From sequence record PQ015378.1: 64,000 bases of DNA. One strand, 5' to 3'. Of the stretch, positions 1 through 64,000 are shown piece by piece. The notes under the pieces were generated by a model that saw only the letters and a list, made by a program, of their open reading frames with translations, made no database searches and was not told the DNA's origin. Each line of letters begins with the position of its first letter. Position 1 is the first letter of the stretch. Made by a program: the position numbers and the translations under genes.

Positions 1-1
1 T

Positions 2-766
2 GAGATCCAGGAAGACCCTGGTCTGCTGTTCCGTACCGACATTTACACCAACATCGCAAAACAGATCTACCTGTCTGCTACGCCGTACACTGGTAACTCC
101 TACGTTACCAAGATGATCGATTTGATGCTTCCACCAGAAACGGCTTGTCGTCTGCCTGAATGGGATATGTATATCAACGCGGTCGGTGTTCTGTATAGCG
201 AGCCTGACATCCGATCCAAAGATTATCTGACGCCGTTCAAGAACACGTATAACCATGCGCGTTACGAAACGCAGATGATGAAATCGAAGAAACGACTGCA
301 GCTGTACAACACAATGGTGGCACGTATTATCCAGAAGCAATTCCTGGAAGATAAGCAGCCTGAGCAGAAATGCTTGGTACTGTGTGCGACTGTTGAATTC
401 ATCAAGCAGTTGGTGAAGTTCCTCAAAGAGAAGTACCCGGATCAAGATATCTGGGAACACGTCTCTGGCTCGCCCTTCGAACGTCTGCAAACGAATGACA
501 TCACCATCTCTACGATCAAGTCGTCGGGTACCGGTGTTGACATTAAGAACTTGCGTGAGGTGATCCTGTGTCAAGCAACTGACTCGAAGAAGGATAACAT
601 CCAGATTCTGGGTCGACTGCGGAAACTCAAGCTCTACCCTGAAGTTACCCCACGGCTGACCTTCTTGGTTTGCCAGAACATTCCGCAGCATTGCAACTAC
701 GCTCGGAATAAACGGGAACACTTCATGGGGAAAGCTCTCAACATGGCAATGCGGCGCTACGGTTAA
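2..766 (+). CDS. Superfamily 2 DNA/RNA helicase, C-terminal part (phiKZ gp75-like); gene starts upstream of the window
   Basis: Frame is open from position 2: (D)EIQE motif II, YLSATPY motif III, STIKSSGTGVDI motif V, QILGRLR motif VI. Confidence 0.85.
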   Translation, partial: EIQEDPGLLFRTDIYTNIAKQIYLSATPYTGNSYVTKMIDLMLPPETACRLPEWDMYINAVGVLYSEPDIRSKDYLTPFKNTYNHARYETQMMKSKKRLQLYNTMVARIIQKQFLEDKQPEQKCLVLCATVEFIKQLVKFLKEKYPDQDIWEHVSGSPFERLQTNDITISTIKSSGTGVDIKNLREVILCQATDSKKDNIQILGRLRKLKLYPEVTPRLTFLVCQNIPQHCNYARNKREHFMGKALNMAMRRYG

Positions 767-768
767 TG

Positions 769-792
769 GCCTCCCTTCGGGGAGGCTTTATT
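769..792 (+). terminator. Intrinsic terminator GCCTCCC-TTCG-GGGAGGC-TTTATTT
   Basis: Perfect GC stem with UUCG loop directly after the helicase stop; identical stem at 10093 and 52727. Confidence 0.8.
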
Positions 793-807
793 TCGTCTGG
801 AGGTTTT

Positions 808-1020
808 ATGAATCATTGGTTTTATTTCGGTATGGTCGTTCTGTTCAGTTCTGGCCTGTTCATTGGTTTAGGGTCGATGATGTTGTTGGAAGCACATGCT
901 CACAAACGCAACGGCCTGCTCTGGCCATCGATGTTCTCGACACCCAAGCTGATCGTAGTGGTTGGTGTCTTTGCACTACTGTGTTCCTTTATGTACATCC
1001 ACATGGAGTTGCCGAAATGA
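808..1020 (+). CDS. Small two-TM membrane protein
   Basis: ATG 808 preceded by GGAGG; two hydrophobic stretches. Confidence 0.65.
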   Translation: MNHWFYFGMVVLFSSGLFIGLGSMMLLEAHAHKRNGLLWPSMFSTPKLIVVVGVFALLCSFMYIHMELPK

Positions 1021-1205
1021 GAGTATTCGCGGTTATCTTCTTGCTGTGTGTAACGGTTGTATTGGGTGCGTGTATCTGGCGTGATCGTAAGTACCCACGG
1101 TTAAAGAAAGGCTGGGACAAGTGCTGGCAACATCGCTTGGCTCTCGGTGGGTTGTTCGGGATGATCGTCTGTTTCTTAATGATGCTCATACTCTGGCTAA
1201 TCTAA
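1017..1205 (+). CDS. Small two-TM membrane protein
   Basis: ATGA overlap with the upstream stop; MRVFAVIFLL... and GGLFGMIVCFLMMLILWLI hydrophobic segments. Confidence 0.65.
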   Translation: MRVFAVIFLLCVTVVLGACIWRDRKYPRLKKGWDKCWQHRLALGGLFGMIVCFLMMLILWLI

Positions 1206-1218
1206 CTTTCTAAAGACC

Positions 1219-1236
1219 TATATTACAATCGTGAAT
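1219..1236 (+). promoter_or_regulatory. phiKZ-type early promoter TATATTAC(AATCGTGAAT)
   Basis: Matches the phiKZ early promoter core TATATTAC; the same 18-mer recurs at 43119 and near-identical copies at 42092, 42672 and 46291. Confidence 0.8.
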
Positions 1237-1260
1237 CTAACCCATCAAAAGGAATCTTTT

Positions 1261-1749
1261 ATGTCGAGCAAAGTAGATATTGAAACTGGTCCAGCCGCCC
1301 TTCGTGAAGCACCATTTATCATGGCCAACGCAATCTCGATGCTCCCCGACGAACTGACCGAACCAACGCTCGAATTCTACGTCGATAGCGCTGGGCGTAC
1401 CTGGGAAGCCGAGTACAACTGCGAACGTAACATCGCTGTAGCCTGCAAGAGCAAAACCCGCAATGGCAAGTACGACTGTGTACTGCGCCTGCCGCTGGCT
1501 TATGAGGATCGCACTGAAGCTCTGCGTTCTCTGGCGACATACGTCAACCGCATGGACCTACTCGAATACCTCTGGAGTACGTTGCAGACACGTATCGAAG
1601 CAGGAGAAGAGTTCAAGAATGAGCTCTTCAGTAGTGAAGGTACCTTCCGGTACGAGTTCAAGAACGATGAGATGCTTCACGTTACATGCATGACTCCATC
1701 CGATGTCGAGCTGTTCACTGTGTCCGTTCGTTTCAACGCATCCATTTAA
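1261..1749 (+). CDS. Hypothetical early protein
   Basis: ATG 1261 after AAGGA SD, directly downstream of an early promoter. Confidence 0.75.
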   Translation: MSSKVDIETGPAALREAPFIMANAISMLPDELTEPTLEFYVDSAGRTWEAEYNCERNIAVACKSKTRNGKYDCVLRLPLAYEDRTEALRSLATYVNRMDLLEYLWSTLQTRIEAGEEFKNELFSSEGTFRYEFKNDEMLHVTCMTPSDVELFTVSVRFNASI

Positions 1750-1759
1750 GGAGAACGCC

Positions 1760-1957
1760 ATGTGGGGTATTATCGCAATCGGTATTCTGATCATCTTCGT
1801 CTTTGGTGTACTGCTGGCATTCCTCGGCTTTGACATGTGGAAAGACTCCCGTACTCCAATCGGTAAGCTGGTCGCTACCCTGGTCCTGCTGTGTGGTGCG
1901 TTGGTATTGTGGTTGGATGGTGCCGCCGTACAACTCATCTTCGAAAACTTGAAATAA
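1760..1957 (+). CDS. Small two-TM membrane protein
   Basis: AGGAG SD before ATG 1760; two hydrophobic helices. Confidence 0.7.
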   Translation: MWGIIAIGILIIFVFGVLLAFLGFDMWKDSRTPIGKLVATLVLLCGALVLWLDGAAVQLIFENLK

Positions 1958-1966
1958 GGAAATCAC

Positions 1967-2221
1967 ATGTTCGTAGAACTTCCAATCATTCTGCTGATGA
2001 TCTTCTCTACCCTGCTCTTCCGGCAGTGGTACCAGACTGGTGAGGTCTTCAACCTCCTGAAAGTCTGGAACAAACGCATCGTGTTGATGCTCATGATCGC
2101 GGCCTTCCTGTTTGGCGGTGTTGGTTTCATTGCCATCCTCTCCGGCCTTTCCTTTGAACCCACTCAAGGAGGATACTTGGTTCGTTACGAATCAATGCTC
2201 CTCAAGGTGTTGATGAAATGA
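1967..2221 (+). CDS. Small two-TM membrane protein
   Basis: AAGGA SD; two hydrophobic segments. Confidence 0.7.
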   Translation: MFVELPIILLMIFSTLLFRQWYQTGEVFNLLKVWNKRIVLMLMIAAFLFGGVGFIAILSGLSFEPTQGGYLVRYESMLLKVLMK

Positions 2222-2460
2222 ATGAAGCGTTGTCTCTCACCCGATACCTCTTCGGTATGGGTGGACTCCTGCTCTGTTTCGTATTCGTTCTCGTAGCACT
2301 GTTCTACCACCACGTCAAAAACGCAAACCTCAACGATCCAATCGCTGAGGCTATTGCCATGGTTTATATCGGAGCAACGTTGGGATTGATCCTGTGGTTC
2401 ATCTCGATTCCAACGCTCTGCTTCTTACGCTCAACTTATCTCTGCTATCAGGTGATGTAA
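2218..2460 (+). CDS. Small two-TM membrane protein
   Basis: ATGA coupling; two hydrophobic segments. Confidence 0.7.
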   Translation: MNEALSLTRYLFGMGGLLLCFVFVLVALFYHHVKNANLNDPIAEAIAMVYIGATLGLILWFISIPTLCFLRSTYLCYQVM

Positions 2461-2711
2461 TGATCTTACCAATTCTGCTCAAAGTCGGCGCTGTCCTCAT
2501 GTTCGTGTGCATCGCAGCGATGTTGCTGATGATGACCTTCGACAAAACGAAACACATCAAGATCACCATGGCAGGACTCATCCTGTCTGGTTGCTTCATG
2601 TTGTTGATCTGCTTCTTCGGTCTGGCTGATAACCTGATGGATCTCAAGAAGATCTCCCAGGATACCAAGGACCACTACTGGGAACAATACTGCGCGGGGA
2701 ATGTGAAATGA
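2460..2711 (+). CDS. Small two-TM membrane protein
   Basis: TAATG coupling (MILPILLKVG...); two hydrophobic segments. Confidence 0.7.
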   Translation: MILPILLKVGAVLMFVCIAAMLLMMTFDKTKHIKITMAGLILSGCFMLLICFFGLADNLMDLKKISQDTKDHYWEQYCAGNVK

Positions 2712-2977
2712 TCTACTGGATTCTGGAAGCCATCTACACCCTGTGCTTTGCGATGGTTTGCACTGGGATTACATTGACCCTCGTGATGCTGCCTCTGATG
2801 GCGCACAAGGTCGAAACCCCAATGGGTCATGAAGTGCGCAAGGGTGAGAAAGAAACGCTCTACGCTGCCGTTAAGATCGCTGGATACGGTATCGTCGGCA
2901 TGCTGTTAATCTACGCGGGTATGTCGGTCCATATCCTCGTAACATTCCAGGAGATCCTCAATGCATCTGCATTCTAA
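2708..2977 (+). CDS. Small two-TM membrane protein
   Basis: ATGA coupling; two hydrophobic segments. Confidence 0.7.
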   Translation: MIYWILEAIYTLCFAMVCTGITLTLVMLPLMAHKVETPMGHEVRKGEKETLYAAVKIAGYGIVGMLLIYAGMSVHILVTFQEILNASAF

Positions 2978-3245
2978 TCCACTGTCACATATCGCCATCC
3001 ATGAACGCACAGAACCTTTCTCTGTACGTTTGACAAAGTGGGCTAAGACTGTAGAAGACGGAGCCTGCGCTCCGTTCATGGGTATGGACGATTGTGCCTG
3101 GTATGCTGAAAAGGCGGACGAGGTCGTTCGTATCTACCGGACCATCTGGCACTGGGGTGGTATCAAAGAAGCATGTGATAACTTCGATCACATCAAGAAC
3201 TTCTCTGGTTCCGCTTACGTTACTTCGGTCAATGTAGCCACGTAA
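2961..3245 (+). CDS. Hypothetical protein
   Basis: ORF overlapping the upstream gene end and stopping just before a terminator. Confidence 0.6.
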   Translation: MHLHSNPLSHIAIHERTEPFSVRLTKWAKTVEDGACAPFMGMDDCAWYAEKADEVVRIYRTIWHWGGIKEACDNFDHIKNFSGSAYVTSVNVAT

Positions 3246-3248
3246 CGA

Positions 3249-3297
3249 CATAAAGCCTCCACCTTCGGGTGGAGGCCTACGCCTTATTTTTTTTTTT
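3249..3297. terminator. Bidirectional terminator at a convergent gene junction
   Basis: AAA-GCCTCCACC-TTCG-GGTGGAGGC followed by a long T tract; near-identical copy at 58751. Confidence 0.8.
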
Positions 3298-3616
3298 ACA
3301 TCTGGCGAGTCATGTTACGGACTTCTTTGTCCATATCACGTTTCAACTTGGATTGCTCGTCAATCCGTCTCAACATTTCAGACTCACCAACCTCAAGCAT
3401 GTACATGGCTTCATCGAACGGGAGTTCTTTGAATTCGTTCCATGAAATGCTCCACCGCTCTTTCACGTTGTATCGGTCGAACTTCCGCATAAGCGAACGT
3501 ACGGCACCGCCTTCAACGACGTCTTCTTTATCATAGAGACGCACAACGTCTAACGGATGTTTATGGTGATGGGCTGGACGGATCTGGTAATCTTCCAAGT
3601 AAGCCTCGCGCAGCAT
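3296..3616 (-). CDS. Small conserved protein, tail/baseplate assembly chaperone T- or T4 gp51-like; start uncertain
   Basis: WSISWNEFKELPFDE resembles the chaperone T/gp51 signature; frame is open for 21 further codons upstream of the ATG. Confidence 0.6.
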   Translation of the reverse strand: MLREAYLEDYQIRPAHHHKHPLDVVRLYDKEDVVEGGAVRSLMRKFDRYNVKERWSISWNEFKELPFDEAMYMLEVGESEMLRRIDEQSKLKRDMDKEVRNMTRQM

Positions 3617-3782
3617 GATTTCTGCTAACGCTGGCCTTATGGCACCGATCTCTTCAGTGAGTTGTTCCAGAGCTCCCCTCTAGGACGACCGCGCAGCCCG
3701 AAGCTGTACTGAGTCACATGTCCTAGGGGATCACTTAGGTCCACTGATAGACGAGTCATCTGTGGGTCTTTGTTGCTATGAC

Positions 3783-5426
3783 CTACTGGTTGACTTTCTG
3801 GCCCGCCAAGGTAAAAAATGTCGACACTACATCGATCGGGATCAGGTGGTCGAAACGTTCGTGGAACGTCTTGGCCATTGCGCTGTCACAGACCGGGCAG
3901 TTCCAGGATGGAATGGCTACCATCGCCAGGATCACTTCGTCGATGAACTCCAGTACAGTTGCTTCGAAAGCAACAGCGTACTTCTTATCCGACATGACAT
4001 CGGACAGGTAAGCATCGATGACTTCTTCATCTTCGGTCAGCAGGGTCTCTTCTGCATCTACCCCGTCTTCACGGGTGTAGATAGCATCTACCCAATGCGA
4101 ATACTGGCGAGCACCAGTGAGTGCACCAAGACGAGAGATGTAGGCGTTACGACCAGCATCACCCGGCGCTTCGTTGAACGAGCTGTGAGTGATGTCGACG
4201 ATACCATCGATCCAGCGGTTACCCGCATCACGACGTTCAGCGATCGAAGGCACACGCAGCCGAACACCTACGTTGTCGAACCATTTGATCGGCTTACGAC
4301 CCAGGGTTGTGTCCTGAGCGTATTGGTCCAGTTCTTCGTTACGCAGCTGACGGCTCCAGCGGAGACGCAACATGTCACGCTGGCGCTGGTTCAGTTGGGT
4401 AACATCGAACCAGGTCAGAGAGAACATATCCAGTTTCGCTTCTTCGACATGAGTACACTTCGAAGGGTCAGCGACACAGGCATGACGATAGTTGAAGCCA
4501 CCTGGATACATGGTGGTAGCCAGAGCGTGGTGCAAGAGGGGTTCATCGAGAGCTGAGAGACGGTGCTCGATGTCGCCAGGGGTAGTGGCGACCATGTTGG
4601 TGTAGGTGATACACTGCAGCGCCAGATCGGTCAACGCGTTGTTGTAGATAGCAATGCGGTTGGAGAAGCCTTGGCCTTTGGTTTCACGACCCAGACGAAC
4701 TGCGATGTTCTGCAGACGTTGGATCATGTTGGCGACTTCGGTGTTTGTCGGAGTACGCAAACGAACCCAGATACCCGTGTGAGGCATCGGGAACTCGTGT
4801 GTAGCGCCCATGCCCGACTTACGTGTCAGGAACGAGAGCATATCCGACTTGGATGGTTTGTCAGACAGTTTGATCTTCGGCCGAGAAGGGCCGATCTTCG
4901 AACCTTCGTGCATGAAGAACTGTCGCCAATCCGAACCTTCGCGTTCAGTTGCCCGACGTGGGGTGCCGTGTGTATCGGCGTGTTCGATGGCGTTCTGGAG
5001 AGTCTCCAGCCATTCCAGGGTTTGTTTGTCAGTGACGACTTCGCCACCTTCAATGCCTTGGAACAGGCCGCCGTGTTGGAGCAGGATCTCTTCGAAGGTC
5101 TCTGGGTTCTCGCGCATGAACGCGATTACCGCTACCGCCGCAGGAATCTTCTCGCCATCAACAGGACGCTCGATGGTGAAGTTGACTTTCTTCTGAGCTG
5201 GAGTGAATGGTTGAACTTCTTCTGTGGTGGTTGGAGCTTCGTCTTCTTCCTCAGTAGGAACAAAGGCAGGCTCAGTGATGGAAGCTACCGGTACTTCGGT
5301 AGCCTCCTGGAGTACGGGTTCTTCGACAGGGACTTCGTAAACCGGAGTCTCTACTTGGCCGAAATGAACGGCGAGTTCAGGATTGATCTCTTGCAGTTCT
5401 TCATCATCTTGAATGTGATCGGACAT
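3783..5426 (-). CDS. Conserved phiKZ-like protein, possible baseplate hub/tail assembly chaperone (T4 gp26-like)
   Basis: 547 aa from MSDHIQ; acidic N-terminus, FPMPHTGIWVRLR and CPVC motifs; syntenic with phiKZ gp77 region. Confidence 0.6.
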   Translation of the reverse strand: MSDHIQDDEELQEINPELAVHFGQVETPVYEVPVEEPVLQEATEVPVASITEPAFVPTEEEDEAPTTTEEVQPFTPAQKKVNFTIERPVDGEKIPAAVAVIAFMRENPETFEEILLQHGGLFQGIEGGEVVTDKQTLEWLETLQNAIEHADTHGTPRRATEREGSDWRQFFMHEGSKIGPSRPKIKLSDKPSKSDMLSFLTRKSGMGATHEFPMPHTGIWVRLRTPTNTEVANMIQRLQNIAVRLGRETKGQGFSNRIAIYNNALTDLALQCITYTNMVATTPGDIEHRLSALDEPLLHHALATTMYPGGFNYRHACVADPSKCTHVEEAKLDMFSLTWFDVTQLNQRQRDMLRLRWSRQLRNEELDQYAQDTTLGRKPIKWFDNVGVRLRVPSIAERRDAGNRWIDGIVDITHSSFNEAPGDAGRNAYISRLGALTGARQYSHWVDAIYTREDGVDAEETLLTEDEEVIDAYLSDVMSDKKYAVAFEATVLEFIDEVILAMVAIPSWNCPVCDSAMAKTFHERFDHLIPIDVVSTFFTLAGQKVNQ

Positions 5427-5427
5427 C

Positions 5428-6063
5428 TTACGCCTCTTCAGTTTCCAGAAGTGCTTTCGCCAGTGCTGTTTGCAGGATGTCAGCACCGATTCCGGCTGCT
5501 TCCAGTTTGTTCATTTGGTTCATCAGCTCTGGGCTGATTTCTTTTTCCAGTTGGGTTTGCAGTTTGCTGTAAGCCAGCGAGCAGTCGGTCAGTACGTTGA
5601 GGACCTCTTCGGTGATTTCACCGGACAGATCTTTGTGACGCTTGTACGTGGCCAGAGTGAGCTCAGAGATAGTTGCCAGGTCTTCACGCAGGACTTGGAA
5701 GCCCTCATTGAATGCCTCGAAGTGTTCACCCAGCTTTTCACGCAGGGTGGCTTCTTCCATCAGAACCGGAAGAACGAAGAACATTGCAGCTTCGATCATG
5801 CCGGACAGACCGAGGTACAGTTCGTTCAGAACTTTGAAACCGTCGGTGGCCAGCAGTTGACGTGCTACAGAGGATTGGATCGCCAGAGCTGCTTCGAGGT
5901 CGATGTCTTCATCGTTGGCAGAGAAGATGGCTGGTTCTTGGGTCAGTGCTTTGGTCTTGGCCAGAGCTTCCGAGAGTTGCAGTGTGGCCTTCATCGAATC
6001 GGTCAGGGCGAATGGGGCTACTGCGTTGGCTTGAGCAACAGTCAGGTTTTTTGGATTGTACAT
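5428..6063 (-). CDS. Hypothetical alpha-helical protein
   Basis: Likely start MYNPKN at 6063; helical, coiled-coil-like composition. Confidence 0.65.
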   Translation of the reverse strand: MYNPKNLTVAQANAVAPFALTDSMKATLQLSEALAKTKALTQEPAIFSANDEDIDLEAALAIQSSVARQLLATDGFKVLNELYLGLSGMIEAAMFFVLPVLMEEATLREKLGEHFEAFNEGFQVLREDLATISELTLATYKRHKDLSGEITEEVLNVLTDCSLAYSKLQTQLEKEISPELMNQMNKLEAAGIGADILQTALAKALLETEEA

Positions 6064-6187
6064 GAAGCGGTTTCCTTGAATGCAAATTTGCGTGTTGTTA
6101 ACATAGGATCTTACCCCCAGTATTTTTGTAAAGAAGAACTCGTAACGCAACAGTATGTTACTAAAATCAAAGGAAGAGGGCTTTTTA

Positions 6188-7045
6188 ATGCAATACATCA
6201 TAGACAGCGTACTTACGCCTCTGGTTACAGAAGAGCGTAAGGAGGTCGTTCTCAAGTGCGTAGCTTCACTAGAGTCCCTCGAATTCAACGACTCGTTGGA
6301 TGAACTGCAGCAAGTCGTAGAGATGACCGATACCATGGGCGACAACGCCATGATGCTGGCACGTATTGATGACGTCATCTGGAATGCTCATGAAGTGATC
6401 TTCAAAAGACATGAGATCACTGTATCGAATGAAGCTACCCAAGAGGTTCGTCAATCACTCGTTGATGTAGTCTCTAACTTCGACAAATACATCATTCCCG
6501 ATCAACTACTCATGTTGTTCGAAGGTGCATTCATGCCTGAAGAGATTCTGGCTCAGATGTGCCAACTGTTTACAGGTATCCATGCTGATGAAGTGTGGCC
6601 TGAAGTTAAAGGCGTGTCAGAGAACCTGATGCGTACCATGAAAGAAGAGATCGAACGACAAGTGCGCTACCGTGGACTGGAGGACGCTGATCCTGTCCCA
6701 GTGATGCGAGTCAAGATGGTCAATGACTTCATTCGCGCTATGGGTGAAGGCACCCTAAGTATGGCACTCGACCTGGCACGAGCCGGTGTACGAGTCGGTA
6801 CCCGGACTGCGAGTTCGCTGGTACAACAATCGGTAGAGGCCCTGGACAAGAAAGAACCCGAGCAAGCGGCTTTGGAACTGTTTGGCCTGGTATTGATCTC
6901 CGATGTCGAACCGAAACAAATCGAAAAGCAAGTTCGTGATTACGTTACGGACTTCACTGACGACAATCATCAATCACGTCGAATGCTGGATACCCTCAAG
7001 GCCCCGTTCGAAATGCTGAAGGGCTACGTCGATGAAAACGCGTGA
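6188..7045 (+). CDS. Conserved phiKZ-like protein (gp79-like)
   Basis: 285-aa ORF directly upstream of and overlapping the RNAP subunit gene; synteny. Confidence 0.7.
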   Translation: MQYIIDSVLTPLVTEERKEVVLKCVASLESLEFNDSLDELQQVVEMTDTMGDNAMMLARIDDVIWNAHEVIFKRHEITVSNEATQEVRQSLVDVVSNFDKYIIPDQLLMLFEGAFMPEEILAQMCQLFTGIHADEVWPEVKGVSENLMRTMKEEIERQVRYRGLEDADPVPVMRVKMVNDFIRAMGEGTLSMALDLARAGVRVGTRTASSLVQQSVEALDKKEPEQAALELFGLVLISDVEPKQIEKQVRDYVTDFTDDNHQSRRMLDTLKAPFEMLKGYVDENA

Positions 7046-8375
7046 CTACTTCATGCAAGGCCTAGCAGTAGGCCTGCATAAACGTCGACAATGGATGAAC
7101 TGCTTGTTCAACATTGTTTACAACATCAATGCTTACGAAGAGCATTATGACTGGCGTCTGTATCAAGACGAACAGGGAATCTTCTTCTTCATCCCAGGGA
7201 ACAACGAAAAGGAATACCTGGAAGAATGGAAAGAAGGCGAAGCACTGCTGCACTTCCGTGACCCGATCACCATCCAGACTGGTGAGGTTGCAAACTACCA
7301 ACAACCAGAGCCACTGGAAACGACTTACGGTAACGTGTTCGTTAACCACCTGTGCCTGGTAATTCCGTTTGGACAGATCTTCCCATTCCAAGCTGGGATG
7401 TTCGATCTGAAGAAGATCGAGAAAGGTATCCTCGAACGAATGATCGACGATCCAGAAGACAATGACGACCCCGACGCAAAAGCTCCAGACGGTAAGATCT
7501 ATGTGCGCCAGTATCTGAAGTTTGCTGAACACATCCTGACTCTTCCGGCTTATTCGGATGGCGTGGTTACTCCAACAACTCCGAAGTCTCTGACTGCTTC
7601 CCCTGAGCGTAACGCTATCCGTGACAAGTGGATCAAAGAGAACGAACATCGACTGACTGACCCGGCGGCTGTTGCTGAGTTGTCTAACCTGTTGAAGAAA
7701 GTCGATGACGATTATCTGGCAGGTGACGAATCGGAAGAGTTCTACCGATCGAAGAAGAAGCTCGAAGGTGCACGTAAGAAAGTTCACTACATGTTCGGTG
7801 GTGAATCTGCGTTCTCCGACGGTACTAAGGTAGAGTTGATTGCCAAGTCGCTGGAAGAAGGCATTGACATGGACAAGCTGCCAGTCATGTTCAACTCCCT
7901 GCGTGCTGGTTCTTACAACCGTGGTAAGCAGACTGCTCTCGGTGGCGAATCGACTAAAACGATTTACCGGATGGTTGGTACTGCCCGTATTGCTGAACAC
8001 GACTGCGGGACGCACATCGGTGTACCAGTTACGATGCATCCGTTCATTGCTAAAGACCTGGTGGGTTACGCCATGGTTGCTAACGGTAAGACTACGGTCC
8101 TGACTGCAGACATGATCAATGGGTTAATTGGTAAGACCATCGACATTCGTGGACCATTCACCTGTAAGACTGGTCGTGACGTTGACCGTGGGATTCTGGG
8201 TAAGGGCAAGAACATCTGTGCGGTGTGTGCTGGTGCGGCCCTGGCAGAAAACCCGAACGGTATCCCTGCTGCTGCTGCGGGTGTAGGCGGTCGATTCCTG
8301 TCCCTCTTCTTGGCTAAGATGCACGCCACCGTACTTCGCACGGTTGAATGGGATCCATCGATCCGTATCACTTAA
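7032..8375 (+). CDS. Virion RNA polymerase beta'-like subunit (phiKZ gp80-like)
   Basis: beta' bridge-helix region (SYNRGKQTALGGESTK), EHDCGT motif, and Zn-binding CKT...CAVCAG. Confidence 0.85.
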   Translation: MKTRDYFMQGLAVGLHKRRQWMNCLFNIVYNINAYEEHYDWRLYQDEQGIFFFIPGNNEKEYLEEWKEGEALLHFRDPITIQTGEVANYQQPEPLETTYGNVFVNHLCLVIPFGQIFPFQAGMFDLKKIEKGILERMIDDPEDNDDPDAKAPDGKIYVRQYLKFAEHILTLPAYSDGVVTPTTPKSLTASPERNAIRDKWIKENEHRLTDPAAVAELSNLLKKVDDDYLAGDESEEFYRSKKKLEGARKKVHYMFGGESAFSDGTKVELIAKSLEEGIDMDKLPVMFNSLRAGSYNRGKQTALGGESTKTIYRMVGTARIAEHDCGTHIGVPVTMHPFIAKDLVGYAMVANGKTTVLTADMINGLIGKTIDIRGPFTCKTGRDVDRGILGKGKNICAVCAGAALAENPNGIPAAAAGVGGRFLSLFLAKMHATVLRTVEWDPSIRIT

Positions 8376-8426
8376 AAAAGGGACCACGGTCCCTAATGTT
8401 CTGTATTTAACCAAGAGGAAACCCCA

Positions 8427-10085
8427 ATGGGTCGTAAACGCAATTCTTTCCGTGAGCGCAACACTGAAGGCTCGCCACTACCGCTGTCCGCACAACTGGC
8501 TGCAGCCACCGAAGCGGCGCCTAAAGAAGCCGATGGCTCTGTCGACTACGTCAAAGCCTGGACCGCCGATGCAGTTGATCCGGTCGGTGAAGATCTCGGT
8601 GATGTGACCACAGGTCTGGCAGAACAACTACCAGATACCGAAGGCAACCGTATCGAATACGCTGAAACTACCAGCGAACAAAAAGCAATCATCTGGCTGC
8701 TCAAGAATGACCTGCCGAAAGCAAGTCGTTGGGCAACCGCTCTCGCCAACGAACCGGAACGTCTGATCTATGATCTCTTCTCTGAAGCAGAACTTGAATA
8801 CACTGGGGTTGACTTCGCAGGAGATGATTTCTCTACGGCTACGGTTTGGGCAGAAGACAAGTACACTGAGTACCTCGAAACTCTCACCGAAGGAGCTGAT
8901 GTTCGTGAACCAGATCCGATCGACACCCCAGAAAACTGGAGTGATGACACACTCCCAGTGGAACCGTCCACTCCTGAGCGCGATCCGCATGCTGAAGAAA
9001 AAGCACGCTATTACGCTGACCTGCGAGTCAAGCACCTCATTCCAGACAACTGGTCAGACGCCGCCATCGACAAATGGGTCGAGCTCGAAGGATACAACCA
9101 CGGAATGACCGACCGCGGTAACTTCGTGGTAGACCCGACTCGCTTCGGCGAGAAAGGTCTGGATACCTACACCACGACAGAACTGCTCGATGCCATCCAG
9201 GGCAAGCTCTACGATGACTACTCGGACGTAGAAGCCAACATCGCTACGATCTATCGTCAGCGTGAACCAGTTGATGCTGCTTGGTCGAGCCGTGACCTGA
9301 TCGACTTCCTACAGCAGGGTCTGGAACCAATCAAGGTTTCTACCGGTGCGTGGAAGAACGATGTTACCCGTGCACGGCGTATGGCACAGGACTGGACTAC
9401 TCAGGAACTCCAAGCCTGGGTTAAAGGCGAGATCACCACCGGTGGTGAAACCACCGACCAGAAAGTGGCCATCGAAGTCAACAAACGTTTCGACCTGGGT
9501 GTGGTACAAGTCACTCCGGCAGACATCCGTCGGGTTTACGAGAAACTTCACAACAATGCTGTGAAGATCGTTGGTGTGCCGAAGACGGCAGATACCCCGA
9601 CCAACCTGCAACCAGAACCAGCTCCAGTAGCTGAACCAGCAACCGTAATCCCACAAGGGCTGACTGCCATGAATGCTGCCTACCTGAAAACCCAGACCGA
9701 GCGTTACGCCACCGCGTGCAAACCTGGTCGTCCGATCACCGCAGAAGCCGGTGCCAAAGAACAACGTGAGCTGGACAACCTGTTCCGTTACATCCTGAAG
9801 ATCGAAGATCCGGCTGGCTTCGGCAATGCCATGGGCTTCATCCGGGACTTCTTCAAGAAGAACCGTGATGGTCTGTTCGATCCGCAGTACGCCTTCCGCT
9901 TTACCGGCACTCTTCGTACCGAAGGTGCCATCCAGGAAACCCATGTCAACCTGCTGAACATCCTGCAGGTTTACACCGACGACAACAAAGCGGCTCGTAA
10001 GCAGATCGATCTGCCTTACCTGCTGTCGAAGTTCCCAGCTGAGCGCCAAGCCTGGCTGCTGGAATTCTTCCAGCGCTACTGCTAA
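8427..10085 (+). CDS. Hypothetical protein with internal Trp-containing repeats (gp81 position)
   Basis: 552-aa ORF with strong phage codon bias and GAGGA SD. Confidence 0.75.
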   Translation: MGRKRNSFRERNTEGSPLPLSAQLAAATEAAPKEADGSVDYVKAWTADAVDPVGEDLGDVTTGLAEQLPDTEGNRIEYAETTSEQKAIIWLLKNDLPKASRWATALANEPERLIYDLFSEAELEYTGVDFAGDDFSTATVWAEDKYTEYLETLTEGADVREPDPIDTPENWSDDTLPVEPSTPERDPHAEEKARYYADLRVKHLIPDNWSDAAIDKWVELEGYNHGMTDRGNFVVDPTRFGEKGLDTYTTTELLDAIQGKLYDDYSDVEANIATIYRQREPVDAAWSSRDLIDFLQQGLEPIKVSTGAWKNDVTRARRMAQDWTTQELQAWVKGEITTGGETTDQKVAIEVNKRFDLGVVQVTPADIRRVYEKLHNNAVKIVGVPKTADTPTNLQPEPAPVAEPATVIPQGLTAMNAAYLKTQTERYATACKPGRPITAEAGAKEQRELDNLFRYILKIEDPAGFGNAMGFIRDFFKKNRDGLFDPQYAFRFTGTLRTEGAIQETHVNLLNILQVYTDDNKAARKQIDLPYLLSKFPAERQAWLLEFFQRYC

Positions 10086-10116
10086 CATAAACGCCTCCCT
10101 TCGGGGAGGCTTTATG
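10086..10116 (+). terminator. CATAAA-hairpin-TTTATG element
   Basis: GCCTCCC-TTCG-GGGAGGC stem extended by CATAAA/TTTATG immediately after the stop. Confidence 0.75.
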
Positions 10117-10154
10117 CCATTATCCTTTGTATACAAACACACCTGGGTGCAACA

Positions 10155-11411
10155 ATGAACGAACAACTATTATCTTCCATCCCAAGGGGTGAGGAAGAAG
10201 ATGATCACTTGCTCCCCTTTCCGGAAGGGACTCCATTTAAGGGGGTTGTGAGATCGAAAGACTTCATCAACGGGCTGGCGTTAGCCCAGCAGATTGGTTT
10301 AACTAAAGGGACTCCAATCAACCATAATTCAGGTTGGCTACACTACACTGAACCTAATGGCTACAATATTTTCATTGCCAAGAAAGCATTGCGTAACAAT
10401 ATCTCGTGGCAGGAAATTGCCGCAGCTCAGGAAGGAAAAGAAATCACTATTGGAGGTAAGACCTTTACAGTGCAGTTCATTTCTGGTATGCGTCGTCCGA
10501 ACGGCGGGGTTGGTGTTGCGGATGGCGGGGGTCAGTGGGATCGTTACCTCTATAACGTTTACGGCGGGGAACTTATGAATGCCTTACCCGCCACTCGTGA
10601 AGTATGGGGTAGTTACACGGAAACGATGTTGGGACTTACGCCAAAGGGCATAGCTACCCCAGTAGCCGGTTCGTACACGTACGTTAAGGAAACCGTGGCA
10701 CAAAATGCCACTTCTCATGCCACCCGTGGACATTTACAACCAACCAATGCTAATCAACCAAACATCATGGGCGTGTGGTGGGGTGATGTAACGCATAACA
10801 GTTTCCATTATGGCTGGCGCCCTATGTTGGTTGAAAAGGGTACCACCCCTCCTGAACCGATTACACCCTTCAAAGGCGAGATTGCCCAATCTGATTTCAT
10901 CACAACGCAAGCACTTCGCACACTCTGTGGCCAAGTCGGTGGGTCGGTGTTCAGTACTGAGCCGTGGTTGAAAATCGTGGAGAATGGGGTAACTTACTAT
11001 ACACCTAAGAAAGCTTTGGTGAATGGGCCGGTCAGGGAAGAACTTAACCGTGACGGTTTGGTAGACGGTACCAAAGTGGTCGAAATTCGGGGTAAGCTAT
11101 ACAAGGTAAGGTTGATGACAGGTCGCACGGCTGCCGTATCCCAAACAACCGGTGGTGAATACCTCCGGTGGATCAGAGCACTGACTGATGGGACATGGGC
11201 GAACTACACCGGTACCGAACTGCAGTTAGGTGGGGGTGAAGGTATGCCTGCATCGTTTATACACGTTGCCGAAGAAGACCCACGTAACAGATGGGCTCTT
11301 TGTGGCTATCCAGGATTATTGGGTGCGTGGTACCAGCCGCCCGGACAGGCACAAAACGCACTCTATGGTTGGCGCCCAGTGTTGGAAGAAGTGGAAGGAC
11401 TAATTGATTAA
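10155..11411 (+). CDS. Virion/tail-tip structural protein with two tandem modules (phiKZ gp131-135-like family)
   Basis: Two modules each starting PFKG..(S/Q).DFI and ending GWRP(M/V)L.E; AKK.L and GG.W/Y motifs. Confidence 0.7.
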   Translation: MNEQLLSSIPRGEEEDDHLLPFPEGTPFKGVVRSKDFINGLALAQQIGLTKGTPINHNSGWLHYTEPNGYNIFIAKKALRNNISWQEIAAAQEGKEITIGGKTFTVQFISGMRRPNGGVGVADGGGQWDRYLYNVYGGELMNALPATREVWGSYTETMLGLTPKGIATPVAGSYTYVKETVAQNATSHATRGHLQPTNANQPNIMGVWWGDVTHNSFHYGWRPMLVEKGTTPPEPITPFKGEIAQSDFITTQALRTLCGQVGGSVFSTEPWLKIVENGVTYYTPKKALVNGPVREELNRDGLVDGTKVVEIRGKLYKVRLMTGRTAAVSQTTGGEYLRWIRALTDGTWANYTGTELQLGGGEGMPASFIHVAEEDPRNRWALCGYPGLLGAWYQPPGQAQNALYGWRPVLEEVEGLID

Positions 11412-11549
11412 CCAGAGTCTGGTCCAGGTTCCAAGTATCTACTACGGGGTGACGAACAATCCGGTTACTTCGGTTCAGTCTACGATGGACACATTCGACT
11501 GGCTGCATTAGAGCAGCGGCATATTAGCCTTCCCCGAGGGGAAGGCTAA
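11412..11549 (+). pseudogene. In-frame remnant of a third module after the stop codon
   Basis: After TAA 11409-11411 the same frame reads PESGPGSKYLLRGDEQSGYFGSV, the typical module opening of this family. Confidence 0.55.
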
Positions 11550-11554
11550 TATGC
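11519..11554. terminator. Bidirectional hairpin GCATATTAGCCTTCCC/GGGAAGGCTAATATGC
   Basis: Long perfect inverted repeat at a convergent junction. Confidence 0.75.
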
Positions 11555-11959
11555 CCTTTCGTTCAGCAGTTCACACAAAGCTCTGGCTTGAGACACTCCA
11601 GTGTTAGCAAACTTATCCGATAGCGTGTAATCGTGATGCTCACATGCTTCGGCCAGTTCACGCATTAGTTCTGGGTTTAGATCTGCCCACTCGGCCCAAA
11701 GCTTCTTGTACTCAACGTACATGTCTTTGGACTTATCGACTGGAGGCTTACCCTTACCCAGTTTCCAATCTGAAGATCCAGGTGCGATACCTTTCACGTC
11801 ACATTGGTAATGCGCTTCGATGGTGCGACCATCAGGCATTAGAGCGAACATCGCCGAGAAACGTTTGTCTCCTTGCGATGAACACTCATACCCGTCATAC
11901 CGCTTCCACTGGTACACTCTTCTTTTCGGCTGGCTTCTCGTACAGAGCAGAAGCTGCAT
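11546..11959 (-). CDS. NADAR-like protein (putative); real start may be GTG 11917
   Basis: FSA...DGRTIEAHYQCDVK, GKGK and WADLNPELMREL resemble the NADAR E..YQ..K and NP.L..L patterns. Confidence 0.5.
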   Translation of the reverse strand: MQLLLCTRSQPKRRVYQWKRYDGYECSSQGDKRFSAMFALMPDGRTIEAHYQCDVKGIAPGSSDWKLGKGKPPVDKSKDMYVEYKKLWAEWADLNPELMRELAEACEHHDYTLSDKFANTGVSQARALCELLNERAY

Positions 11960-13853
11960 CCACAGTTGGTTCGGCTTGACCGATGTGAACCATGAATGCT
12001 TTCAGTAGCGAATCCATACGAGGAGCTTCCATGACCTTCTGAGTAATCTCGATAGAGTTCACTCGCCCTGCAGTCAAGTTAACACCAGCCTCCCGACGAT
12101 ACAGTTCCGATACACCCTTAATGCCACAGAACTCCATCACTGTTGTTTCACGTGCGATGTTGAGAATCTGAGACACGTTCGGATACGTCGATACAATGTC
12201 GAGGTCAGCTACGTGTGCGAAGATCAATGTGTGATAGTTCGGTAGATCCTTCACACATCGTAAACCGTGTTGTCCCGCCATGAATGACGGTAGCGTCACG
12301 ATCCAGTCTTTGTGAGACACCACGTACTGGTCTAGCTCGTGAACCATCTGATCGGAAGAACTACCGATCACCTGACCACGCTTCAGATACCAGAAGTGCA
12401 TGTCGTCAACCAGACGCTTCGGGTTAGACGAGAAGTTCTTATAGTCCGAAGACTTCGAGAACAGAGTAATCGAACGACCCAAGTCATCGATCTTCTCGTC
12501 GAGCTGTTCCAGACGCATGCTGTCAATGATGTTGTAAAGACCGTACTTGATCTTGTGCTTGGTTTGCATCTCACGGTGCCATTCGATACCGTTGAGGTTA
12601 GCCACAGCCTCGAAGTTCAACTTACCGAAGTCTACGATCAATTGAACCTTATCGCCGATCTTTGCTCCATCCAAGCAGTGTGCTGGCTCATCATTGATGT
12701 ACCAGTGAGGATACGAACCAGGCGTCTGGTTGATCTTCTTCTCACACTTATCCAGGAACTTCTGAAGATCACCATCCTTCTTGAGGACGGACTCTTCATC
12801 AACGCTCAGCTCCTTACGCAGGATGTAATCCAGGGCATAAGAAGGCTCTTTACCCTTAGCCAGTCGAGTAACTCGATACGTCGACATCGAGTCGATACAT
12901 TGGAAAGTTGCCGGAGCAGTAATCCAGTGCCACTGGTCTTGAGGGCCTCGCGATTTAGATACACCAGAAGCGGTGACCATCATCGCCTTGTCTTCCTTAT
13001 AATGGAAGAAGCGGAAGTTCTTCGGAACAGATTCATCCGAGAATACATCTTTCGGATCGATACCGTATTCTTTCAGAGTGTTCAGGATTCGACCCATGTC
13101 GAAGGAGATGTTCCAGAATGCGAAGAAGTCTGGCTTCCACTTATGCAGACGCTTGAAACACTGAATCACGATGTCAGCTGGAGTGTTCACCACTTCAACT
13201 TCAATGCTCAGATTACGCCCATGCATCAGCGCTTTCAGTTCTGGGAGATTCTCCATCTCACGATAAGTGTCACCGATTGGATCTGCGATATCACTCACCC
13301 ACTTCTTGAGGTACGCCAGATAGACGTTCTCTTTGTGAGTTACGGACATACAGATGATCTCGCCATCCTTATCGCTTTCGTACACGTTGGTTTCGATGTC
13401 ACCACCAGCTACCGTATTACGAGAGATCAGACCAGGATATCGGGTTTGGTAATCGTTCTTCAAGCAGCAAGTCGAGCTCACGTCAGATCCGTACAGATAC
13501 GGAGAACGAGCCAGCTTGCGGAGTTGTGGATTTGGACCCTGTGAGTAGTCACCCAGAATCTTCGCGATGTCACGAGCCATACTGACTTGTGTCGACGAAT
13601 ACTTCTGCAAGTTATCCAGCAACTCGTAATCTTTCTTTTCTGTGTGATTACGACGACCCTTCTGAGTCACGTACCAGCTACGCTTGTAGTCGTACCACGG
13701 GACCAGACGGCTAAAGTTCTTGCCGCCCTTCAAATGAACAACTTCTTTTACAAAGTGAGCATCATGTGCTTTACCGAATTGGTCGGCAACATACGTGATG
13801 TGCTTTGCTTCACGCCCAATCACGTCTTCCGGCTTGAATTCTGGGATAGACAT
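11895..13853 (-). CDS. Family B DNA polymerase, exonuclease and motif-A half of the split enzyme (phiKZ gp82-like)
   Basis: ExoI GDIET, ExoII FWNISFDM, ExoIII YNIIDS, polymerase motif A DLDIVSTYPN; motifs B and C absent. Confidence 0.88.
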   Translation of the reverse strand: MSIPEFKPEDVIGREAKHITYVADQFGKAHDAHFVKEVVHLKGGKNFSRLVPWYDYKRSWYVTQKGRRNHTEKKDYELLDNLQKYSSTQVSMARDIAKILGDYSQGPNPQLRKLARSPYLYGSDVSSTCCLKNDYQTRYPGLISRNTVAGGDIETNVYESDKDGEIICMSVTHKENVYLAYLKKWVSDIADPIGDTYREMENLPELKALMHGRNLSIEVEVVNTPADIVIQCFKRLHKWKPDFFAFWNISFDMGRILNTLKEYGIDPKDVFSDESVPKNFRFFHYKEDKAMMVTASGVSKSRGPQDQWHWITAPATFQCIDSMSTYRVTRLAKGKEPSYALDYILRKELSVDEESVLKKDGDLQKFLDKCEKKINQTPGSYPHWYINDEPAHCLDGAKIGDKVQLIVDFGKLNFEAVANLNGIEWHREMQTKHKIKYGLYNIIDSMRLEQLDEKIDDLGRSITLFSKSSDYKNFSSNPKRLVDDMHFWYLKRGQVIGSSSDQMVHELDQYVVSHKDWIVTLPSFMAGQHGLRCVKDLPNYHTLIFAHVADLDIVSTYPNVSQILNIARETTVMEFCGIKGVSELYRREAGVNLTAGRVNSIEITQKVMEAPRMDSLLKAFMVHIGQAEPTVDAASALYEKPAEKKSVPVEAV

Positions 13854-13943
13854 TTGATACTCCTACGTCGGGTTGAACACGTATGATTAGGAGCACGAGT
13901 ATTTCTCTGAAAGCCTTATCTTTATGATTAATCAAGTCACCCC

Positions 13944-15200
13944 ATGGGAAGCATTGTCATGCTGCAAACCTTTACAATTTCCAACGAGGTCATCTCTGTA
14001 GATGTCTCTCGTGAGCTGGGCAAACTGATCCAAGCTCAAGTCGCCAAGATGCGCCGCTCGTATGAAGTCGGCGGTAAAGTCGCTGAAGATACTCTGAAAG
14101 GCCTTTCAGATATCGTCAAGATGACTGGCCTGAACGTCGAGTTCATTTCTACCCCTGGTCCACACCCAGACGCTTGGATGATGACATTCATGTACTGGGG
14201 TCACCAAGGTACCACGTGGTCCAAGTACTTCCCTCAGGAAGCACGGACCTCCAAAGACGGCCTGAAGTACGTTACCAAAGTTGACCTGAAGAACCTCAAG
14301 GTCTCCGGTCCGATGGTTGATGAGCTCAAGTACAAATCGAACTGTGCTGAAGCCTTCTTCCGTCCATCGAACGAATTCACCGACGAAGAAATCACCGGCA
14401 TCATCCTTCACGAGATCGGCCATGCCTTCAACGTCTTCGTAACCCTGTCTGACTACATCTGGCTGAACTACATGCTCAGTGATGGTGTTGATGTCCTGCT
14501 GGGTAACAAGCGCAACGAATACAACCTGGAAGTTCTGGACCAGACCTGGGTAGAGAAGAACATCCCACCGAAGCAACGTGACGAATGGGCGAACAAACGT
14601 TCCCCTGAAAACATCAAGCGAGCGATCCTGTCCCTGTACAAGAAAGCCCCACGTCACTACCTGTACGAGAACCCTGGCTCTGCTCACATGCGTGAAGAGC
14701 AGATGGCCGATATGTTCGCCAACCGCCTTGGTTACGGTCGTTACATGATCAAAGGCCTGGACCGAATGTACAAAGCCTACGGCATGAAGACCGACTATCG
14801 TTCCAGCTGGGTCGGTAACCTGGTACGTGCAGCATTCCTGCTTGTCTTCCTCCCATTCACCTTGCTGTGGATGATCACTCTGACTGGTACCTGCGACATG
14901 GACTTCGGTGGTCGTTACGACGGTACTGTAGAACGAGTCGAGAAAGTCCGACTGGACCTGATCAACCAGCTGAAGACCATCAAGGATCGTACGATGGCTC
15001 CTGCTATTCAAGCAGACATCGAAGCTATCGATGAGATCCTGAAAGACTACCACAAAGGTACGAACCTCTTCGACTGGATCGGTCAATTCGTGTCGCCTCA
15101 GTTGCGCATGGAAACCAAGCTCAAGGTTCAAGAAGAAAACATCGAACACCTGCTCAACAACGACCTGTTCTATCAGGCTCACCGCTACCAGCCTAAATAA
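13944..15200 (+). CDS. Putative zinc metallopeptidase (HEIGH), probably virion-associated
   Basis: ILHEIGHAF plus downstream EEQMADMFA; one hydrophobic segment; first gene of the virion operon. Confidence 0.65.
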   Translation: MGSIVMLQTFTISNEVISVDVSRELGKLIQAQVAKMRRSYEVGGKVAEDTLKGLSDIVKMTGLNVEFISTPGPHPDAWMMTFMYWGHQGTTWSKYFPQEARTSKDGLKYVTKVDLKNLKVSGPMVDELKYKSNCAEAFFRPSNEFTDEEITGIILHEIGHAFNVFVTLSDYIWLNYMLSDGVDVLLGNKRNEYNLEVLDQTWVEKNIPPKQRDEWANKRSPENIKRAILSLYKKAPRHYLYENPGSAHMREEQMADMFANRLGYGRYMIKGLDRMYKAYGMKTDYRSSWVGNLVRAAFLLVFLPFTLLWMITLTGTCDMDFGGRYDGTVERVEKVRLDLINQLKTIKDRTMAPAIQADIEAIDEILKDYHKGTNLFDWIGQFVSPQLRMETKLKVQEENIEHLLNNDLFYQAHRYQPK

Positions 15201-15211
15201 GGAATACAACC

Positions 15212-15649
15212 ATGCGTACTGGTTTCCTCATCGCCCGCATCATGAAGGAGCTTCGTTCTCCTTCAAACAACGACCGTCTGGCTCGCGCCATGTTCGTCGC
15301 CAACGCCGTTGGCTATCACGTTCCACTGAACCTGTCTGTGACTGCGCAGGAATGCGCTGACGCACACATGTCATTCTTCCGTGGTATCTGTGGCTCAGTC
15401 AACGAAAACCTTTCCCTGGACACCAAGAAGGCTCAGGACGTGTTCCGTGAGATCATTCGCATCCGTTACGAACTCGTGAACGGTGTGATCGATCCAGCGA
15501 TCGTTCAAGCAGCCCTCTGCTCCAGCTCCGCCCAAGACGGCCTGACACGTGAAGAGTTCTCGATGTCGGAATGGCTGGCATCGCGTCCAGACTTCATCCG
15601 TTGCCAACTGGAAATCGCGGACGTCCTGAAACAGACCTCCGAGGCCTAA
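15212..15649 (+). CDS. Hypothetical/virion protein
   Basis: ORF with AAGGA SD inside the virion operon. Confidence 0.65.
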   Translation: MRTGFLIARIMKELRSPSNNDRLARAMFVANAVGYHVPLNLSVTAQECADAHMSFFRGICGSVNENLSLDTKKAQDVFREIIRIRYELVNGVIDPAIVQAALCSSSAQDGLTREEFSMSEWLASRPDFIRCQLEIADVLKQTSEA

Positions 15650-15652
15650 CGT

Positions 15653-15949
15653 ATGTTTACCAGCGGCATTCCCCGGATTACGAAGGACTACGTTGCAGGA
15701 TTGATTGTGGACGAGCACGTTCGCTACATCCCTGAGACGCGCACCACAATCTGTTCGGTCCGTTTGGTAAACTCGCAGACAATCACTGAATCTGCTACGT
15801 GTGGCGCAGACCAAGAATACGACCCGATCAAGGGTCGTACTGTGGCCCGTCGTAAGGTACTGAACGAGATCATTCGATACGAGCATTACCTACAACGTCA
15901 ACGTATATACGAAGCCGAAAGAGAACTGAAACATGGACCAAGAAATTGA
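15653..15949 (+). CDS. N4 gp49/Sf6 gp66-family protein
   Basis: TTICSVRLVN...ESATC...YDPIKGRTVARRK pattern. Confidence 0.6.
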   Translation: MFTSGIPRITKDYVAGLIVDEHVRYIPETRTTICSVRLVNSQTITESATCGADQEYDPIKGRTVARRKVLNEIIRYEHYLQRQRIYEAERELKHGPRN

Positions 15950-17240
15950 AAACCCACTGCTGCCCGATCCAGCAGTTACGTCCCCGGATGTAGAGGCAAC
16001 TCAGTCCGAGGTTACTACTGATCTGCTGACAGATCCAGTGGTTGACTACCCGATCGAAAATACCGGTGAGATGATCGAACTGGTAAATGACCCAGCCCCT
16101 CAAACCATCGACGTGATTCCTGCCGACATCGCTCCAGCCATGGCTGTGGCTGTAGAAGCAATCGACACGCTGCTGGACATGCACGCTACCATCCGAATGA
16201 AGGGCGTAAGCTCTCACGATATGGAAGGCCTCAAGTCTCTCAACCGTCGACTGGTCGAACACAACCTGCACATGCCTTCTGCTGGTCTGGAAGATTACGG
16301 CTACTTCACCCCTGAACGGTCCCTGCTGAACAAACAGGTAAGTCTGGAGTCGATCACCAAAACCATTCTGGAAACCATCAAGGCCTGGATCCGCAAGTTG
16401 GTGGAACTGGTCATGCAAGGGTATCGTTGGGTCAAAGGCCTGAAACAGAAACACGCTGTCCTCGACCAACAACTGGTCAAAGCTCGTGACGTTCTACTCG
16501 GTGTTCGTAAGATCTACGGTCAGATGAAAGTCATCAACTCTCCGATGGGCGCTGAAGCTTCTCGTCTGACTGCTGAACTGACAACTACCGCTCTGGTTAC
16601 CGGTCCTCTGGAACGCAACAAACTGACTCTGTATGGCTTCTCTCAAGAAGGTGCAGAGAAGGCAGTCAAGAATCTGTTCGCCTCTGCCAAAGCTACTTCG
16701 GAATCCATCGCCACTCGGGTTAATAACCTGGCTGACCTGATGGGTAATAAAGAGATCCCGTCTGATGATGGTCTCTGTGGTCTGCAGGATCTGGCATCGT
16801 TGGTTCAGTCGGTTGATGAGATGACTGTGATCTCTGACGATCCAGACTACCTGGCGAAAGAACTCGGCGTTGACTTCTGGGAAGGCGTAGAGAAGTTCCG
16901 TAAGGTAACGGTCATCGACTTCGATGAACTGGTCAAGTACTACGGTTCTACTGCCGATGCTCTCGGTCGTATCCGTACGATCAAGATCGATGATGTGACT
17001 CAGGCAGATCGAGCTCAGACCATCATCAACCAGATCACCACGGCGGTGAATCAACTGAATAAGATCGTCAACTTCTTCAACCGCGCCGCACAAGCACAGG
17101 TTGCTGCAGCCAAGACTTACCGCGAGTACTACTCGCAAGCTGTGGAAGTTCTGATGACGGACTTCGTGTCGAAAGGCCCATCGGCCGATACGAAGAAAGA
17201 GATGAAACAACTCATCACTGCGATGCAAGCTCTGAAATGA
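15933..17240 (+). CDS. Head protein with propeptide (AGLED and VSLES cleavage sites)
   Basis: Acidic N-terminus, S/A/G-x-E sites followed by ETIKAWIRKL amphipathic helix as in the other head paralogues. Confidence 0.75.
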   Translation: MDQEIENPLLPDPAVTSPDVEATQSEVTTDLLTDPVVDYPIENTGEMIELVNDPAPQTIDVIPADIAPAMAVAVEAIDTLLDMHATIRMKGVSSHDMEGLKSLNRRLVEHNLHMPSAGLEDYGYFTPERSLLNKQVSLESITKTILETIKAWIRKLVELVMQGYRWVKGLKQKHAVLDQQLVKARDVLLGVRKIYGQMKVINSPMGAEASRLTAELTTTALVTGPLERNKLTLYGFSQEGAEKAVKNLFASAKATSESIATRVNNLADLMGNKEIPSDDGLCGLQDLASLVQSVDEMTVISDDPDYLAKELGVDFWEGVEKFRKVTVIDFDELVKYYGSTADALGRIRTIKIDDVTQADRAQTIINQITTAVNQLNKIVNFFNRAAQAQVAAAKTYREYYSQAVEVLMTDFVSKGPSADTKKEMKQLITAMQALK

Positions 17241-17271
17241 CATAAGGCCTCCCCGAAGGGAGGCCATTATG
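17241..17271. terminator. CATAA-hairpin-TTATG element at a convergent junction
   Basis: GGCCTCCC-CGAA-GGGAGGCC stem. Confidence 0.75.
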
Positions 17272-17274
17272 CCG

Positions 17275-20175
17275 TTAGTCGATTTGCTCGTGTGGTAGGA
17301 AGTTGACAGTTACGTCGTCTTCCACGGTCAACAGTTGGTTAGCCAGAACCACCATCTTCTTACGAATAGACAACCGAACAGCGTCGTCTTCAACCGTGAG
17401 GATTGGGTAGTTCTCTTCACCGCCCAGACCCGAGAACTCGTTGGACAATATATCGTCACCAACAGTCTCAGTGATCTGCGACAGGATAGCCGAACGAGAA
17501 ACAGTCTTACGGGAGATCTGGTTATCAATGACGGTCTTGTCGTTGTTGATCAATGCAGGGCGGATCGACACGTTAGTGAACGCAGAAGGTTTCAACCAGT
17601 GCGTCACAGCGAACGATTGGTCGATGTTGATCGATGCACGTTGGCCATCACGGATCGTTACTGTGGTATCACCGAAAGTCTGAGTTGGGTACAGGTACAG
17701 CTCAGCTTTCTCTAGCAGGCGTTCAGAGATCTCATCGATATCCGATTCCAGCCAGCTCACGAACTCCATTGGGATTTCTTTAGCGTAGGATGCTGCCGAG
17801 TCTTCAGTGGCAAAGTAGAACAGACCATCAACCATCAACATGGTTACTTCACGCAGTAGCTTACGTGGGGATACCAGCACAGGCTTACCGTCGATGATCA
17901 CAGGATCACCTTTCATGTGTAACCAGACCGGTTCGCCATTGGCATCCAATACAGGATCCCCCTTAGCGTGTTCCAGGTACATGATGATCTCACCGTTAGG
18001 GCCGATCTCGATGATGTCGTTACCATCGCCATCTTTGCGGTACGTGTTCTCTGGCCAGACCTTCGCCACGTTGGTTGCCCAGCGCTGATAGTCTTCTTCA
18101 CCGAGTACGTTACGGTTACGACGCCAGATACCAGTCATGTCATGACCCAACGTTACTTCCAGACGTTCACGAGAAACGAGCATCCACTGGTTCGGAAGCA
18201 AGTGCGATTGAACCATGGCATCGATATCGTTCGGCAGATAACCAGGGGTGGTTGCTTCTACCACGATGATCGATACGTCGAACTCATTCTTCAGTGCAGT
18301 CTTGAAGTTGGTTTGCTGTGCCGAGAAGATCGACATGTTGGTAGTGTACAGTTCACCCGTGCCATCCAGATCGTAATTGGTTTCGATATCGAACTCGAAT
18401 ACTCGCTCACCATTCTGAATACCAACTTGGCGACCATTCACCGAAGCGAACACTTCTTCTTTGGTTGGACGGTAGCCGATCTGACAAACGACTTGCGAAT
18501 CATCCAGACCTTTGAACTGATCGGACGAAGACAGACGTACGCGAACACGATAACCCTTGGCGATCCGTTCGATCTCGTAAGCATCGATAGTGGCCTGCAG
18601 GTTAGAACGTTCGTTCTCGCCTACGAAGGTCTTCTCGGTGATCACCGGGTTGTCCAGGTAATAAGGACGGAAGTCGAAGTTGTTATCCGTAGCATCCATC
18701 ACGTAGTGGAACGGCGTGTAAACGAACCGAGATTCGTTAGCAATCCGTGCGATGTCTTCTGGATCGGACCCCAGGATACCAGCCAGCTCTGCATCACCTA
18801 CGTTGGTGACCTTACCGTTCTTGAAGCGATATAGCATCGACGGCAGGATCGTCAGGCGTTGTCCGTTGTCTGCTACGTGCGCAGAAGCAGCGATCGATTC
18901 CATGTTGATCCGCAGTTGAGACATCACACAACCAGCACCAGCGACTACATCAAGCGACTGAGGCTTGCCAAGGCGACGAGATGCCAGGAACTGTCGATCG
19001 GTGATGTTGTCAATGTTGGAAACCAGTGTGTAACCACGTAGGTCCAGTTTCGCTTCCAGCTGGACGTCAGTGATCGGGAGATCTGCATCGCCGATTGTGT
19101 TGTTAATAGCACGGTTTCGGAGGGTGATAAAGTCAACAGCATTTGCACCACCTGTTACACGAGAAGTGTTCAGCGCTTGTTTGATGCCGAACGTGTTGAT
19201 TGGAGAGACGTAAGTGATCTCATCGTCGATTGGGTTGAAGTACGCCTGGAACTGATCTGGACGGAAGTCAGCCATCGATACGTCGATCTGACCGAGGGTG
19301 TTGTAGATGTCCACACGGATCTTACCGGTAGCGAGTTGCATCCGAGTATAGATCGTCGGGATACTGACCTGGAGAGTCTGACCCACGACCCGCAGTACCG
19401 CAGTTACCTGCAGAGGATCGAAGGACTGGTCCGAGTGTGTGGTTTTGATTTCACGCCACTTACTACCAGGAGCACCATCATTCAGGTATACCCGAGCGTA
19501 GTAGTACTTGTTCTCAAACTTGTACTCGTGTTCGAACAACGTTGCAGGAGACAGGGCGTCGGTCTCGGTCTTGATGGCCATCTGACGAACTGGGATCGCC
19601 AGACGAACGACTTTGTTACGTCCCATCCGCAACATGTCCCACTCAACCTGGTTTGTCTTCAGGCGTTGCACAGGAGATACGTCTTCGCCATCGTAAACAA
19701 TCTGCAGACCACCATGGGCTAATACACGCATCTCGATCGGGTACTGCATGGTAAATGGAATGTTACCACCCATGAACTGAGTCAGTCGAGGGATAACCAA
19801 CTTGCGCGCACCTTGATCACCATAGGCTACCGCCTTGGCAATGATCTCGTCGTAGGACAGGTACAGATGGAATGTGGTGGTTGCAGGGGTAGAGAACCGA
19901 CCCAGGTAGTCGACAGTCGACATGTGGTAGTACAGTTCTTTCTGGTTCATTGCCATGTTCGGGTTGAGCATGCGCATCTGTGCTTCCATTTCCTGGATAG
20001 CCATTGACACGTTAAGCGTACCGCATTCCAGAGATGCTACGAACGGAATCGTAGCATCGGGCACATCGTAGGTCCCACGACCTTGTAGCTGTTGATCAAG
20101 CTCTTCTAGAGCGATCTGTTGCATAGCCGTAGGGTTACGACGGGCGGTGTAAATTCGATTCAGGTATTCGCTCAT
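17275..20175 (-). CDS. Large virion structural protein, probably baseplate (phiKZ gp87-like)
   Basis: 966 aa; size, orientation and position match phiKZ gp87. Confidence 0.7.
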   Translation of the reverse strand: MSEYLNRIYTARRNPTAMQQIALEELDQQLQGRGTYDVPDATIPFVASLECGTLNVSMAIQEMEAQMRMLNPNMAMNQKELYYHMSTVDYLGRFSTPATTTFHLYLSYDEIIAKAVAYGDQGARKLVIPRLTQFMGGNIPFTMQYPIEMRVLAHGGLQIVYDGEDVSPVQRLKTNQVEWDMLRMGRNKVVRLAIPVRQMAIKTETDALSPATLFEHEYKFENKYYYARVYLNDGAPGSKWREIKTTHSDQSFDPLQVTAVLRVVGQTLQVSIPTIYTRMQLATGKIRVDIYNTLGQIDVSMADFRPDQFQAYFNPIDDEITYVSPINTFGIKQALNTSRVTGGANAVDFITLRNRAINNTIGDADLPITDVQLEAKLDLRGYTLVSNIDNITDRQFLASRRLGKPQSLDVVAGAGCVMSQLRINMESIAASAHVADNGQRLTILPSMLYRFKNGKVTNVGDAELAGILGSDPEDIARIANESRFVYTPFHYVMDATDNNFDFRPYYLDNPVITEKTFVGENERSNLQATIDAYEIERIAKGYRVRVRLSSSDQFKGLDDSQVVCQIGYRPTKEEVFASVNGRQVGIQNGERVFEFDIETNYDLDGTGELYTTNMSIFSAQQTNFKTALKNEFDVSIIVVEATTPGYLPNDIDAMVQSHLLPNQWMLVSRERLEVTLGHDMTGIWRRNRNVLGEEDYQRWATNVAKVWPENTYRKDGDGNDIIEIGPNGEIIMYLEHAKGDPVLDANGEPVWLHMKGDPVIIDGKPVLVSPRKLLREVTMLMVDGLFYFATEDSAASYAKEIPMEFVSWLESDIDEISERLLEKAELYLYPTQTFGDTTVTIRDGQRASINIDQSFAVTHWLKPSAFTNVSIRPALINNDKTVIDNQISRKTVSRSAILSQITETVGDDILSNEFSGLGGEENYPILTVEDDAVRLSIRKKMVVLANQLLTVEDDVTVNFLPHEQID

Positions 20176-21251
20176 TGTGCGGCTGCCTCAGGGGATGATC
20201 CGGCTGCGATAGGGGCTGGGGCTTCTTTATAGTTACCCGCTTTGATGGACTCGTATTCGTCCTTCGGTACCCACCACTCCAGTTCCATGTTGATTGGATT
20301 GATACGGGGATAAGCCCGGAAGTTGAAGTAAGCTTTCTCCCACGGGAATAACAGATGCATCGAACCTTCCCGAGCATCGTCTTTCATCATGGGGTTGAAG
20401 TCTTGTTGGAGATCGTTGAACTCGTAAACCAACATGTGGTCATAGGTCGTTACGCCGTTACAACGGTACGAGAAGTTCAACTGGCTGGCAATTACTTGCG
20501 AACCAGTTTCGTTACCATCACCAGTGAAGTTTGCGATCTCCCCAGTCGGTGCGTTCTCTGGGGTTGCGGCACCACATGCAAAAATACGAGTCACGTAGGT
20601 ACGGGTCTGATCCATGATCAGACGATAGATCCGTGTATCGTAATCCCGCTCGTTCATCATGACGAGTTCCGGGTAGGGCATGGTGCGACCTTCTTTACCC
20701 AGACCAGCAGCGAGGAGCCACATGTAATGCAATAGGGTAATTGGATCACCCTCAATGTTCCGGTAGGTCGCCTGGAGCGTGAAAGTCTCGTACTGGTATG
20801 GTACGTCATCTACATAGGCCATCGCGTCACGGTAGATACCTGCGGTGGTCGTAGACATGTTCAAAGTGAAGTCTGGCCATCCATTCATCGAGATCAAGTT
20901 GTTCGACAAGATCGGAATGAATGGTGAAAGTGGGTCCACTAATGTAGAAACGAGTGCGTTGTCTTTGGTCGTTGCTGACCATGGATCGAGCGTTACTCGG
21001 ATCGCTCGTTCGAGACATTCGGTGTTTTCACGGAGCAGCATAGACAGTCTTCGATCGACCATGCAGTTATCGTATGACAAATTGAATAGCGGCTTCGTGA
21101 TGAACGTATAACCATGGTTCTCAGTGTTCTGAGGAATCGCGGAGTTACGTCCCAAAATGTTCATACCGAAGGCTGCGTTTTGCAGCGCTTGGTTCCGGGG
21201 GACTTGCCCAATGTTTTGTGAAATTCTCTCGATGTAACTATTTGCTGACAT
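20172..21251 (-). CDS. Virion structural protein (gp88-like), possibly tube/baseplate fold
   Basis: 359 aa, coupled to the gp87-like gene; synteny. Confidence 0.65.
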   Translation of the reverse strand: MSANSYIERISQNIGQVPRNQALQNAAFGMNILGRNSAIPQNTENHGYTFITKPLFNLSYDNCMVDRRLSMLLRENTECLERAIRVTLDPWSATTKDNALVSTLVDPLSPFIPILSNNLISMNGWPDFTLNMSTTTAGIYRDAMAYVDDVPYQYETFTLQATYRNIEGDPITLLHYMWLLAAGLGKEGRTMPYPELVMMNERDYDTRIYRLIMDQTRTYVTRIFACGAATPENAPTGEIANFTGDGNETGSQVIASQLNFSYRCNGVTTYDHMLVYEFNDLQQDFNPMMKDDAREGSMHLLFPWEKAYFNFRAYPRINPINMELEWWVPKDEYESIKAGNYKEAPAPIAAGSSPEAAAQ

Positions 21252-21286
21252 TTTTCAACTCACTGTTTTTCAATAGGAAGACTCTC

Positions 21287-22540
21287 ATGGTAGCTCCAGT
21301 TATCGCAGCAGCCGGTACGGCTATTGCAACCACCGCAGCAAAAGCTGCTGGTGACGGTCTGATGCAGACTGTTTTCAACCTGGCCAAGAATGGCATGCAG
21401 GTATCCTCTCTCGCTGACCTGACAAAGCCTGCCCGCGTTGAGCCACTGGCTATCGTGGACTCGACTCTGACAGATCAGCCGTACATGGTTCCGCTTCTGA
21501 AGCTGGCAACCTCAAACTTCGCAGGTTACTACCTGCAAGCTGTAAACATGATCCTGGGTGTAGGTCGAATCGATACCCTAAAGGTACTCGACTCCCTCAA
21601 CCCTGATCGCTCTCTCGGTTTCGACTACGGTGCTGGCATGCGTCGTGGTGAGCGTGCATCGAACGAATTCTTTGCTGCCGCACTGAACCCACAAACCTAC
21701 GCCAACGGCCTACCTGCCCTGGAAGCTTTCTCCCAGCATGTTCGACCAACCCTGTTGTTCGCACGCAGTGCCAGTCCTGAAACGGTTTCCAACGAAGACG
21801 CTGACGTTCCGGTATCGGATGAATTGCGTGAAGACCTGAAGACCCAGGGTTATGGTAAAGACTGGTCGAAACACGAGATGTCAGCCAGTGACAACAAGAT
21901 CCACGAGGTCGAGAACCTGACCGTAGGTAAACTGCTGAACGTCGAAATCTCCGACGGCGACAAGAAAGCCAAGCTTCCTGTGCTGATCCGAATGATTCCG
22001 GCAGCAGTACCACCAGTGTCCCTGGTTCATATGTTTAGTGCAGGCGGACGCGATACCTGGGCTCACCGCTTCTTCATGGTGAAGACTGGACAGATCCGTT
22101 TCTGGCGTGACTTCGTTCTCGGTCAGGACATGATCGACGAACACTTCAAGGCACTGATGAACGACAAGTCTGGTGTCTTCAAGATGATCACCGATCGTCG
22201 CCGCAACAACACCGAGAAAGCAATGCAGACCGGTCGTGTATCGGTAGCTGACGCATCGAACATCGCGATCGTCTCCAGTGAGACCCTGAAGAAAGCCACC
22301 GGCAAGCTGTTCGGTAACATCGAGAGCGAGTCTGTTCGTAAGACCATCTTCGACAACTCCTACCTGCTCATGCTGATCGTCGTTGACGAGCGCTGGCAGC
22401 GCGTACAGATCTGGCACCGTGGTGTCGGTCTGCCGACCACTCACAAGTTCGACGAGATCGAGCGCAGCGAGAAATCAAAAGGTCCTGACATCACTGAAAT
22501 GTTCAAGATGTTCAGCCGTTCCATGCAAACCAACATCTAA
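21287..22540 (+). CDS. Head/inner-body protein (gp89-like)
   Basis: Start MVAPVIAAAG after AGGA SD; VSNED/ALE cleavage-type sites; synteny. Confidence 0.7.
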   Translation: MVAPVIAAAGTAIATTAAKAAGDGLMQTVFNLAKNGMQVSSLADLTKPARVEPLAIVDSTLTDQPYMVPLLKLATSNFAGYYLQAVNMILGVGRIDTLKVLDSLNPDRSLGFDYGAGMRRGERASNEFFAAALNPQTYANGLPALEAFSQHVRPTLLFARSASPETVSNEDADVPVSDELREDLKTQGYGKDWSKHEMSASDNKIHEVENLTVGKLLNVEISDGDKKAKLPVLIRMIPAAVPPVSLVHMFSAGGRDTWAHRFFMVKTGQIRFWRDFVLGQDMIDEHFKALMNDKSGVFKMITDRRRNNTEKAMQTGRVSVADASNIAIVSSETLKKATGKLFGNIESESVRKTIFDNSYLLMLIVVDERWQRVQIWHRGVGLPTTHKFDEIERSEKSKGPDITEMFKMFSRSMQTNI

Positions 22541-22552
22541 AGGACTATCTCC

Positions 22553-23443
22553 ATGAGACTGCTCGAATACGTGGGTTCCCTGGCTCCCTTCAAGGAGCGT
22601 AAAGACCTGCTCAACCAAATCGCCGGACTGGAAGAAGAGTACGACAGCACCGTCGCTCCGATCCTACCTGAAGTTCGTGACCTGCTGCTCTCGGCAGACA
22701 TGAAATCCCAGATCGGCCAGAAATACGTCAGTGCGATGGCACGTACGGTAAACTTCCGTGGCAACTTCCTGGAACTGTTCTTCAAGTCCCTGGAAAACGC
22801 ACGCGCTTCCCTGGCCACCGTCGTCGCTGAAATCCGTCGTCTGTTTGCGTTCCAATTCTCGAACACCAACCTGACCATCCAGCGTGCCAACATCCTGAAG
22901 TTCGTAGACGCCTTGAGCTTCTACATTCGTTGGGGTCGTAAGTTCATGCTATTCCTGGTCACCCAGGAATCGCAAGCCCGTGGTCGTGCGACCTCGTCGA
23001 GCTTCTCGCCTGCCGAGACCGACTGGGTCCAATCGAACATGGACCAGTTCATCGGTCTGTATCCGGCAATGATCCTGAACCCTTCTGAACTGAAGGCCAA
23101 GCTGAACCAAGCTTCGGACGCAGAGATCAACCCGGAGACCTACGACCTCGCTACTCGTTCGTTGGGTGACAGCAAGATGGACCCGCTTCGGATGTCCGGC
23201 TTCTCTCCACAACAGAACCCGTTCCTGATCCTCGGCAAGTACATCGCTGAAATGCGTGTTGCTCGCTACCGCGCTGCGGAAGAGGAATACAAGGCACTAC
23301 AGTTCCGTCTACTGGAACTCCGTGAGATGCTGGCTGGTAACCCTACCTCGCCTGCTCTCCAGAAGCAGATCAAGATGTACGAAGAGCGCCTGTCCGAATT
23401 CGAATTCGAACTGGCTGCCATCGAAAACTCCGCTCGTCAATAA
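22553..23443 (+). CDS. Head/inner-body protein (gp90-like)
   Basis: 296-aa helical protein; synteny. Confidence 0.7.
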   Translation: MRLLEYVGSLAPFKERKDLLNQIAGLEEEYDSTVAPILPEVRDLLLSADMKSQIGQKYVSAMARTVNFRGNFLELFFKSLENARASLATVVAEIRRLFAFQFSNTNLTIQRANILKFVDALSFYIRWGRKFMLFLVTQESQARGRATSSSFSPAETDWVQSNMDQFIGLYPAMILNPSELKAKLNQASDAEINPETYDLATRSLGDSKMDPLRMSGFSPQQNPFLILGKYIAEMRVARYRAAEEEYKALQFRLLELREMLAGNPTSPALQKQIKMYEERLSEFEFELAAIENSARQ

Positions 23444-23454
23444 GGTGAACCACC

Positions 23455-23976
23455 ATGGGTACTAACTCGGTAAAGATGAATTCCGATTACTCTGGTGGTC
23501 AGGCCTTTGCACAACGTCGTTACATTACCTCGGTACGTGACGAACGCATTCGTGACCTGATGCTGGAGTACACCACGTTCCCTACGCGTACCACGCAATG
23601 GGAATTCCGTCGCCGTGTTATCGCAGAAGCGAAGCGGTTGTTCGGTGGTAACTACAACTGGTTCATCATGCAGGATACCAACGCACAGCGCGTTGACTGG
23701 AACTACAAGTTCCTCCTGGACACCATTCGCTTCATTGCGACTGGCCGTCGTGAACTGGATATCCATTCCTGGCCAATGATGCTGACCGATGAGCCGCCGA
23801 CTGGTCTCCAGTTGATCGGTGCGCGTTCAGACATCGGTGATCTGTTCAAGAAGCTGGCACTGCAAACCTCGACTGAAGCAATGATTCAGAAGTGGCTCAC
23901 GCAGAAGAATGGCTTCGACGACATGATGTACACACTGAACATGCTGTTCGGTAAGGCCACTGTGAAAGTCAAGTAA
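23455..23976 (+). CDS. Conserved phiKZ-like protein (gp91-like)
   Basis: 173-aa ORF with SD inside the operon. Confidence 0.65.
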   Translation: MGTNSVKMNSDYSGGQAFAQRRYITSVRDERIRDLMLEYTTFPTRTTQWEFRRRVIAEAKRLFGGNYNWFIMQDTNAQRVDWNYKFLLDTIRFIATGRRELDIHSWPMMLTDEPPTGLQLIGARSDIGDLFKKLALQTSTEAMIQKWLTQKNGFDDMMYTLNMLFGKATVKVK

Positions 23977-23985
23977 GGAGTCAAC

Positions 23986-25377
23986 ATGGTTGGTGCAACC
24001 AAGATTGCTCCAGAGACCCTTACATCAGTCGACGGGGTAGAACCCGTCGATATGATCGTTTCGCTCGAAAAGCAAATGGAATCTCTGGAAGCAAAAGCTG
24101 AAGCAACCTTGCGAAAGCTAGCTCAAAGTTTGTCGTTTGGTGTAGCGTTGGAAGCCCAACGATGGGACCCTGATGAAGCAATGTTCCAATATGCCCTGGA
24201 GAAATACAGTGACGTCATGCCTGACGTGTATCTGTCGTTCGAAGATATCTCGAACAGCTCCAAGAAAGTGTGGGACCGTACCGTTCAAAGTCTGAAACAA
24301 CTCCAGACCGACTCCATCGAATATGCCCGTGTTATTAACGTGGGTAGTGATCGACTGGTAGAAAAGAACAACATGCTTTATGAACAGGCTACCAACATCA
24401 AAGAGAAGCCGTACAAAACGGAATTCACTTTGAAGTTCCCCAAGAAGTTCAACATCAATGGAAAGTTCGAACCTAAGGACGTAACGCGGATCATCTCGAT
24501 TGCTAACTCCGCTTTTGCTTTCTTCGATAAGTTCTTCTTGAAGTTCATGGACACCGTAGGGAAGATCTTCGACAAGCTTACCTTCGACCATGAATTCACC
24601 GACGCTGCTGGCGTAGACTTTTCACAGTTCGCTCCGAACAAGTGGATGGCCAAAGCGCTACCGGTTGAGAAAGATGATCGATTCCGCGTGAGTGCCCCAT
24701 TGTTCCGTACCCCTGAGGCACAGAGCAACAAAGCACTTTTCGCATCTGGTCCAACAGAGGCCAAGACGGACGAGCTCAAGAACTGGGCCTTTATGGTTAA
24801 CACGGTTCGAGACTTCTCATTCCGTTACTACACAGTACGTGAACTCAGAGCGGCACCCGAAGATGCACTGGTTGTGGAAGTGGACCAGATTAACAGCATC
24901 CGCCAACGCCTGGGTCAATTGCTTGCCATTTCGAAACGATTCCAGTCTCGGAAAGGGTATGAGTCCAAGCTGGCATCGTCTCTGCGCAGAATGCAGATTG
25001 CCGGTGAGAAGATTCGTACTAAAGCGGGTCAGTTCAAAGCCGAGCCCGATGAGGCAGACAAACAAATCCAGAAGATGGACAATGATCGTGATCAAGTCAA
25101 AGGTCGTCCAGCGATCTCTGACATCATCCAGTCCGTTACTCTGATGATCAACAACGTCTCCCGTATGGTGACAGACTACAACAACTGCATGGCAGGTATC
25201 CTCCGCACGTTGGGTGGTTTGACATACGTTGCCGAACTTGAACTGAAAGCCTACACACCCCCACTCCGTAAACCCGTCAATACTCAGATAGCAGGTAAAA
25301 CGAATGAACCTCGAACTGCAACACCTTCAGCTCCAGCACAAGCTCCGAACCCTGGAGGGAATGCTCGTCTCCCTTGA
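23986..25377 (+). CDS. Head protein paralogue
   Basis: VSLE, ALE and SFED sites, then KKVWDRTVQSLK helix. Confidence 0.7.
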   Translation: MVGATKIAPETLTSVDGVEPVDMIVSLEKQMESLEAKAEATLRKLAQSLSFGVALEAQRWDPDEAMFQYALEKYSDVMPDVYLSFEDISNSSKKVWDRTVQSLKQLQTDSIEYARVINVGSDRLVEKNNMLYEQATNIKEKPYKTEFTLKFPKKFNINGKFEPKDVTRIISIANSAFAFFDKFFLKFMDTVGKIFDKLTFDHEFTDAAGVDFSQFAPNKWMAKALPVEKDDRFRVSAPLFRTPEAQSNKALFASGPTEAKTDELKNWAFMVNTVRDFSFRYYTVRELRAAPEDALVVEVDQINSIRQRLGQLLAISKRFQSRKGYESKLASSLRRMQIAGEKIRTKAGQFKAEPDEADKQIQKMDNDRDQVKGRPAISDIIQSVTLMINNVSRMVTDYNNCMAGILRTLGGLTYVAELELKAYTPPLRKPVNTQIAGKTNEPRTATPSAPAQAPNPGGNARLP

Positions 25378-26404
25378 GGAATACCGTCAACTCGCCGCTA
25401 ATGGCGTGAGCAAACAAACGGCCACCGTCATTGCCCAGGACGTCCTTCGTATTACCCGCTTCATGGGCTTCAACGATGCTCCGGCACTCGAAGCACATGC
25501 TGACCTCAGCAATGCCATGTCGCATGCCCTGGGTATGGAAGACAGTGACTCGATTGCAGGTCGTATCAAGGTAGCCATTGCCAAGTTCAAGGAGTGGCTG
25601 CTCAAGACGTACAACATGATCAAGGACCAGATCGGTGCCATGCTCGTATCGTTCAACAAGATGCGTGAACGCATTGAAGTTCTGCGTGGTACGGCTAAGT
25701 CAATCCCAGACAGCAGTAAGACCGAAGTACACATCCCAGCCAACATGGCACAACAAGTCGCTATCCAAGGTGACTTCAGTGATGCCAACCTGGCTTCGCT
25801 CCAGAAGGTCGCCCAATTCGGTTCGACTACTTATCCGGAGGCGATCAACGAGTTCTTTCTGGAGCTCGCTACTGTGGTCAAGTCGTACAGCCCGACTGAA
25901 TCGGCAGACACCATGGTTGACGCAATCAATCAGTCACTCGCTCCCCTGAACTTCTCGAACATCGACAACGACGTTTACCCAGGCAACGTGATGATCACTC
26001 CTGACGAAGATGGGTACAACTACTCCATCGCCCAGGTTGAGGCACGTCAAGTTGAAGGTGACATCACTCGTCCAGTTCGTGGCGGTGCAGAGATCCAAAC
26101 TGTTCTGAACGAACTGACCAAAGTCATCGACATCGCTGAGAAGATCGAAGGCACTTCGACCACTATCGAAACTTCGGTAGGTAAGGTGATCGAAGCAGCT
26201 GATAGTCTTTCCGCTAAGGTCAAGACTGCAGATGAAGAACAACAGAACAATGCTAGCTCGTTGGTTAGCCTGGTTCTGAGCTCCACCAACAAAGTCAACA
26301 ACAGCAGCGCGAACATCATCCGTTACCTGGGTCGAGTCATCAATGCTCACCTGGCGATCATCGAGCATGAAGTCAAAGTCGCCACCACAGCACAAAGGGC
26401 CTAA
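25304..26404 (+). CDS. Head/inner-body paralogue (gp93-97 family)
   Basis: LEEYRQLAANGVSKQ propeptide motif; ALGMED site; KFKEWLLK helix. Confidence 0.75.
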   Translation: MNLELQHLQLQHKLRTLEGMLVSLEEYRQLAANGVSKQTATVIAQDVLRITRFMGFNDAPALEAHADLSNAMSHALGMEDSDSIAGRIKVAIAKFKEWLLKTYNMIKDQIGAMLVSFNKMRERIEVLRGTAKSIPDSSKTEVHIPANMAQQVAIQGDFSDANLASLQKVAQFGSTTYPEAINEFFLELATVVKSYSPTESADTMVDAINQSLAPLNFSNIDNDVYPGNVMITPDEDGYNYSIAQVEARQVEGDITRPVRGGAEIQTVLNELTKVIDIAEKIEGTSTTIETSVGKVIEAADSLSAKVKTADEEQQNNASSLVSLVLSSTNKVNNSSANIIRYLGRVINAHLAIIEHEVKVATTAQRA

Positions 26405-26406
26405 CC

Positions 26407-28371
26407 ATGGATAACAAAGAAGAAATCTTCGGTAGCGTAGAGCCGGTAGTCGAAGAGAAAGAAGACATGATCGATTTCGGTCTTCTGGAAAACGAGAAGG
26501 CTGTACAACACATCGATCATAACCTGGAAGAGTGCATCGAAGGTACAGCTACCCTGGAAGCTTACCATCAGATCCTGACCGCCGCTGGCTGGGACGGTGT
26601 CTCCAAGCAAGCAGCCAAAGCCATGGCTGTCGGCCTCCGCCGTATCGATCGCATGCTCGGTGACAAAGGTTCCCTGACTGTTGCCATGGAAGATGAAACC
26701 GGTGGTGACATCAAGCGCATTGGTAACGAGCAGTCGGGTACCGCCACCAAAGAAGGGTTGGGCTCCCGTGCAAAAGAAATCTGGAAGAAATTCCTGGCAT
26801 GGCTGAAGGAACACTTCGGCAAGATGAAAGAACGTGCCAAGCTACTGTCCCAGAAGTTCAGTGAGGGTATCAAGACCCAATACGAGAACATCGCTAAAGG
26901 TCTGTCCAGCTACAACCCTAATGGGAAAGACGGTGGTAAGTCCTACGAGGTTCCTGCTAAGTATGCTGCTCTGGCTCTGCCTGGGGGTAAGCATATCGAC
27001 ATGGCGAAGATCCTGCATGCTCATCAATGGGTAGCTACCAAGATGCTCCCATGGCTGAAGCAACAGCATGACAAGGTCAAGCAACTGAAGGGTACCGAGT
27101 CTGTTGACCAGATCAACCAACTGATCGGTACAGACATGCCGAAACCAGATGGTCTCCCAGAGAACCTGACCTGGAGTGTGCCAGAAGGTATTCACCTGGC
27201 TGGGGAAGGGGAGTCTCAGACTGTCAAGGCTCGTTCACTTGCCGAACACAAAGCCATGTTGGCCAGCATCAAGAAAGTCCACGACTACATGGCGACCGTG
27301 CCGAAGGTTCTCGATGAGATCTCCAACGTAACGATCGACATGATCATCAAGCTGGGTGAGCTCGACCTCAAGACGGGTGATGTTATCTCCGCACTGCAGA
27401 AACAACTGCGTCAACTGCAGAAGGCTGCCGATGCTGCGTTCGCTTCTCGCGTAACGCTGAACAAAGTTGTTGGTGCTGCATTGATGGTCATGGATATCGA
27501 GCGCGGCTACAAGCCTGGTAGCTTTGGTAAGGATGATGAAGATGACCTCGGTATGGAGGATTGGGACTATGGCTTGGAAGATGATGGTAAAAAATCACGC
27601 TTCAAGCGTATGATCGAATTCTTCAAACGACTGTGGGAGAAAATGAAAACTGCATGGGATAAAATCATGCGGTCACCAGCGGTCATAGAAACGAAGGTGG
27701 AGGCCGCCAAAGAAGAAGTCACGCAGCGGCACAAAGAACAACCTAGTGAAGAGAAGACCACCGCCGAACCAACACGCGAAACGCGTAAGATTAAAATCGA
27801 TCGGACACTGGCTACCCAGCTGTTTAATGATCAGACCCTGATCATGCCAAACGAGTTTGCACCACTGGGTAAATATGTGATCGAAGATCTTTCAGCGTAC
27901 TTTGAACCTCTGGTAACCAAGATGGAGAAGGCGTTTAATTCGGTTGATCTTGAAGGGCTTAAGGCCATTACCGTCGACATGCCCAAATTCAATGACGAGT
28001 TACCAAATGGAAACCGCTTGAGTTACGATGAAGGTACATTAAAGATTATCTTCATCGAGTCGGATCCATTTGAAATGGACCCACTGGGTTTCGAACTCAG
28101 CATGAAAGTTTTGGAACAGACCAATGCACAGAACAAAATTGGTGAGAGCCAGAAGCGTGCGATGAAGGACTTGGGTTCTCTGAATAACAGACTTGCTGGG
28201 TTTAGTGCTGCGCTCATGGGCAACTGGGACAATGAAGGAGTAACCACAGAAGTTATCTCCGAGGCACTACGTGTCCAAGATGAATTGAGTAAAGCTTTGA
28301 AAGGAGCACGTACTCTCGCAACGCATTACTACGATTGCATGTTCTCTTATCTGTCGTTGACTCTCCTGTAA
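26407..28371 (+). CDS. Head paralogue with two processed modules
   Basis: AMED...KEIWKKFLAWLK and internal GMED/GLED...KRMIEFFKRLWEKMK. Confidence 0.75.
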   Translation: MDNKEEIFGSVEPVVEEKEDMIDFGLLENEKAVQHIDHNLEECIEGTATLEAYHQILTAAGWDGVSKQAAKAMAVGLRRIDRMLGDKGSLTVAMEDETGGDIKRIGNEQSGTATKEGLGSRAKEIWKKFLAWLKEHFGKMKERAKLLSQKFSEGIKTQYENIAKGLSSYNPNGKDGGKSYEVPAKYAALALPGGKHIDMAKILHAHQWVATKMLPWLKQQHDKVKQLKGTESVDQINQLIGTDMPKPDGLPENLTWSVPEGIHLAGEGESQTVKARSLAEHKAMLASIKKVHDYMATVPKVLDEISNVTIDMIIKLGELDLKTGDVISALQKQLRQLQKAADAAFASRVTLNKVVGAALMVMDIERGYKPGSFGKDDEDDLGMEDWDYGLEDDGKKSRFKRMIEFFKRLWEKMKTAWDKIMRSPAVIETKVEAAKEEVTQRHKEQPSEEKTTAEPTRETRKIKIDRTLATQLFNDQTLIMPNEFAPLGKYVIEDLSAYFEPLVTKMEKAFNSVDLEGLKAITVDMPKFNDELPNGNRLSYDEGTLKIIFIESDPFEMDPLGFELSMKVLEQTNAQNKIGESQKRAMKDLGSLNNRLAGFSAALMGNWDNEGVTTEVISEALRVQDELSKALKGARTLATHYYDCMFSYLSLTLL

Positions 28372-28428
28372 ATCATTCGATCGGGGCTTGTCCCCGATCT
28401 TATGTACTTTTAACCAGAGGACACCGCC

Positions 28429-29031
28429 ATGCTAAATGTGCGAACGTACTTGCCGTCTATGGAAGACTACGACAGTCTCCCCGAAACGCTTACAGACGAC
28501 ATCACCATTGACGGGGATAACTCTTATGTCGCAGGCATTCCTGAAGAGCTGATCAAACCCGCCGAGAACACCACCGAATCCAATGAAGGTGACGGTGTAA
28601 TTAACGATGACAACCAAGCGATGAATGAAGAACGCGAGGAAGTCAAAGAATCGGAAGAGGACGGCTCTGAAGAAACCGAAGAGAACCAAGGGGATTCCGT
28701 AGAGGACAACCAAGGCGAAGCTGAGGAATCTGCAGACGAAGAGGGTGACACTGACTCTGAAGAGCTCCGTAAGAAAGAAGAGGAAGATGAGATTACCGAG
28801 GTGAACTACGCCATCGAATCCTATTCCCGCATTCTCAATAACGGTCCAGTTTCTATTCAAGCCGCAGCTTTCCTGGAGGTGGGTCTGTCCGCCTTAGAGA
28901 AGCGCCGTAACATCCAATCGGTGTCGGTGGAGTCCTTTGGGGCTGAGCCATTGACCCGCATGCAAACAATCGACATCGCCAATTACCTGCAACGTTGTGA
29001 ACGGATCACGAAATCGTTACCAATCTTGTAG
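28429..29031 (+). CDS. Acidic head-protein paralogue consisting almost entirely of propeptide
   Basis: YLPSMED start, D/E-rich tract, IESYSRIL...QAAAFL motif, SVES site about 30 aa from the end. Confidence 0.7.
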   Translation: MLNVRTYLPSMEDYDSLPETLTDDITIDGDNSYVAGIPEELIKPAENTTESNEGDGVINDDNQAMNEEREEVKESEEDGSEETEENQGDSVEDNQGEAEESADEEGDTDSEELRKKEEEDEITEVNYAIESYSRILNNGPVSIQAAAFLEVGLSALEKRRNIQSVSVESFGAEPLTRMQTIDIANYLQRCERITKSLPIL

Positions 29032-29055
29032 TAAACACCCCAAGGAAATCCTCTC

Positions 29056-31509
29056 ATGCTTAAGCTTTCGGCTTACCTCCCGTCGATGGAAGACCACGAC
29101 GAACTGCCATCCCCTCTGATGGATGGCGATGCTGTACCCGCGGCAGTACTCCCAGGCGATGACCTGGGTGAAGTAGCTGTCGTCCCTGAACTGGCACCAG
29201 AAGTCGCTGTGCCGGTTGAAGATGTCGTGGAACTCCCACCTCACCTGGACCCAACACCAATGGCTCCGCTGGAAGGTGAAGTCATCCAGGAAGAGATCAT
29301 CTCTGAACACCTGGACACCGAAGCAGGTCAACTGCTGGGTGCACAGATCGCGATGGAAGGCTATTCGAAGCTTCTGCGTTCCGCTGGCAAGAACATGACC
29401 CGTCAATCCGCAGCCTTCATGGCTGTAGGTATGCGCCGTGCCACTCGTCTGGTTCCGGGTCTGGCTCTGGGTATGGAAGACGAATCGTCTGGTACTCAGG
29501 TCATGGCAATGCAGCAAGCCAAGGTCGACGAAAAGGGCCTCGGTGCGAAGATCAAAGAAGCTGGTGCCAAGATCTGGGAATGGATCAAGGCCAAATTTGC
29601 ACGGTTCGCCGAATGGCTGAAATCCCTCGTGGCCAACAAAGAAAAGACGAAAGCTGAAACCGTCTATCTGATCGCTGCCACCAAGGCCGTCGAAACCGGC
29701 AACCCGGGCCCAGTGAAGAACCTGGAAGCACCACAGGGTGTGAAGGTTTCTCAAGTGCTCGACGCCATCCATGGTGAAGATGTACGTGCTCCGAAAGCGG
29801 GTAAGACTGTCAAGCTTCCCGCCAAGTTCGCTCCTTTCCTCACGAAAGATGGCAAGCTGGATCTGAACCTGGCTGTTGAAAACGAAGTTCGTTCCAAGAT
29901 CCTGCACGACTACCTTCGTGACGGTACCGCGTTTGTACGCGGTATCATTGATATCTTCAAGTCGGCAACCAAAGACATCTCGGCTGAAGAAGTTGGCGAC
30001 CGGATGTCCGACCTCAAGAAGAAACATCTCGGTGGTAAGGCTGGCAAGTGGGAACTCCACGGTATGACAGTCACTCTGTCCGATGACGGCACCATGACTG
30101 CAGAAGAAACTTCGGTCGAAGGTGAAGTTGAAGTACAGGTTCCTTCCCCACAAGAGATCCGTCGCTACCTGGAAGATGTCAACAAGGTACTGAACTCTGA
30201 CGACGATGCTGGGATCAAGATCGCTGAAGAATTCAACAAGGCCGGTGAGGACATGATGCGCCTGGAAGGTGTACCAGCGGATCAGATTCCAAAGGAGAAC
30301 ATGCGTGCAATCGAACAGGCAATCGGTAAGGTAATGAACGGTCAGAGTTTTGACTCGGTCATTATCAAGATTGGTCGTCATCTGGACAAGATGGCAACTG
30401 TTGCGACTAAAGCTGCCGATTTCTTCCTGGCATCGCTGCTGGGTAAAGGTAACACCATCTCGCAAGAAGACTTCGAACGTCTGCCTTCGAAAGGTCTGGC
30501 TGTGATTCCACAAGGTCCAGGTCCAAGCCGCTTCCAACGTGGCGTAACCATGGCGAAAGAAGCCTGGCGAAAACTGCGTGAGTTCTTCCAGCGTCTGTGG
30601 GATCAGTTCTCTGCATGGTGCCAGAAGCTGTGGGCGAAGATCCGTGGTACCGAAGCAGACACCGACGTTCTGTTGCTGACCAACGACGCCGCACCTGATG
30701 AAGCTGGTGGCGCTCCAGGGCAGATCCCTCAGCTGCCAACTGGCACCCGCATGAAGTCGGTACAAGCCGTTCGCCTGCTCGGTGGTCCAGCAGCTGCTCC
30801 TGGCGAAACCCCTGCTGCAGTATCAGAAGAACCGTCGGTCATCATTCCTCCAGCTCCACCTGCTGGCGTACCTGCTGGTAGCATCCAGGTTCCTGAAGCT
30901 CTGGAGATCATGGTCGGTAACGGCATAGAAGCTGAGCCGGTATGGGAAGAAACCATGCTGAACTGGCTGCTGCGCCATTACATCCCAACCCAAGAGAAGA
31001 TCGTTCGTGATCTGACTTCGTGGGCGGGTACCTCGAACTTCGACGGGGGTATCATGGAGTGGAGCGGTCTGGTGGAGAACGCTACCGAACAACTGTGGAA
31101 AGGTATGCCTACAGACAACGTCCCAGGTCAACGTACCATTGCCCCAGGCAAAGGCTGCAAGATCCAAGTCCGTCAGGAAGGGATGATGGGTGAAGCTCCG
31201 GTCGTCAAGATCCTGAAGCGTCGTCAGATCGACCAGGCTCTGAGCCGTCAGAAGAAACTGCTGAAAGGTATCGCTGGCATCGAGAAGTTCCGTATCGCTG
31301 CCGAACGTCAGCGCGCTTCGCTGAACGCAATCCTCGACAAGCGTGTTGCCGCTGGTGCTGAAGAAAGTGCTGTTACCCAGTTCTACAACAACCTGGAACA
31401 GAACATCATCCAGTCCAGCGCCGCTGTTGTTGCCGGTGTCATCACCAAGATGTGTGACGCGCGTAACGCTGTGTTCGATGCAATGATCGCTGCTCGTGCT
31501 CGTAAATAA
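29056..31509 (+). CDS. Head paralogue with two processed modules
   Basis: YLPSMED start; LGMED...KIWEWIK and ISQED...KEAWRKLREFFQRLW. Confidence 0.75.
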   Translation: MLKLSAYLPSMEDHDELPSPLMDGDAVPAAVLPGDDLGEVAVVPELAPEVAVPVEDVVELPPHLDPTPMAPLEGEVIQEEIISEHLDTEAGQLLGAQIAMEGYSKLLRSAGKNMTRQSAAFMAVGMRRATRLVPGLALGMEDESSGTQVMAMQQAKVDEKGLGAKIKEAGAKIWEWIKAKFARFAEWLKSLVANKEKTKAETVYLIAATKAVETGNPGPVKNLEAPQGVKVSQVLDAIHGEDVRAPKAGKTVKLPAKFAPFLTKDGKLDLNLAVENEVRSKILHDYLRDGTAFVRGIIDIFKSATKDISAEEVGDRMSDLKKKHLGGKAGKWELHGMTVTLSDDGTMTAEETSVEGEVEVQVPSPQEIRRYLEDVNKVLNSDDDAGIKIAEEFNKAGEDMMRLEGVPADQIPKENMRAIEQAIGKVMNGQSFDSVIIKIGRHLDKMATVATKAADFFLASLLGKGNTISQEDFERLPSKGLAVIPQGPGPSRFQRGVTMAKEAWRKLREFFQRLWDQFSAWCQKLWAKIRGTEADTDVLLLTNDAAPDEAGGAPGQIPQLPTGTRMKSVQAVRLLGGPAAAPGETPAAVSEEPSVIIPPAPPAGVPAGSIQVPEALEIMVGNGIEAEPVWEETMLNWLLRHYIPTQEKIVRDLTSWAGTSNFDGGIMEWSGLVENATEQLWKGMPTDNVPGQRTIAPGKGCKIQVRQEGMMGEAPVVKILKRRQIDQALSRQKKLLKGIAGIEKFRIAAERQRASLNAILDKRVAAGAEESAVTQFYNNLEQNIIQSSAAVVAGVITKMCDARNAVFDAMIAARARK

Positions 31510-31512
31510 ATA

Positions 31513-31539
31513 GCGGGAGGCTTCGGCCTCCCTTTATTT
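31513..31539 (+). terminator. Intrinsic terminator
   Basis: GGGAGGC-TTCG-GCCTCCC-TTTATTT directly after the stop. Confidence 0.75.
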
Positions 31540-31599
31540 CGAAATACCAATGCTATGTTAATTGCAATTGACTAGCTTATCGCTCACCGAGGAATCCTC

Positions 31600-33093
31600 A
31601 TGAAATTTTCCAAACTGATGGCAGCTCTCGAAGACTTCGAAGAAACGCCTATCCCAGAATCCGTAGCTGCTGTCGCCGAAGGTGACACAGTAGATCCACA
31701 ACCGATCGGTGGCGCTGATGCCCCGGTTAACGAACCAGCTACCATCCCTGATGCTGGCGAAGTTCCTCTGGCTGTTCCAGAAGTTTCCCCACTGCCAACC
31801 ATCGACGAACCAGTTGTTGCTGAAACTCCAGTCGTCGTGCCCGCCGCCGTAGAGGGTGAAGGTGAAGTCATCGCCCAAGAGCTCCCTGTGGAAGCTCAAG
31901 GTGAACTGATCATCGACTCTCCGATGGATCACGACAATACCATGGCCATGATGGACGGTGCTCTGGTTCAAGAAACCGCACTGGCCAACGACCTGGGTGA
32001 GATCGTTGAAACTCACGCTGCTCTGGAAGCGTACTGCAACCTGCTGAAACAAGCTGGTCGTGACGGCATCACCCGTCAAGCTGCTGGCTTCTTGCGTGTA
32101 GGCCTGGAACAGTTCCACAATGACGGCCACATCGACTTCTCGAAGCAGATCGCTTCTCTGGAAGACATGGGTGACGGTCCGAAACAACACCTGCTGCCTG
32201 GTAAGGTAGACGAGAAAGGTCTGGGGGCCAAGCTGAAAGAAGCTGCTGGCAAGATCTGGGAATGGCTGAAGAAGACCTGGGGCAAAGCGAAGGAGTTCGT
32301 CAACAACCTGCGTAACGGAGTTGTCGGTCTGGAGCGTAAGCTGAAGAAGGCTTCCGAAGTAGCTGGCAAGACCAAAGGTTCTGCTGGTGAGTTCACTGTT
32401 CCGCACCCTGGCCGTATCGCTATCGGTAACAAGGTCGAGATCAACGTACCTGATGAACTGAAAGCAGTTACTGCGATGGCCTGTAAGGTCTATCCAGAGC
32501 GCATGACTCAGTTCTACAACGGTATCGCTTCTGCTCTGAGCAACTACAACCCAGCTTCCAGTGATGGCGCTGATGTGATGGCTGCCCTGGAGAAAGCCAA
32601 AGACGTACTGGCTGATGTGAAAGCTTCCGAAGCTGTCCTGCCTGGTAACGTCAAGATTGACGTATCCGAGTCCGGTGTCTCTTACGGCATCACCGAAGCT
32701 GAATCGGCCGATGTCGGTGAAACCAAAGCCCAAGCCCGTGCTGGTTCTGTGATCCAGGCGCAGCTGAAAGACATGTTCACCATCTGCGAGAACCTGAAGG
32801 CATACGTTCAGAAACACGAGCAAATGTCGAAGGCGGCAGAGTCCGTTGGTCAAGGTCTGGAGAAGCTGAAGAAAGCTGCCTCCGGCGAAGGCATGGAAGA
32901 CGGTGCCGCTTCTAAGGCTGGTGAGATCGAAACAGCCGTCGGCAAATTGCTTCACCAAGCAAACCCACGCGGTAACGAAATCGTTCGTTACCTGGCTCGT
33001 ACCACTTCGGCCTACGCCGATGTCATCTTCAAAGAACTGAAGGTGGAAGGTAGTGGCGAAGCCAGCGCCTCGAAAGAAGTCGCAACAGCTTAA
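31600..33093 (+). CDS. Head/inner-body paralogue
   Basis: AALED start, Pro/acidic propeptide, LEAYCNLL...ITRQAAGF motif, ASLED...KIWEWLKK. Confidence 0.75.
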   Translation: MKFSKLMAALEDFEETPIPESVAAVAEGDTVDPQPIGGADAPVNEPATIPDAGEVPLAVPEVSPLPTIDEPVVAETPVVVPAAVEGEGEVIAQELPVEAQGELIIDSPMDHDNTMAMMDGALVQETALANDLGEIVETHAALEAYCNLLKQAGRDGITRQAAGFLRVGLEQFHNDGHIDFSKQIASLEDMGDGPKQHLLPGKVDEKGLGAKLKEAAGKIWEWLKKTWGKAKEFVNNLRNGVVGLERKLKKASEVAGKTKGSAGEFTVPHPGRIAIGNKVEINVPDELKAVTAMACKVYPERMTQFYNGIASALSNYNPASSDGADVMAALEKAKDVLADVKASEAVLPGNVKIDVSESGVSYGITEAESADVGETKAQARAGSVIQAQLKDMFTICENLKAYVQKHEQMSKAAESVGQGLEKLKKAASGEGMEDGAASKAGEIETAVGKLLHQANPRGNEIVRYLARTTSAYADVIFKELKVEGSGEASASKEVATA

Positions 33094-33095
33094 GG

Positions 33096-33124
33096 CATAG
33101 GCGGGGCTCAGGCCCCGCTTTATG
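33096..33124 (+). terminator. CATA-hairpin-TTTATG element
   Basis: GCGGGGC-TCAG-GCCCCGC stem. Confidence 0.7.
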
Positions 33125-33136
33125 TTAGGAGGACAG

Positions 33137-34297
33137 ATGGACATCAAAGAACGTCTGGAACGCTTACGTGCCCGTCGAGACCCAGAGAACAAAGAAGACT
33201 GGGACAAGATGGTTGAACAAGCGATCCCAAACAACAACGAAGACCTAGCGCGATTGATCGAACTACTGGGTACAGCCGATGCTGACCAGCTGGAAGAGAC
33301 AGTCGAGCTAATTGGCGGTATGGAACATTACCGACCATATGAGCACATTACTGACCAAGCCTTCTTCTTCACGGGGATGGAATCGGTGAGTGATGGTATC
33401 GTCCGCATCTTCGATCGGATTATCGCATTTATCAAACGGTGGATTAAAGTCCTGGCTGACGCCGACTTTAAGTTATCTCTAATGACAGGCTTGCACCAAA
33501 CGACATTAGAGAATATCCGTACGGAAATGCGCACTACCGCTCGAACTCGAAAAGGCTCCCCTACCTTCCCAGTATCTACTCGGATCGAAGGGATCTCCCT
33601 CAACTATAAGCCGTTGACCAACTCACAAGCCTTACTCAATGCACTCACCGTGTTGCGTACTGTAACCGAGCTGTACTTCAGTACTCATGACGGTTCTATC
33701 CTGAGACAGGTCAACCAAGTGGTAGCCGCTGTTAATGGCAAAGCAAACCATCGGCGTGTTGCTGAACTAATGAATGAGGTCTCTCCGAAACGTTTGTCGG
33801 AAAGCTCGATCATGAAACTCGACCAACTGCAATCGATCAGTCCTCACTTGCTGGGGAACCATCGATTTGTGGTCACCAACGAAGACGCCCACAGTTCTGA
33901 CAAAGCAGACCAGATCCATGGTATCCGGATTAAAATGGAACGCAGTCAGTTGACCAACACAAACCCTGTGGACGTAGTGCAGTTCGAACACTTCGACGTT
34001 CAGATGGCTGAGGCCTTACTGACCAAGTGCGATAGTGTCCTGACCATCCTGTCGGCGTCAAACACCGGCGAACGGCGACACGGTCGTCGTCAAGGTATGC
34101 AAGCATTGCTGGCATGCATTGAACGGATTCGTGCTGAATCTGACCGTGGAGCTATGGACGAAACTGAAGCTCGCATGATCATTGCCCTGTTGGAATCCTA
34201 CACCGCTTGGATCGCTGATCCGTACACCTCGTTATATGCTTACATGTTGCGGACAGTGAAAGCCACCCTAAACGTAGTGGCTGCCAACTTCGCGTAA
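33137..34297 (+). CDS. Head protein paralogue
   Basis: GGMEH and TGMES sites, then RIFDRIIAFIKRWIK helix. Confidence 0.7.
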   Translation: MDIKERLERLRARRDPENKEDWDKMVEQAIPNNNEDLARLIELLGTADADQLEETVELIGGMEHYRPYEHITDQAFFFTGMESVSDGIVRIFDRIIAFIKRWIKVLADADFKLSLMTGLHQTTLENIRTEMRTTARTRKGSPTFPVSTRIEGISLNYKPLTNSQALLNALTVLRTVTELYFSTHDGSILRQVNQVVAAVNGKANHRRVAELMNEVSPKRLSESSIMKLDQLQSISPHLLGNHRFVVTNEDAHSSDKADQIHGIRIKMERSQLTNTNPVDVVQFEHFDVQMAEALLTKCDSVLTILSASNTGERRHGRRQGMQALLACIERIRAESDRGAMDETEARMIIALLESYTAWIADPYTSLYAYMLRTVKATLNVVAANFA

Positions 34298-34399
34298 TCC
34301 TACGCAATCTTGTGAAACGACGTTTCGTCCAAAATTGTCGGGCTGTGCCATGGACGAACGGCATAGCCAAACTGTTTAACCCTGTACAGGTAACAATCA

Positions 34400-36544
34400 A
34401 TGAATATCATGTCCTACCTCACATCGCCAGCGTTCGAAGAATTCGCTGACGCTCCTGTTGGTACTGATCAACTGGCACACAACTCGGGTGCTCCTGGTGC
34501 AGAAGTACCGGGTGCTGCTCCTGTTGCAGATGCCCCAAGCGACAACCTGGAAATCCCTGAGTCGGCTGGTCCTGCTCTGATCGCAACTGCTGACGAAGCA
34601 CAAGCTGCTGCCATCGTTGATGATCCGGGGCATGCCGAAGCAGAACAAGCTGCACAAGCAGCTACCGCTGAAAACACTGCTGTAATCGAACAAGCTGAAG
34701 TTGCCCCAGGTGAAACCCCTGCCGGTGATGCCGCAGCTGCTGACACTGTTGCCGATGTTCCTGCGGATACCGGCGACGTAACTGAAGAAGGTACTGGTGA
34801 TGTTTCCGAAGGCGAAGCTGCTACTGGCGACGATGGTCTTGGCGACGAAGGCGGCAGTGATGCTGACGCTGGCGGCGAGCTGGGCGATGATGCTGGTGGC
34901 GACACTGGTGCTGACGATCTCGGCGAACTGGGTGGTGACGAAGCTGCTGGTGACGCCAGTGCAGAAGATGGTCTCGGTGATGACTCGGCTGGTGAAGCCG
35001 AAGTAGCTGAAACCGAAGGTGCTGAAGAAGACGGCCTGGGTGAAGAAACCGGCGCCGAGGAAGGTGGTGAAGATGGACTGGACGACGCCGCTGGTGGTGA
35101 CACCGAAACCGGAGAAGCCGAAGCCGACTTTAATGACGGCGAAGCTGAAGGTACGGGCGAAGCCGAAGAAGAAGGCGGTGAAGAAAGCGAAACCGAAAGC
35201 GAAGAGTCCGGTGAAGAAGAAGGCGAAGCCGAAGGTGAAGAAGGCGACGCAGAAGCCGATGCCGATTCAGATGAAGGCGACGGGCCTGACATCGATATTC
35301 CAGACGTAGACACTGAAGCCGACGAAGAAGACGCTGCCGAAGCGGAAGAAGCTGCTGATGAAGCAGTGGCTGAAGACGAAGCACTGGAAGAAGAGATCGT
35401 TGACACTTCCAAGTCGATCGACGAACTGGATGCTGATAAAGCTTCCGTCGAGAACTACATCGGTGCTCTGACTCTGGGTTGCCAGCGCAAGTCGTATAAC
35501 GTACAGACTGTCGGCCTGGCCCAAGCTGAACTCCAACGTCTGGCCAAGAAGTGGGGTCAACATGCTCCGCTGATTCCAGCACTGGAAGACTACACCGCCC
35601 GTAACCTGGATGCTTACTACACCAACTCGTTGGAGTCGTTCTCTGGCTTCCTGAAGAAGATCGTTCACGTACGCGATAAGTTCCTGGATAACTTCGCGCA
35701 GAAAATGAACGACAAGATCCATCTCAAGGCTGTTGAAACTCAGATCGCTGCAATCAACACTGCATGCGACGTGCAGATCAACCGCATGAAGGATCTCCAG
35801 CTGGAAGGCAAGGTATCCATCACTGTTCCTGCACCACTGCGTAGTTCGAGTGGCCTGATCAAAGGCGTTACCGACGAACTGAAGTTCCTGGGCGAAATGG
35901 CTGGTGTGTTCGAGCACGACCGTAAGTTCCTGGACGGCATGTCGAAGCTCCTGGGTGCTGCCATCAAAGAAGGCGACGCTACCAAGTCGACTGCAACTAT
36001 CCAGAAAGCACTGAAACTGGCTCTGCCGGTCAAGTCCTACCCTGCAACCGTCTTCACTGATGGTCCTCTGGGTGGTCTGCATCTGGAGCGTTCGGAGAAG
36101 AAAGCTACCGGTTCGATGGTAGAAGACATGAAGTCGCTGGGTGAGCGTGCGATCCCAACCGCTTCCTTCGACCGCACTGGTGGTTCGAGTGAAGGCGCTG
36201 CCAAAGCTGAAGTCAGCAAGGCTGACCTGATCAAGATGCTGAAACTGGCAAAAGTCCTGATCGGTCTGAGCCGTGGTACTGCAGGTGCTGCTGGTAAAGC
36301 ACTGGTCGAGCACATCGATGGCGCAAACCGTGCCAAGTCGGAACGTAACCAGTCGGAAGACAAAGGTGGCGAGAAGGCTGACCGCAAAGACAACGACAAA
36401 GCCATGAACAACATGGTGAGTTCGTTCCTCGATGCAATCTGGAACAGCTCGGATAACTATTCGAACTTCCAGTGGCACATCATCCTGATCGCCGACAACC
36501 TGGTCCACTGTGTCCAGAAAGTCAAAGGTGCGAAGAAGGACTAA
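34400..36544 (+). CDS. Inner-body head protein with very long acidic propeptide (gp97-like)
   Basis: About 340 aa of D/E/G/A-rich sequence, PALED and SLES sites, then a folded helical domain. Confidence 0.75.
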   Translation: MNIMSYLTSPAFEEFADAPVGTDQLAHNSGAPGAEVPGAAPVADAPSDNLEIPESAGPALIATADEAQAAAIVDDPGHAEAEQAAQAATAENTAVIEQAEVAPGETPAGDAAAADTVADVPADTGDVTEEGTGDVSEGEAATGDDGLGDEGGSDADAGGELGDDAGGDTGADDLGELGGDEAAGDASAEDGLGDDSAGEAEVAETEGAEEDGLGEETGAEEGGEDGLDDAAGGDTETGEAEADFNDGEAEGTGEAEEEGGEESETESEESGEEEGEAEGEEGDAEADADSDEGDGPDIDIPDVDTEADEEDAAEAEEAADEAVAEDEALEEEIVDTSKSIDELDADKASVENYIGALTLGCQRKSYNVQTVGLAQAELQRLAKKWGQHAPLIPALEDYTARNLDAYYTNSLESFSGFLKKIVHVRDKFLDNFAQKMNDKIHLKAVETQIAAINTACDVQINRMKDLQLEGKVSITVPAPLRSSSGLIKGVTDELKFLGEMAGVFEHDRKFLDGMSKLLGAAIKEGDATKSTATIQKALKLALPVKSYPATVFTDGPLGGLHLERSEKKATGSMVEDMKSLGERAIPTASFDRTGGSSEGAAKAEVSKADLIKMLKLAKVLIGLSRGTAGAAGKALVEHIDGANRAKSERNQSEDKGGEKADRKDNDKAMNNMVSSFLDAIWNSSDNYSNFQWHIILIADNLVHCVQKVKGAKKD

Positions 36545-36574
36545 CATAAAGGCAGCCTTCGGGCTGCCTTTATG
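36545..36574 (+). terminator. CATAAA-hairpin-TTTATG element
   Basis: Perfect inverted repeat CATAAAGGCAGCC-TTCG-GGCTGCCTTTATG. Confidence 0.8.
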
Positions 36575-36612
36575 CCGGATCTTATGAATTCAAAAACTAA
36601 CGAGGAACTACC

Positions 36613-38238
36613 ATGCCTCACGCATTAATGGTTCTACCTGATACATACGCGTCGGTAATTCGTCGAGTAGCGGTAGACTTAACAGAACAACTGACCAAGA
36701 TCATTCAGATCCCTGCACACACTGAAGTGTACCTGCCGGGTAACTCGGAGAAGATCCCTCTGGATGATGGCGCGTTTGGCGAATGCTGCGCTACTGTAAT
36801 CAAGTACGATCCAGAAGCGCGGATGGTTATCCGTTATCAGGATATCGCTGATGACAACTTCTCGTTGCCTACTGCCGTCAACACATTCAAGAACATGCCG
36901 ATCTGGGAAGACCCCATTCGGGATATTCAAGTTTGCCCTGTTCGCCGGATGCTCGACTTCCGTGTGGATATCGAGTACAAGGCTGAAGGTATCGTTACTG
37001 CCAAACGCTGGCTAGATGAACAACGAGCGCGCGTGTCCCGTGGCGGTGCAGAGCTGACTCTGAAGCTCGACTACTATTACATGTTACCTCGTCCACTCCA
37101 AGCATTGTTGCGTGGTATGTACGACACGATCCAATGCTCGGACTGGCCTATCGACGATACGTTCGATGAGTACCTGAACAAATACTTCTGGCAATCGAAC
37201 ACACACGTTGCGACACTGACGATGCAGCACGAACAACCGGCCATCAGAGAGCGTCAGCTCGATTGTGTGGGTTGGTTTGACTTTACGGGCACGCCAGATA
37301 CACCAGCGGCCAACTCGTCTAAGGACGGCTCGTACGACGTCTCCGTGACCTTCACTATTCGCTTCGAACAACCCACCCACATCTACATCCGTTATCCACT
37401 GGTCTGTCACCAGAACACCATCCCGAATTGCTTCTGGCCGAAAGAACAACCGGCTAAGTACCAACAGCTGAATCGGAAGACTGGTTATCTGCGCGGCCCT
37501 CTGGAGAATCGATTCACACGGGTTACTCCCCGACACGTTCCTTACATCCAGTATCCTAAAGTCAATGACTGGGATACCGACTCCAAGCCTTACGATGCAT
37601 TCACGTTCTATACTGGACTGGTGACAATCGAGAAGGATGATCGTCGAACACTACTGGATCTTCGGGACATCGGGGACTGGGAATTCACAGGGCACTTCCT
37701 GGAGTACTTCTCCAGCTTAGGTACCAAGTGTATCAAGCGACCTGGAGGCTTGTTCAACTTCCGCCTCTACAAGAACAACGAGTGGATGGATCTACAACTC
37801 GAACTGGAACCAGGAACAACGATCTTGAAGGCTCCTTTCGATCTGGACCCAACCAAGTACTACCACATCCAGTGCAGTATCGACCGTAACTGGTGGGCGG
37901 TGCATGATGAAACATGGAACTGTCTCAAGCGGTATCCGACTGTGTTCTGGACGATGTGCAACCTGTTCAACGTATCAGTGGGTCGCCGTCCTATTGACGA
38001 TATGGAACTGCTGGGTGTCAAACTCAAAGAGCGCCCCTATGTAGAGGGCTGTCCAGGGGAAGGCACAACCGAGTTCACTAAAGACTTGCTGGTGTTCAAC
38101 ACTGGGGAAGTCAAGCAAGCGGACATTACCGCTGCTCGTCGTGAAATGGAAACTCGGACTGGTCCGTGGTTCAAAGGTAATCGTGACGGTATCATGACCG
38201 TGCTATGTGCTGACGTAGTTGCAGCGAGGAAAGAATAA
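36613..38238 (+). CDS. Virion structural protein (gp98-like)
   Basis: 541 aa; synteny. Confidence 0.7.
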   Translation: MPHALMVLPDTYASVIRRVAVDLTEQLTKIIQIPAHTEVYLPGNSEKIPLDDGAFGECCATVIKYDPEARMVIRYQDIADDNFSLPTAVNTFKNMPIWEDPIRDIQVCPVRRMLDFRVDIEYKAEGIVTAKRWLDEQRARVSRGGAELTLKLDYYYMLPRPLQALLRGMYDTIQCSDWPIDDTFDEYLNKYFWQSNTHVATLTMQHEQPAIRERQLDCVGWFDFTGTPDTPAANSSKDGSYDVSVTFTIRFEQPTHIYIRYPLVCHQNTIPNCFWPKEQPAKYQQLNRKTGYLRGPLENRFTRVTPRHVPYIQYPKVNDWDTDSKPYDAFTFYTGLVTIEKDDRRTLLDLRDIGDWEFTGHFLEYFSSLGTKCIKRPGGLFNFRLYKNNEWMDLQLELEPGTTILKAPFDLDPTKYYHIQCSIDRNWWAVHDETWNCLKRYPTVFWTMCNLFNVSVGRRPIDDMELLGVKLKERPYVEGCPGEGTTEFTKDLLVFNTGEVKQADITAARREMETRTGPWFKGNRDGIMTVLCADVVAARKE

Positions 38239-39665
38239 TGCCAATCGTAAAGCCTATTAAAGGGAACGATGAGCCGTGCTACGATCCGGGGCAGAAGCCT
38301 GTTCCGGAATCAGCTGTACGCATCGAGAACGAAGTATTCCGTGGTATCACCATCGACATGGAATACGCCCCACCTTCCCACTTGAACCTGTGGACTTCGG
38401 GTTCTAACTGGATCGTTGATTACTGGTCTCAGATCCTACGGCCAGATCAGGAACCAACCCCACAGAACGTGAACCGTGAACCACACGAGCAACAGTATCG
38501 TTGGTTACACCGGATTCCACTGAAGGTTAACCAAACCCTGACGAACGACTCCGACGATCAGATCAACGTATGGACACGTACGGGTGCCGGTCACACCTAC
38601 GGTTTCATGACACCTAACCAGGGTGACATGTTTGCGGCAGGTATCGGTAATGGCCGTACTGGTTTGTTCACCATCACTTCTGCCAAGCGTGTAACGATTC
38701 AGAAAGGTTCGACATACGCCATTGAATGGAAGCAAGTCGGTGAGCTGACTGAAGAACGCTTTGCTGACCTAAAGCGGAAGTCAGAAGAACAGTACTGGTT
38801 CTCTGCAGCCAGCGCTAACGCCGGTTGTGGCCCATTCCTCACCAATGAACAGAACCAACAGAAGGAAGTCTACAAGAAACTTCTGAAGACTCTGGTCGAT
38901 CGTTACATCACTGACTTCTTCTCACCAGAGCATTCCACGTTCCTGGTACCGGACCAACTGTACAAGTCGTACGACCACTGGTGCACCAAGGTGTTCACCC
39001 AGATGATCGATACCGGTACTGACGGTCGGATGCGGAAGGTCAAGCTGTTGAACGTGATGTCTGAACCGGTAATGAAGCAACCTACAATCTGGGATGCTAT
39101 CCTCCGTCATGACATGCACAAAATCATGGACTCCACTGAACGAGCTCACCTTGTTAATACCAAGATCTCTCGTTGGCGTCCAGAGCTACAAGCTATCGGT
39201 TACTCGGGTATCCCTCGGTTCGTGTTCCCTATGGAAGCACCGACTGACGTAGACTCGCAGTACGATGGTGAAGACCGTGCTCGCCCATGGGGTATCCCAT
39301 TCCATGAAGGGCGTCCACGCCGTCCTGAGCCTGGTCCTTATCGTTCTCAGATGGAACGAGATCTACCGTGGTTCAAGCGTGTTCATCCTGAGGATGAAAA
39401 GAACTACATCGGTCAGGAGTACCGTATCCCTGCAGATATCCATCCTGTGGTACGAGACAACTTCTACGTCTTTACTGAATCGTTCTATCGTTGCGACACA
39501 CACCTACAGTCTAAGCTGGAGATGTGCACCACAGCGATGATCAAAGGCGAAGAGATCGACAAGAAGCAATTCGACGCACTCATCGAAAACATCCATTACT
39601 GGGATAACCTGGAACGGTACTACTACCACCCAGTTGTGATTGCGTTGCTCAAAAACTTAATATAG
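38238..39665 (+). CDS. Virion structural protein (gp99-like), possibly neck/head completion
   Basis: 475 aa; TPNQGDMF motif reminiscent of head-tail adaptor proteins; synteny. Confidence 0.65.
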   Translation: MPIVKPIKGNDEPCYDPGQKPVPESAVRIENEVFRGITIDMEYAPPSHLNLWTSGSNWIVDYWSQILRPDQEPTPQNVNREPHEQQYRWLHRIPLKVNQTLTNDSDDQINVWTRTGAGHTYGFMTPNQGDMFAAGIGNGRTGLFTITSAKRVTIQKGSTYAIEWKQVGELTEERFADLKRKSEEQYWFSAASANAGCGPFLTNEQNQQKEVYKKLLKTLVDRYITDFFSPEHSTFLVPDQLYKSYDHWCTKVFTQMIDTGTDGRMRKVKLLNVMSEPVMKQPTIWDAILRHDMHKIMDSTERAHLVNTKISRWRPELQAIGYSGIPRFVFPMEAPTDVDSQYDGEDRARPWGIPFHEGRPRRPEPGPYRSQMERDLPWFKRVHPEDEKNYIGQEYRIPADIHPVVRDNFYVFTESFYRCDTHLQSKLEMCTTAMIKGEEIDKKQFDALIENIHYWDNLERYYYHPVVIALLKNLI

Positions 39666-39672
39666 GTGTGCC

Positions 39673-40251
39673 ATGCAAGCCAAAGAACTGATTACCCGGA
39701 ACTCCGCCGCTTGGCGGATCTGGAATCTGCGCTTCCACGTACAGATTCCTACTCTTGCCCAGTACTCTGCTGAGTACCTGCGTAAGAACCCGATCAACGT
39801 GTCGGGTGACCGTAAGCTGGATAAGTTGCGGTTGAACCAACTCGTGGACGTGAAACAGACCTGCGCAGGTTTGGCAATGATCGTTAACGAAGGTTACACA
39901 TTCTCCATCCTGAATCGTTGGGACTGTGTGCAGATGTATGCCGATATCCAAGAGCACTTCCGCAATTGGTTGGATATGACCTACGGCGGTTATCCACCAG
40001 ATGCATTCCCACCGATCGACGATCTCCGTCTGCTGGAAACTATTGCCCTGGAGATGCATGCCGAAGCACAGCGTCTGGATCCTAAGGATCGTGAAGTGGC
40101 TTCTCGTATCTTCGATGGTATCGAACGACTCAACCGCCGTCGTAACTTGATTGGGGCAGAGAAGGCTGCACGTAACCGGATGATGCAGGGCAATCAGATC
40201 AAGGCTTACAACTCTATCGTTAACCAGATCGAAGAATATGTGATGGGGTGA
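39673..40251 (+). CDS. Conserved phiKZ-like protein (gp100-like)
   Basis: 192 aa; synteny. Confidence 0.65.
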   Translation: MQAKELITRNSAAWRIWNLRFHVQIPTLAQYSAEYLRKNPINVSGDRKLDKLRLNQLVDVKQTCAGLAMIVNEGYTFSILNRWDCVQMYADIQEHFRNWLDMTYGGYPPDAFPPIDDLRLLETIALEMHAEAQRLDPKDREVASRIFDGIERLNRRRNLIGAEKAARNRMMQGNQIKAYNSIVNQIEEYVMG

Positions 40252-40254
40252 TAG

Positions 40255-41652
40255 ATGGCCGTCGATAATACGTTACTCATGCGGGAAGCGGATGATATCC
40301 GTGACAATGGCCTAGCCAACTCTGGTTGGGTCACTGAAGCCCAGATCATCGTAAACGAGACGCAGTGGATCAAACCATTCAAGATCGAGTACGAACACCT
40401 GAGTCGGAACTACGCTGACCGCAAGCAGTTCTCTGATCGCCGTATGTTGCAGTTCACTATGAACTACGGTGATTTCCAACACGACCTCGTGGCTAACCGT
40501 GACAAGCTCCAAGTAGAGCTAGTGCATCGGCCATTGAAGTACAACTCCACGGAACCAGATCCATCCCGTAAGGCTGTGGTTAAACGGTACCGTGCGATCT
40601 TGATGTCGCAGTTCAACAACGCACTGACCAACAAAGACGCCCAAGCTAGTTCTCGGGAATCTCTGAACCAACTCGGTATGTTATCTGCCGCTGTACAGCT
40701 CATCGGGGAAACGGAATACCGAATCTCGATGATGTCGTACGGTAACACGTTTCGCCAATGTACTACGATGATGGCCATCCAGGAAGTACTGGCATCGACG
40801 ATGGGTGATGCTTCTACTCAAGACGCCAAGCGTGTCCTGGGTATCGAATACAGTGATGGGTACAACACGGAGATCCGTAAGGCGATTGACTTGCCGGACG
40901 GTATCTTGTTGCGTGACGTACCTCATTACTTACAGGACGAGGAAGGTGGGGTGTATCCGACTGGCTTTGGAGTTTATCTCCAGGATCAGTATTGGTACAT
41001 CTATTCTCTTTACGATGCCACCAAGTATCGGAAGAACACCAAGGTCCTGAAAGTCATCAACGTTCCAAACGATCGTTATCAAGGTGCAGAGCGAACTTAC
41101 AAGATCGATGAGCAGCACGTTACAGTGATCGCTACAGGCGACGCTAGCGCGCTTGACAGCGGTTTGGTGGATAACTTGAACCAAGGTAACGCCTTACGCT
41201 TTGGCGACGCAGCAAAGCTCCTTACGGACTTTGGTAAGGCTAAGGACAACCGGACGTTGATCGACCGGGCTACTAACCTTTTCGAAGTGTCTACTGGTTT
41301 GCTGGAGACTGGTTACAACAACGTGCGCTGGGCGTACGACCGTGCAACCTCTAACCCATTCAAGCATTACTCGAACATGGCCAGACGGCGTGGCCAGTTT
41401 GTAAAGATGCAGTGGTATCACGGTGATGCTGATCTTCTCACCCCTGGAATGCCAGTCAAGTTCATGACGGTAAACGACAACGCTGTGGAAACTTACAACG
41501 GTGTCTTATTAGGTGTAGACGAACAGCGTGGACAACCTGACTCGAACGTAGAAATTACGTCGCACGTCGGTATTGTTACGTTGGCCCTCTTCATCAACCG
41601 ACAGGAAGGCGACCCGTCCATTGTGGATCCGAACGCACCTGCAACAGCTTAA
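40255..41652 (+). CDS. Virion protein (gp101-like), probable baseplate hub
   Basis: 465 aa; DLLTPGMPVKF C-terminal pattern typical of gp27/GPD-type hubs; synteny. Confidence 0.6.
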   Translation: MAVDNTLLMREADDIRDNGLANSGWVTEAQIIVNETQWIKPFKIEYEHLSRNYADRKQFSDRRMLQFTMNYGDFQHDLVANRDKLQVELVHRPLKYNSTEPDPSRKAVVKRYRAILMSQFNNALTNKDAQASSRESLNQLGMLSAAVQLIGETEYRISMMSYGNTFRQCTTMMAIQEVLASTMGDASTQDAKRVLGIEYSDGYNTEIRKAIDLPDGILLRDVPHYLQDEEGGVYPTGFGVYLQDQYWYIYSLYDATKYRKNTKVLKVINVPNDRYQGAERTYKIDEQHVTVIATGDASALDSGLVDNLNQGNALRFGDAAKLLTDFGKAKDNRTLIDRATNLFEVSTGLLETGYNNVRWAYDRATSNPFKHYSNMARRRGQFVKMQWYHGDADLLTPGMPVKFMTVNDNAVETYNGVLLGVDEQRGQPDSNVEITSHVGIVTLALFINRQEGDPSIVDPNAPATA

Positions 41653-41654
41653 GG

Positions 41655-41684
41655 CATAGACCCTCCCGTTGGGGAGGGCTTATG
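41655..41684 (+). terminator. CATA-hairpin-TTATG element
   Basis: CCCTCCC-GTTG-GGGAGGG stem. Confidence 0.7.
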
Positions 41685-42067
41685 TTGGGATGACTATGAA
41701 CCAGGTCAATCATTTCGTACGTGTGGACATTGTTTGGTCATTTAACATGATCGGTGGCATGAAGGGAGTCGACGATGTCGATATGCGTGTCTTAAACGAC
41801 GTATACTCCAAGGCTGGAGCTTTTCTCGTAGCACGGCACTCATTCCACATGTCCGGCAATAACATCCAATACAACGGCTTCCTGCACGCATTGCGTGAAC
41901 ACTTCGATTCGTACAACATGGGGTCGAGCTACTTCATCAATTTCTACGAGGCGTTGTTCCGTTCTATTTCACCAGCCTTAGCCCAGATCACCACACCCAT
42001 TACTGGTTGCTACCCCATGACGAATGCCACAGGGGACATCGAAGGGTTTGTATTTGTGGCACAATAG
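41669..42067 (+). CDS. Hypothetical protein; start probably a few codons later
   Basis: ORF between the terminator and the next early promoter. Confidence 0.55.
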   Translation: MGRAYVGMTMNQVNHFVRVDIVWSFNMIGGMKGVDDVDMRVLNDVYSKAGAFLVARHSFHMSGNNIQYNGFLHALREHFDSYNMGSSYFINFYEALFRSISPALAQITTPITGCYPMTNATGDIEGFVFVAQ

Positions 42068-42091
42068 TTGTATTCTAACATTTTAAAGCCC

Positions 42092-42109
42092 TATATAACA
42101 ATCGTGAAT
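42092..42109 (+). promoter_or_regulatory. Early promoter variant TATATAACAATCGTGAAT
   Basis: One mismatch to the repeated motif, preceded by TTTTAAA. Confidence 0.7.
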
Positions 42110-42132
42110 CTACACATCAAAAGGACTTCAAA

Positions 42133-42297
42133 ATGCACGAACAACTGAACGAAGAAACCAACACCCGCTATCGTGATATGGCTGAAGGTAAAACCCCTCA
42201 GCCACAACACACCGACATTCTCTGGATTACCCCCAAGCGACTGGCATGCCTCTTCGGAGTCATGCTGGTCGTAACCCTTATGTTTAATGGAGTCTGA
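42133..42297 (+). CDS. Small protein with C-terminal TM helix
   Basis: AAGGA SD; 54 aa translated by hand. Confidence 0.55.
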   Translation: MHEQLNEETNTRYRDMAEGKTPQPQHTDILWITPKRLACLFGVMLVVTLMFNGV

Positions 42298-42300
42298 ATC

Positions 42301-42657
42301 ATGAATGCTGTTATTCTCATCGTACTGATCATCATCGTCCTGCTGGTTGTAGAGCAAGCCTGCAAAACCCCAGAGCAGAAAGAAGACGATCGGATTGCTT
42401 GGGCTGTGGAAGCTTTGACCAATCAGATCTATGATGATTACCCAGCCATGGATTACATGGATCCAGAACACCCGAAGAAACCGGATGCCCGCGAAGTATT
42501 CATCCCCGCGAAACACTACGCGCAGTATGCCTATCACTTCTACGCTCAGTCCTACATCACGTTGTCTCCAGCAAATGCCGAACTGACCAAACAAGGCTAC
42601 AGCCATATGCTGGAACGCTCTGGGGTAATCGTTCCCTGCAGTATCACCGATATTTAA
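42301..42657 (+). CDS. N-terminally anchored membrane protein (paralogue of 42719)
   Basis: Hydrophobic N-terminus; QGYSHML motif. Confidence 0.7.
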   Translation: MNAVILIVLIIIVLLVVEQACKTPEQKEDDRIAWAVEALTNQIYDDYPAMDYMDPEHPKKPDAREVFIPAKHYAQYAYHFYAQSYITLSPANAELTKQGYSHMLERSGVIVPCSITDI

Positions 42658-42671
42658 AACGATTTAAACGC

Positions 42672-42689
42672 TATATTACAACTGTGAAT
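42672..42689 (+). promoter_or_regulatory. Early promoter TATATTACAACTGTGAAT
   Basis: Repeated motif preceded by TTTAAA. Confidence 0.8.
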
Positions 42690-42718
42690 AAACACACTTA
42701 ATCTAAAGGAATATACCC

Positions 42719-43099
42719 ATGAATACCATTCTGATCATCATCGCTCTGGTTGTTACTGCTGCTCTGGTAAACGCTGCAATCAAATACGTCCGCAACCTGC
42801 GTGCTTCGTATCGCCTGGAACAAGACGCTCATCAGATCCTGACCCGCATCATCCAGTTCCACCCAGAGTTCTTCAAGATCAATGAAGAACCTTTCATCTC
42901 GACCACAATGCTAATCGAGTTGGAGTTCTACAAGCTCCCAGCCTACCGCCATGCATTCGCCCGCATGAACGTAGCCCTGGAAGAAGCTGATCGCCGTATG
43001 CAAGAAGACGGCTTCAGCCATGTCCTGAACTACTGTGGTAATCAGGTTGGCGTGAAGAACTTCGTTGATATCACCCACACCGCAATCCGCACTGCTTGA
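42719..43099 (+). CDS. N-terminally anchored membrane protein (paralogue of 42301)
   Basis: Hydrophobic N-terminus; DGFSHVL motif. Confidence 0.7.
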   Translation: MNTILIIIALVVTAALVNAAIKYVRNLRASYRLEQDAHQILTRIIQFHPEFFKINEEPFISTTMLIELEFYKLPAYRHAFARMNVALEEADRRMQEDGFSHVLNYCGNQVGVKNFVDITHTAIRTA

Positions 43100-43118
43100 T
43101 TTAAAACATTTAAAAGGC

Positions 43119-43136
43119 TATATTACAATCGTGAAT
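43119..43136 (+). promoter_or_regulatory. Early promoter TATATTACAATCGTGAAT
   Basis: Identical to the 1219 copy. Confidence 0.8.
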
Positions 43137-43164
43137 ATAGCCATCTAATCTAAGGAGTTTCACC

Positions 43165-43353
43165 ATGATCCGTTCTATCCTGAAAGCTTCCGTCTGCGGC
43201 CTGATCACCTATGCCCACACTCGTGCCATCGTTGACGAAGTAAACAAGCCGAAAGAAAAGCGCAACAAAGTACAAATCGCAGTTTCCTCTGTTGTCGCCA
43301 CTGTCGGTGTTCTGGCAGTTGTTGGTCACGTTGCATCCGCTCTGGAAAAGTAA
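43165..43353 (+). CDS. Small helical-hairpin hydrophobic peptide
   Basis: AAGGAG SD; two apolar helices with a basic linker. Confidence 0.7.
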   Translation: MIRSILKASVCGLITYAHTRAIVDEVNKPKEKRNKVQIAVSSVVATVGVLAVVGHVASALEK

Positions 43354-43364
43354 GGAGAACAATC

Positions 43365-43559
43365 ATGCTGAAGGCAATCGCTAAACTCGCAATCGGTGGT
43401 GCTCTGATGGAAGTCGGTAAGCACATCGATCGTCGCGACACCAAAGTTCGTGTCAACGGTAAAGAAGTAAGCACTGGTACCAAGACCTTCCTGGCAGTCG
43501 CTACCTTCGCTGCTGGCGTCATGACCGTGGTCAGCGGCGCAAACGACATCTTCAACTAA
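43365..43559 (+). CDS. Small helical-hairpin hydrophobic peptide
   Basis: AAGGAG SD; same architecture. Confidence 0.7.
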   Translation: MLKAIAKLAIGGALMEVGKHIDRRDTKVRVNGKEVSTGTKTFLAVATFAAGVMTVVSGANDIFN

Positions 43560-43645
43560 GGCCGAAATCGGCCGGGGTTCTCCAGAGCAATCTGGAGGAC
43601 TCAGTGAACAAAACCAAACTACGTTTTCTTTTTAGGAGTTTCACC

Positions 43646-43846
43646 ATGAACGCACGTCTCGCTATCAACACCCTGTGCCTGGCTATCAACTCGTACGGCG
43701 CTTACAAATCCAACCAGCGCCTGAAGAACACCAAGTGCGAGAAGAAGCAGAAAGAACTCAAGCTGATGCGTGGCATGGGTATCGCTGGCATCGCCTTCTC
43801 CGCTGTCGCCATCGCTTGCCAGCTCGCCGAATCCAAAGCCGAATAA
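43646..43846 (+). CDS. Small helical-hairpin hydrophobic peptide
   Basis: AGGAG SD before MNARLAINT; same architecture. Confidence 0.7.
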   Translation: MNARLAINTLCLAINSYGAYKSNQRLKNTKCEKKQKELKLMRGMGIAGIAFSAVAIACQLAESKAE

Positions 43847-43875
43847 CCTTCCCCCAATTCTCAGGAGTAACAAAC

Positions 43876-44040
43876 ATGAACGCATTCCAAGCCCTCTTCT
43901 CTAAAGACGCCGACACCAAAAACGTTGATCGCGTAACCAGCCAAGTCAAGCTGATGAACGCTCTGGGTCAGACCATCGCAGTGGTTGCGACCATCGGTCT
44001 GGCAGCCTACAAGCTGTCCAAGGAAATGAAAAAGGATTGA
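43876..44040 (+). CDS. Small peptide with C-terminal apolar helix
   Basis: AGGAG SD before MNAFQALF. Confidence 0.65.
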   Translation: MNAFQALFSKDADTKNVDRVTSQVKLMNALGQTIAVVATIGLAAYKLSKEMKKD

Positions 44041-44103
44041 TACCAATCCTGTGAGTGGGGTTCCTCAGGAGCCCCGACCACACATTTCATGGGAGCCGGT
44101 TCA

Positions 44104-44580
44104 ATGGCTGAATTCATTATCGGTAAAGATATCTTCAAGGAACCTGGAGATCTTTACATCATCACCGTAAACACTGTAGGTGTAATGGGTGCTGGCTTGG
44201 CGAAATCATTCGCTGAGATGCACCCTGACCTATTCCTCAAATACAAACACGATTGCAAGATGAAATCCATCACAATCGGACACCCCGCTATCTACGAAGG
44301 CACTGACGGCAAGAAGTACATGATGTTCCCCACCAAAGAAAACTGGCGGAACGGTTCATTGTACGAATACATTGCTGCAGGCCTGGAGTGGATGATCGCA
44401 AACGTCGGCGAAGAAGAAGGTGAGATCGATCCCAAATGGAAGATCGTGTTCCCTCCGCTCGGTTGTGCAAACGGTGGCCTGGACTTCGACATCGTCTCCG
44501 AGATGATTGAAGAAGCTTCCCAGAAAATTCCGAATAAGACAGTCGTGATCATGCCTCCCTGGATGGTAACTCAAAAGTGA
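44104..44580 (+). CDS. Macrodomain protein (DarG/TARG1-like ADP-ribose hydrolase)
   Basis: VNTVGVMGAGLA, FPTKENWR and PPLGCANGGLDF motifs. Confidence 0.85.
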   Translation: MAEFIIGKDIFKEPGDLYIITVNTVGVMGAGLAKSFAEMHPDLFLKYKHDCKMKSITIGHPAIYEGTDGKKYMMFPTKENWRNGSLYEYIAAGLEWMIANVGEEEGEIDPKWKIVFPPLGCANGGLDFDIVSEMIEEASQKIPNKTVVIMPPWMVTQK

Positions 44581-44585
44581 CACCA

Positions 44586-44617
44586 CATAAGTGCTCTCCT
44601 GCGGGAGAGCCTTTATG
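44586..44617 (+). terminator. CATAA-hairpin-TTTATG element
   Basis: GCTCTCC-TGCG-GGAGAGC stem. Confidence 0.7.
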
Positions 44618-44646
44618 CCGTCTCACTAAACTAAAAGGAAATTTCC

Positions 44647-44805
44647 ATGCGTGAAGTACTCAAGAACAAACACGGTAAGCCGCAACCACAACCTCGTCGT
44701 GTGGCTACCCAAACCGAATGGCGTGAAGCTACTCGGATCGATCCAATCGAGCTGTTCCAATACCACAACGTAGCTCGCCTTAACCAAACCGCTGAACAGG
44801 AGTAA
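44647..44805 (+). CDS. Small hypothetical protein
   Basis: AAGGA SD; 52 aa translated by hand. Confidence 0.55.
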   Translation: MREVLKNKHGKPQPQPRRVATQTEWREATRIDPIELFQYHNVARLNQTAEQE

Positions 44806-44810
44806 TACCC

Positions 44811-45092
44811 ATGAACAAACTGATCGTCGCAGCTCTGTGTGCAGCGGGCGCTGGTATCAACGTAACACTGACATCCCGCAACCGTCGTAACGATGCCCTG
44901 CGTGCAATCGACTCCCACATCGAAGCAGCTGTTTCACAATGGAACCCTAAGGGTAATATCAACAAGCGTAACTGGCTGGAAGGGCAACTCGCCTGGTTCA
45001 TCTGGCATCACAACCAACACATTGCATTACCTTCCCATAAGAAGGAATTCAATGACGCTGTATTCAACGCAATCAAACTCGCCTGCAAATAA
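44811..45092 (+). CDS. Small protein with apolar N-terminal helix
   Basis: GGAG SD; MNKLIVAALCAAGAG start. Confidence 0.65.
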   Translation: MNKLIVAALCAAGAGINVTLTSRNRRNDALRAIDSHIEAAVSQWNPKGNINKRNWLEGQLAWFIWHHNQHIALPSHKKEFNDAVFNAIKLACK

Positions 45093-45103
45093 GGAACTCT
45101 GTC

Positions 45104-45271
45104 ATGTCCGCAACCAAAATCGTAGTAGCCGCTGTTGGTACCGTCGCTGTCGCTGTAGTTGGCAAGTACCTGTGGGATCGTTACAACAAACAAGCCACTG
45201 CTCCAGAGCAGCCTGCAGTTGAAGCACCAGCCAAACCACTCCTGCTCACCCACGAAGGTAAAAAGGCATGA
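45104..45271 (+). CDS. Small protein with N-terminal TM helix
   Basis: AAGGA SD; MSATKIVVAAVGTVAVAVVGKYLW; ATGA coupling to the next gene. Confidence 0.6.
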   Translation: MSATKIVVAAVGTVAVAVVGKYLWDRYNKQATAPEQPAVEAPAKPLLLTHEGKKA

Positions 45272-45516
45272 AAAAGATCATCCTCACTCTGGGCCTGATT
45301 GTACTGACTGGTTGCTCTGATGGTCCTGCCACCCTCAAGGCTGTGGAAGGCGCTGGTTATAAAGATGTTCAGATCACTGGCTGGGCACCTTTCAGCTGTT
45401 CGGAAGACGATCGTGTTCGCACTGGCTTCAAAGCAACCGATCAGCGCGGCAACCGGATCAGCGGTACCTACTGCTCCGGCCTGATCTTCAAGGGTGGTAC
45501 TATCCGCCTCGACTAA
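45268..45516 (+). CDS. Small lipoprotein
   Basis: Signal peptide with lipobox LTGC; two further Cys residues. Confidence 0.75.
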   Translation: MKKIILTLGLIVLTGCSDGPATLKAVEGAGYKDVQITGWAPFSCSEDDRVRTGFKATDQRGNRISGTYCSGLIFKGGTIRLD

Positions 45517-45518
45517 GC

Positions 45519-45551
45519 AGCATAAAGCCCAGCCGTTGTGGCTGGGCTTTT
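45519..45551 (+). terminator. Terminator GCATAAAGCCCAGCC/GGCTGGGCTTTT
   Basis: Inverted repeat followed by a T run. Confidence 0.7.
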
Positions 45552-45612
45552 GATAGTCCATCTGTAATGCTCGGTATTACAAATGCACTAACACCAAACT
45601 AAGGAGCTTCAC

Positions 45613-45780
45613 ATGAAAATCAAATTCGGTACTTTCTGGTTCTTCCTGGCTGTCGCAGTAAGCTCGTTCGGTGCACAGCAGATCGAAAACCTGAACGCTG
45701 GTCACCACGCTGAAAAGAAAGAAGTTGTACTCGGTCATCGTATCGGCCCTGCAGGTCAAGAAATGCTGGTGACCAAATGA
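45613..45780 (+). CDS. Small secreted or membrane peptide
   Basis: AAGGAG SD; signal-peptide-like N-terminus; ATGA coupling. Confidence 0.6.
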   Translation: MKIKFGTFWFFLAVAVSSFGAQQIENLNAGHHAEKKEVVLGHRIGPAGQEMLVTK

Positions 45781-46052
45781 ATCTTCTGGTGTTAATTGCT
45801 CCATTTGTGATGGCCTTCGTTGTCACGTTCTTCGAAGCATTCATCAAATCGTTTCAATCCAGAAACATTGCACAAGGTCGTGAATGGGTATCCGCTGGTA
45901 CATCCGTACTGGTGACGGCCACGATCTTCGCAACCTTCGGATTGTTCCTGCACTCAGGTTGGATTGTTTTCATCCCATCGGCTCTCGGTGGTGCAGTTGG
46001 AACCTTCTCATCTATCCGTACACACAAACATCTCTTTCAAACCAAGCACTAA
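45777..46052 (+). CDS. Small multi-TM membrane protein
   Basis: Three hydrophobic segments; KSFQSRNI and ALGGAVG patterns. Confidence 0.7.
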   Translation: MNLLVLIAPFVMAFVVTFFEAFIKSFQSRNIAQGREWVSAGTSVLVTATIFATFGLFLHSGWIVFIPSALGGAVGTFSSIRTHKHLFQTKH

Positions 46053-46062
46053 GGAATAAATC

Positions 46063-46269
46063 ATGATCAAGCCAATCCTCGCAAACGCCGCTCTCGTTGG
46101 TCTGAACCTCTACCTGGCCAAGCGCTCTGACAAGAAAGCAAAAGAAAAGCAAGGCACCTTCGATGGTGAAATCTACGGCATCTCCCGCAACGCTCACTAC
46201 GTTGCTGCTGGCATGGGTATCGCTGGTGTCATCTTCGGCCTGGTCTCCAGCGCCGTAGAAGAAGAATAA
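46063..46269 (+). CDS. Small helical-hairpin hydrophobic peptide
   Basis: AAGGA SD; two apolar helices with a basic linker. Confidence 0.7.
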   Translation: MIKPILANAALVGLNLYLAKRSDKKAKEKQGTFDGEIYGISRNAHYVAAGMGIAGVIFGLVSSAVEEE

Positions 46270-46290
46270 CATTCCAATCGTTTTAAACGC

Positions 46291-46308
46291 TATATTACAA
46301 CTGTGAAT
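46291..46308 (+). promoter_or_regulatory. Early promoter TATATTACAACTGTGAAT
   Basis: Identical to the 42672 copy, preceded by TTTTAAACGC. Confidence 0.8.
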
Positions 46309-46325
46309 TCAATAGGAGTTTCATC

Positions 46326-46442
46326 ATGGGTACTCTCGGTAAACTGTTCGTAGCTGCAATCATCCTGGGCGTTGTTCAATCGGTAGTGGAAACTGCTTCC
46401 GATGCCGCTCGTCCAAAAATCGTCAAGAAAGACACCAAGTAA
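46326..46442 (+). CDS. 38-aa hydrophobic peptide
   Basis: AGGAG SD directly downstream of an early promoter. Confidence 0.6.
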   Translation: MGTLGKLFVAAIILGVVQSVVETASDAARPKIVKKDTK

Positions 46443-46469
46443 TCCATCCTCAAACAAGGAGTAATAGTC

Positions 46470-46601
46470 ATGATCGAAGCAATCAAAGAAATGGGCCCAA
46501 TCGGCAAAATCGTTCTTGGCCTGATGGTCGTAGGTACCGTCAAGTCCTGTGCCCGTCACATCCAAGAAACTGCTCGTCTGCGTAAGGAACAAAAGAAATG
46601 A
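46470..46601 (+). CDS. 43-aa hydrophobic peptide
   Basis: AAGGAG SD; ATGA coupling. Confidence 0.6.
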   Translation: MIEAIKEMGPIGKIVLGLMVVGTVKSCARHIQETARLRKEQKK

Positions 46602-46885
46602 TCGAAGTCAACCAAGATCTTCAACCTCTCGTCGGTGACAACAAGATCGACGACAAGATCGTTTACTCGGCTCGCAACATGGAGCTGGTGAAAGCTCGGG
46701 ATCTCTGGCCCAAGCGGCTGGACATTCCTGAGGACGCAACTGTCCTGCGTGGCGAAAGCTTCGTACACGATGGTTGGCATCCGATCCGTACATCGCTGGT
46801 TCAATCGATCGACCTGGAAACTGGGTTGGTCCACACTCGTAACTCCGTCTACAAACTCACCGACGGAATCCTGCAAGGAGTTTAA
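46598..46885 (+). CDS. Hypothetical protein
   Basis: RTSLVQSID...VHTRNSVYKL pattern common in small phage proteins. Confidence 0.65.
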   Translation: MIEVNQDLQPLVGDNKIDDKIVYSARNMELVKARDLWPKRLDIPEDATVLRGESFVHDGWHPIRTSLVQSIDLETGLVHTRNSVYKLTDGILQGV

Positions 46886-46887
46886 AC

Positions 46888-47172
46888 ATGGGTCTGCTCA
46901 GCACTCTCGTTAAAGTTGGTCTGGTTGCTGCTGGTACCATCGTGGTCCAACGCATCATCGACCGCACCAGCGTCACCGGCATCTACACAGACCTGGATGC
47001 GCTCACAGAGCGCGTTCGTAACAAGGTTGGACGTGTGGGTACCGTCAAGGCTAACGTTCGCGTAGAGTCGCGAGAGTTGGTCGCAGCGTATGAGAAGAAC
47101 ATCACGTTCGTCTCGGCGCTGGATGAGTTCAGGAAGAATGTCGAGATCTACATCGAATCGATTCCGGACTAA
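46888..47172 (+). CDS. Small protein with apolar N-terminal helix
   Basis: AAGGAG SD. Confidence 0.65.
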   Translation: MGLLSTLVKVGLVAAGTIVVQRIIDRTSVTGIYTDLDALTERVRNKVGRVGTVKANVRVESRELVAAYEKNITFVSALDEFRKNVEIYIESIPD

Positions 47173-47266
47173 GTCCAGGGATTGGGGTCCCTAGTGGGCC
47201 CCTTCCTACAATTTTCTTTTTATGCCGCTTCAACTTTATTTCTGAACCAAACTAGGAGACAACACC

Positions 47267-47599
47267 ATGGGCTTTAAAACAGAACTCGCTTTGAAGGTAG
47301 GTGGCAAGGCACTGGCTGCAGCTGCCTGCATCTACATCGTTCACGTAACCGCACCAGTCGGTGGCATCAATCATGGCATCGCTGAGGTCAAACAGAACTG
47401 GCAGAAATCTCCAGCTCTGCAGTCGGTAACCGATCGTTACCTGGCAAAGAAGATCACTCGTGAACAGTGGGTAGTTGAGTGTCATACCACTCAAGCCAAA
47501 CAAGCTTGGTTGAACCTGTCCACCCAATACCCGAAACACCACAAGATCCTTTCCCAGAAAATTAAATCCACTTGGCCAGCTGCGGAGGCATGGGCATGA
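47267..47599 (+). CDS. Membrane-anchored hypothetical protein
   Basis: AGGAG SD; N-terminal hydrophobic segment. Confidence 0.65.
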   Translation: MGFKTELALKVGGKALAAAACIYIVHVTAPVGGINHGIAEVKQNWQKSPALQSVTDRYLAKKITREQWVVECHTTQAKQAWLNLSTQYPKHHKILSQKIKSTWPAAEAWA

Positions 47600-47742
47600 A
47601 AATCGTTAGCATTCTTTTCGCAATCGCAGTTGGTGTAACCTTCGCGATCAAACACTTCGAAGAACCAGTTGGGTCCGTATCCAACTCGTTCTGCGGTTCC
47701 CCAGACAAGCACTGCACCACTTTCACTTACGAGGTAAACTAA
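47596..47742 (+). CDS. Small signal-peptide-containing protein with two Cys
   Basis: GGAGG SD; ATGA coupling; 48 aa translated by hand. Confidence 0.55.
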   Translation: MKIVSILFAIAVGVTFAIKHFEEPVGSVSNSFCGSPDKHCTTFTYEVN

Positions 47743-48048
47743 ATGGCCGTGATCACCGCACTCCCAACTCCAGAGCAAGTTTGGCCTGTAGTTCCTAAAG
47801 GCAAGCATCAGAAGTTGATGCAACAAGTTGCCAAGGCCATGATGTTCCCTGACAACCAACCCGGCTGGCGCATTGCTGGCCGACAAGAACGCGGGTTCAA
47901 TGTCCGCTTGCAAGGTGTTGTATCCCACGAGGATGTCCGCCTGATCGAACCAGCCCTGATGGTTTCGGGCTGGTACCTGCGTCAAATCAAATACCGCGCT
48001 GGCAACACCTACCTGTGCCTGGTAGATGCCGCAACCATGAACAAATGA
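47743..48048 (+). CDS. Hypothetical protein
   Basis: GAGG SD; abuts the previous stop. Confidence 0.65.
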   Translation: MAVITALPTPEQVWPVVPKGKHQKLMQQVAKAMMFPDNQPGWRIAGRQERGFNVRLQGVVSHEDVRLIEPALMVSGWYLRQIKYRAGNTYLCLVDAATMNK

Positions 48049-48062
48049 AAAGGAGTAATGCC

Positions 48063-48569
48063 ATGATTCAATTCAAACCAGAAGCGCTGCAGTTGGTCCT
48101 GGATGCAAACGCGTTCGTGGGTGGTAACAAGTTCGATGGGCATTATCACAATGTCCTGAAGTTCATGGGTGAGAACCATCCTGACTTCTTCGACGGAGTT
48201 AACGTGGTGCCAGACGACGGCGATGATCTGTCGTCGTGGCGTCAATGGCGCGCTTACCTGCGCGCTATGATCCAGCGTGGGGCAAAGTTCGAGGTCGCCA
48301 ATACTCGTTCGTACTGGTTCGTGCACGAGATGGAAATCGAAGTCGGCTTCACGAAGCATCGGGCTATCTGCCTGGAGTACGTCAGCCAGTACGGCGATGT
48401 GTTCACTGGCCATGGTTCCGAGTACTACCCAATCGGTGCGTACACGGCAGTAATGGCAGCACTCACGCATCGGGTGAAGCATGGCATGACCATCACCCCA
48501 ACCACCATGGGTTTCCAATCGGTAATCGATGCAGAAGCCATGGCCGAAATCTACAAGGACGAAGTATGA
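48063..48569 (+). CDS. Hypothetical protein
   Basis: AAGGAG SD before MIQFKPEA. Confidence 0.7.
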   Translation: MIQFKPEALQLVLDANAFVGGNKFDGHYHNVLKFMGENHPDFFDGVNVVPDDGDDLSSWRQWRAYLRAMIQRGAKFEVANTRSYWFVHEMEIEVGFTKHRAICLEYVSQYGDVFTGHGSEYYPIGAYTAVMAALTHRVKHGMTITPTTMGFQSVIDAEAMAEIYKDEV

Positions 48570-48814
48570 ACGACGTAGCCATCCTGTTCCAGCTTTCCAC
48601 CCTGATTGCAAACTTGGCGTTGTTACATTACGTCGTCAAGATCAATCAGGCTTTGTCCAAACCAAAGTGTCAACACGACTGGACCATCATTGACACCAGC
48701 CCGATCATGCGCCGGTACGAACACTGGCCTGAACCCAAACGGGTAGGTGAAGTCCATACCCTGCAGTGCACTCACTGTGGAGACCTCAAAAAGAAAAAGG
48801 TGTCAATAGACTGA
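48566..48814 (+). CDS. Membrane-anchored Zn-ribbon protein
   Basis: N-terminal TM, CQHDW...CTHCG; ATGA coupling. Confidence 0.65.
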   Translation: MNDVAILFQLSTLIANLALLHYVVKINQALSKPKCQHDWTIIDTSPIMRRYEHWPEPKRVGEVHTLQCTHCGDLKKKKVSID

Positions 48815-49038
48815 TGGAAATCATTGTCGGTTGTGCCCTAGTAGCAATAGGGCTACTGGGGTTAGGGCTGGGGTTGTTGGCTTATGTCAATCGTACCCCA
48901 AGCTGTAACTGTGGGGTTGAGTGGGAGGTCATCGACAAGATCGGTGTCTACTCCAAACGGCTCCAGATGAACGAAGCCATCATCTACGTTCGTCAGTGTC
49001 CACAATGCAAGCTCATCCACCAACAGAAGGTCATGTAA
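48814..49038 (+). CDS. Membrane-anchored Zn-ribbon protein
   Basis: N-terminal TM, CNCGVEW...CPQC; TGATG coupling. Confidence 0.65.
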   Translation: MEIIVGCALVAIGLLGLGLGLLAYVNRTPSCNCGVEWEVIDKIGVYSKRLQMNEAIIYVRQCPQCKLIHQQKVM

Positions 49039-49358
49039 TGATTACCCTCAACGCTTTCGGTCTGTCCCTGATTGTAATGCTGGTTGTTGCAATCTGGTTC
49101 GTGCTGACTCTGATCCACCTGATCAAGCTTCAGCGTGGTCTGGAGCATCACAAACTCCACAATGATCCACACATCTCGTGGTACATGAACTTCGGCTGCG
49201 TGTCGTCACTGGTCTTCAAAGTACTGGTGTTCGTGATCGCTTTCTGTGTGATGGTCGCAAATGATCCTTCCAGTCCTTCCAACAAGCTGAAGGAAGAGGT
49301 CAAGTATCACCAGATCGAAGAGAAGCTGACCATCATTCCGGTGGAGCCTAAGAAATGA
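49038..49358 (+). CDS. Two-TM membrane protein
   Basis: TAATG coupling; two hydrophobic segments. Confidence 0.65.
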   Translation: MITLNAFGLSLIVMLVVAIWFVLTLIHLIKLQRGLEHHKLHNDPHISWYMNFGCVSSLVFKVLVFVIAFCVMVANDPSSPSNKLKEEVKYHQIEEKLTIIPVEPKK

Positions 49359-49591
49359 CTGTAACCCTTTCCCCTGCAGCTCTGTGTTTGATCGCTGCTG
49401 GTATGTTTGGGTTCTTCATGTTCCTGGCAATGTACCACAGCTTGAAGCTGCGCCTGCTCGTGGATAAACACCACGATTTCATCCGTGTACCGACATTGCG
49501 ATACCACTTCATGTGGACAACAATGTTGGCTGTAATACCTCTAGGGATGATTGCAACAGCCTTCTGCTTCTGTGCTCTTCGTTACCTCTAG
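49355..49591 (+). CDS. Two-TM membrane protein
   Basis: ATGA coupling; two hydrophobic segments. Confidence 0.65.
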   Translation: MTVTLSPAALCLIAAGMFGFFMFLAMYHSLKLRLLVDKHHDFIRVPTLRYHFMWTTMLAVIPLGMIATAFCFCALRYL

Positions 49592-49672
49592 GAAGAAATA
49601 CTCCTCCCCCATACCTAATGTAGAGGTCACTGACTAAAAGCATCGGATGGGGGCTTTTTATCGTATTAATTA

Positions 49673-49706
49673 GGAGTATAGCTAAGGCTATACTCCATCC
49701 TTTTTC
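49673..49706 (+). terminator. Terminator-like hairpin GGAGTATAGC-TAAG-GCTATACTCC plus T run
   Basis: Perfect 10-bp stem followed by ATCCTTTTT. Confidence 0.6.
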
Positions 49707-49731
49707 TTATTCAACCACCAGGAGTTAACCC

Positions 49732-51183
49732 ATGTCCGTCGTACAAGTTCCAAAGACCCTGCCGAACAATGATGTTCAAGAAATGATGAAAGAACTCCGT
49801 AACTATCAGGAAGCTGGTAATTACATCACCGCTTACCTCATCGGACCTCGTGGCGAACAGTTCGTTTACTACAGTCGTGAGTTCCATGGTCTTACTGACC
49901 ACATGCTCAAGATCTCGGATTCATTCCGAATGTTCGAAGGACGTATGCCAGTCGATTACTACGAAGAGTTCATCCTGGGAATCATTGTCCCAGCAGCGCT
50001 GCGTTTCAAAGACAGGAACTACGCCTCGGGATACGAGCTTAACGAATTCCGTTTGCTCATCAAAGCTACCATCGGTGGTGACATCCGGTTCGAGTACAAC
50101 TTGCAAGACACCCGCGAGATGATCACGGGTAAGAACAAGCTGGTCGAACCAATCCAAGTACCATTCGACATCGACACTGGTACCTGGAATCACATTACCA
50201 AACGCATGGGTTCCAAAGCCAAGGACTACGTGTCCATCGGTTTCTATGTGGATGGTCAGCACTACATCATGCAAGACTGGAACCACTTCCGTGCAACTAC
50301 CCAAACCAATGAAGCAACCCGTGTATGGCGTAAGTCCCATCCAAATTGGGTCGACTTCATGCAAGACTGGGTAACCCCACGAGTGCACGAGTTTGTTGCT
50401 GGTCTGAATCGTGGTGGTCATAAAGGACCGCAGTCGATCCGCATGAACCTGGGTGTGTGCGGCACTAACGCGATCATCTCTACCTTCGAGCTGTCACTAC
50501 CGGGCTCCCGTATTGATGTGGGTGATGTTGCTGCCATGGTAGATCTGCGCCAAGCGGTGGGATTAAATACCGGTGTCGACCATGGTTATGTACTGGCTTA
50601 TTATATCCACCAGGATGGTAGCCGACATATCCTGGGTCAAGCAGGCATGATTGACATGACTGGTACCGATGCATCCACTCACCCGAAAGCACTCGTATTC
50701 AATACCGAGTGTTCGCGTTGGGCTGAACATCTGGATGGCATCCGCAACTCGTGCCTGAACCATGCCGTAAGTCGTTGCCAAACCTACCGTCTCCAGAACA
50801 TCCGCATCTGCTTCATCGATGCCATCACCTCAGCGGGTGTACCAGGCTGTCCTGATATCATCATCGACACCAATGCCAAAAAGGCAATGCCAAAGCCTGA
50901 CGATTATGTGAAGGCCGATTCCAACGAAGGAGCCAAAGAGCTCCTGCTCGGACAGATCATCGAACAGATGAATGAGCAAAAAGGTAAGGAGCTTCGCAAG
51001 CTCGCTTATGGTCAGGGTCTGGTTGTTCACGTGACCTACAAAGCCGGTGCACCAATGCCGACCTCTGACATCCTGTTGTACCTCAGTGACAAGCTTCGCG
51101 AGAATGGCTGGTTCATGCATTTCGATCCAGAACCATCCGAAACTCGACCACTGGTGTTCATGCTGTACCCTATCTCCAAGTAA
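49732..51183 (+). CDS. Hypothetical multidomain protein
   Basis: 483 aa; AGGAG SD. Confidence 0.75.
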   Translation: MSVVQVPKTLPNNDVQEMMKELRNYQEAGNYITAYLIGPRGEQFVYYSREFHGLTDHMLKISDSFRMFEGRMPVDYYEEFILGIIVPAALRFKDRNYASGYELNEFRLLIKATIGGDIRFEYNLQDTREMITGKNKLVEPIQVPFDIDTGTWNHITKRMGSKAKDYVSIGFYVDGQHYIMQDWNHFRATTQTNEATRVWRKSHPNWVDFMQDWVTPRVHEFVAGLNRGGHKGPQSIRMNLGVCGTNAIISTFELSLPGSRIDVGDVAAMVDLRQAVGLNTGVDHGYVLAYYIHQDGSRHILGQAGMIDMTGTDASTHPKALVFNTECSRWAEHLDGIRNSCLNHAVSRCQTYRLQNIRICFIDAITSAGVPGCPDIIIDTNAKKAMPKPDDYVKADSNEGAKELLLGQIIEQMNEQKGKELRKLAYGQGLVVHVTYKAGAPMPTSDILLYLSDKLRENGWFMHFDPEPSETRPLVFMLYPISK

Positions 51184-51200
51184 CCAAAAGGAAAACTGCA

Positions 51201-51674
51201 ATGCTTCTGACTAACTGGATTCGTGGCCTGGGCAAAGAACGTGCGCGTGATGTTGTCATGGCAGCTGAAATCTACAAGTTGCAAACTGCGGCTCGTACCC
51301 TGCGGCACATGCTGCTGTCGAACGAGTACAAAGGCGGCTTCATGTGCTGTGACCTCATGATGTCCACTACTGTTCCAGTGGAAGATGCTCAGCTGACCTG
51401 CATGGTCATTGCTGACAATATCAACCGCTCCGGTACTCTGGTCGGCTACCTTCTGCAGAACGCGAAGCACTACCCAAATGCTGAAGGTGGTTACGACATG
51501 CCATACGCGTACCACCGCCCGGTTCATGAAGACTACAACTTCATGGCCGACCACATCATGCGTACTGGTGACCTGGAAAACGAGATCGCTCGTATCCTGC
51601 TGTCTAACTGGTACTGGAAACTGATCGCACGTCTGGAAAAGCGTGCAACTGAAATGTTGGAGTGCAGCAAATGA
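51201..51674 (+). CDS. Hypothetical protein (paralogue of 51671)
   Basis: ILLSNWYW motif. Confidence 0.7.
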   Translation: MLLTNWIRGLGKERARDVVMAAEIYKLQTAARTLRHMLLSNEYKGGFMCCDLMMSTTVPVEDAQLTCMVIADNINRSGTLVGYLLQNAKHYPNAEGGYDMPYAYHRPVHEDYNFMADHIMRTGDLENEIARILLSNWYWKLIARLEKRATEMLECSK

Positions 51675-52174
51675 TCGACGTAATCAAAAACAAGCTTATC
51701 GAACTGGGCCTCATCAAGTCCGAGTTCCGCAAGAACATTGAGCAGGCAATGCATGATCTGGAGCTGGCTGCTGATACCATGCAGCACTTGATCATGTCGG
51801 GTCGTTACGCTGGGCGTCAGATGTGCCTGGTCGCTGTACGTGCTGCTCGTGACGGCGACATCACGCGTGAAGCCTACCACGCCGTGCTGGATCACATGAC
51901 CCAACGCATCGGCCATAACGAAAGCCTGCATCCATGGCTGCGCGGCCGTGTAGAGAAAGGCACCCACGAACATGCAGAGTTGATGCGCACTGGTCAGCTC
52001 AGCATCATCAAAGTCGGTCGTCAGACCATGGCCCAGCTGGACAAAGATCCAGAACTTAGCCTGGACTGGCTCGACACTCGAATCATTCTCACCAACTGGT
52101 ACTGGCGTGAAATCCGCGCAATGCGTGACATGGCAGCTAGCTACCGGAGGGACCTGAAAACCATGAACTGGTAA
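51671..52174 (+). CDS. Hypothetical protein (paralogue of 51201)
   Basis: IILTNWYW motif; ATGA coupling. Confidence 0.7.
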   Translation: MIDVIKNKLIELGLIKSEFRKNIEQAMHDLELAADTMQHLIMSGRYAGRQMCLVAVRAARDGDITREAYHAVLDHMTQRIGHNESLHPWLRGRVEKGTHEHAELMRTGQLSIIKVGRQTMAQLDKDPELSLDWLDTRIILTNWYWREIRAMRDMAASYRRDLKTMNW

Positions 52175-52183
52175 AGGAGTTCT

Positions 52184-52723
52184 ATGCACCCACTCGTCGC
52201 CCAGGCAGAGACCTTCTGCCTTGCCGCACATGCGGCTGTAGGCCAACTGCGCAAGTACACCAATAAAGATTACCACACCCATCCATTCGCGGTGCGTGAT
52301 CGCCTGAAAGCTGCACTGGGTGATCGCTGTACTCCGGAGATGGAGTGTGGTGCTCTGTTGCACGATGTTATCGAGGACACGTCTGTCAAACGGCGTATCA
52401 TCCTCGATACCTTCGGGTTTGAAGTTCTGCGTATCGTCATGGGGCTTTCCGATAGCTCCACCAAAGATGACGGTAGCCGTAAACATCGGAAGGCTATCGA
52501 CCGGGCTCACATTGCTAACCAGCCGTGGGATGTCCAAACCATCAAGGCCTGTGACCTCATCGACAACATGGAATCGATCGAGAAACATGACCTGGGTTTC
52601 GCTAAGGTATACGTACCTGAGAAGCGACTGATCCTGGATGTGCTGGTTCGAGCCGAACCCAAGCTGTTGGAACGTTGCTGGCAATTGGTAACCGACTTCG
52701 AGAAGAAGCACGGGACTGAATAA
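52184..52723 (+). CDS. HD-domain hydrolase, SpoT/Mesh1-like (p)ppGpp hydrolase family
   Basis: GQLRKY...YHTHP, ALLHDVIEDT and IKACDLIDN motifs. Confidence 0.85.
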   Translation: MHPLVAQAETFCLAAHAAVGQLRKYTNKDYHTHPFAVRDRLKAALGDRCTPEMECGALLHDVIEDTSVKRRIILDTFGFEVLRIVMGLSDSSTKDDGSRKHRKAIDRAHIANQPWDVQTIKACDLIDNMESIEKHDLGFAKVYVPEKRLILDVLVRAEPKLLERCWQLVTDFEKKHGTE

Positions 52724-52726
52724 ACT

Positions 52727-52751
52727 GCCTCCCTTCGGGGAGGCTTTATTT
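52727..52751 (+). terminator. Intrinsic terminator
   Basis: GCCTCCC-TTCG-GGGAGGC-TTTATTT. Confidence 0.8.
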
Positions 52752-52769
52752 CGCATCAAGGAGATAATC

Positions 52770-53480
52770 GTGGGTACTCACATCAACACTCGTTTCCAGG
52801 CTCTCGTTAAACAACCGGACGGGACCATGCAGTTCGAAGACATCTCGTCCAATTACGACGAGCGTCAACACTACAACCTGTTCGCCTGGTTGAACGATGT
52901 CCGTAACTACAACGGTATCACACCGATCGCAGATACCTGGCGTGACTGCCCTCCTGATCTCCTGCACCTGGATTCGTATGATCGGCCAGGCCATTGGTTA
53001 CTGGGTTCCGAGATCATGGACGCTGTTGATCGTATCCATCCGGTAACTGAATCGGGCATGGTCCATACCTGGAACAAGCCGAAGTTCAATGAAGAACCCG
53101 ATGGTTACTCCCGTGGTTCTAACGTCCACGATCCCCTGACTGCCAAAGACGACGTTATCCGCCGTGATACCGGCTACGCGCAACGGGCGTGGGAGGAGTG
53201 CTGTAACTACAAGCGCATCGACCACCGTTGCAGTGGTGGTAAGTGGGTATGGAAGAACGGCTGTTCTACCTGGACTGGTCCAAAGAACAAACGTGCTGCA
53301 CCAGAGAAGTACCGCAAGAAGATGCGAAAGTACGCTGAACGCGTCGGTCGCTTCGAATACCGTCACACCTGGGTGATCTCTCCTAGCCAGCGCCGGGAAG
53401 AGTTCGCTTATTTCATCAAGGAAATCGCCTCGCTCATGAAAGAGCATGGTGAGATCCGTATGCTCATGAACTTCGGTTGA
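52770..53480 (+). CDS. Conserved phage hypothetical protein
   Basis: MGTHI...YNLFAWLNDVRN...ITPI...PPD pattern seen in many phage proteins. Confidence 0.7.
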   Translation: MGTHINTRFQALVKQPDGTMQFEDISSNYDERQHYNLFAWLNDVRNYNGITPIADTWRDCPPDLLHLDSYDRPGHWLLGSEIMDAVDRIHPVTESGMVHTWNKPKFNEEPDGYSRGSNVHDPLTAKDDVIRRDTGYAQRAWEECCNYKRIDHRCSGGKWVWKNGCSTWTGPKNKRAAPEKYRKKMRKYAERVGRFEYRHTWVISPSQRREEFAYFIKEIASLMKEHGEIRMLMNFG

Positions 53481-53490
53481 GGATAACCAC

Positions 53491-53883
53491 ATGCGTAAAC
53501 GTAATAACAATACCATCCAGTCGATCATCATTCGTCGTAAGAATGACCCACTGGTAAAACTCCATACCGAATTCTGGTATGGTTCGTGCTTCCAGGAACG
53601 TGGTTCGTTCTTCGTGTCGGAAGAACCGTACTTCCGTCCGTGGCGCGACAGCATCATCAGCCGTAGCGGTGCATGGTGGTTCAAAGGCCTTGATGCTAAA
53701 GGCCAGACCATCGAGTTCTCCCTCGGTGACATGGGCGTACCTGGCTACGCCTATGACGATCGCCCTAACCTCTTCTGCCTGACGGAGGAAGAAGGTGATA
53801 TCAGGGCGGAGGAGCACCGACAGTGGTTGGATCGTGTTCAGGAGGAAGATCCGAACTACGGCCTGTACGACGACTACTGGTGA
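53491..53883 (+). CDS. Hypothetical protein
   Basis: GAGGA SD. Confidence 0.65.
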   Translation: MRKRNNNTIQSIIIRRKNDPLVKLHTEFWYGSCFQERGSFFVSEEPYFRPWRDSIISRSGAWWFKGLDAKGQTIEFSLGDMGVPGYAYDDRPNLFCLTEEEGDIRAEEHRQWLDRVQEEDPNYGLYDDYW

Positions 53884-53890
53884 GTTGTAA

Positions 53891-53916
53891 CCCTCCCTTC
53901 GGGGAGGGCTTTATTT
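53891..53916 (+). terminator. Intrinsic terminator
   Basis: CCCTCCC-TTCG-GGGAGGG-CTTTATTT. Confidence 0.75.
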
Positions 53917-53945
53917 CCTGTATTGATTTAACTTTGTTTAAGAAC

Positions 53946-53963
53946 TACATTACCATCGTGACT
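53946..53963 (+). promoter_or_regulatory. Early promoter variant TACATTACCATCGTGACT
   Basis: Degenerate copy of the repeated motif, preceded by TTTAAG, just after a terminator. Confidence 0.55.
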
Positions 53964-53981
53964 AACATAAGGAATAAAACC

Positions 53982-54509
53982 ATGTATCTGAATCAAACTG
54001 AAAAGTTCTACAAGATCTACTCCGAGTCCCTGGGCTGGTACAACGGCACCAAGTTCACGAAGGATCCTTTCGTCGTTGCGTTCGACATTCCGGCTTATCC
54101 CAAGAAGAAAGCGGATGACATGATGTTCGCTCTCTATCGTGGCCTGCCATACGAACTGGTGCATAACGGCAACCAGATCATCCTCGGCAAGTTCGATAAC
54201 TGGTGCGCTGTGGACCAGGTCAACCAAGAATGGCGTGAAGTGGAAGTTGAGCTGCAATACGCTCCAGGCTACCGCATCCTGCCGTTCGGTACGGAAGAGA
54301 TCGTAATCCAGATCTCTACCAAGTCTGTTCACAACTACTACGACGTGCACGTCGCCGGTAACAAGATCGTGAAGGTTATCCAATACTTCTTTGGTGAGAA
54401 AACCGAAGTGGATACCCTTATGTTCGAGATCGACAACCCAGTCGGTAAGTTCTTCAAGCTCACTGATCGTAAAGCCAACCTCTCCGCTCGCATCAACAAG
54501 GAAGCTTAA
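53982..54509 (+). CDS. Hypothetical protein
   Basis: AAGGA SD before MYLNQTEK. Confidence 0.7.
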   Translation: MYLNQTEKFYKIYSESLGWYNGTKFTKDPFVVAFDIPAYPKKKADDMMFALYRGLPYELVHNGNQIILGKFDNWCAVDQVNQEWREVEVELQYAPGYRILPFGTEEIVIQISTKSVHNYYDVHVAGNKIVKVIQYFFGEKTEVDTLMFEIDNPVGKFFKLTDRKANLSARINKEA

Positions 54510-54511
54510 TC

Positions 54512-55000
54512 ATGGATACCAAGACCCACAAGTTCAACCACCGCATCCTGGATCACCTCAACACCGGCTTCAACGTGTACAGCCCAGCGATCCAGTGGGC
54601 TATCAAGAATACCCTCAACGAGCGTGGTGATGAAGTCCTGATCATTCCGATGATCAACCCAGCGATGCTCAGCTTCGAATACACCATCAACTACAAAGAT
54701 GCCACCGTGACCTGCGAGATGTTCATGGCAGGTATCGAAGGTGCAGTGATGTCGAACACCAAGAAGCTGCCTTGCACCGAAGGCGGCCCTGTGGTAATCG
54801 AGTCAGTGATGGGTACCGTACGTCGCATCGAAGAAGAGCGTCCTGAACAAGCTCGCATCGGTGCAGCTGCTGGTGTGGTGCAGGTCCTCGAAGACCTGTG
54901 CTGCCAACACCTGCAATACCAGATCGACAAGATCAAGAACCGTGCCTACGAGAACAACCTCTGGGCCGATCGTTATCAGCTGACCTACAAGGAGGACTGA
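54512..55000 (+). CDS. Hypothetical protein
   Basis: Strong codon bias; AAGGA SD. Confidence 0.7.
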   Translation: MDTKTHKFNHRILDHLNTGFNVYSPAIQWAIKNTLNERGDEVLIIPMINPAMLSFEYTINYKDATVTCEMFMAGIEGAVMSNTKKLPCTEGGPVVIESVMGTVRRIEEERPEQARIGAAAGVVQVLEDLCCQHLQYQIDKIKNRAYENNLWADRYQLTYKED

Positions 55001-55001
55001 A

Positions 55002-55286
55002 ATGTCCCACAAGCTCGGCAAGCGCAAGTTCCGTCAGATCTACGGCGACATCACCCGTCAGGAAGGTGTCGACCAGATGGTCGATGCCACCAACCAGTAC
55101 TGGTCGAACATCAACAACGCCGCGCTCGGCTTCCACTACAAAGGTGAGAAGTTCCGCAACTTCAAGAAGGGTACGGCCAAGTGGAAACTCGGAGAGAAGC
55201 TGGAGCGTTATCTGGATCTCGCACTGAACTTCCCGCGTCTGCCCAAGAACCAGAAACTCGTCGCCCTCAAAATCGTAGGTGAGTAA
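55002..55286 (+). CDS. Small basic protein (paralogue of 55289)
   Basis: MSHKLGKRKFRQIYG start; GGAGG SD. Confidence 0.7.
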   Translation: MSHKLGKRKFRQIYGDITRQEGVDQMVDATNQYWSNINNAALGFHYKGEKFRNFKKGTAKWKLGEKLERYLDLALNFPRLPKNQKLVALKIVGE

Positions 55287-55288
55287 CC

Positions 55289-55681
55289 ATGTGCCATAAA
55301 CTCGGAAAGAAAAAGCTCAAGCAGATCTTCGGCAACCAATACGGTATCGACCTGCGTCGTGACAAAGAAGGCAAGATCCGCCGTAACCGTTGGGGTCGTC
55401 GTATGGGTACCAACTACATGTCCAAGATCCTGGCGGCGTGGCAGGGCCTGGATCGTAAGTTCATGCCCGACCAGAACAACAATGGTTACAAACTGACCAA
55501 AGCCAAACGCAAGCAATTGGTTAAGCTGGACAACCTGTACATCTACGGTCAGGCTCACCAGCGTCGCTTCACCTCCACCGAGCGTAAGAAGCGTATCGTC
55601 CACCTGGAACGCAACAACGTCTGCCGGGTACTCCGCAACGTAGACATGGCAATCCCACCACATCAACAGGAATCCGTATAA
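55289..55681 (+). CDS. Small basic protein (paralogue of 55002)
   Basis: MCHKLGKKKLKQIFG start. Confidence 0.7.
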   Translation: MCHKLGKKKLKQIFGNQYGIDLRRDKEGKIRRNRWGRRMGTNYMSKILAAWQGLDRKFMPDQNNNGYKLTKAKRKQLVKLDNLYIYGQAHQRRFTSTERKKRIVHLERNNVCRVLRNVDMAIPPHQQESV

Positions 55682-56212
55682 ATGAAAGCTATCAAGAACA
55701 TTCGCGTACAGCGTCCCGAGAACACCATCACCTTCATGCCAGCCTGGATGTGTGGCATGCTGCAGGACAACTCCTGCGTGATCTCGATCATCTACGAGGG
55801 TGAACACCGCCCAACCTTCGGCCCCCACATGACCGTGCTGGAACTCACTGATGAAGGCTATGGCCTGACCCCGGAGATGTTCCACAGGGCTCTGCGCTTC
55901 ACCAAAGAAAACATCGGCCGTAACATCAACATCCACTGCCATCAGGGCCGTATCCGTTCCAAGACCCTGGCGCACCAGCTGGCTACGGTTCTGCCCCAGT
56001 ACAAAGTGTTGGAATGGAAACCGGACGGCGTGCTGTTCGAATCCAACCCGGAACCCAAACACCGCTTCCGTTTCCCCAAGGGTTTCATCCGCAAGCACCT
56101 GTTCGGTGACAAGCAACCCTACATCGTTCGTAGCCCTATCATCACTGACAAGGTGATGCGCCCGGACTGTGGCGATGCCATCGTCATGTTCGAAGACTCC
56201 GACAAGATCTAA
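55682..56212 (+). CDS. Protein-tyrosine/dual-specificity phosphatase-like protein
   Basis: IHCHQGRIRS fits the HCx5R(S/T) P-loop. Confidence 0.7.
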   Translation: MKAIKNIRVQRPENTITFMPAWMCGMLQDNSCVISIIYEGEHRPTFGPHMTVLELTDEGYGLTPEMFHRALRFTKENIGRNINIHCHQGRIRSKTLAHQLATVLPQYKVLEWKPDGVLFESNPEPKHRFRFPKGFIRKHLFGDKQPYIVRSPIITDKVMRPDCGDAIVMFEDSDKI

Positions 56213-56221
56213 GGAACCCCC

Positions 56222-56803
56222 ATGAAAGACTATTCCAAAGCTCCCCTGGCTCTCGCCAACCGCATCGTCTCCAACAACCTGGTTCACGTGAAGCATGTCT
56301 TCGGTGAACCGTGTGGCTGGATCATCACGGAGCTGGAGAATGGCGACCGTCGCCATCGTCCGGACTACTCGACGCGGGTCCATGATCTGTACATCCCGAT
56401 CAACGACATCCAAGTTCGTACCCACGCCAACGGTCGCCCGTACCTGTGCTACAACCCGCTTTACCACCTCGGTCGTAAAGACAACAGCACCTGGAACATC
56501 ATCCGCTGTGAAGGTGGTGAGATGGATGTTGTCATCGACATCAACCAGGATCACGAAGAGCCCATCACCATGCACATGACCGGGCGTGACACTCCGATCA
56601 TCATCCCAGGTGGTGCACGTCAATACAAGTTCACCATGCGCGGCTGTGCAGACATCATCAACGCCGGTGAGCAACCTCGCTTGAAGTCCATCGACTGTGC
56701 CGATCTGGTGATGCTGGAAAACATCAAGGTCTCGTACGACGTCAAGGACTACGGCAACCTGGCTACTGCTCAGAAGAACGTCATGCCGCAGTGGAGCTAC
56801 TAA
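56222..56803 (+). CDS. Hypothetical protein
   Basis: AAGGA SD; strong codon bias. Confidence 0.7.
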   Translation: MKDYSKAPLALANRIVSNNLVHVKHVFGEPCGWIITELENGDRRHRPDYSTRVHDLYIPINDIQVRTHANGRPYLCYNPLYHLGRKDNSTWNIIRCEGGEMDVVIDINQDHEEPITMHMTGRDTPIIIPGGARQYKFTMRGCADIINAGEQPRLKSIDCADLVMLENIKVSYDVKDYGNLATAQKNVMPQWSY

Positions 56804-57084
56804 TGTCCAGTGCATACTCTGAACCAGTAAACACGTCGGAGAAGTTGTACATCGGCTACGGCCATGACACCTTCAACTTCGATGACCTGTTCATGCAAAT
56901 CTCTGCTCACTTCGGGCAGGACTCCCGCATCAACGAGTTCACCATCGAACTTGAATACCTGCAGATCGACGGCTGTAGCTGCTGCCGTGACAACACCTAC
57001 CGGAACTATCTGGTGGTAAGTCGCCGTGAGCAGCCATGGCCTGACTGCAACTCATCCACCCTTCGTGTAATGCTGGAGGCTTAA
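56803..57084 (+). CDS. Hypothetical protein with CSCC motif
   Basis: TAATG coupling at MSSAYSEP. Confidence 0.6.
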   Translation: MSSAYSEPVNTSEKLYIGYGHDTFNFDDLFMQISAHFGQDSRINEFTIELEYLQIDGCSCCRDNTYRNYLVVSRREQPWPDCNSSTLRVMLEA

Positions 57085-57479
57085 TGAACATCCGTCGTCC
57101 AAAGCTGAAAGAGTTCCACCATGGCAAACCGATCTTCCAAGTGTGGGTCGGCCCTGACCGCGGGCGTACCAAGCTCGAAGCTCGCATGCAAGAATCGCTG
57201 TGCCTGGGTCGTCCGTACGATGCGAAGATCTTCCGCAACGAAGTCTCGCTGTTCATCGAAGTTCGTCGCCAATCGACCTTCTTCGACAACTCGTACTACG
57301 ACTGCAAGACCAGCCTGGGTGACTCGGCTGTCGTATGGCACGGCGGGCGCAACTTGCACCGCATGTTCACCAAGCGTAAACATGCCGAGCGTTACATGAA
57401 CCGCATCAACTCGGGTTGTCTGTCGGCAGCAGAGCGTAACCACCTGGCCTACTCTCTGAAATTCGGGCTGCACTACTGA
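57084..57479 (+). CDS. Hypothetical protein
   Basis: GGAGG SD; TAATG coupling. Confidence 0.65.
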   Translation: MNIRRPKLKEFHHGKPIFQVWVGPDRGRTKLEARMQESLCLGRPYDAKIFRNEVSLFIEVRRQSTFFDNSYYDCKTSLGDSAVVWHGGRNLHRMFTKRKHAERYMNRINSGCLSAAERNHLAYSLKFGLHY

Positions 57480-57775
57480 TGGAACTCGCCCTAACTTACT
57501 GGGCGGTCGGAACATACATGCTTCTCTCCGAAGACGAAGAGAAGCCTGTTAAACAGGTGGTACGTGAAACGGTGATACGCGAAGGACATAACTGGGGCTA
57601 CAGCCTCATCTTCTTCGCGTTGTTCCTCACTGTGGTAACGATGACCATCTTCTTCCGAACGACACCTGATGGTTCTCATCCATGGACAATCTGCTGGCGA
57701 ATGTGTCTAGCGTTGTCCCCCATCTTCCTGATCCCTGTGGGTTATCATTACCACGTCCTCTACTTAACGCAATAA
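57479..57775 (+). CDS. Two-TM membrane protein
   Basis: TGATG coupling; two hydrophobic segments. Confidence 0.6.
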   Translation: MELALTYWAVGTYMLLSEDEEKPVKQVVRETVIREGHNWGYSLIFFALFLTVVTMTIFFRTTPDGSHPWTICWRMCLALSPIFLIPVGYHYHVLYLTQ

Positions 57776-57785
57776 GGAAATCACC

Positions 57786-58508
57786 ATGACCAAAACTACC
57801 GAAATGATGCAAGCCCTCGAAACCAAGTTGGCCAACTGGGCGCACCTGGCTACCGTTACTGGTACCTGGATCAGTGGCCAACTCCCTGACCACGCCAAAC
57901 TCACCAACGAGTTCGGTATGTCGCCAATCTTCCAGCTGTTCCAGAACGACGACAAGCTTCCCAACATGATGCTGGATCTGAACAAGAAAGAAGCTGACGG
58001 CGATACCGACTACGCGATGCGCATGGTCATCAAGCACATCACCACTCGTGCCATGACCATCATCGGCGAGTGGGAGCAGAACCCACATCAGTCGACTTCC
58101 CCACAGGTCGCTGCACTGGGTCAGATGCTCACTGGCGTCTACGAGTCGCTGGATGGATTCAAAGAGTTCTACTCCCACATCCTGAACAACCCTGACCGCC
58201 GCAATGTGCCTGACCAGCTCCGTGAAGCCCTGGGTGATGTCAGCATGTCGGCCTTCGCCAACCGCATGGCCGAGCGCACTCGTCTGCTCAACCTGGACTT
58301 CGAACGTTTCCAAGATTCGCTGTATGCCTTGGAGCTGGAAGAATCCACCGGTGAGAAAGGTAAGTGGCGCGAAATCGCTGACCAGGCCAAGCGTGATAAC
58401 TACCGCGTGTCGATCGCAGCCGTGACTGAACTGCGTCGAGTTCACGGCGTGGGTCTCCGTGAAGCCAAGAACGTTGTCGAGGCTTACATGGATGGTATGT
58501 TCCAATGA
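57786..58508 (+). CDS. Protein with C-terminal ribosomal bL12 (L7/L12) CTD-like motif
   Basis: SIAAVTELRRVHGVGLREAKNVVE matches the bL12 K.i.vIK.vR..tglGLkEAKdlVE pattern. Confidence 0.65.
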   Translation: MTKTTEMMQALETKLANWAHLATVTGTWISGQLPDHAKLTNEFGMSPIFQLFQNDDKLPNMMLDLNKKEADGDTDYAMRMVIKHITTRAMTIIGEWEQNPHQSTSPQVAALGQMLTGVYESLDGFKEFYSHILNNPDRRNVPDQLREALGDVSMSAFANRMAERTRLLNLDFERFQDSLYALELEESTGEKGKWREIADQAKRDNYRVSIAAVTELRRVHGVGLREAKNVVEAYMDGMFQ

Positions 58509-58747
58509 GTCTCTCTTCGGTGGATATTCAAAAGAACGCCGCCACGTTGCGTGATTACCATTCTCCGAAGTTGATCCCGGTAATGGGATGGAGTGTGGTG
58601 ATACATCATGACACGGTTCGGTTGTATGACCCACTTGGTACGTTTGCTGCCGAGGTCGCGGAGAGCAAAGCCGCTGAGTACTTCAAGTGTCAACCGGAGC
58701 ATCTCGATATGTTCCTGACTGAAGCTGTGAAAATCACCACGGCGTAA
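58505..58747 (+). CDS. Hypothetical protein
   Basis: ATGA coupling; ends at a terminator. Confidence 0.55.
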   Translation: MSLSSVDIQKNAATLRDYHSPKLIPVMGWSVVIHHDTVRLYDPLGTFAAEVAESKAAEYFKCQPEHLDMFLTEAVKITTA

Positions 58748-58750
58748 CGG

Positions 58751-58795
58751 CATAAAGCCTCCACCTTCGGGTGGAGGCAGTATGTTATTTTTTTT
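58751..58795. terminator. Bidirectional terminator at a convergent junction
   Basis: CATAAA-GCCTCCACC-TTCG-GGTGGAGGC plus T tract; near-identical to the 3249 copy. Confidence 0.8.
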
Positions 58796-58796
58796 G

Positions 58797-59183
58797 TTAG
58801 TTCCGTTCGAGGTAAGCCAGGTAACCTTCACACGTCTCTTGGTCAAAGAGCATGTAGTCCCAACTGCCACAGTCGAACATCAGATGCGACCCAGCAGTTT
58901 CAGGCCAAGACTTGACCTTTACTTCTACCAGGATACGCTTCTTGTAGAAGAGGTTACGGAAGAGGATATTAGAGCGAGTAGTCAACTCCGTATCCGATGT
59001 ATCGGCATCGATCAGTTCGTTGCCCAGAATCGATTGTACGATCTCACAGACACCTTTCAATACCGGTAACTCATTCTGACGGGCTACCTGGATACAGAAA
59101 CGAAGACCTACCCCAACCGAGGCATGGTATTCGATCTTCTCACGAGCTGCTCGGATGAGTAGTTCTAAATCGAGTTGTTTCAT
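58797..59183 (-). CDS. Hypothetical protein (gp117 position)
   Basis: GGAG SD before MKQLDLELL. Confidence 0.6.
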   Translation of the reverse strand: MKQLDLELLIRAAREKIEYHASVGVGLRFCIQVARQNELPVLKGVCEIVQSILGNELIDADTSDTELTTRSNILFRNLFYKKRILVEVKVKSWPETAGSHLMFDCGSWDYMLFDQETCEGYLAYLERN

Positions 59184-59255
59184 TTTGACTCCATGAGTAG
59201 CGGAATAAGTTCTCCCCGAAGGGAGAACCATTCCTGCAACCACCACCAAGGTTCG

Positions 59256-60788
59256 TTAGATAGACCAGGCCTCATCACCCGCTTCACCGGACATGCCCGG
59301 TAGATTGCGTAGACTGAAGTCTGCCTCTTTGTCGATGTCCCACGGGAGTGTTCCCACAGGTGCAAATGGAAGTACACAGTATTGGTCAGCTTCAGCTGTT
59401 ACAGTGTTCCGGTGCTTACCACGTTGAATCGTGAAGTACGACTTGCCTGCAATCTTCACAATGTGGAAGATCAGTTCCAGGTCAGGTTCCTGACCCAGTC
59501 GACGGCAACCATCATAGTAACCACGGTTCGCTACTACCTTCACGAAGTCTTCCGTATTCTCACGCATGAGCTGCAGAGCATCAGAAGAAAGCTGGTGTGG
59601 AGAGAAGAACGTGATACCACGCGGAGTGGTGTAGTTACGCATACGACGGAACAGTAGTCGAATATCGTCACCTGCAACCTTAGCATCCAGCCCGGTCTTT
59701 GGAAGCATGTTCAGATAGTCAACACACAGATACTGAATCTCGTAACCCTGAGCCTGAATACCATCCAGCCAGTTAGTGAAACCAGCAATGGTGAAGTCGG
59801 TCGGGTCAAAACGAGTAATCAGAACTTTGAAGCCAGTCTCTTGCAGACGTGCTGCAATATACTGCGTTGCTGCAACTGGATCGATCTGTGTTTCATCAAC
59901 AGCTTCGCCAGTCTCGTTCTCCATCAGATACTTGTAAAGGATCAGCAAGTTATCTGACAGTTCGTTTTCCAGCGTAACGAACAGAGCCATCGGCTTCTTA
60001 TTCTTGTCACGCATGAACGGTTTGTTGAACAGACAGATGTGAGAGAACAGTGTCAGTGCCAAACCAGTTTTGAAGTTGTGCTGCAGACCACCACCGAGGA
60101 TAAACTCACCCCGACGAATAGCACCCAGCTTACCCAACATCCGGTTGAAACCTTTCCAACCAGTTTTGAATGCCCCTTCGACGGACATAGTTTCTTTTAC
60201 AGCTTCGAAGTACTTCTGAACGAGTTCAGGGTCATCGAAGTCTACAGTGCCGATTTCGGCTGGGTGACGTGCATCTTGTCGTGCCTGTACATAAGGATCG
60301 AGCTTAGCGTTCATCTCCCGGATCAAGTTGATGCTATTAGTAGAACCAACTGCTTGGAACAGAAGCTTGTGGGAGTACTCCTTCATGATCGACTGGATCT
60401 TCGTATCGTTGAGGTGAGCGCGCATGCCGTTGCGCTTCTCATTAATACGTTGCATCAAAGCCAACCCGTTAGGGAATACTTCGTTAACCGCGGTCGCTAC
60501 CGCTTCGTAGAGGTAAGACTCTTCACGAGCTGTCACCTGAACGTTCTGAAGAACTTCCATGGTGCTTGGGAATTCGTTCGGAGTTTTGCAGTTGAGCTCA
60601 ACTACCATCCGACGGAGCTCTAGAAGGATTTGACGTCCGTGGTCTGTGTCGATCGATGTCTCTTTAACACTGATCGTGTCGAGTACGTCAGAAATCAGTT
60701 CGGTCGATGCCGATGCAGGGGAGTCCTCGCGATGCTCCAGGCAGAGCAAAGTGATGCAACTAACCAATAGTTGTTTATGCGATGACAT
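59256..60788 (-). CDS. dnaB: DnaB-like replicative helicase (phiKZ gp118-like)
   Basis: Walker A variant GLQHNFKTG, LCVDYLNM, SPHQL and QRGKHR motifs; directly upstream of the gp119/MCP pair. Confidence 0.88.
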   Translation of the reverse strand: MSSHKQLLVSCITLLCLEHREDSPASASTELISDVLDTISVKETSIDTDHGRQILLELRRMVVELNCKTPNEFPSTMEVLQNVQVTAREESYLYEAVATAVNEVFPNGLALMQRINEKRNGMRAHLNDTKIQSIMKEYSHKLLFQAVGSTNSINLIREMNAKLDPYVQARQDARHPAEIGTVDFDDPELVQKYFEAVKETMSVEGAFKTGWKGFNRMLGKLGAIRRGEFILGGGLQHNFKTGLALTLFSHICLFNKPFMRDKNKKPMALFVTLENELSDNLLILYKYLMENETGEAVDETQIDPVAATQYIAARLQETGFKVLITRFDPTDFTIAGFTNWLDGIQAQGYEIQYLCVDYLNMLPKTGLDAKVAGDDIRLLFRRMRNYTTPRGITFFSPHQLSSDALQLMRENTEDFVKVVANRGYYDGCRRLGQEPDLELIFHIVKIAGKSYFTIQRGKHRNTVTAEADQYCVLPFAPVGTLPWDIDKEADFSLRNLPGMSGEAGDEAWSI

Positions 60789-60871
60789 TTTAGCGATATT
60801 CCTGAAAAGTGAATGTTTTAGAATACTTGAGAGCCGTGTATTATTAACTCGTCAAGTAGTTTATCACTTAT

Positions 60872-60890
60872 TCCTATGTATAAGGCTATG
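60872..60890 (+). promoter_or_regulatory. Candidate late promoter (TATG motifs) for gp119-like and MCP genes
   Basis: Two TATG motifs in the AT-rich divergent spacer; phiKZ late promoters have a TATG core and a known one lies before gp119. Confidence 0.45.
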
Positions 60891-60909
60891 AAACGTCAAC
60901 AATCACGGA

Positions 60910-61455
60910 GTGCCCTCCATGGTCAATCTGTTAGTAATCCCCGCCGATATCCTGGAACATTTCCGTAACGACGGTGTACAGCTTACCAAATTGCTGGATA
61001 TCAACTATATGGCACAGACTGTTTCAGTCAGTGACCTGGCAGCTATCCATACTGCAATCAACAAATTCCCGTTCCGCTTCTGTGAAAACACGAAGGTGGA
61101 AATCGCTGCCACTCCCCTGGCTCAGCTCCAAATTGCGGCCAATGGTGTAGAAGGCAGCTGTCCAATCATGCAAGATTTGTACAATCGTGTAGATGGACGT
61201 GTGACCAACACACAACTGAAAGAATCCCTGTCCCCGAGCCTGCAGTGCTACGAGTACAGTCTTTATCCTGTAGATGAGAATCTTTGGGTTGCCGTGCAAG
61301 AGAGCTTGCACACTGGTAATGGTGATCCTGCCCGAATCTCCATCAAAGCCAATCAACGTCTGTTCGATAGTATGATTGGCGAATTGATGCGTACGCGCAC
61401 TTTCGAGAGCGTCGCTTCGACGAAACTGTTCACTTATTATTTAGAGGCATTGTAG
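60910..61455 (+). CDS. Head protein (phiKZ gp119-like)
   Basis: Position between DnaB and MCP; start GTG 60910 or ATG 60919. Confidence 0.7.
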   Translation: MPSMVNLLVIPADILEHFRNDGVQLTKLLDINYMAQTVSVSDLAAIHTAINKFPFRFCENTKVEIAATPLAQLQIAANGVEGSCPIMQDLYNRVDGRVTNTQLKESLSPSLQCYEYSLYPVDENLWVAVQESLHTGNGDPARISIKANQRLFDSMIGELMRTRTFESVASTKLFTYYLEAL

Positions 61456-61521
61456 GCAAAGACCTAAAGCCCTGAATTTTGCAACACCACCAAAATCATC
61501 TCCTTCGAAGGAATAGATCTC

Positions 61522-63747
61522 ATGAATCTCGATTCACTGTTCAAACACAACGCACAGAAGCAGTACACCCGCTTCTCCATGGAAGACTTCCTGAAAGACC
61601 TGACCCAGGAACAAAACTACGCCGACAGCCTGCTGGCTAAAGGTAAAGGCCTGGTCGAACACATCTCGCAAGAAGACTTCGGCGACATCACCGAAAGCGG
61701 CCGTGCTCAAGCTGGTCAGCTGTACGGTGACCTGGGTGCGCTGATGACCAAGTTCGGTTTCGAACACTTCAAGCAAGACTCGGGCAAAGCCTACATCACC
61801 GAAAACCAACAGCGCGCTGCTGCCATCGCCGCGATTGCCTGCTCTGACCCAGAAGGCTACAAGAAAGCCCTGCGTCTGGTTGCCAAGGAAGTCGCTTCGA
61901 ACGAAGAACACGTTCACAACGTTCGTCACGAGTTCGCTGGTCCTGCTGGTTCCCTGCAAGTATTCCAAGACCACCTGGGTCTGGAAAACTACAACGAAAA
62001 ATCTCAGCGCGACTTCCGCGTTGTTACCGTCGGCTACAACCTGGAAGCTTCCCGCCAGGACGAGTTCGCCGAGCGTCTGTACCCAACTACTGTCATCAAC
62101 CCAGTTGAAGGTGGTGTTGTTCAGGTACTGCCATACATCGCCGTCATGAAAGACGTCTACCACGCTGTCAGCGGTCAGAAACTGGCCAACGAAGAAGTGA
62201 ACATGGTAGAAGCCTACCGTGACCCGTCGATCCTGGACGACAACTGCACCGACCTGATCCCTGCAGTCGATCCAGATGGCACCAACCTGAAGTTCTTCGT
62301 CGACCCGGCTGTCGTGCCTCACCACCAGGTGACCAACGAGCAAAACATGACCGTCACCACCGGTCCTCTGAAGCCAGGTGTCAAGATCGACCTGATGGGC
62401 AACTCGAACGCCAACCTGCTGATCAACAAAGGCATGCTGGACATCTCTGACACCATCGACCCAAGCGGCCGCCTGAAAGCGCTGTACGTCAAGTTCGATG
62501 GCAAGATCGTTCGCTTCGTCGTCGACCGTCTGCCTACCGCTGTGTTCCAGCCTGGTCTGATCGGCGACACCCGTATCGCCAAGCTCGACTTCATCTCCGA
62601 AGACCTGGTCGTCGGCGCTGACACCAAAGCCATCGACGGCTCGGTATCGGCTCAGATGCAAGAACTGACCAACCGCAAGTGGACTGCTCGTCTGAGCGTC
62701 AGCTTCAACGGTCACGTCAGCACCTCGCGTGGTGATGCTCGCTACGGCGTCAACGGTATCGAAATCGACCGTATCGTCGATGAAGATCGCAAGCTGATCT
62801 CGATCGAAGAAGGTGACGGTAAAGACATCGTCGACGCAGTCGGTGCTCTGGAAGTCGTTGGTTACGACCTCGACCTGAAGTTCACCAACACCAACCGTCG
62901 TCAGCGCGGCCACCTGCTGCAAACTCGTGCGATCCAGTTCCGTCACCCGATCCCGATGCACGCTCCGGTCACCCTGCCAATGTCCACCATGGACGGCGAA
63001 ACTGGCCCAGGCGACGTCGTGAAGGCCCTGACCGTCAACACCAACATCCGCAACTCGAACAACGCTGTCAAGCGTCTGCTGAACTACCTGGCTCAGCTGA
63101 AAGAAGTTGTTGGTAACGGTTACGACCGTCCGAAGTTCGGCGCTGTCGAAGGTGCTCTGAGCATCATGATGCGTCCGACCTACCGTGAAGGTACCCTGCA
63201 CCTGCCTGACCACATCGACACCCTGAAGTCTCAGGATCGCTGGCAGGACGTCTGCAGCACCATCCTCAACTTCGCCAAAGGTATCCTGTTCCCAGCATAC
63301 CGTGAGTCGAACATCGAGGCAGCCTTCCGTGTGATCTCGGGCAACCAAGACGAGAAGCCAATGTTCATCTTCGCTACCGACAAAGAAATCGGTAACTACC
63401 TGATGACTCAAGGCGACGACCGCACCCTGGGCGCAATCCTGGAGTACGACCTGGTCACTACCAACAACGAACTGTTCGACGGCAAGCTGGTCATCGTACC
63501 AACTCGCAAGAACCCAACCGAAAACGACATCCTGTCCTTCGGTCAGTTCTTCTACGTGTCGACTGTCATCGCCGACCTGCCGATCACCCGTGGTGGTCAG
63601 CAAGTGACCCGTGAAATCGCGGCCGTTCCGTTCAACCTGCACGTGAACAACATTCCGTTCGCTATCAACCTGACCATCACTGGTCTGGAAGAAGTGATGG
63701 GTCAATCGCAGTGGAACAAGAAACTGTTCGAAGCGATCAAGGCCTGA
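61522..63747 (+). CDS. Major capsid protein precursor (phiKZ gp120-like)
   Basis: 741 aa; extreme codon bias; propeptide with SME, SQE and GLE sites; synteny after DnaB and gp119. Confidence 0.9.
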   Translation: MNLDSLFKHNAQKQYTRFSMEDFLKDLTQEQNYADSLLAKGKGLVEHISQEDFGDITESGRAQAGQLYGDLGALMTKFGFEHFKQDSGKAYITENQQRAAAIAAIACSDPEGYKKALRLVAKEVASNEEHVHNVRHEFAGPAGSLQVFQDHLGLENYNEKSQRDFRVVTVGYNLEASRQDEFAERLYPTTVINPVEGGVVQVLPYIAVMKDVYHAVSGQKLANEEVNMVEAYRDPSILDDNCTDLIPAVDPDGTNLKFFVDPAVVPHHQVTNEQNMTVTTGPLKPGVKIDLMGNSNANLLINKGMLDISDTIDPSGRLKALYVKFDGKIVRFVVDRLPTAVFQPGLIGDTRIAKLDFISEDLVVGADTKAIDGSVSAQMQELTNRKWTARLSVSFNGHVSTSRGDARYGVNGIEIDRIVDEDRKLISIEEGDGKDIVDAVGALEVVGYDLDLKFTNTNRRQRGHLLQTRAIQFRHPIPMHAPVTLPMSTMDGETGPGDVVKALTVNTNIRNSNNAVKRLLNYLAQLKEVVGNGYDRPKFGAVEGALSIMMRPTYREGTLHLPDHIDTLKSQDRWQDVCSTILNFAKGILFPAYRESNIEAAFRVISGNQDEKPMFIFATDKEIGNYLMTQGDDRTLGAILEYDLVTTNNELFDGKLVIVPTRKNPTENDILSFGQFFYVSTVIADLPITRGGQQVTREIAAVPFNLHVNNIPFAINLTITGLEEVMGQSQWNKKLFEAIKA

Positions 63748-63834
63748 AAGGGTCCGGGCAACGGCCGTCGTCAAGAAGACGGAACCTACCGGAAACTTGA
63801 GGACGGTACCACCCAGCGGTACCTAGAAGGTTAA
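63748..63834 (+). other. In-frame extension after the MCP UGA (candidate readthrough segment)
   Basis: KGPGNGRRQEDGTYRKLEDGTTQRYLEG-TAA, followed immediately by the terminator. Confidence 0.5.
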
Positions 63835-63866
63835 CATGACGCGGGAGCTTCGGCTCCCGCTTTATG
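63835..63866 (+). terminator. Terminator GCGGGAGC-TTCG-GCTCCCGC-TTTATG
   Basis: Perfect 8-bp stem with UUCG loop. Confidence 0.8.
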
Positions 63867-63895
63867 TCGTCTTGGACTCCATGAAATCTCAGATC

Positions 63896-63903
63896 TATAT
63901 TAC
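63896..63903 (+). promoter_or_regulatory. Early promoter core TATATTAC
   Basis: Exact core motif after the terminator, about 40 nt before ATG 63943. Confidence 0.55.
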
Positions 63904-63942
63904 AGTAAGGATAGATACACCCCTTTTAGATTTGAGGTCCAC

Positions 63943-64000
63943 ATGTGCTACTTCACCGATTTTAAATCGAAGCTCCATGACAAACATAAAGGAGACTTCT
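63943..64000 (+). CDS. Start of a hypothetical gene, truncated by the window end
   Basis: GAGGT SD, then MCYFTDFKSK; open to the window end. Confidence 0.4.
   Translation, partial: MCYFTDFKSKLHDKHKGDF

Follow-up and report, generated by a model that had tools for sequence, protein, structure and literature searches.

A conserved in-frame tail behind the capsid gene of phiKZ-like jumbo phages, probably translated by readthrough of a TGA stop codon

Does the major capsid protein (MCP) gene of the jumbo phage Pseudomonas phage RVTF4 really end at its stop codon, or does a small share of capsid subunits carry a C-terminal tail encoded beyond it? The window analysed here is a stretch of 64,000 nucleotides from record PQ015378.1, in which the MCP gene ends in TGA-A and is followed in the same frame by 28 open codons, a TAA, and, 6 nt later, a terminator hairpin. 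The original prediction proposed that reading through this TGA yields a minor, extended MCP. The sequence observation on which it rested is correct in every statement, and its interpretation is supported by comparison with relatives, although translation past the TGA has not been observed directly by anyone, as far as the searchable literature shows. The elements of the locus are as follows.

61522–63747 (+), MCP gene, 741 codons plus TGA, a homologue of phiKZ gp120
63745–63748 (+), candidate leaky stop, TGA followed by A
63748–63834 (+), in-frame extension of 28 codons (63748–63831) with its TAA stop (63832–34)
63754–63792 (+), nested RNA stems starting 6 nt after the TGA, the outer CCGG 63754–57 with 63789–92 and the inner CCGTC 63765–69 with GACGG 63778–82
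63766–63783 (+), first R-x-x-E-D-G motif, extension residues 7–12
63790–63807 (+), second R-x-x-E-D-G motif, extension residues 15–20
63805–63823 (+), second hairpin inside the extension, GGTACC 63805–10 with 63818–23
63817–63828 (+), C-terminal R-Y-L-E segment, extension residues 24–27
63841–63866 (+), intrinsic terminator of the capsid transcript, with an 8-bp GC-rich stem and a TTCG loop (hairpin 63841–63860) and a TTTATG tail, separated from the TAA by CATGAC

The gene is annotated as a major head protein in PQ015378.1, it matches gp120 in PDB entry 8y6v at E=0 over residues 3–736, and the Pfam family PF25620 (PhiKZ_MCP) is present on all homologues. The contrast with other genes that the original prediction had drawn is also real, since strong terminators of the same family lie 2–9 nt after the TAA of long ORFs in the window, whereas the MCP has TGA and a gap of 93 nt. 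The codon adaptation of the tail is 0.42, far below the lowest value for any 28-codon segment of the MCP (0.605), as expected for a rarely translated stretch. The caveat attached to the original prediction, that an open run of 28 codons is not rare in itself, is right as well: within this one genome, 19 of 58 long ORFs are followed by 26 or more open codons. The significance of the tail therefore comes only from the comparison with relatives, and that comparison is strong.

A conserved in-frame peptide with synonymous variation after the MCP stop of related phages had been named in advance as the decisive test, and 46 distinct loci of related capsid genes were compared for this purpose. Of these, 27 carry a homologous in-frame tail of 24–30 codons, and all 27 end the capsid gene in TGA; 17 lack the tail, and all 17 end in TAA. 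The tail-bearing loci include phiKZ and PhiPA3 and span Phikzvirus, Miltoncavirus, Pawinskivirus, Phabiovirus, Tepukevirus, 201phi2-1, Noxifervirus, and metagenomic lineages, with MCP identity among them falling to about 47–50%. In the same genomes the stop of the downstream gene (TAG 9, TAA 9, TGA 4) and that of the tail itself (TAA 17, TGA 6, TAG 4) drift freely. On a neighbour-joining (NJ) tree, which has no support values, the distribution of loci without the tail requires at least four or five separate losses, each paired with TAA; one of them is a close relative of RVTF4 (locus L033) with a single deletion of about 20 codons. The tail is thus dispensable in nature. Burkholderia phage FLC9, with TGA-A and 18 open codons but no recognizable motif, was left unclassified.

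The tail shows the signature of protein-coding sequence. Its frame is the only one of six that is open in all relatives, the other five carrying stops, and its indels are whole codons only. In an alignment of 23 sequences, Arg7, Glu10, and Gly12 of the first motif are invariant in all 23 and are written with 5, 2, and 4 different codons, whereas in the second motif Gly20 is invariant and Arg15 and Glu18 are present in at least 90% of sequences, these being written with 4, 5, and 2 codons. The codons for Arg include both CGN and AGR. Basic and acidic columns of the C-terminal R-Y-L-E segment are kept in most relatives. A pN/pS comparison over all pairs was weak, because synonymous sites are saturated, and ungapped tails, being misaligned, gave no valid MCP control. 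Over 11 independent sister pairs, however, pN/pS is 0.52 in this frame, against 0.82 and 1.21 in the shifted frames, and third-position differences are enriched (p=8e-5). Selection is only moderate, with half of the columns varying freely, yet the peptide is recognizable even where blastn finds no DNA similarity. The terminator lies downstream of the extension in every relative inspected, so that the extension is on the mRNA.

Searches with the tail alone revealed no relationship to known families. Pfam gave no hit at E up to 10, so that the RVTF4 tail itself has no match to Big_2, and PHROGs gave only weak hits (the C terminus of phrog_2935 at E=0.083 and phrog_15072 at E=0.13), a lead that was abandoned because the neighbouring gp119 homologue belongs to another PHROG. 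A profile search against the PDB gave only noise. No second copy of the motif was found by a regular-expression scan of the window or by an HMM scan of the six-frame translation of the whole RVTF4 genome. Among 120 MCP homologues from a set of 5.8 billion proteins, none has the tail fused through a sense codon, so there is no natural version that is always on.

In two further lineages, an Ig-like (Big_2) domain sits in frame after the capsid stop. In three loci, L071, L087, and L088, TGA is followed by an in-frame Big_2 ORF (36.7 bits in L071, cut-off 22.8). In L075, Big_2 (30.1 bits) starts at residue 2 after the MCP stop and ends in the same double motif, with the same R-Y-L-E ending, and its first possible start codon would truncate the domain; this case, however, has TAA rather than TGA and rests on a single metagenomic contig.

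The best explanation, to which we assign a probability of roughly 0.75, is that the TGA ending the capsid gene is a programmed leaky stop. In this view, most ribosomes terminate there and make the normal protein of 741 residues, whereas a minority insert an amino acid at UGA, most simply Trp from a near-cognate tRNA-Trp(CCA), and translate 28 more codons. The resulting minor isoform would have a short tail with a Gly/Pro-rich start, two R-x-x-E-D-G units, and an R-Y-L-E end, for which a small β-meander with D-G turns is a plausible fold, although no structure prediction was made for the tail, alone or together with the MCP arm. UGA is the leakiest stop in bacteria, and a 3′ A favours its reading by tRNA-Trp, though neither point was tested here. 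The C-terminal arm of the MCP lies at the hexamer centre and contacts the exterior protein gp244 in phiKZ (PMC11297242; PMC13250141), the contact with gp244 being made in pentamers. The tail would therefore emerge at capsomer centres, most likely on the outside, as a covalently attached, sub-stoichiometric decoration whose copy number is set by termination efficiency, with an Ig-like domain in the same place in some relatives. What the sequences themselves establish is the anatomy of the locus, the conservation of the peptide as protein, the strict association of TGA with the tail and of TAA with its absence, and the lack of a conserved start codon; that readthrough occurs, which residue is inserted, what share of subunits is extended, where the tail lies on the capsid, and what it does are our inferences.

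Some observations do not favour this reading or leave parts of it without support. Neither proteomic nor ribosome-profiling data were examined here, and literature searches found no report of a peptide, a ribosome footprint, or extra cryo-EM density past the stop; the phiKZ model 8y6v ends at residue 747 of the annotated protein. The base after the TGA is not uniform (A in 19, G in 7, and C in 1 of the 27 loci), and no strongly conserved nucleotide context around the stop was found. As this base is nevertheless a purine in 26 of 27 loci, and stems start 6 nt after the stop in the RVTF4/D6/Psa21-like clade only, a conserved stimulatory context or structure is neither established nor excluded, and a stimulatory role for the nested stem is unproven. 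Recoding by a phage suppressor tRNA is not indicated, since ARAGORN found 10 tRNAs in the whole RVTF4 genome, none with a UCA anticodon, although a tRNA-Trp(CCA) is present.

Among the alternatives, all of them unlikely, a separate small protein started by non-canonical initiation or by re-initiation after the TGA survives slightly better than the others. Purine-rich, Shine–Dalgarno-like runs follow the stop in most relatives, and in L071, L087, and L088 the Big_2 ORF has an ATG at its third codon and is treated as a gene by gene callers, so that for ORFs of this type the absence of an independent start could be neither affirmed nor denied. On the other hand, no ATG, GTG, or TTG is conserved at or near the beginning of the tail, in-frame ATG or TTG occurring only in some clades, at residue 9, after the conserved Gly and Arg columns. 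An independent gene need not be in frame with the MCP, yet all 27 are, nor would it need TGA upstream, and in L075 the first possible start would cut into the Big_2 domain.

It is also improbable that the stretch is a non-coding 3′-UTR element, for example one stabilizing the transcript or serving 3′-end processing, with the open frame as a by-product. The region folds better than shuffled sequence (z=−4.5 with the terminator included, about −2 without it), each clade has some stable fold, and the nested stems are conserved in the 12 RVTF4-like sequences, where several four-fold degenerate sites inside the stems never vary. However, random synonymous recodings of the same peptide fold nearly as well (mean z about −0.5), so that most of the structure follows from the peptide. 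The pairs of the nested stems are invariant or changed on one side only, and covariation is almost nil, a single pair of the second hairpin, itself specific to this clade, showing a change on both sides. No structure is shared across clades, the alifold energy for all 26 sequences being −0.4 kcal/mol, and Rfam gave no relevant match. An RNA element does not explain whole-codon indels, CGN/AGR exchange, the third-position excess, or the link to TGA. Indels or stops in relatives, with only RNA structure kept, had been specified beforehand as the outcome that would overturn the readthrough proposal; the opposite is seen, as the peptide is kept and the structure is not shared between clades.

Just as improbable is a relic, in which an old C-terminal segment cut off by a nonsense mutation is now decaying untranslated, or a mere chance open run. 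Open runs of this length are common in this genome, the tail is lost in many lineages, its codon usage is poor, and no fused version was found. A relic, however, would have picked up stops and frameshifts over a divergence that took MCP identity below 50% and saturated synonymous sites (pS up to 0.87), whereas the frame, the motif, and the TGA are kept in 27 of 27 loci and the stop is TAA where the tail is really gone. Decoding of the UGA as selenocysteine by the host SelB system is the least likely, since, although many pseudomonads have the Sec machinery and a stem-loop starts 6 nt after the UGA in RVTF4, the hairpin differs in position and sequence between clades and is absent as a common structure, no RNA family matched, the sequence after the TGA in the Big_2 variants is unrelated, and no selenoprotein role for a capsid tail is known.

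Minor extended capsid proteins are known from other phages. In the ssRNA coliphage Qbeta, the coat protein gene ends in UGA, a few per cent of ribosomes read through, and the extended A1 protein is built into the virion; its extension is a folded domain of about 200 residues needed for infection, whereas here a 300-kb dsDNA jumbo phage carries a tail of 24–30 residues that is lost repeatedly in nature. Likeness to A1 was not tested by sequence, and none came back from the family or structure searches. In T7 (10B), T3, Lactobacillus A2, and Listeria A118/A500/PSA, one capsid gene also gives two products, the minor one with a C-terminal extension, which in T3 and A2 is an Ig-like domain, and both are built into the capsid (PMC5009743). 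The Big_2 variants L071 and L075 parallel these Ig-like cases, but recoding there is a −1 or +1 frameshift, whereas here the extension is in the zero frame behind a stop codon, no slippery site is involved, and the common extension is a short repeat peptide rather than a domain. T4 Hoc, present as one copy per hexamer, and Ig-like decorations of phage capsids (Fraser et al. 2006, cited in PMC5009743) are likewise non-essential, surface-exposed modules at capsomer centres; Hoc, however, is a separate protein that binds after assembly, whereas here the module would be covalently part of a fraction of MCP subunits, at a location that is inferred and not observed. Finally, the capsid proteins of the distant chimalliviruses Xoo-sp14, Deimos-Minion, and pVa-21 have low-complexity tails extending the same protein end, which shows that the capsomer centre tolerates appendages. 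Those tails are part of the main ORF and so are on every subunit, end in TAA, are Gly/Thr/Pro-rich, and are not homologous to the motif tail.

We can speculate, with about even odds, that nucleus-forming jumbo phages of the phiKZ lineage use leaky termination of the capsid gene as a dosing device, which puts a fixed small number of covalent appendages at hexamer centres, a β-turn peptide of 24–30 residues in most lineages and an Ig-like domain in some. In the RVTF4/Psa21/D6 clade the dose may be tuned by the phage-encoded tRNA-Trp(CCA), whose D-stem carries the U11–A24 pair that is linked to better UGA reading. This would be the first programmed readthrough described for the capsid protein of a tailed dsDNA phage, and it would be present in the main model jumbo phages.

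Phages phiKZ, PhiPA3, and 201phi2-1 are the model systems for jumbo-phage capsids and the phage nucleus, and their capsids have been solved at near-atomic resolution; even so, this additional capsid protein isoform appears in no annotation, structure, or paper that we could find. If it is real, it adds a virion component that is invisible to icosahedral averaging and to proteomics run against annotated proteins, and it gives a natural display site at the capsomer centre. It would also extend recoding by readthrough from ssRNA phages to large dsDNA phages and supply a clean evolutionary rule for finding further cases, with TGA where a tail follows and TAA where none does.

RVTF4 (PQ015378.1, 302.5 kb) is a phiKZ-like, nucleus-forming jumbo phage. 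Bases 63000-64000 of the window match its record at 100% identity, with window base 63000 corresponding to record base 187000. The elements at the 3' end of the capsid gene are arranged as follows.

61522-63747 (+), ORF annotated as 'major head protein', aligning over residues 3-736 with phiKZ gp120 of PDB entry 8y6v at E=0
63745-47 (+), TGA stop of this gene, followed by A
63832-34 (+), TAA stop that ends the 28 codons left open in the same frame after the TGA
63841-63866, 8-bp GC hairpin with a TTCG loop and a TTTATG tail, starting six bases after the TAA
63884-63903, AT-rich block just after the capsid terminator
63943, ATG of the next gene
61534-63774 (-), antisense ORF of 746 codons

The observation made in the original prediction, that the capsid gene ends in TGA and is continued by an open reading frame, is confirmed. 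The nested stems described there are also present, together with a second hairpin (GGTACC/GGTACC), and the contrast claimed between this gene and others is real. In the window, strong terminators follow the TAA of long ORFs after 2-9 nt, whereas the capsid gene has TGA and a 93-nt gap. These terminators (769-786, 10093-10110, 31515-31532, 36551-36568, 52727-52744, 63841-63860 and others) form a near-identical family comprising a GC stem, a TTCG-type loop, and a TTTATG tail; several are bidirectional, and the constant TTTATG tail may have a function of its own. The codon adaptation of the extension, measured against the capsid gene itself, is 0.42, below the minimum of 0.605 found for any 28-codon window of the gene. 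Taken alone, however, the open frame means little, since 19 of the 58 long ORFs in the window have 26 or more open codons after their stops (stop usage TAA 29, TGA 19, TAG 10). The antisense ORF shadows the whole capsid gene and starts inside the extension, and is probably a by-product of the codon bias of the gene. The AT-rich block is invariant in RVTF4, D6, and Psa21, and its core, ATCTATATTAC, recurs at the same place in PhiPA3, Phabio, and HPP-Temi; it is probably a phage promoter for the next gene.

The 3' end of the capsid gene and its downstream DNA were collected from GenBank phages (D6, Psa21, PhiPA3, Phabio, HPP-Temi, U1B (Phikzvirus), and Noxifer), from IMG/VR, and from metagenome contigs, yielding 46 distinct loci that fall into three groups. 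Twenty-seven of them carry an in-frame tail of 24-30 codons with the same motif, and all 27 end the capsid gene in TGA (TGA-A 19, TGA-G 7, TGA-C 1). Seventeen have no such tail, and all 17 end in TAA. The remaining two carry a long extension. Stops elsewhere in the same genomes drift freely, with TAG 9, TAA 9, and TGA 4 for the next gene, and TAA 17, TGA 6, and TAG 4 for the second stop, at the end of the tail. In three close relatives of D6 (loci L007, L008, and L009), a different gene follows the capsid gene about 120-200 nt after its stop, in place of the usual gp121-like gene, which may reflect an insertion. In HPP-Temi (locus L006, 3192-3335), the GenBank record annotates a 47-codon 'hypothetical protein' that overlaps the capsid stop and tail in another frame; given the conserved zero-frame tail, this call is probably spurious. 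Several capsid homologues (proteins P0002 and P0010-P0012) are named 'virulence-associated protein VapD' by JGI, but all of them carry PF25620 PhiKZ_MCP, so that the name is a mis-annotation.

In a neighbor-joining tree built from 220 capsid residues, the tail occurs in four places, namely the phiKZ/PhiPA3/201phi2-1/Phabio/RVTF4 clade, the Noxifer clade, locus L070, and, as the end of a longer extension, the outlying metagenomic locus L075. On this tree, which has no support values, the absence of the tail needs at least four or five separate losses, every one of them paired with TAA. One of these losses lies inside the RVTF4-like clade, where locus L033, at 91% capsid identity, has a single deletion of about 20 codons of the tail and has TAA.

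A conserved in-frame peptide with synonymous variation in related phages had been proposed in advance as the comparative test of readthrough, and its outcome supports that interpretation. The capsid frame is free of stops in every tail, while each of the other five frames has stops in most sequences, and all length differences are whole codons. In the peptide alignment, Arg7, Glu10, Gly12, and Gly20 (RVTF4 numbering) are invariant, whereas Arg15 and Glu18 are present in at least 90% of sequences. These columns are written with 2-5 different codons each, and Arg is written with both CGN and AGR codons. Over 11 phylogenetically independent sister pairs, pN/pS is 0.52 in the capsid frame, whereas the same alignment read in the two shifted frames gives 0.82 and 1.21. 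Selection is moderate, not strong, and about half of the columns vary freely. Differences fall on third positions in 37% of cases, against 24% at positions 1 and 2 (p=8e-5). The peptide is recognizable in PhiPA3, Phabio, HPP-Temi, 201phi2-1, phiKZ-type, and Noxifer-type phages, where blastn finds no DNA similarity to the RVTF4 stretch.

Although the stretch folds better than shuffled sequence, random synonymous recodings of the same peptides fold almost as well, with a mean z of about -0.5, and an alignment fold of all 26 distinct tails finds essentially nothing in common (-0.4 kcal/mol). Within the 12 RVTF4-like sequences, the nested stems and the second hairpin are kept and several four-fold degenerate sites inside the stems never vary, but only one pair changes on both sides, and other clades have different folds. 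No Rfam family matches. We conclude that RNA structure cannot explain the conservation of the stretch. In the RVTF4-like clade, a stem that starts 6 nt after the stop may still act on top of the coding function; such spacing would, by inference, put it at the mRNA entrance of the ribosome.

No start codon is conserved at or near the beginning of the tail, which is always in the zero frame and always behind TGA. The whole RVTF4 genome has ten tRNA genes (Thr, Cys, Ser x2, Leu x2, Trp, Asn, Pro, and Asp; RVTF4 record 48865-56077, in the stretches L089 48865-49295 and L090 1375-6077), none of them annotated in the GenBank record and none with an anticodon cognate to UGA. The tRNA-Trp(CCA) has a normal 5-bp anticodon stem and a U11-A24 pair in the D stem; A24 is the change that makes E. 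coli tRNA-Trp a better UGA reader. This tRNA, for which no comparison with the host tRNA was made, may raise UGA reading in its clade, but since among the relatives it is shared only with Psa21 and D6, it cannot be a general requirement. The hairpin that a selenocysteine mechanism would need is not conserved. The simplest mechanism is therefore low-level reading of UGA by tRNA-Trp.

The two loci with long extensions differ in their architecture. In L075 (3160-3450), the capsid ORF ends in TAA and is followed in frame by 95 open codons that hold a Big_2 Ig-like domain (30.1 bits, cut-off 22.8), starting at residue 2, and end in the same double motif. The first possible start codon would cut into the domain, and there is no usable start codon; how a TAA would be passed is unexplained, and the case rests on a single contig. 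In locus L071 (3157-3771), and in seven further contigs that carry the same capsid protein (shown for L087 and L088, both 3266-3880), TGA-A is followed by an in-frame ORF of 201-203 codons with Big_2 (36.7 bits). This ORF has an ATG at its third codon, so that it could be either a readthrough domain or a separate decoration gene. In turn, the capsid proteins of the distant chimalliviruses Xoo-sp14, Deimos-Minion, and pVa-21 (loci L028, L029, and L030) carry Gly/Thr/Pro-rich low-complexity C-terminal tails inside the main ORF and end in TAA. Many metagenomic homologues end in acidic or Pro-rich linkers, with Pro very often as the last residue. None of 120 capsid homologues in the large protein collection searched has the motif tail fused by a sense codon.

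In phiKZ, the C-terminal arms (residues 728-747) of the six subunits form a six-helix bundle with a pore of about 9 Å at the center of each hexamer, whereas in pentamers the arm reaches between copies of gp244 (PMC11297242), which lies on the exterior surface (PMC13250141). A tail continuing from that end would therefore emerge at capsomer centers, probably outside. With T=27 there are about 1,600 subunits, and a readthrough of 1-3% would then give, by inference, some tens of tails per capsid. The alternation of basic, aromatic, and acidic residues between D-G turns suggests a small β-meander, although the tail was not modeled. It has no match in Pfam or the PDB and only weak matches in PHROGs, and it occurs only once in the genome.

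The analysis shows the arrangement of the stop and tail and the conservation of the latter as a peptide, whereas its translation, the share of subunits that carry it, the residue inserted at the stop, and its role are unproven. Full-text literature searches, as well as the phiKZ capsid, atlas, Grad-seq, TnSeq, and proteomics papers, gave no mention of readthrough of gp120 or its homologues, although most subscription journals were outside this search and a prior description cannot be excluded. In function, the arrangement would work like the Qbeta A1 readthrough coat protein, from which it differs in virus type, in the size of the extension, and in being dispensable. It would also work like the frameshift-extended capsid proteins of T7, T3, A2, A118/A500, and PSA, some of which add Ig-like domains (PMC5009743), but the recoding mechanism is different. 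The feature is of high interest because it sits unnoticed in the best-studied jumbo phages.
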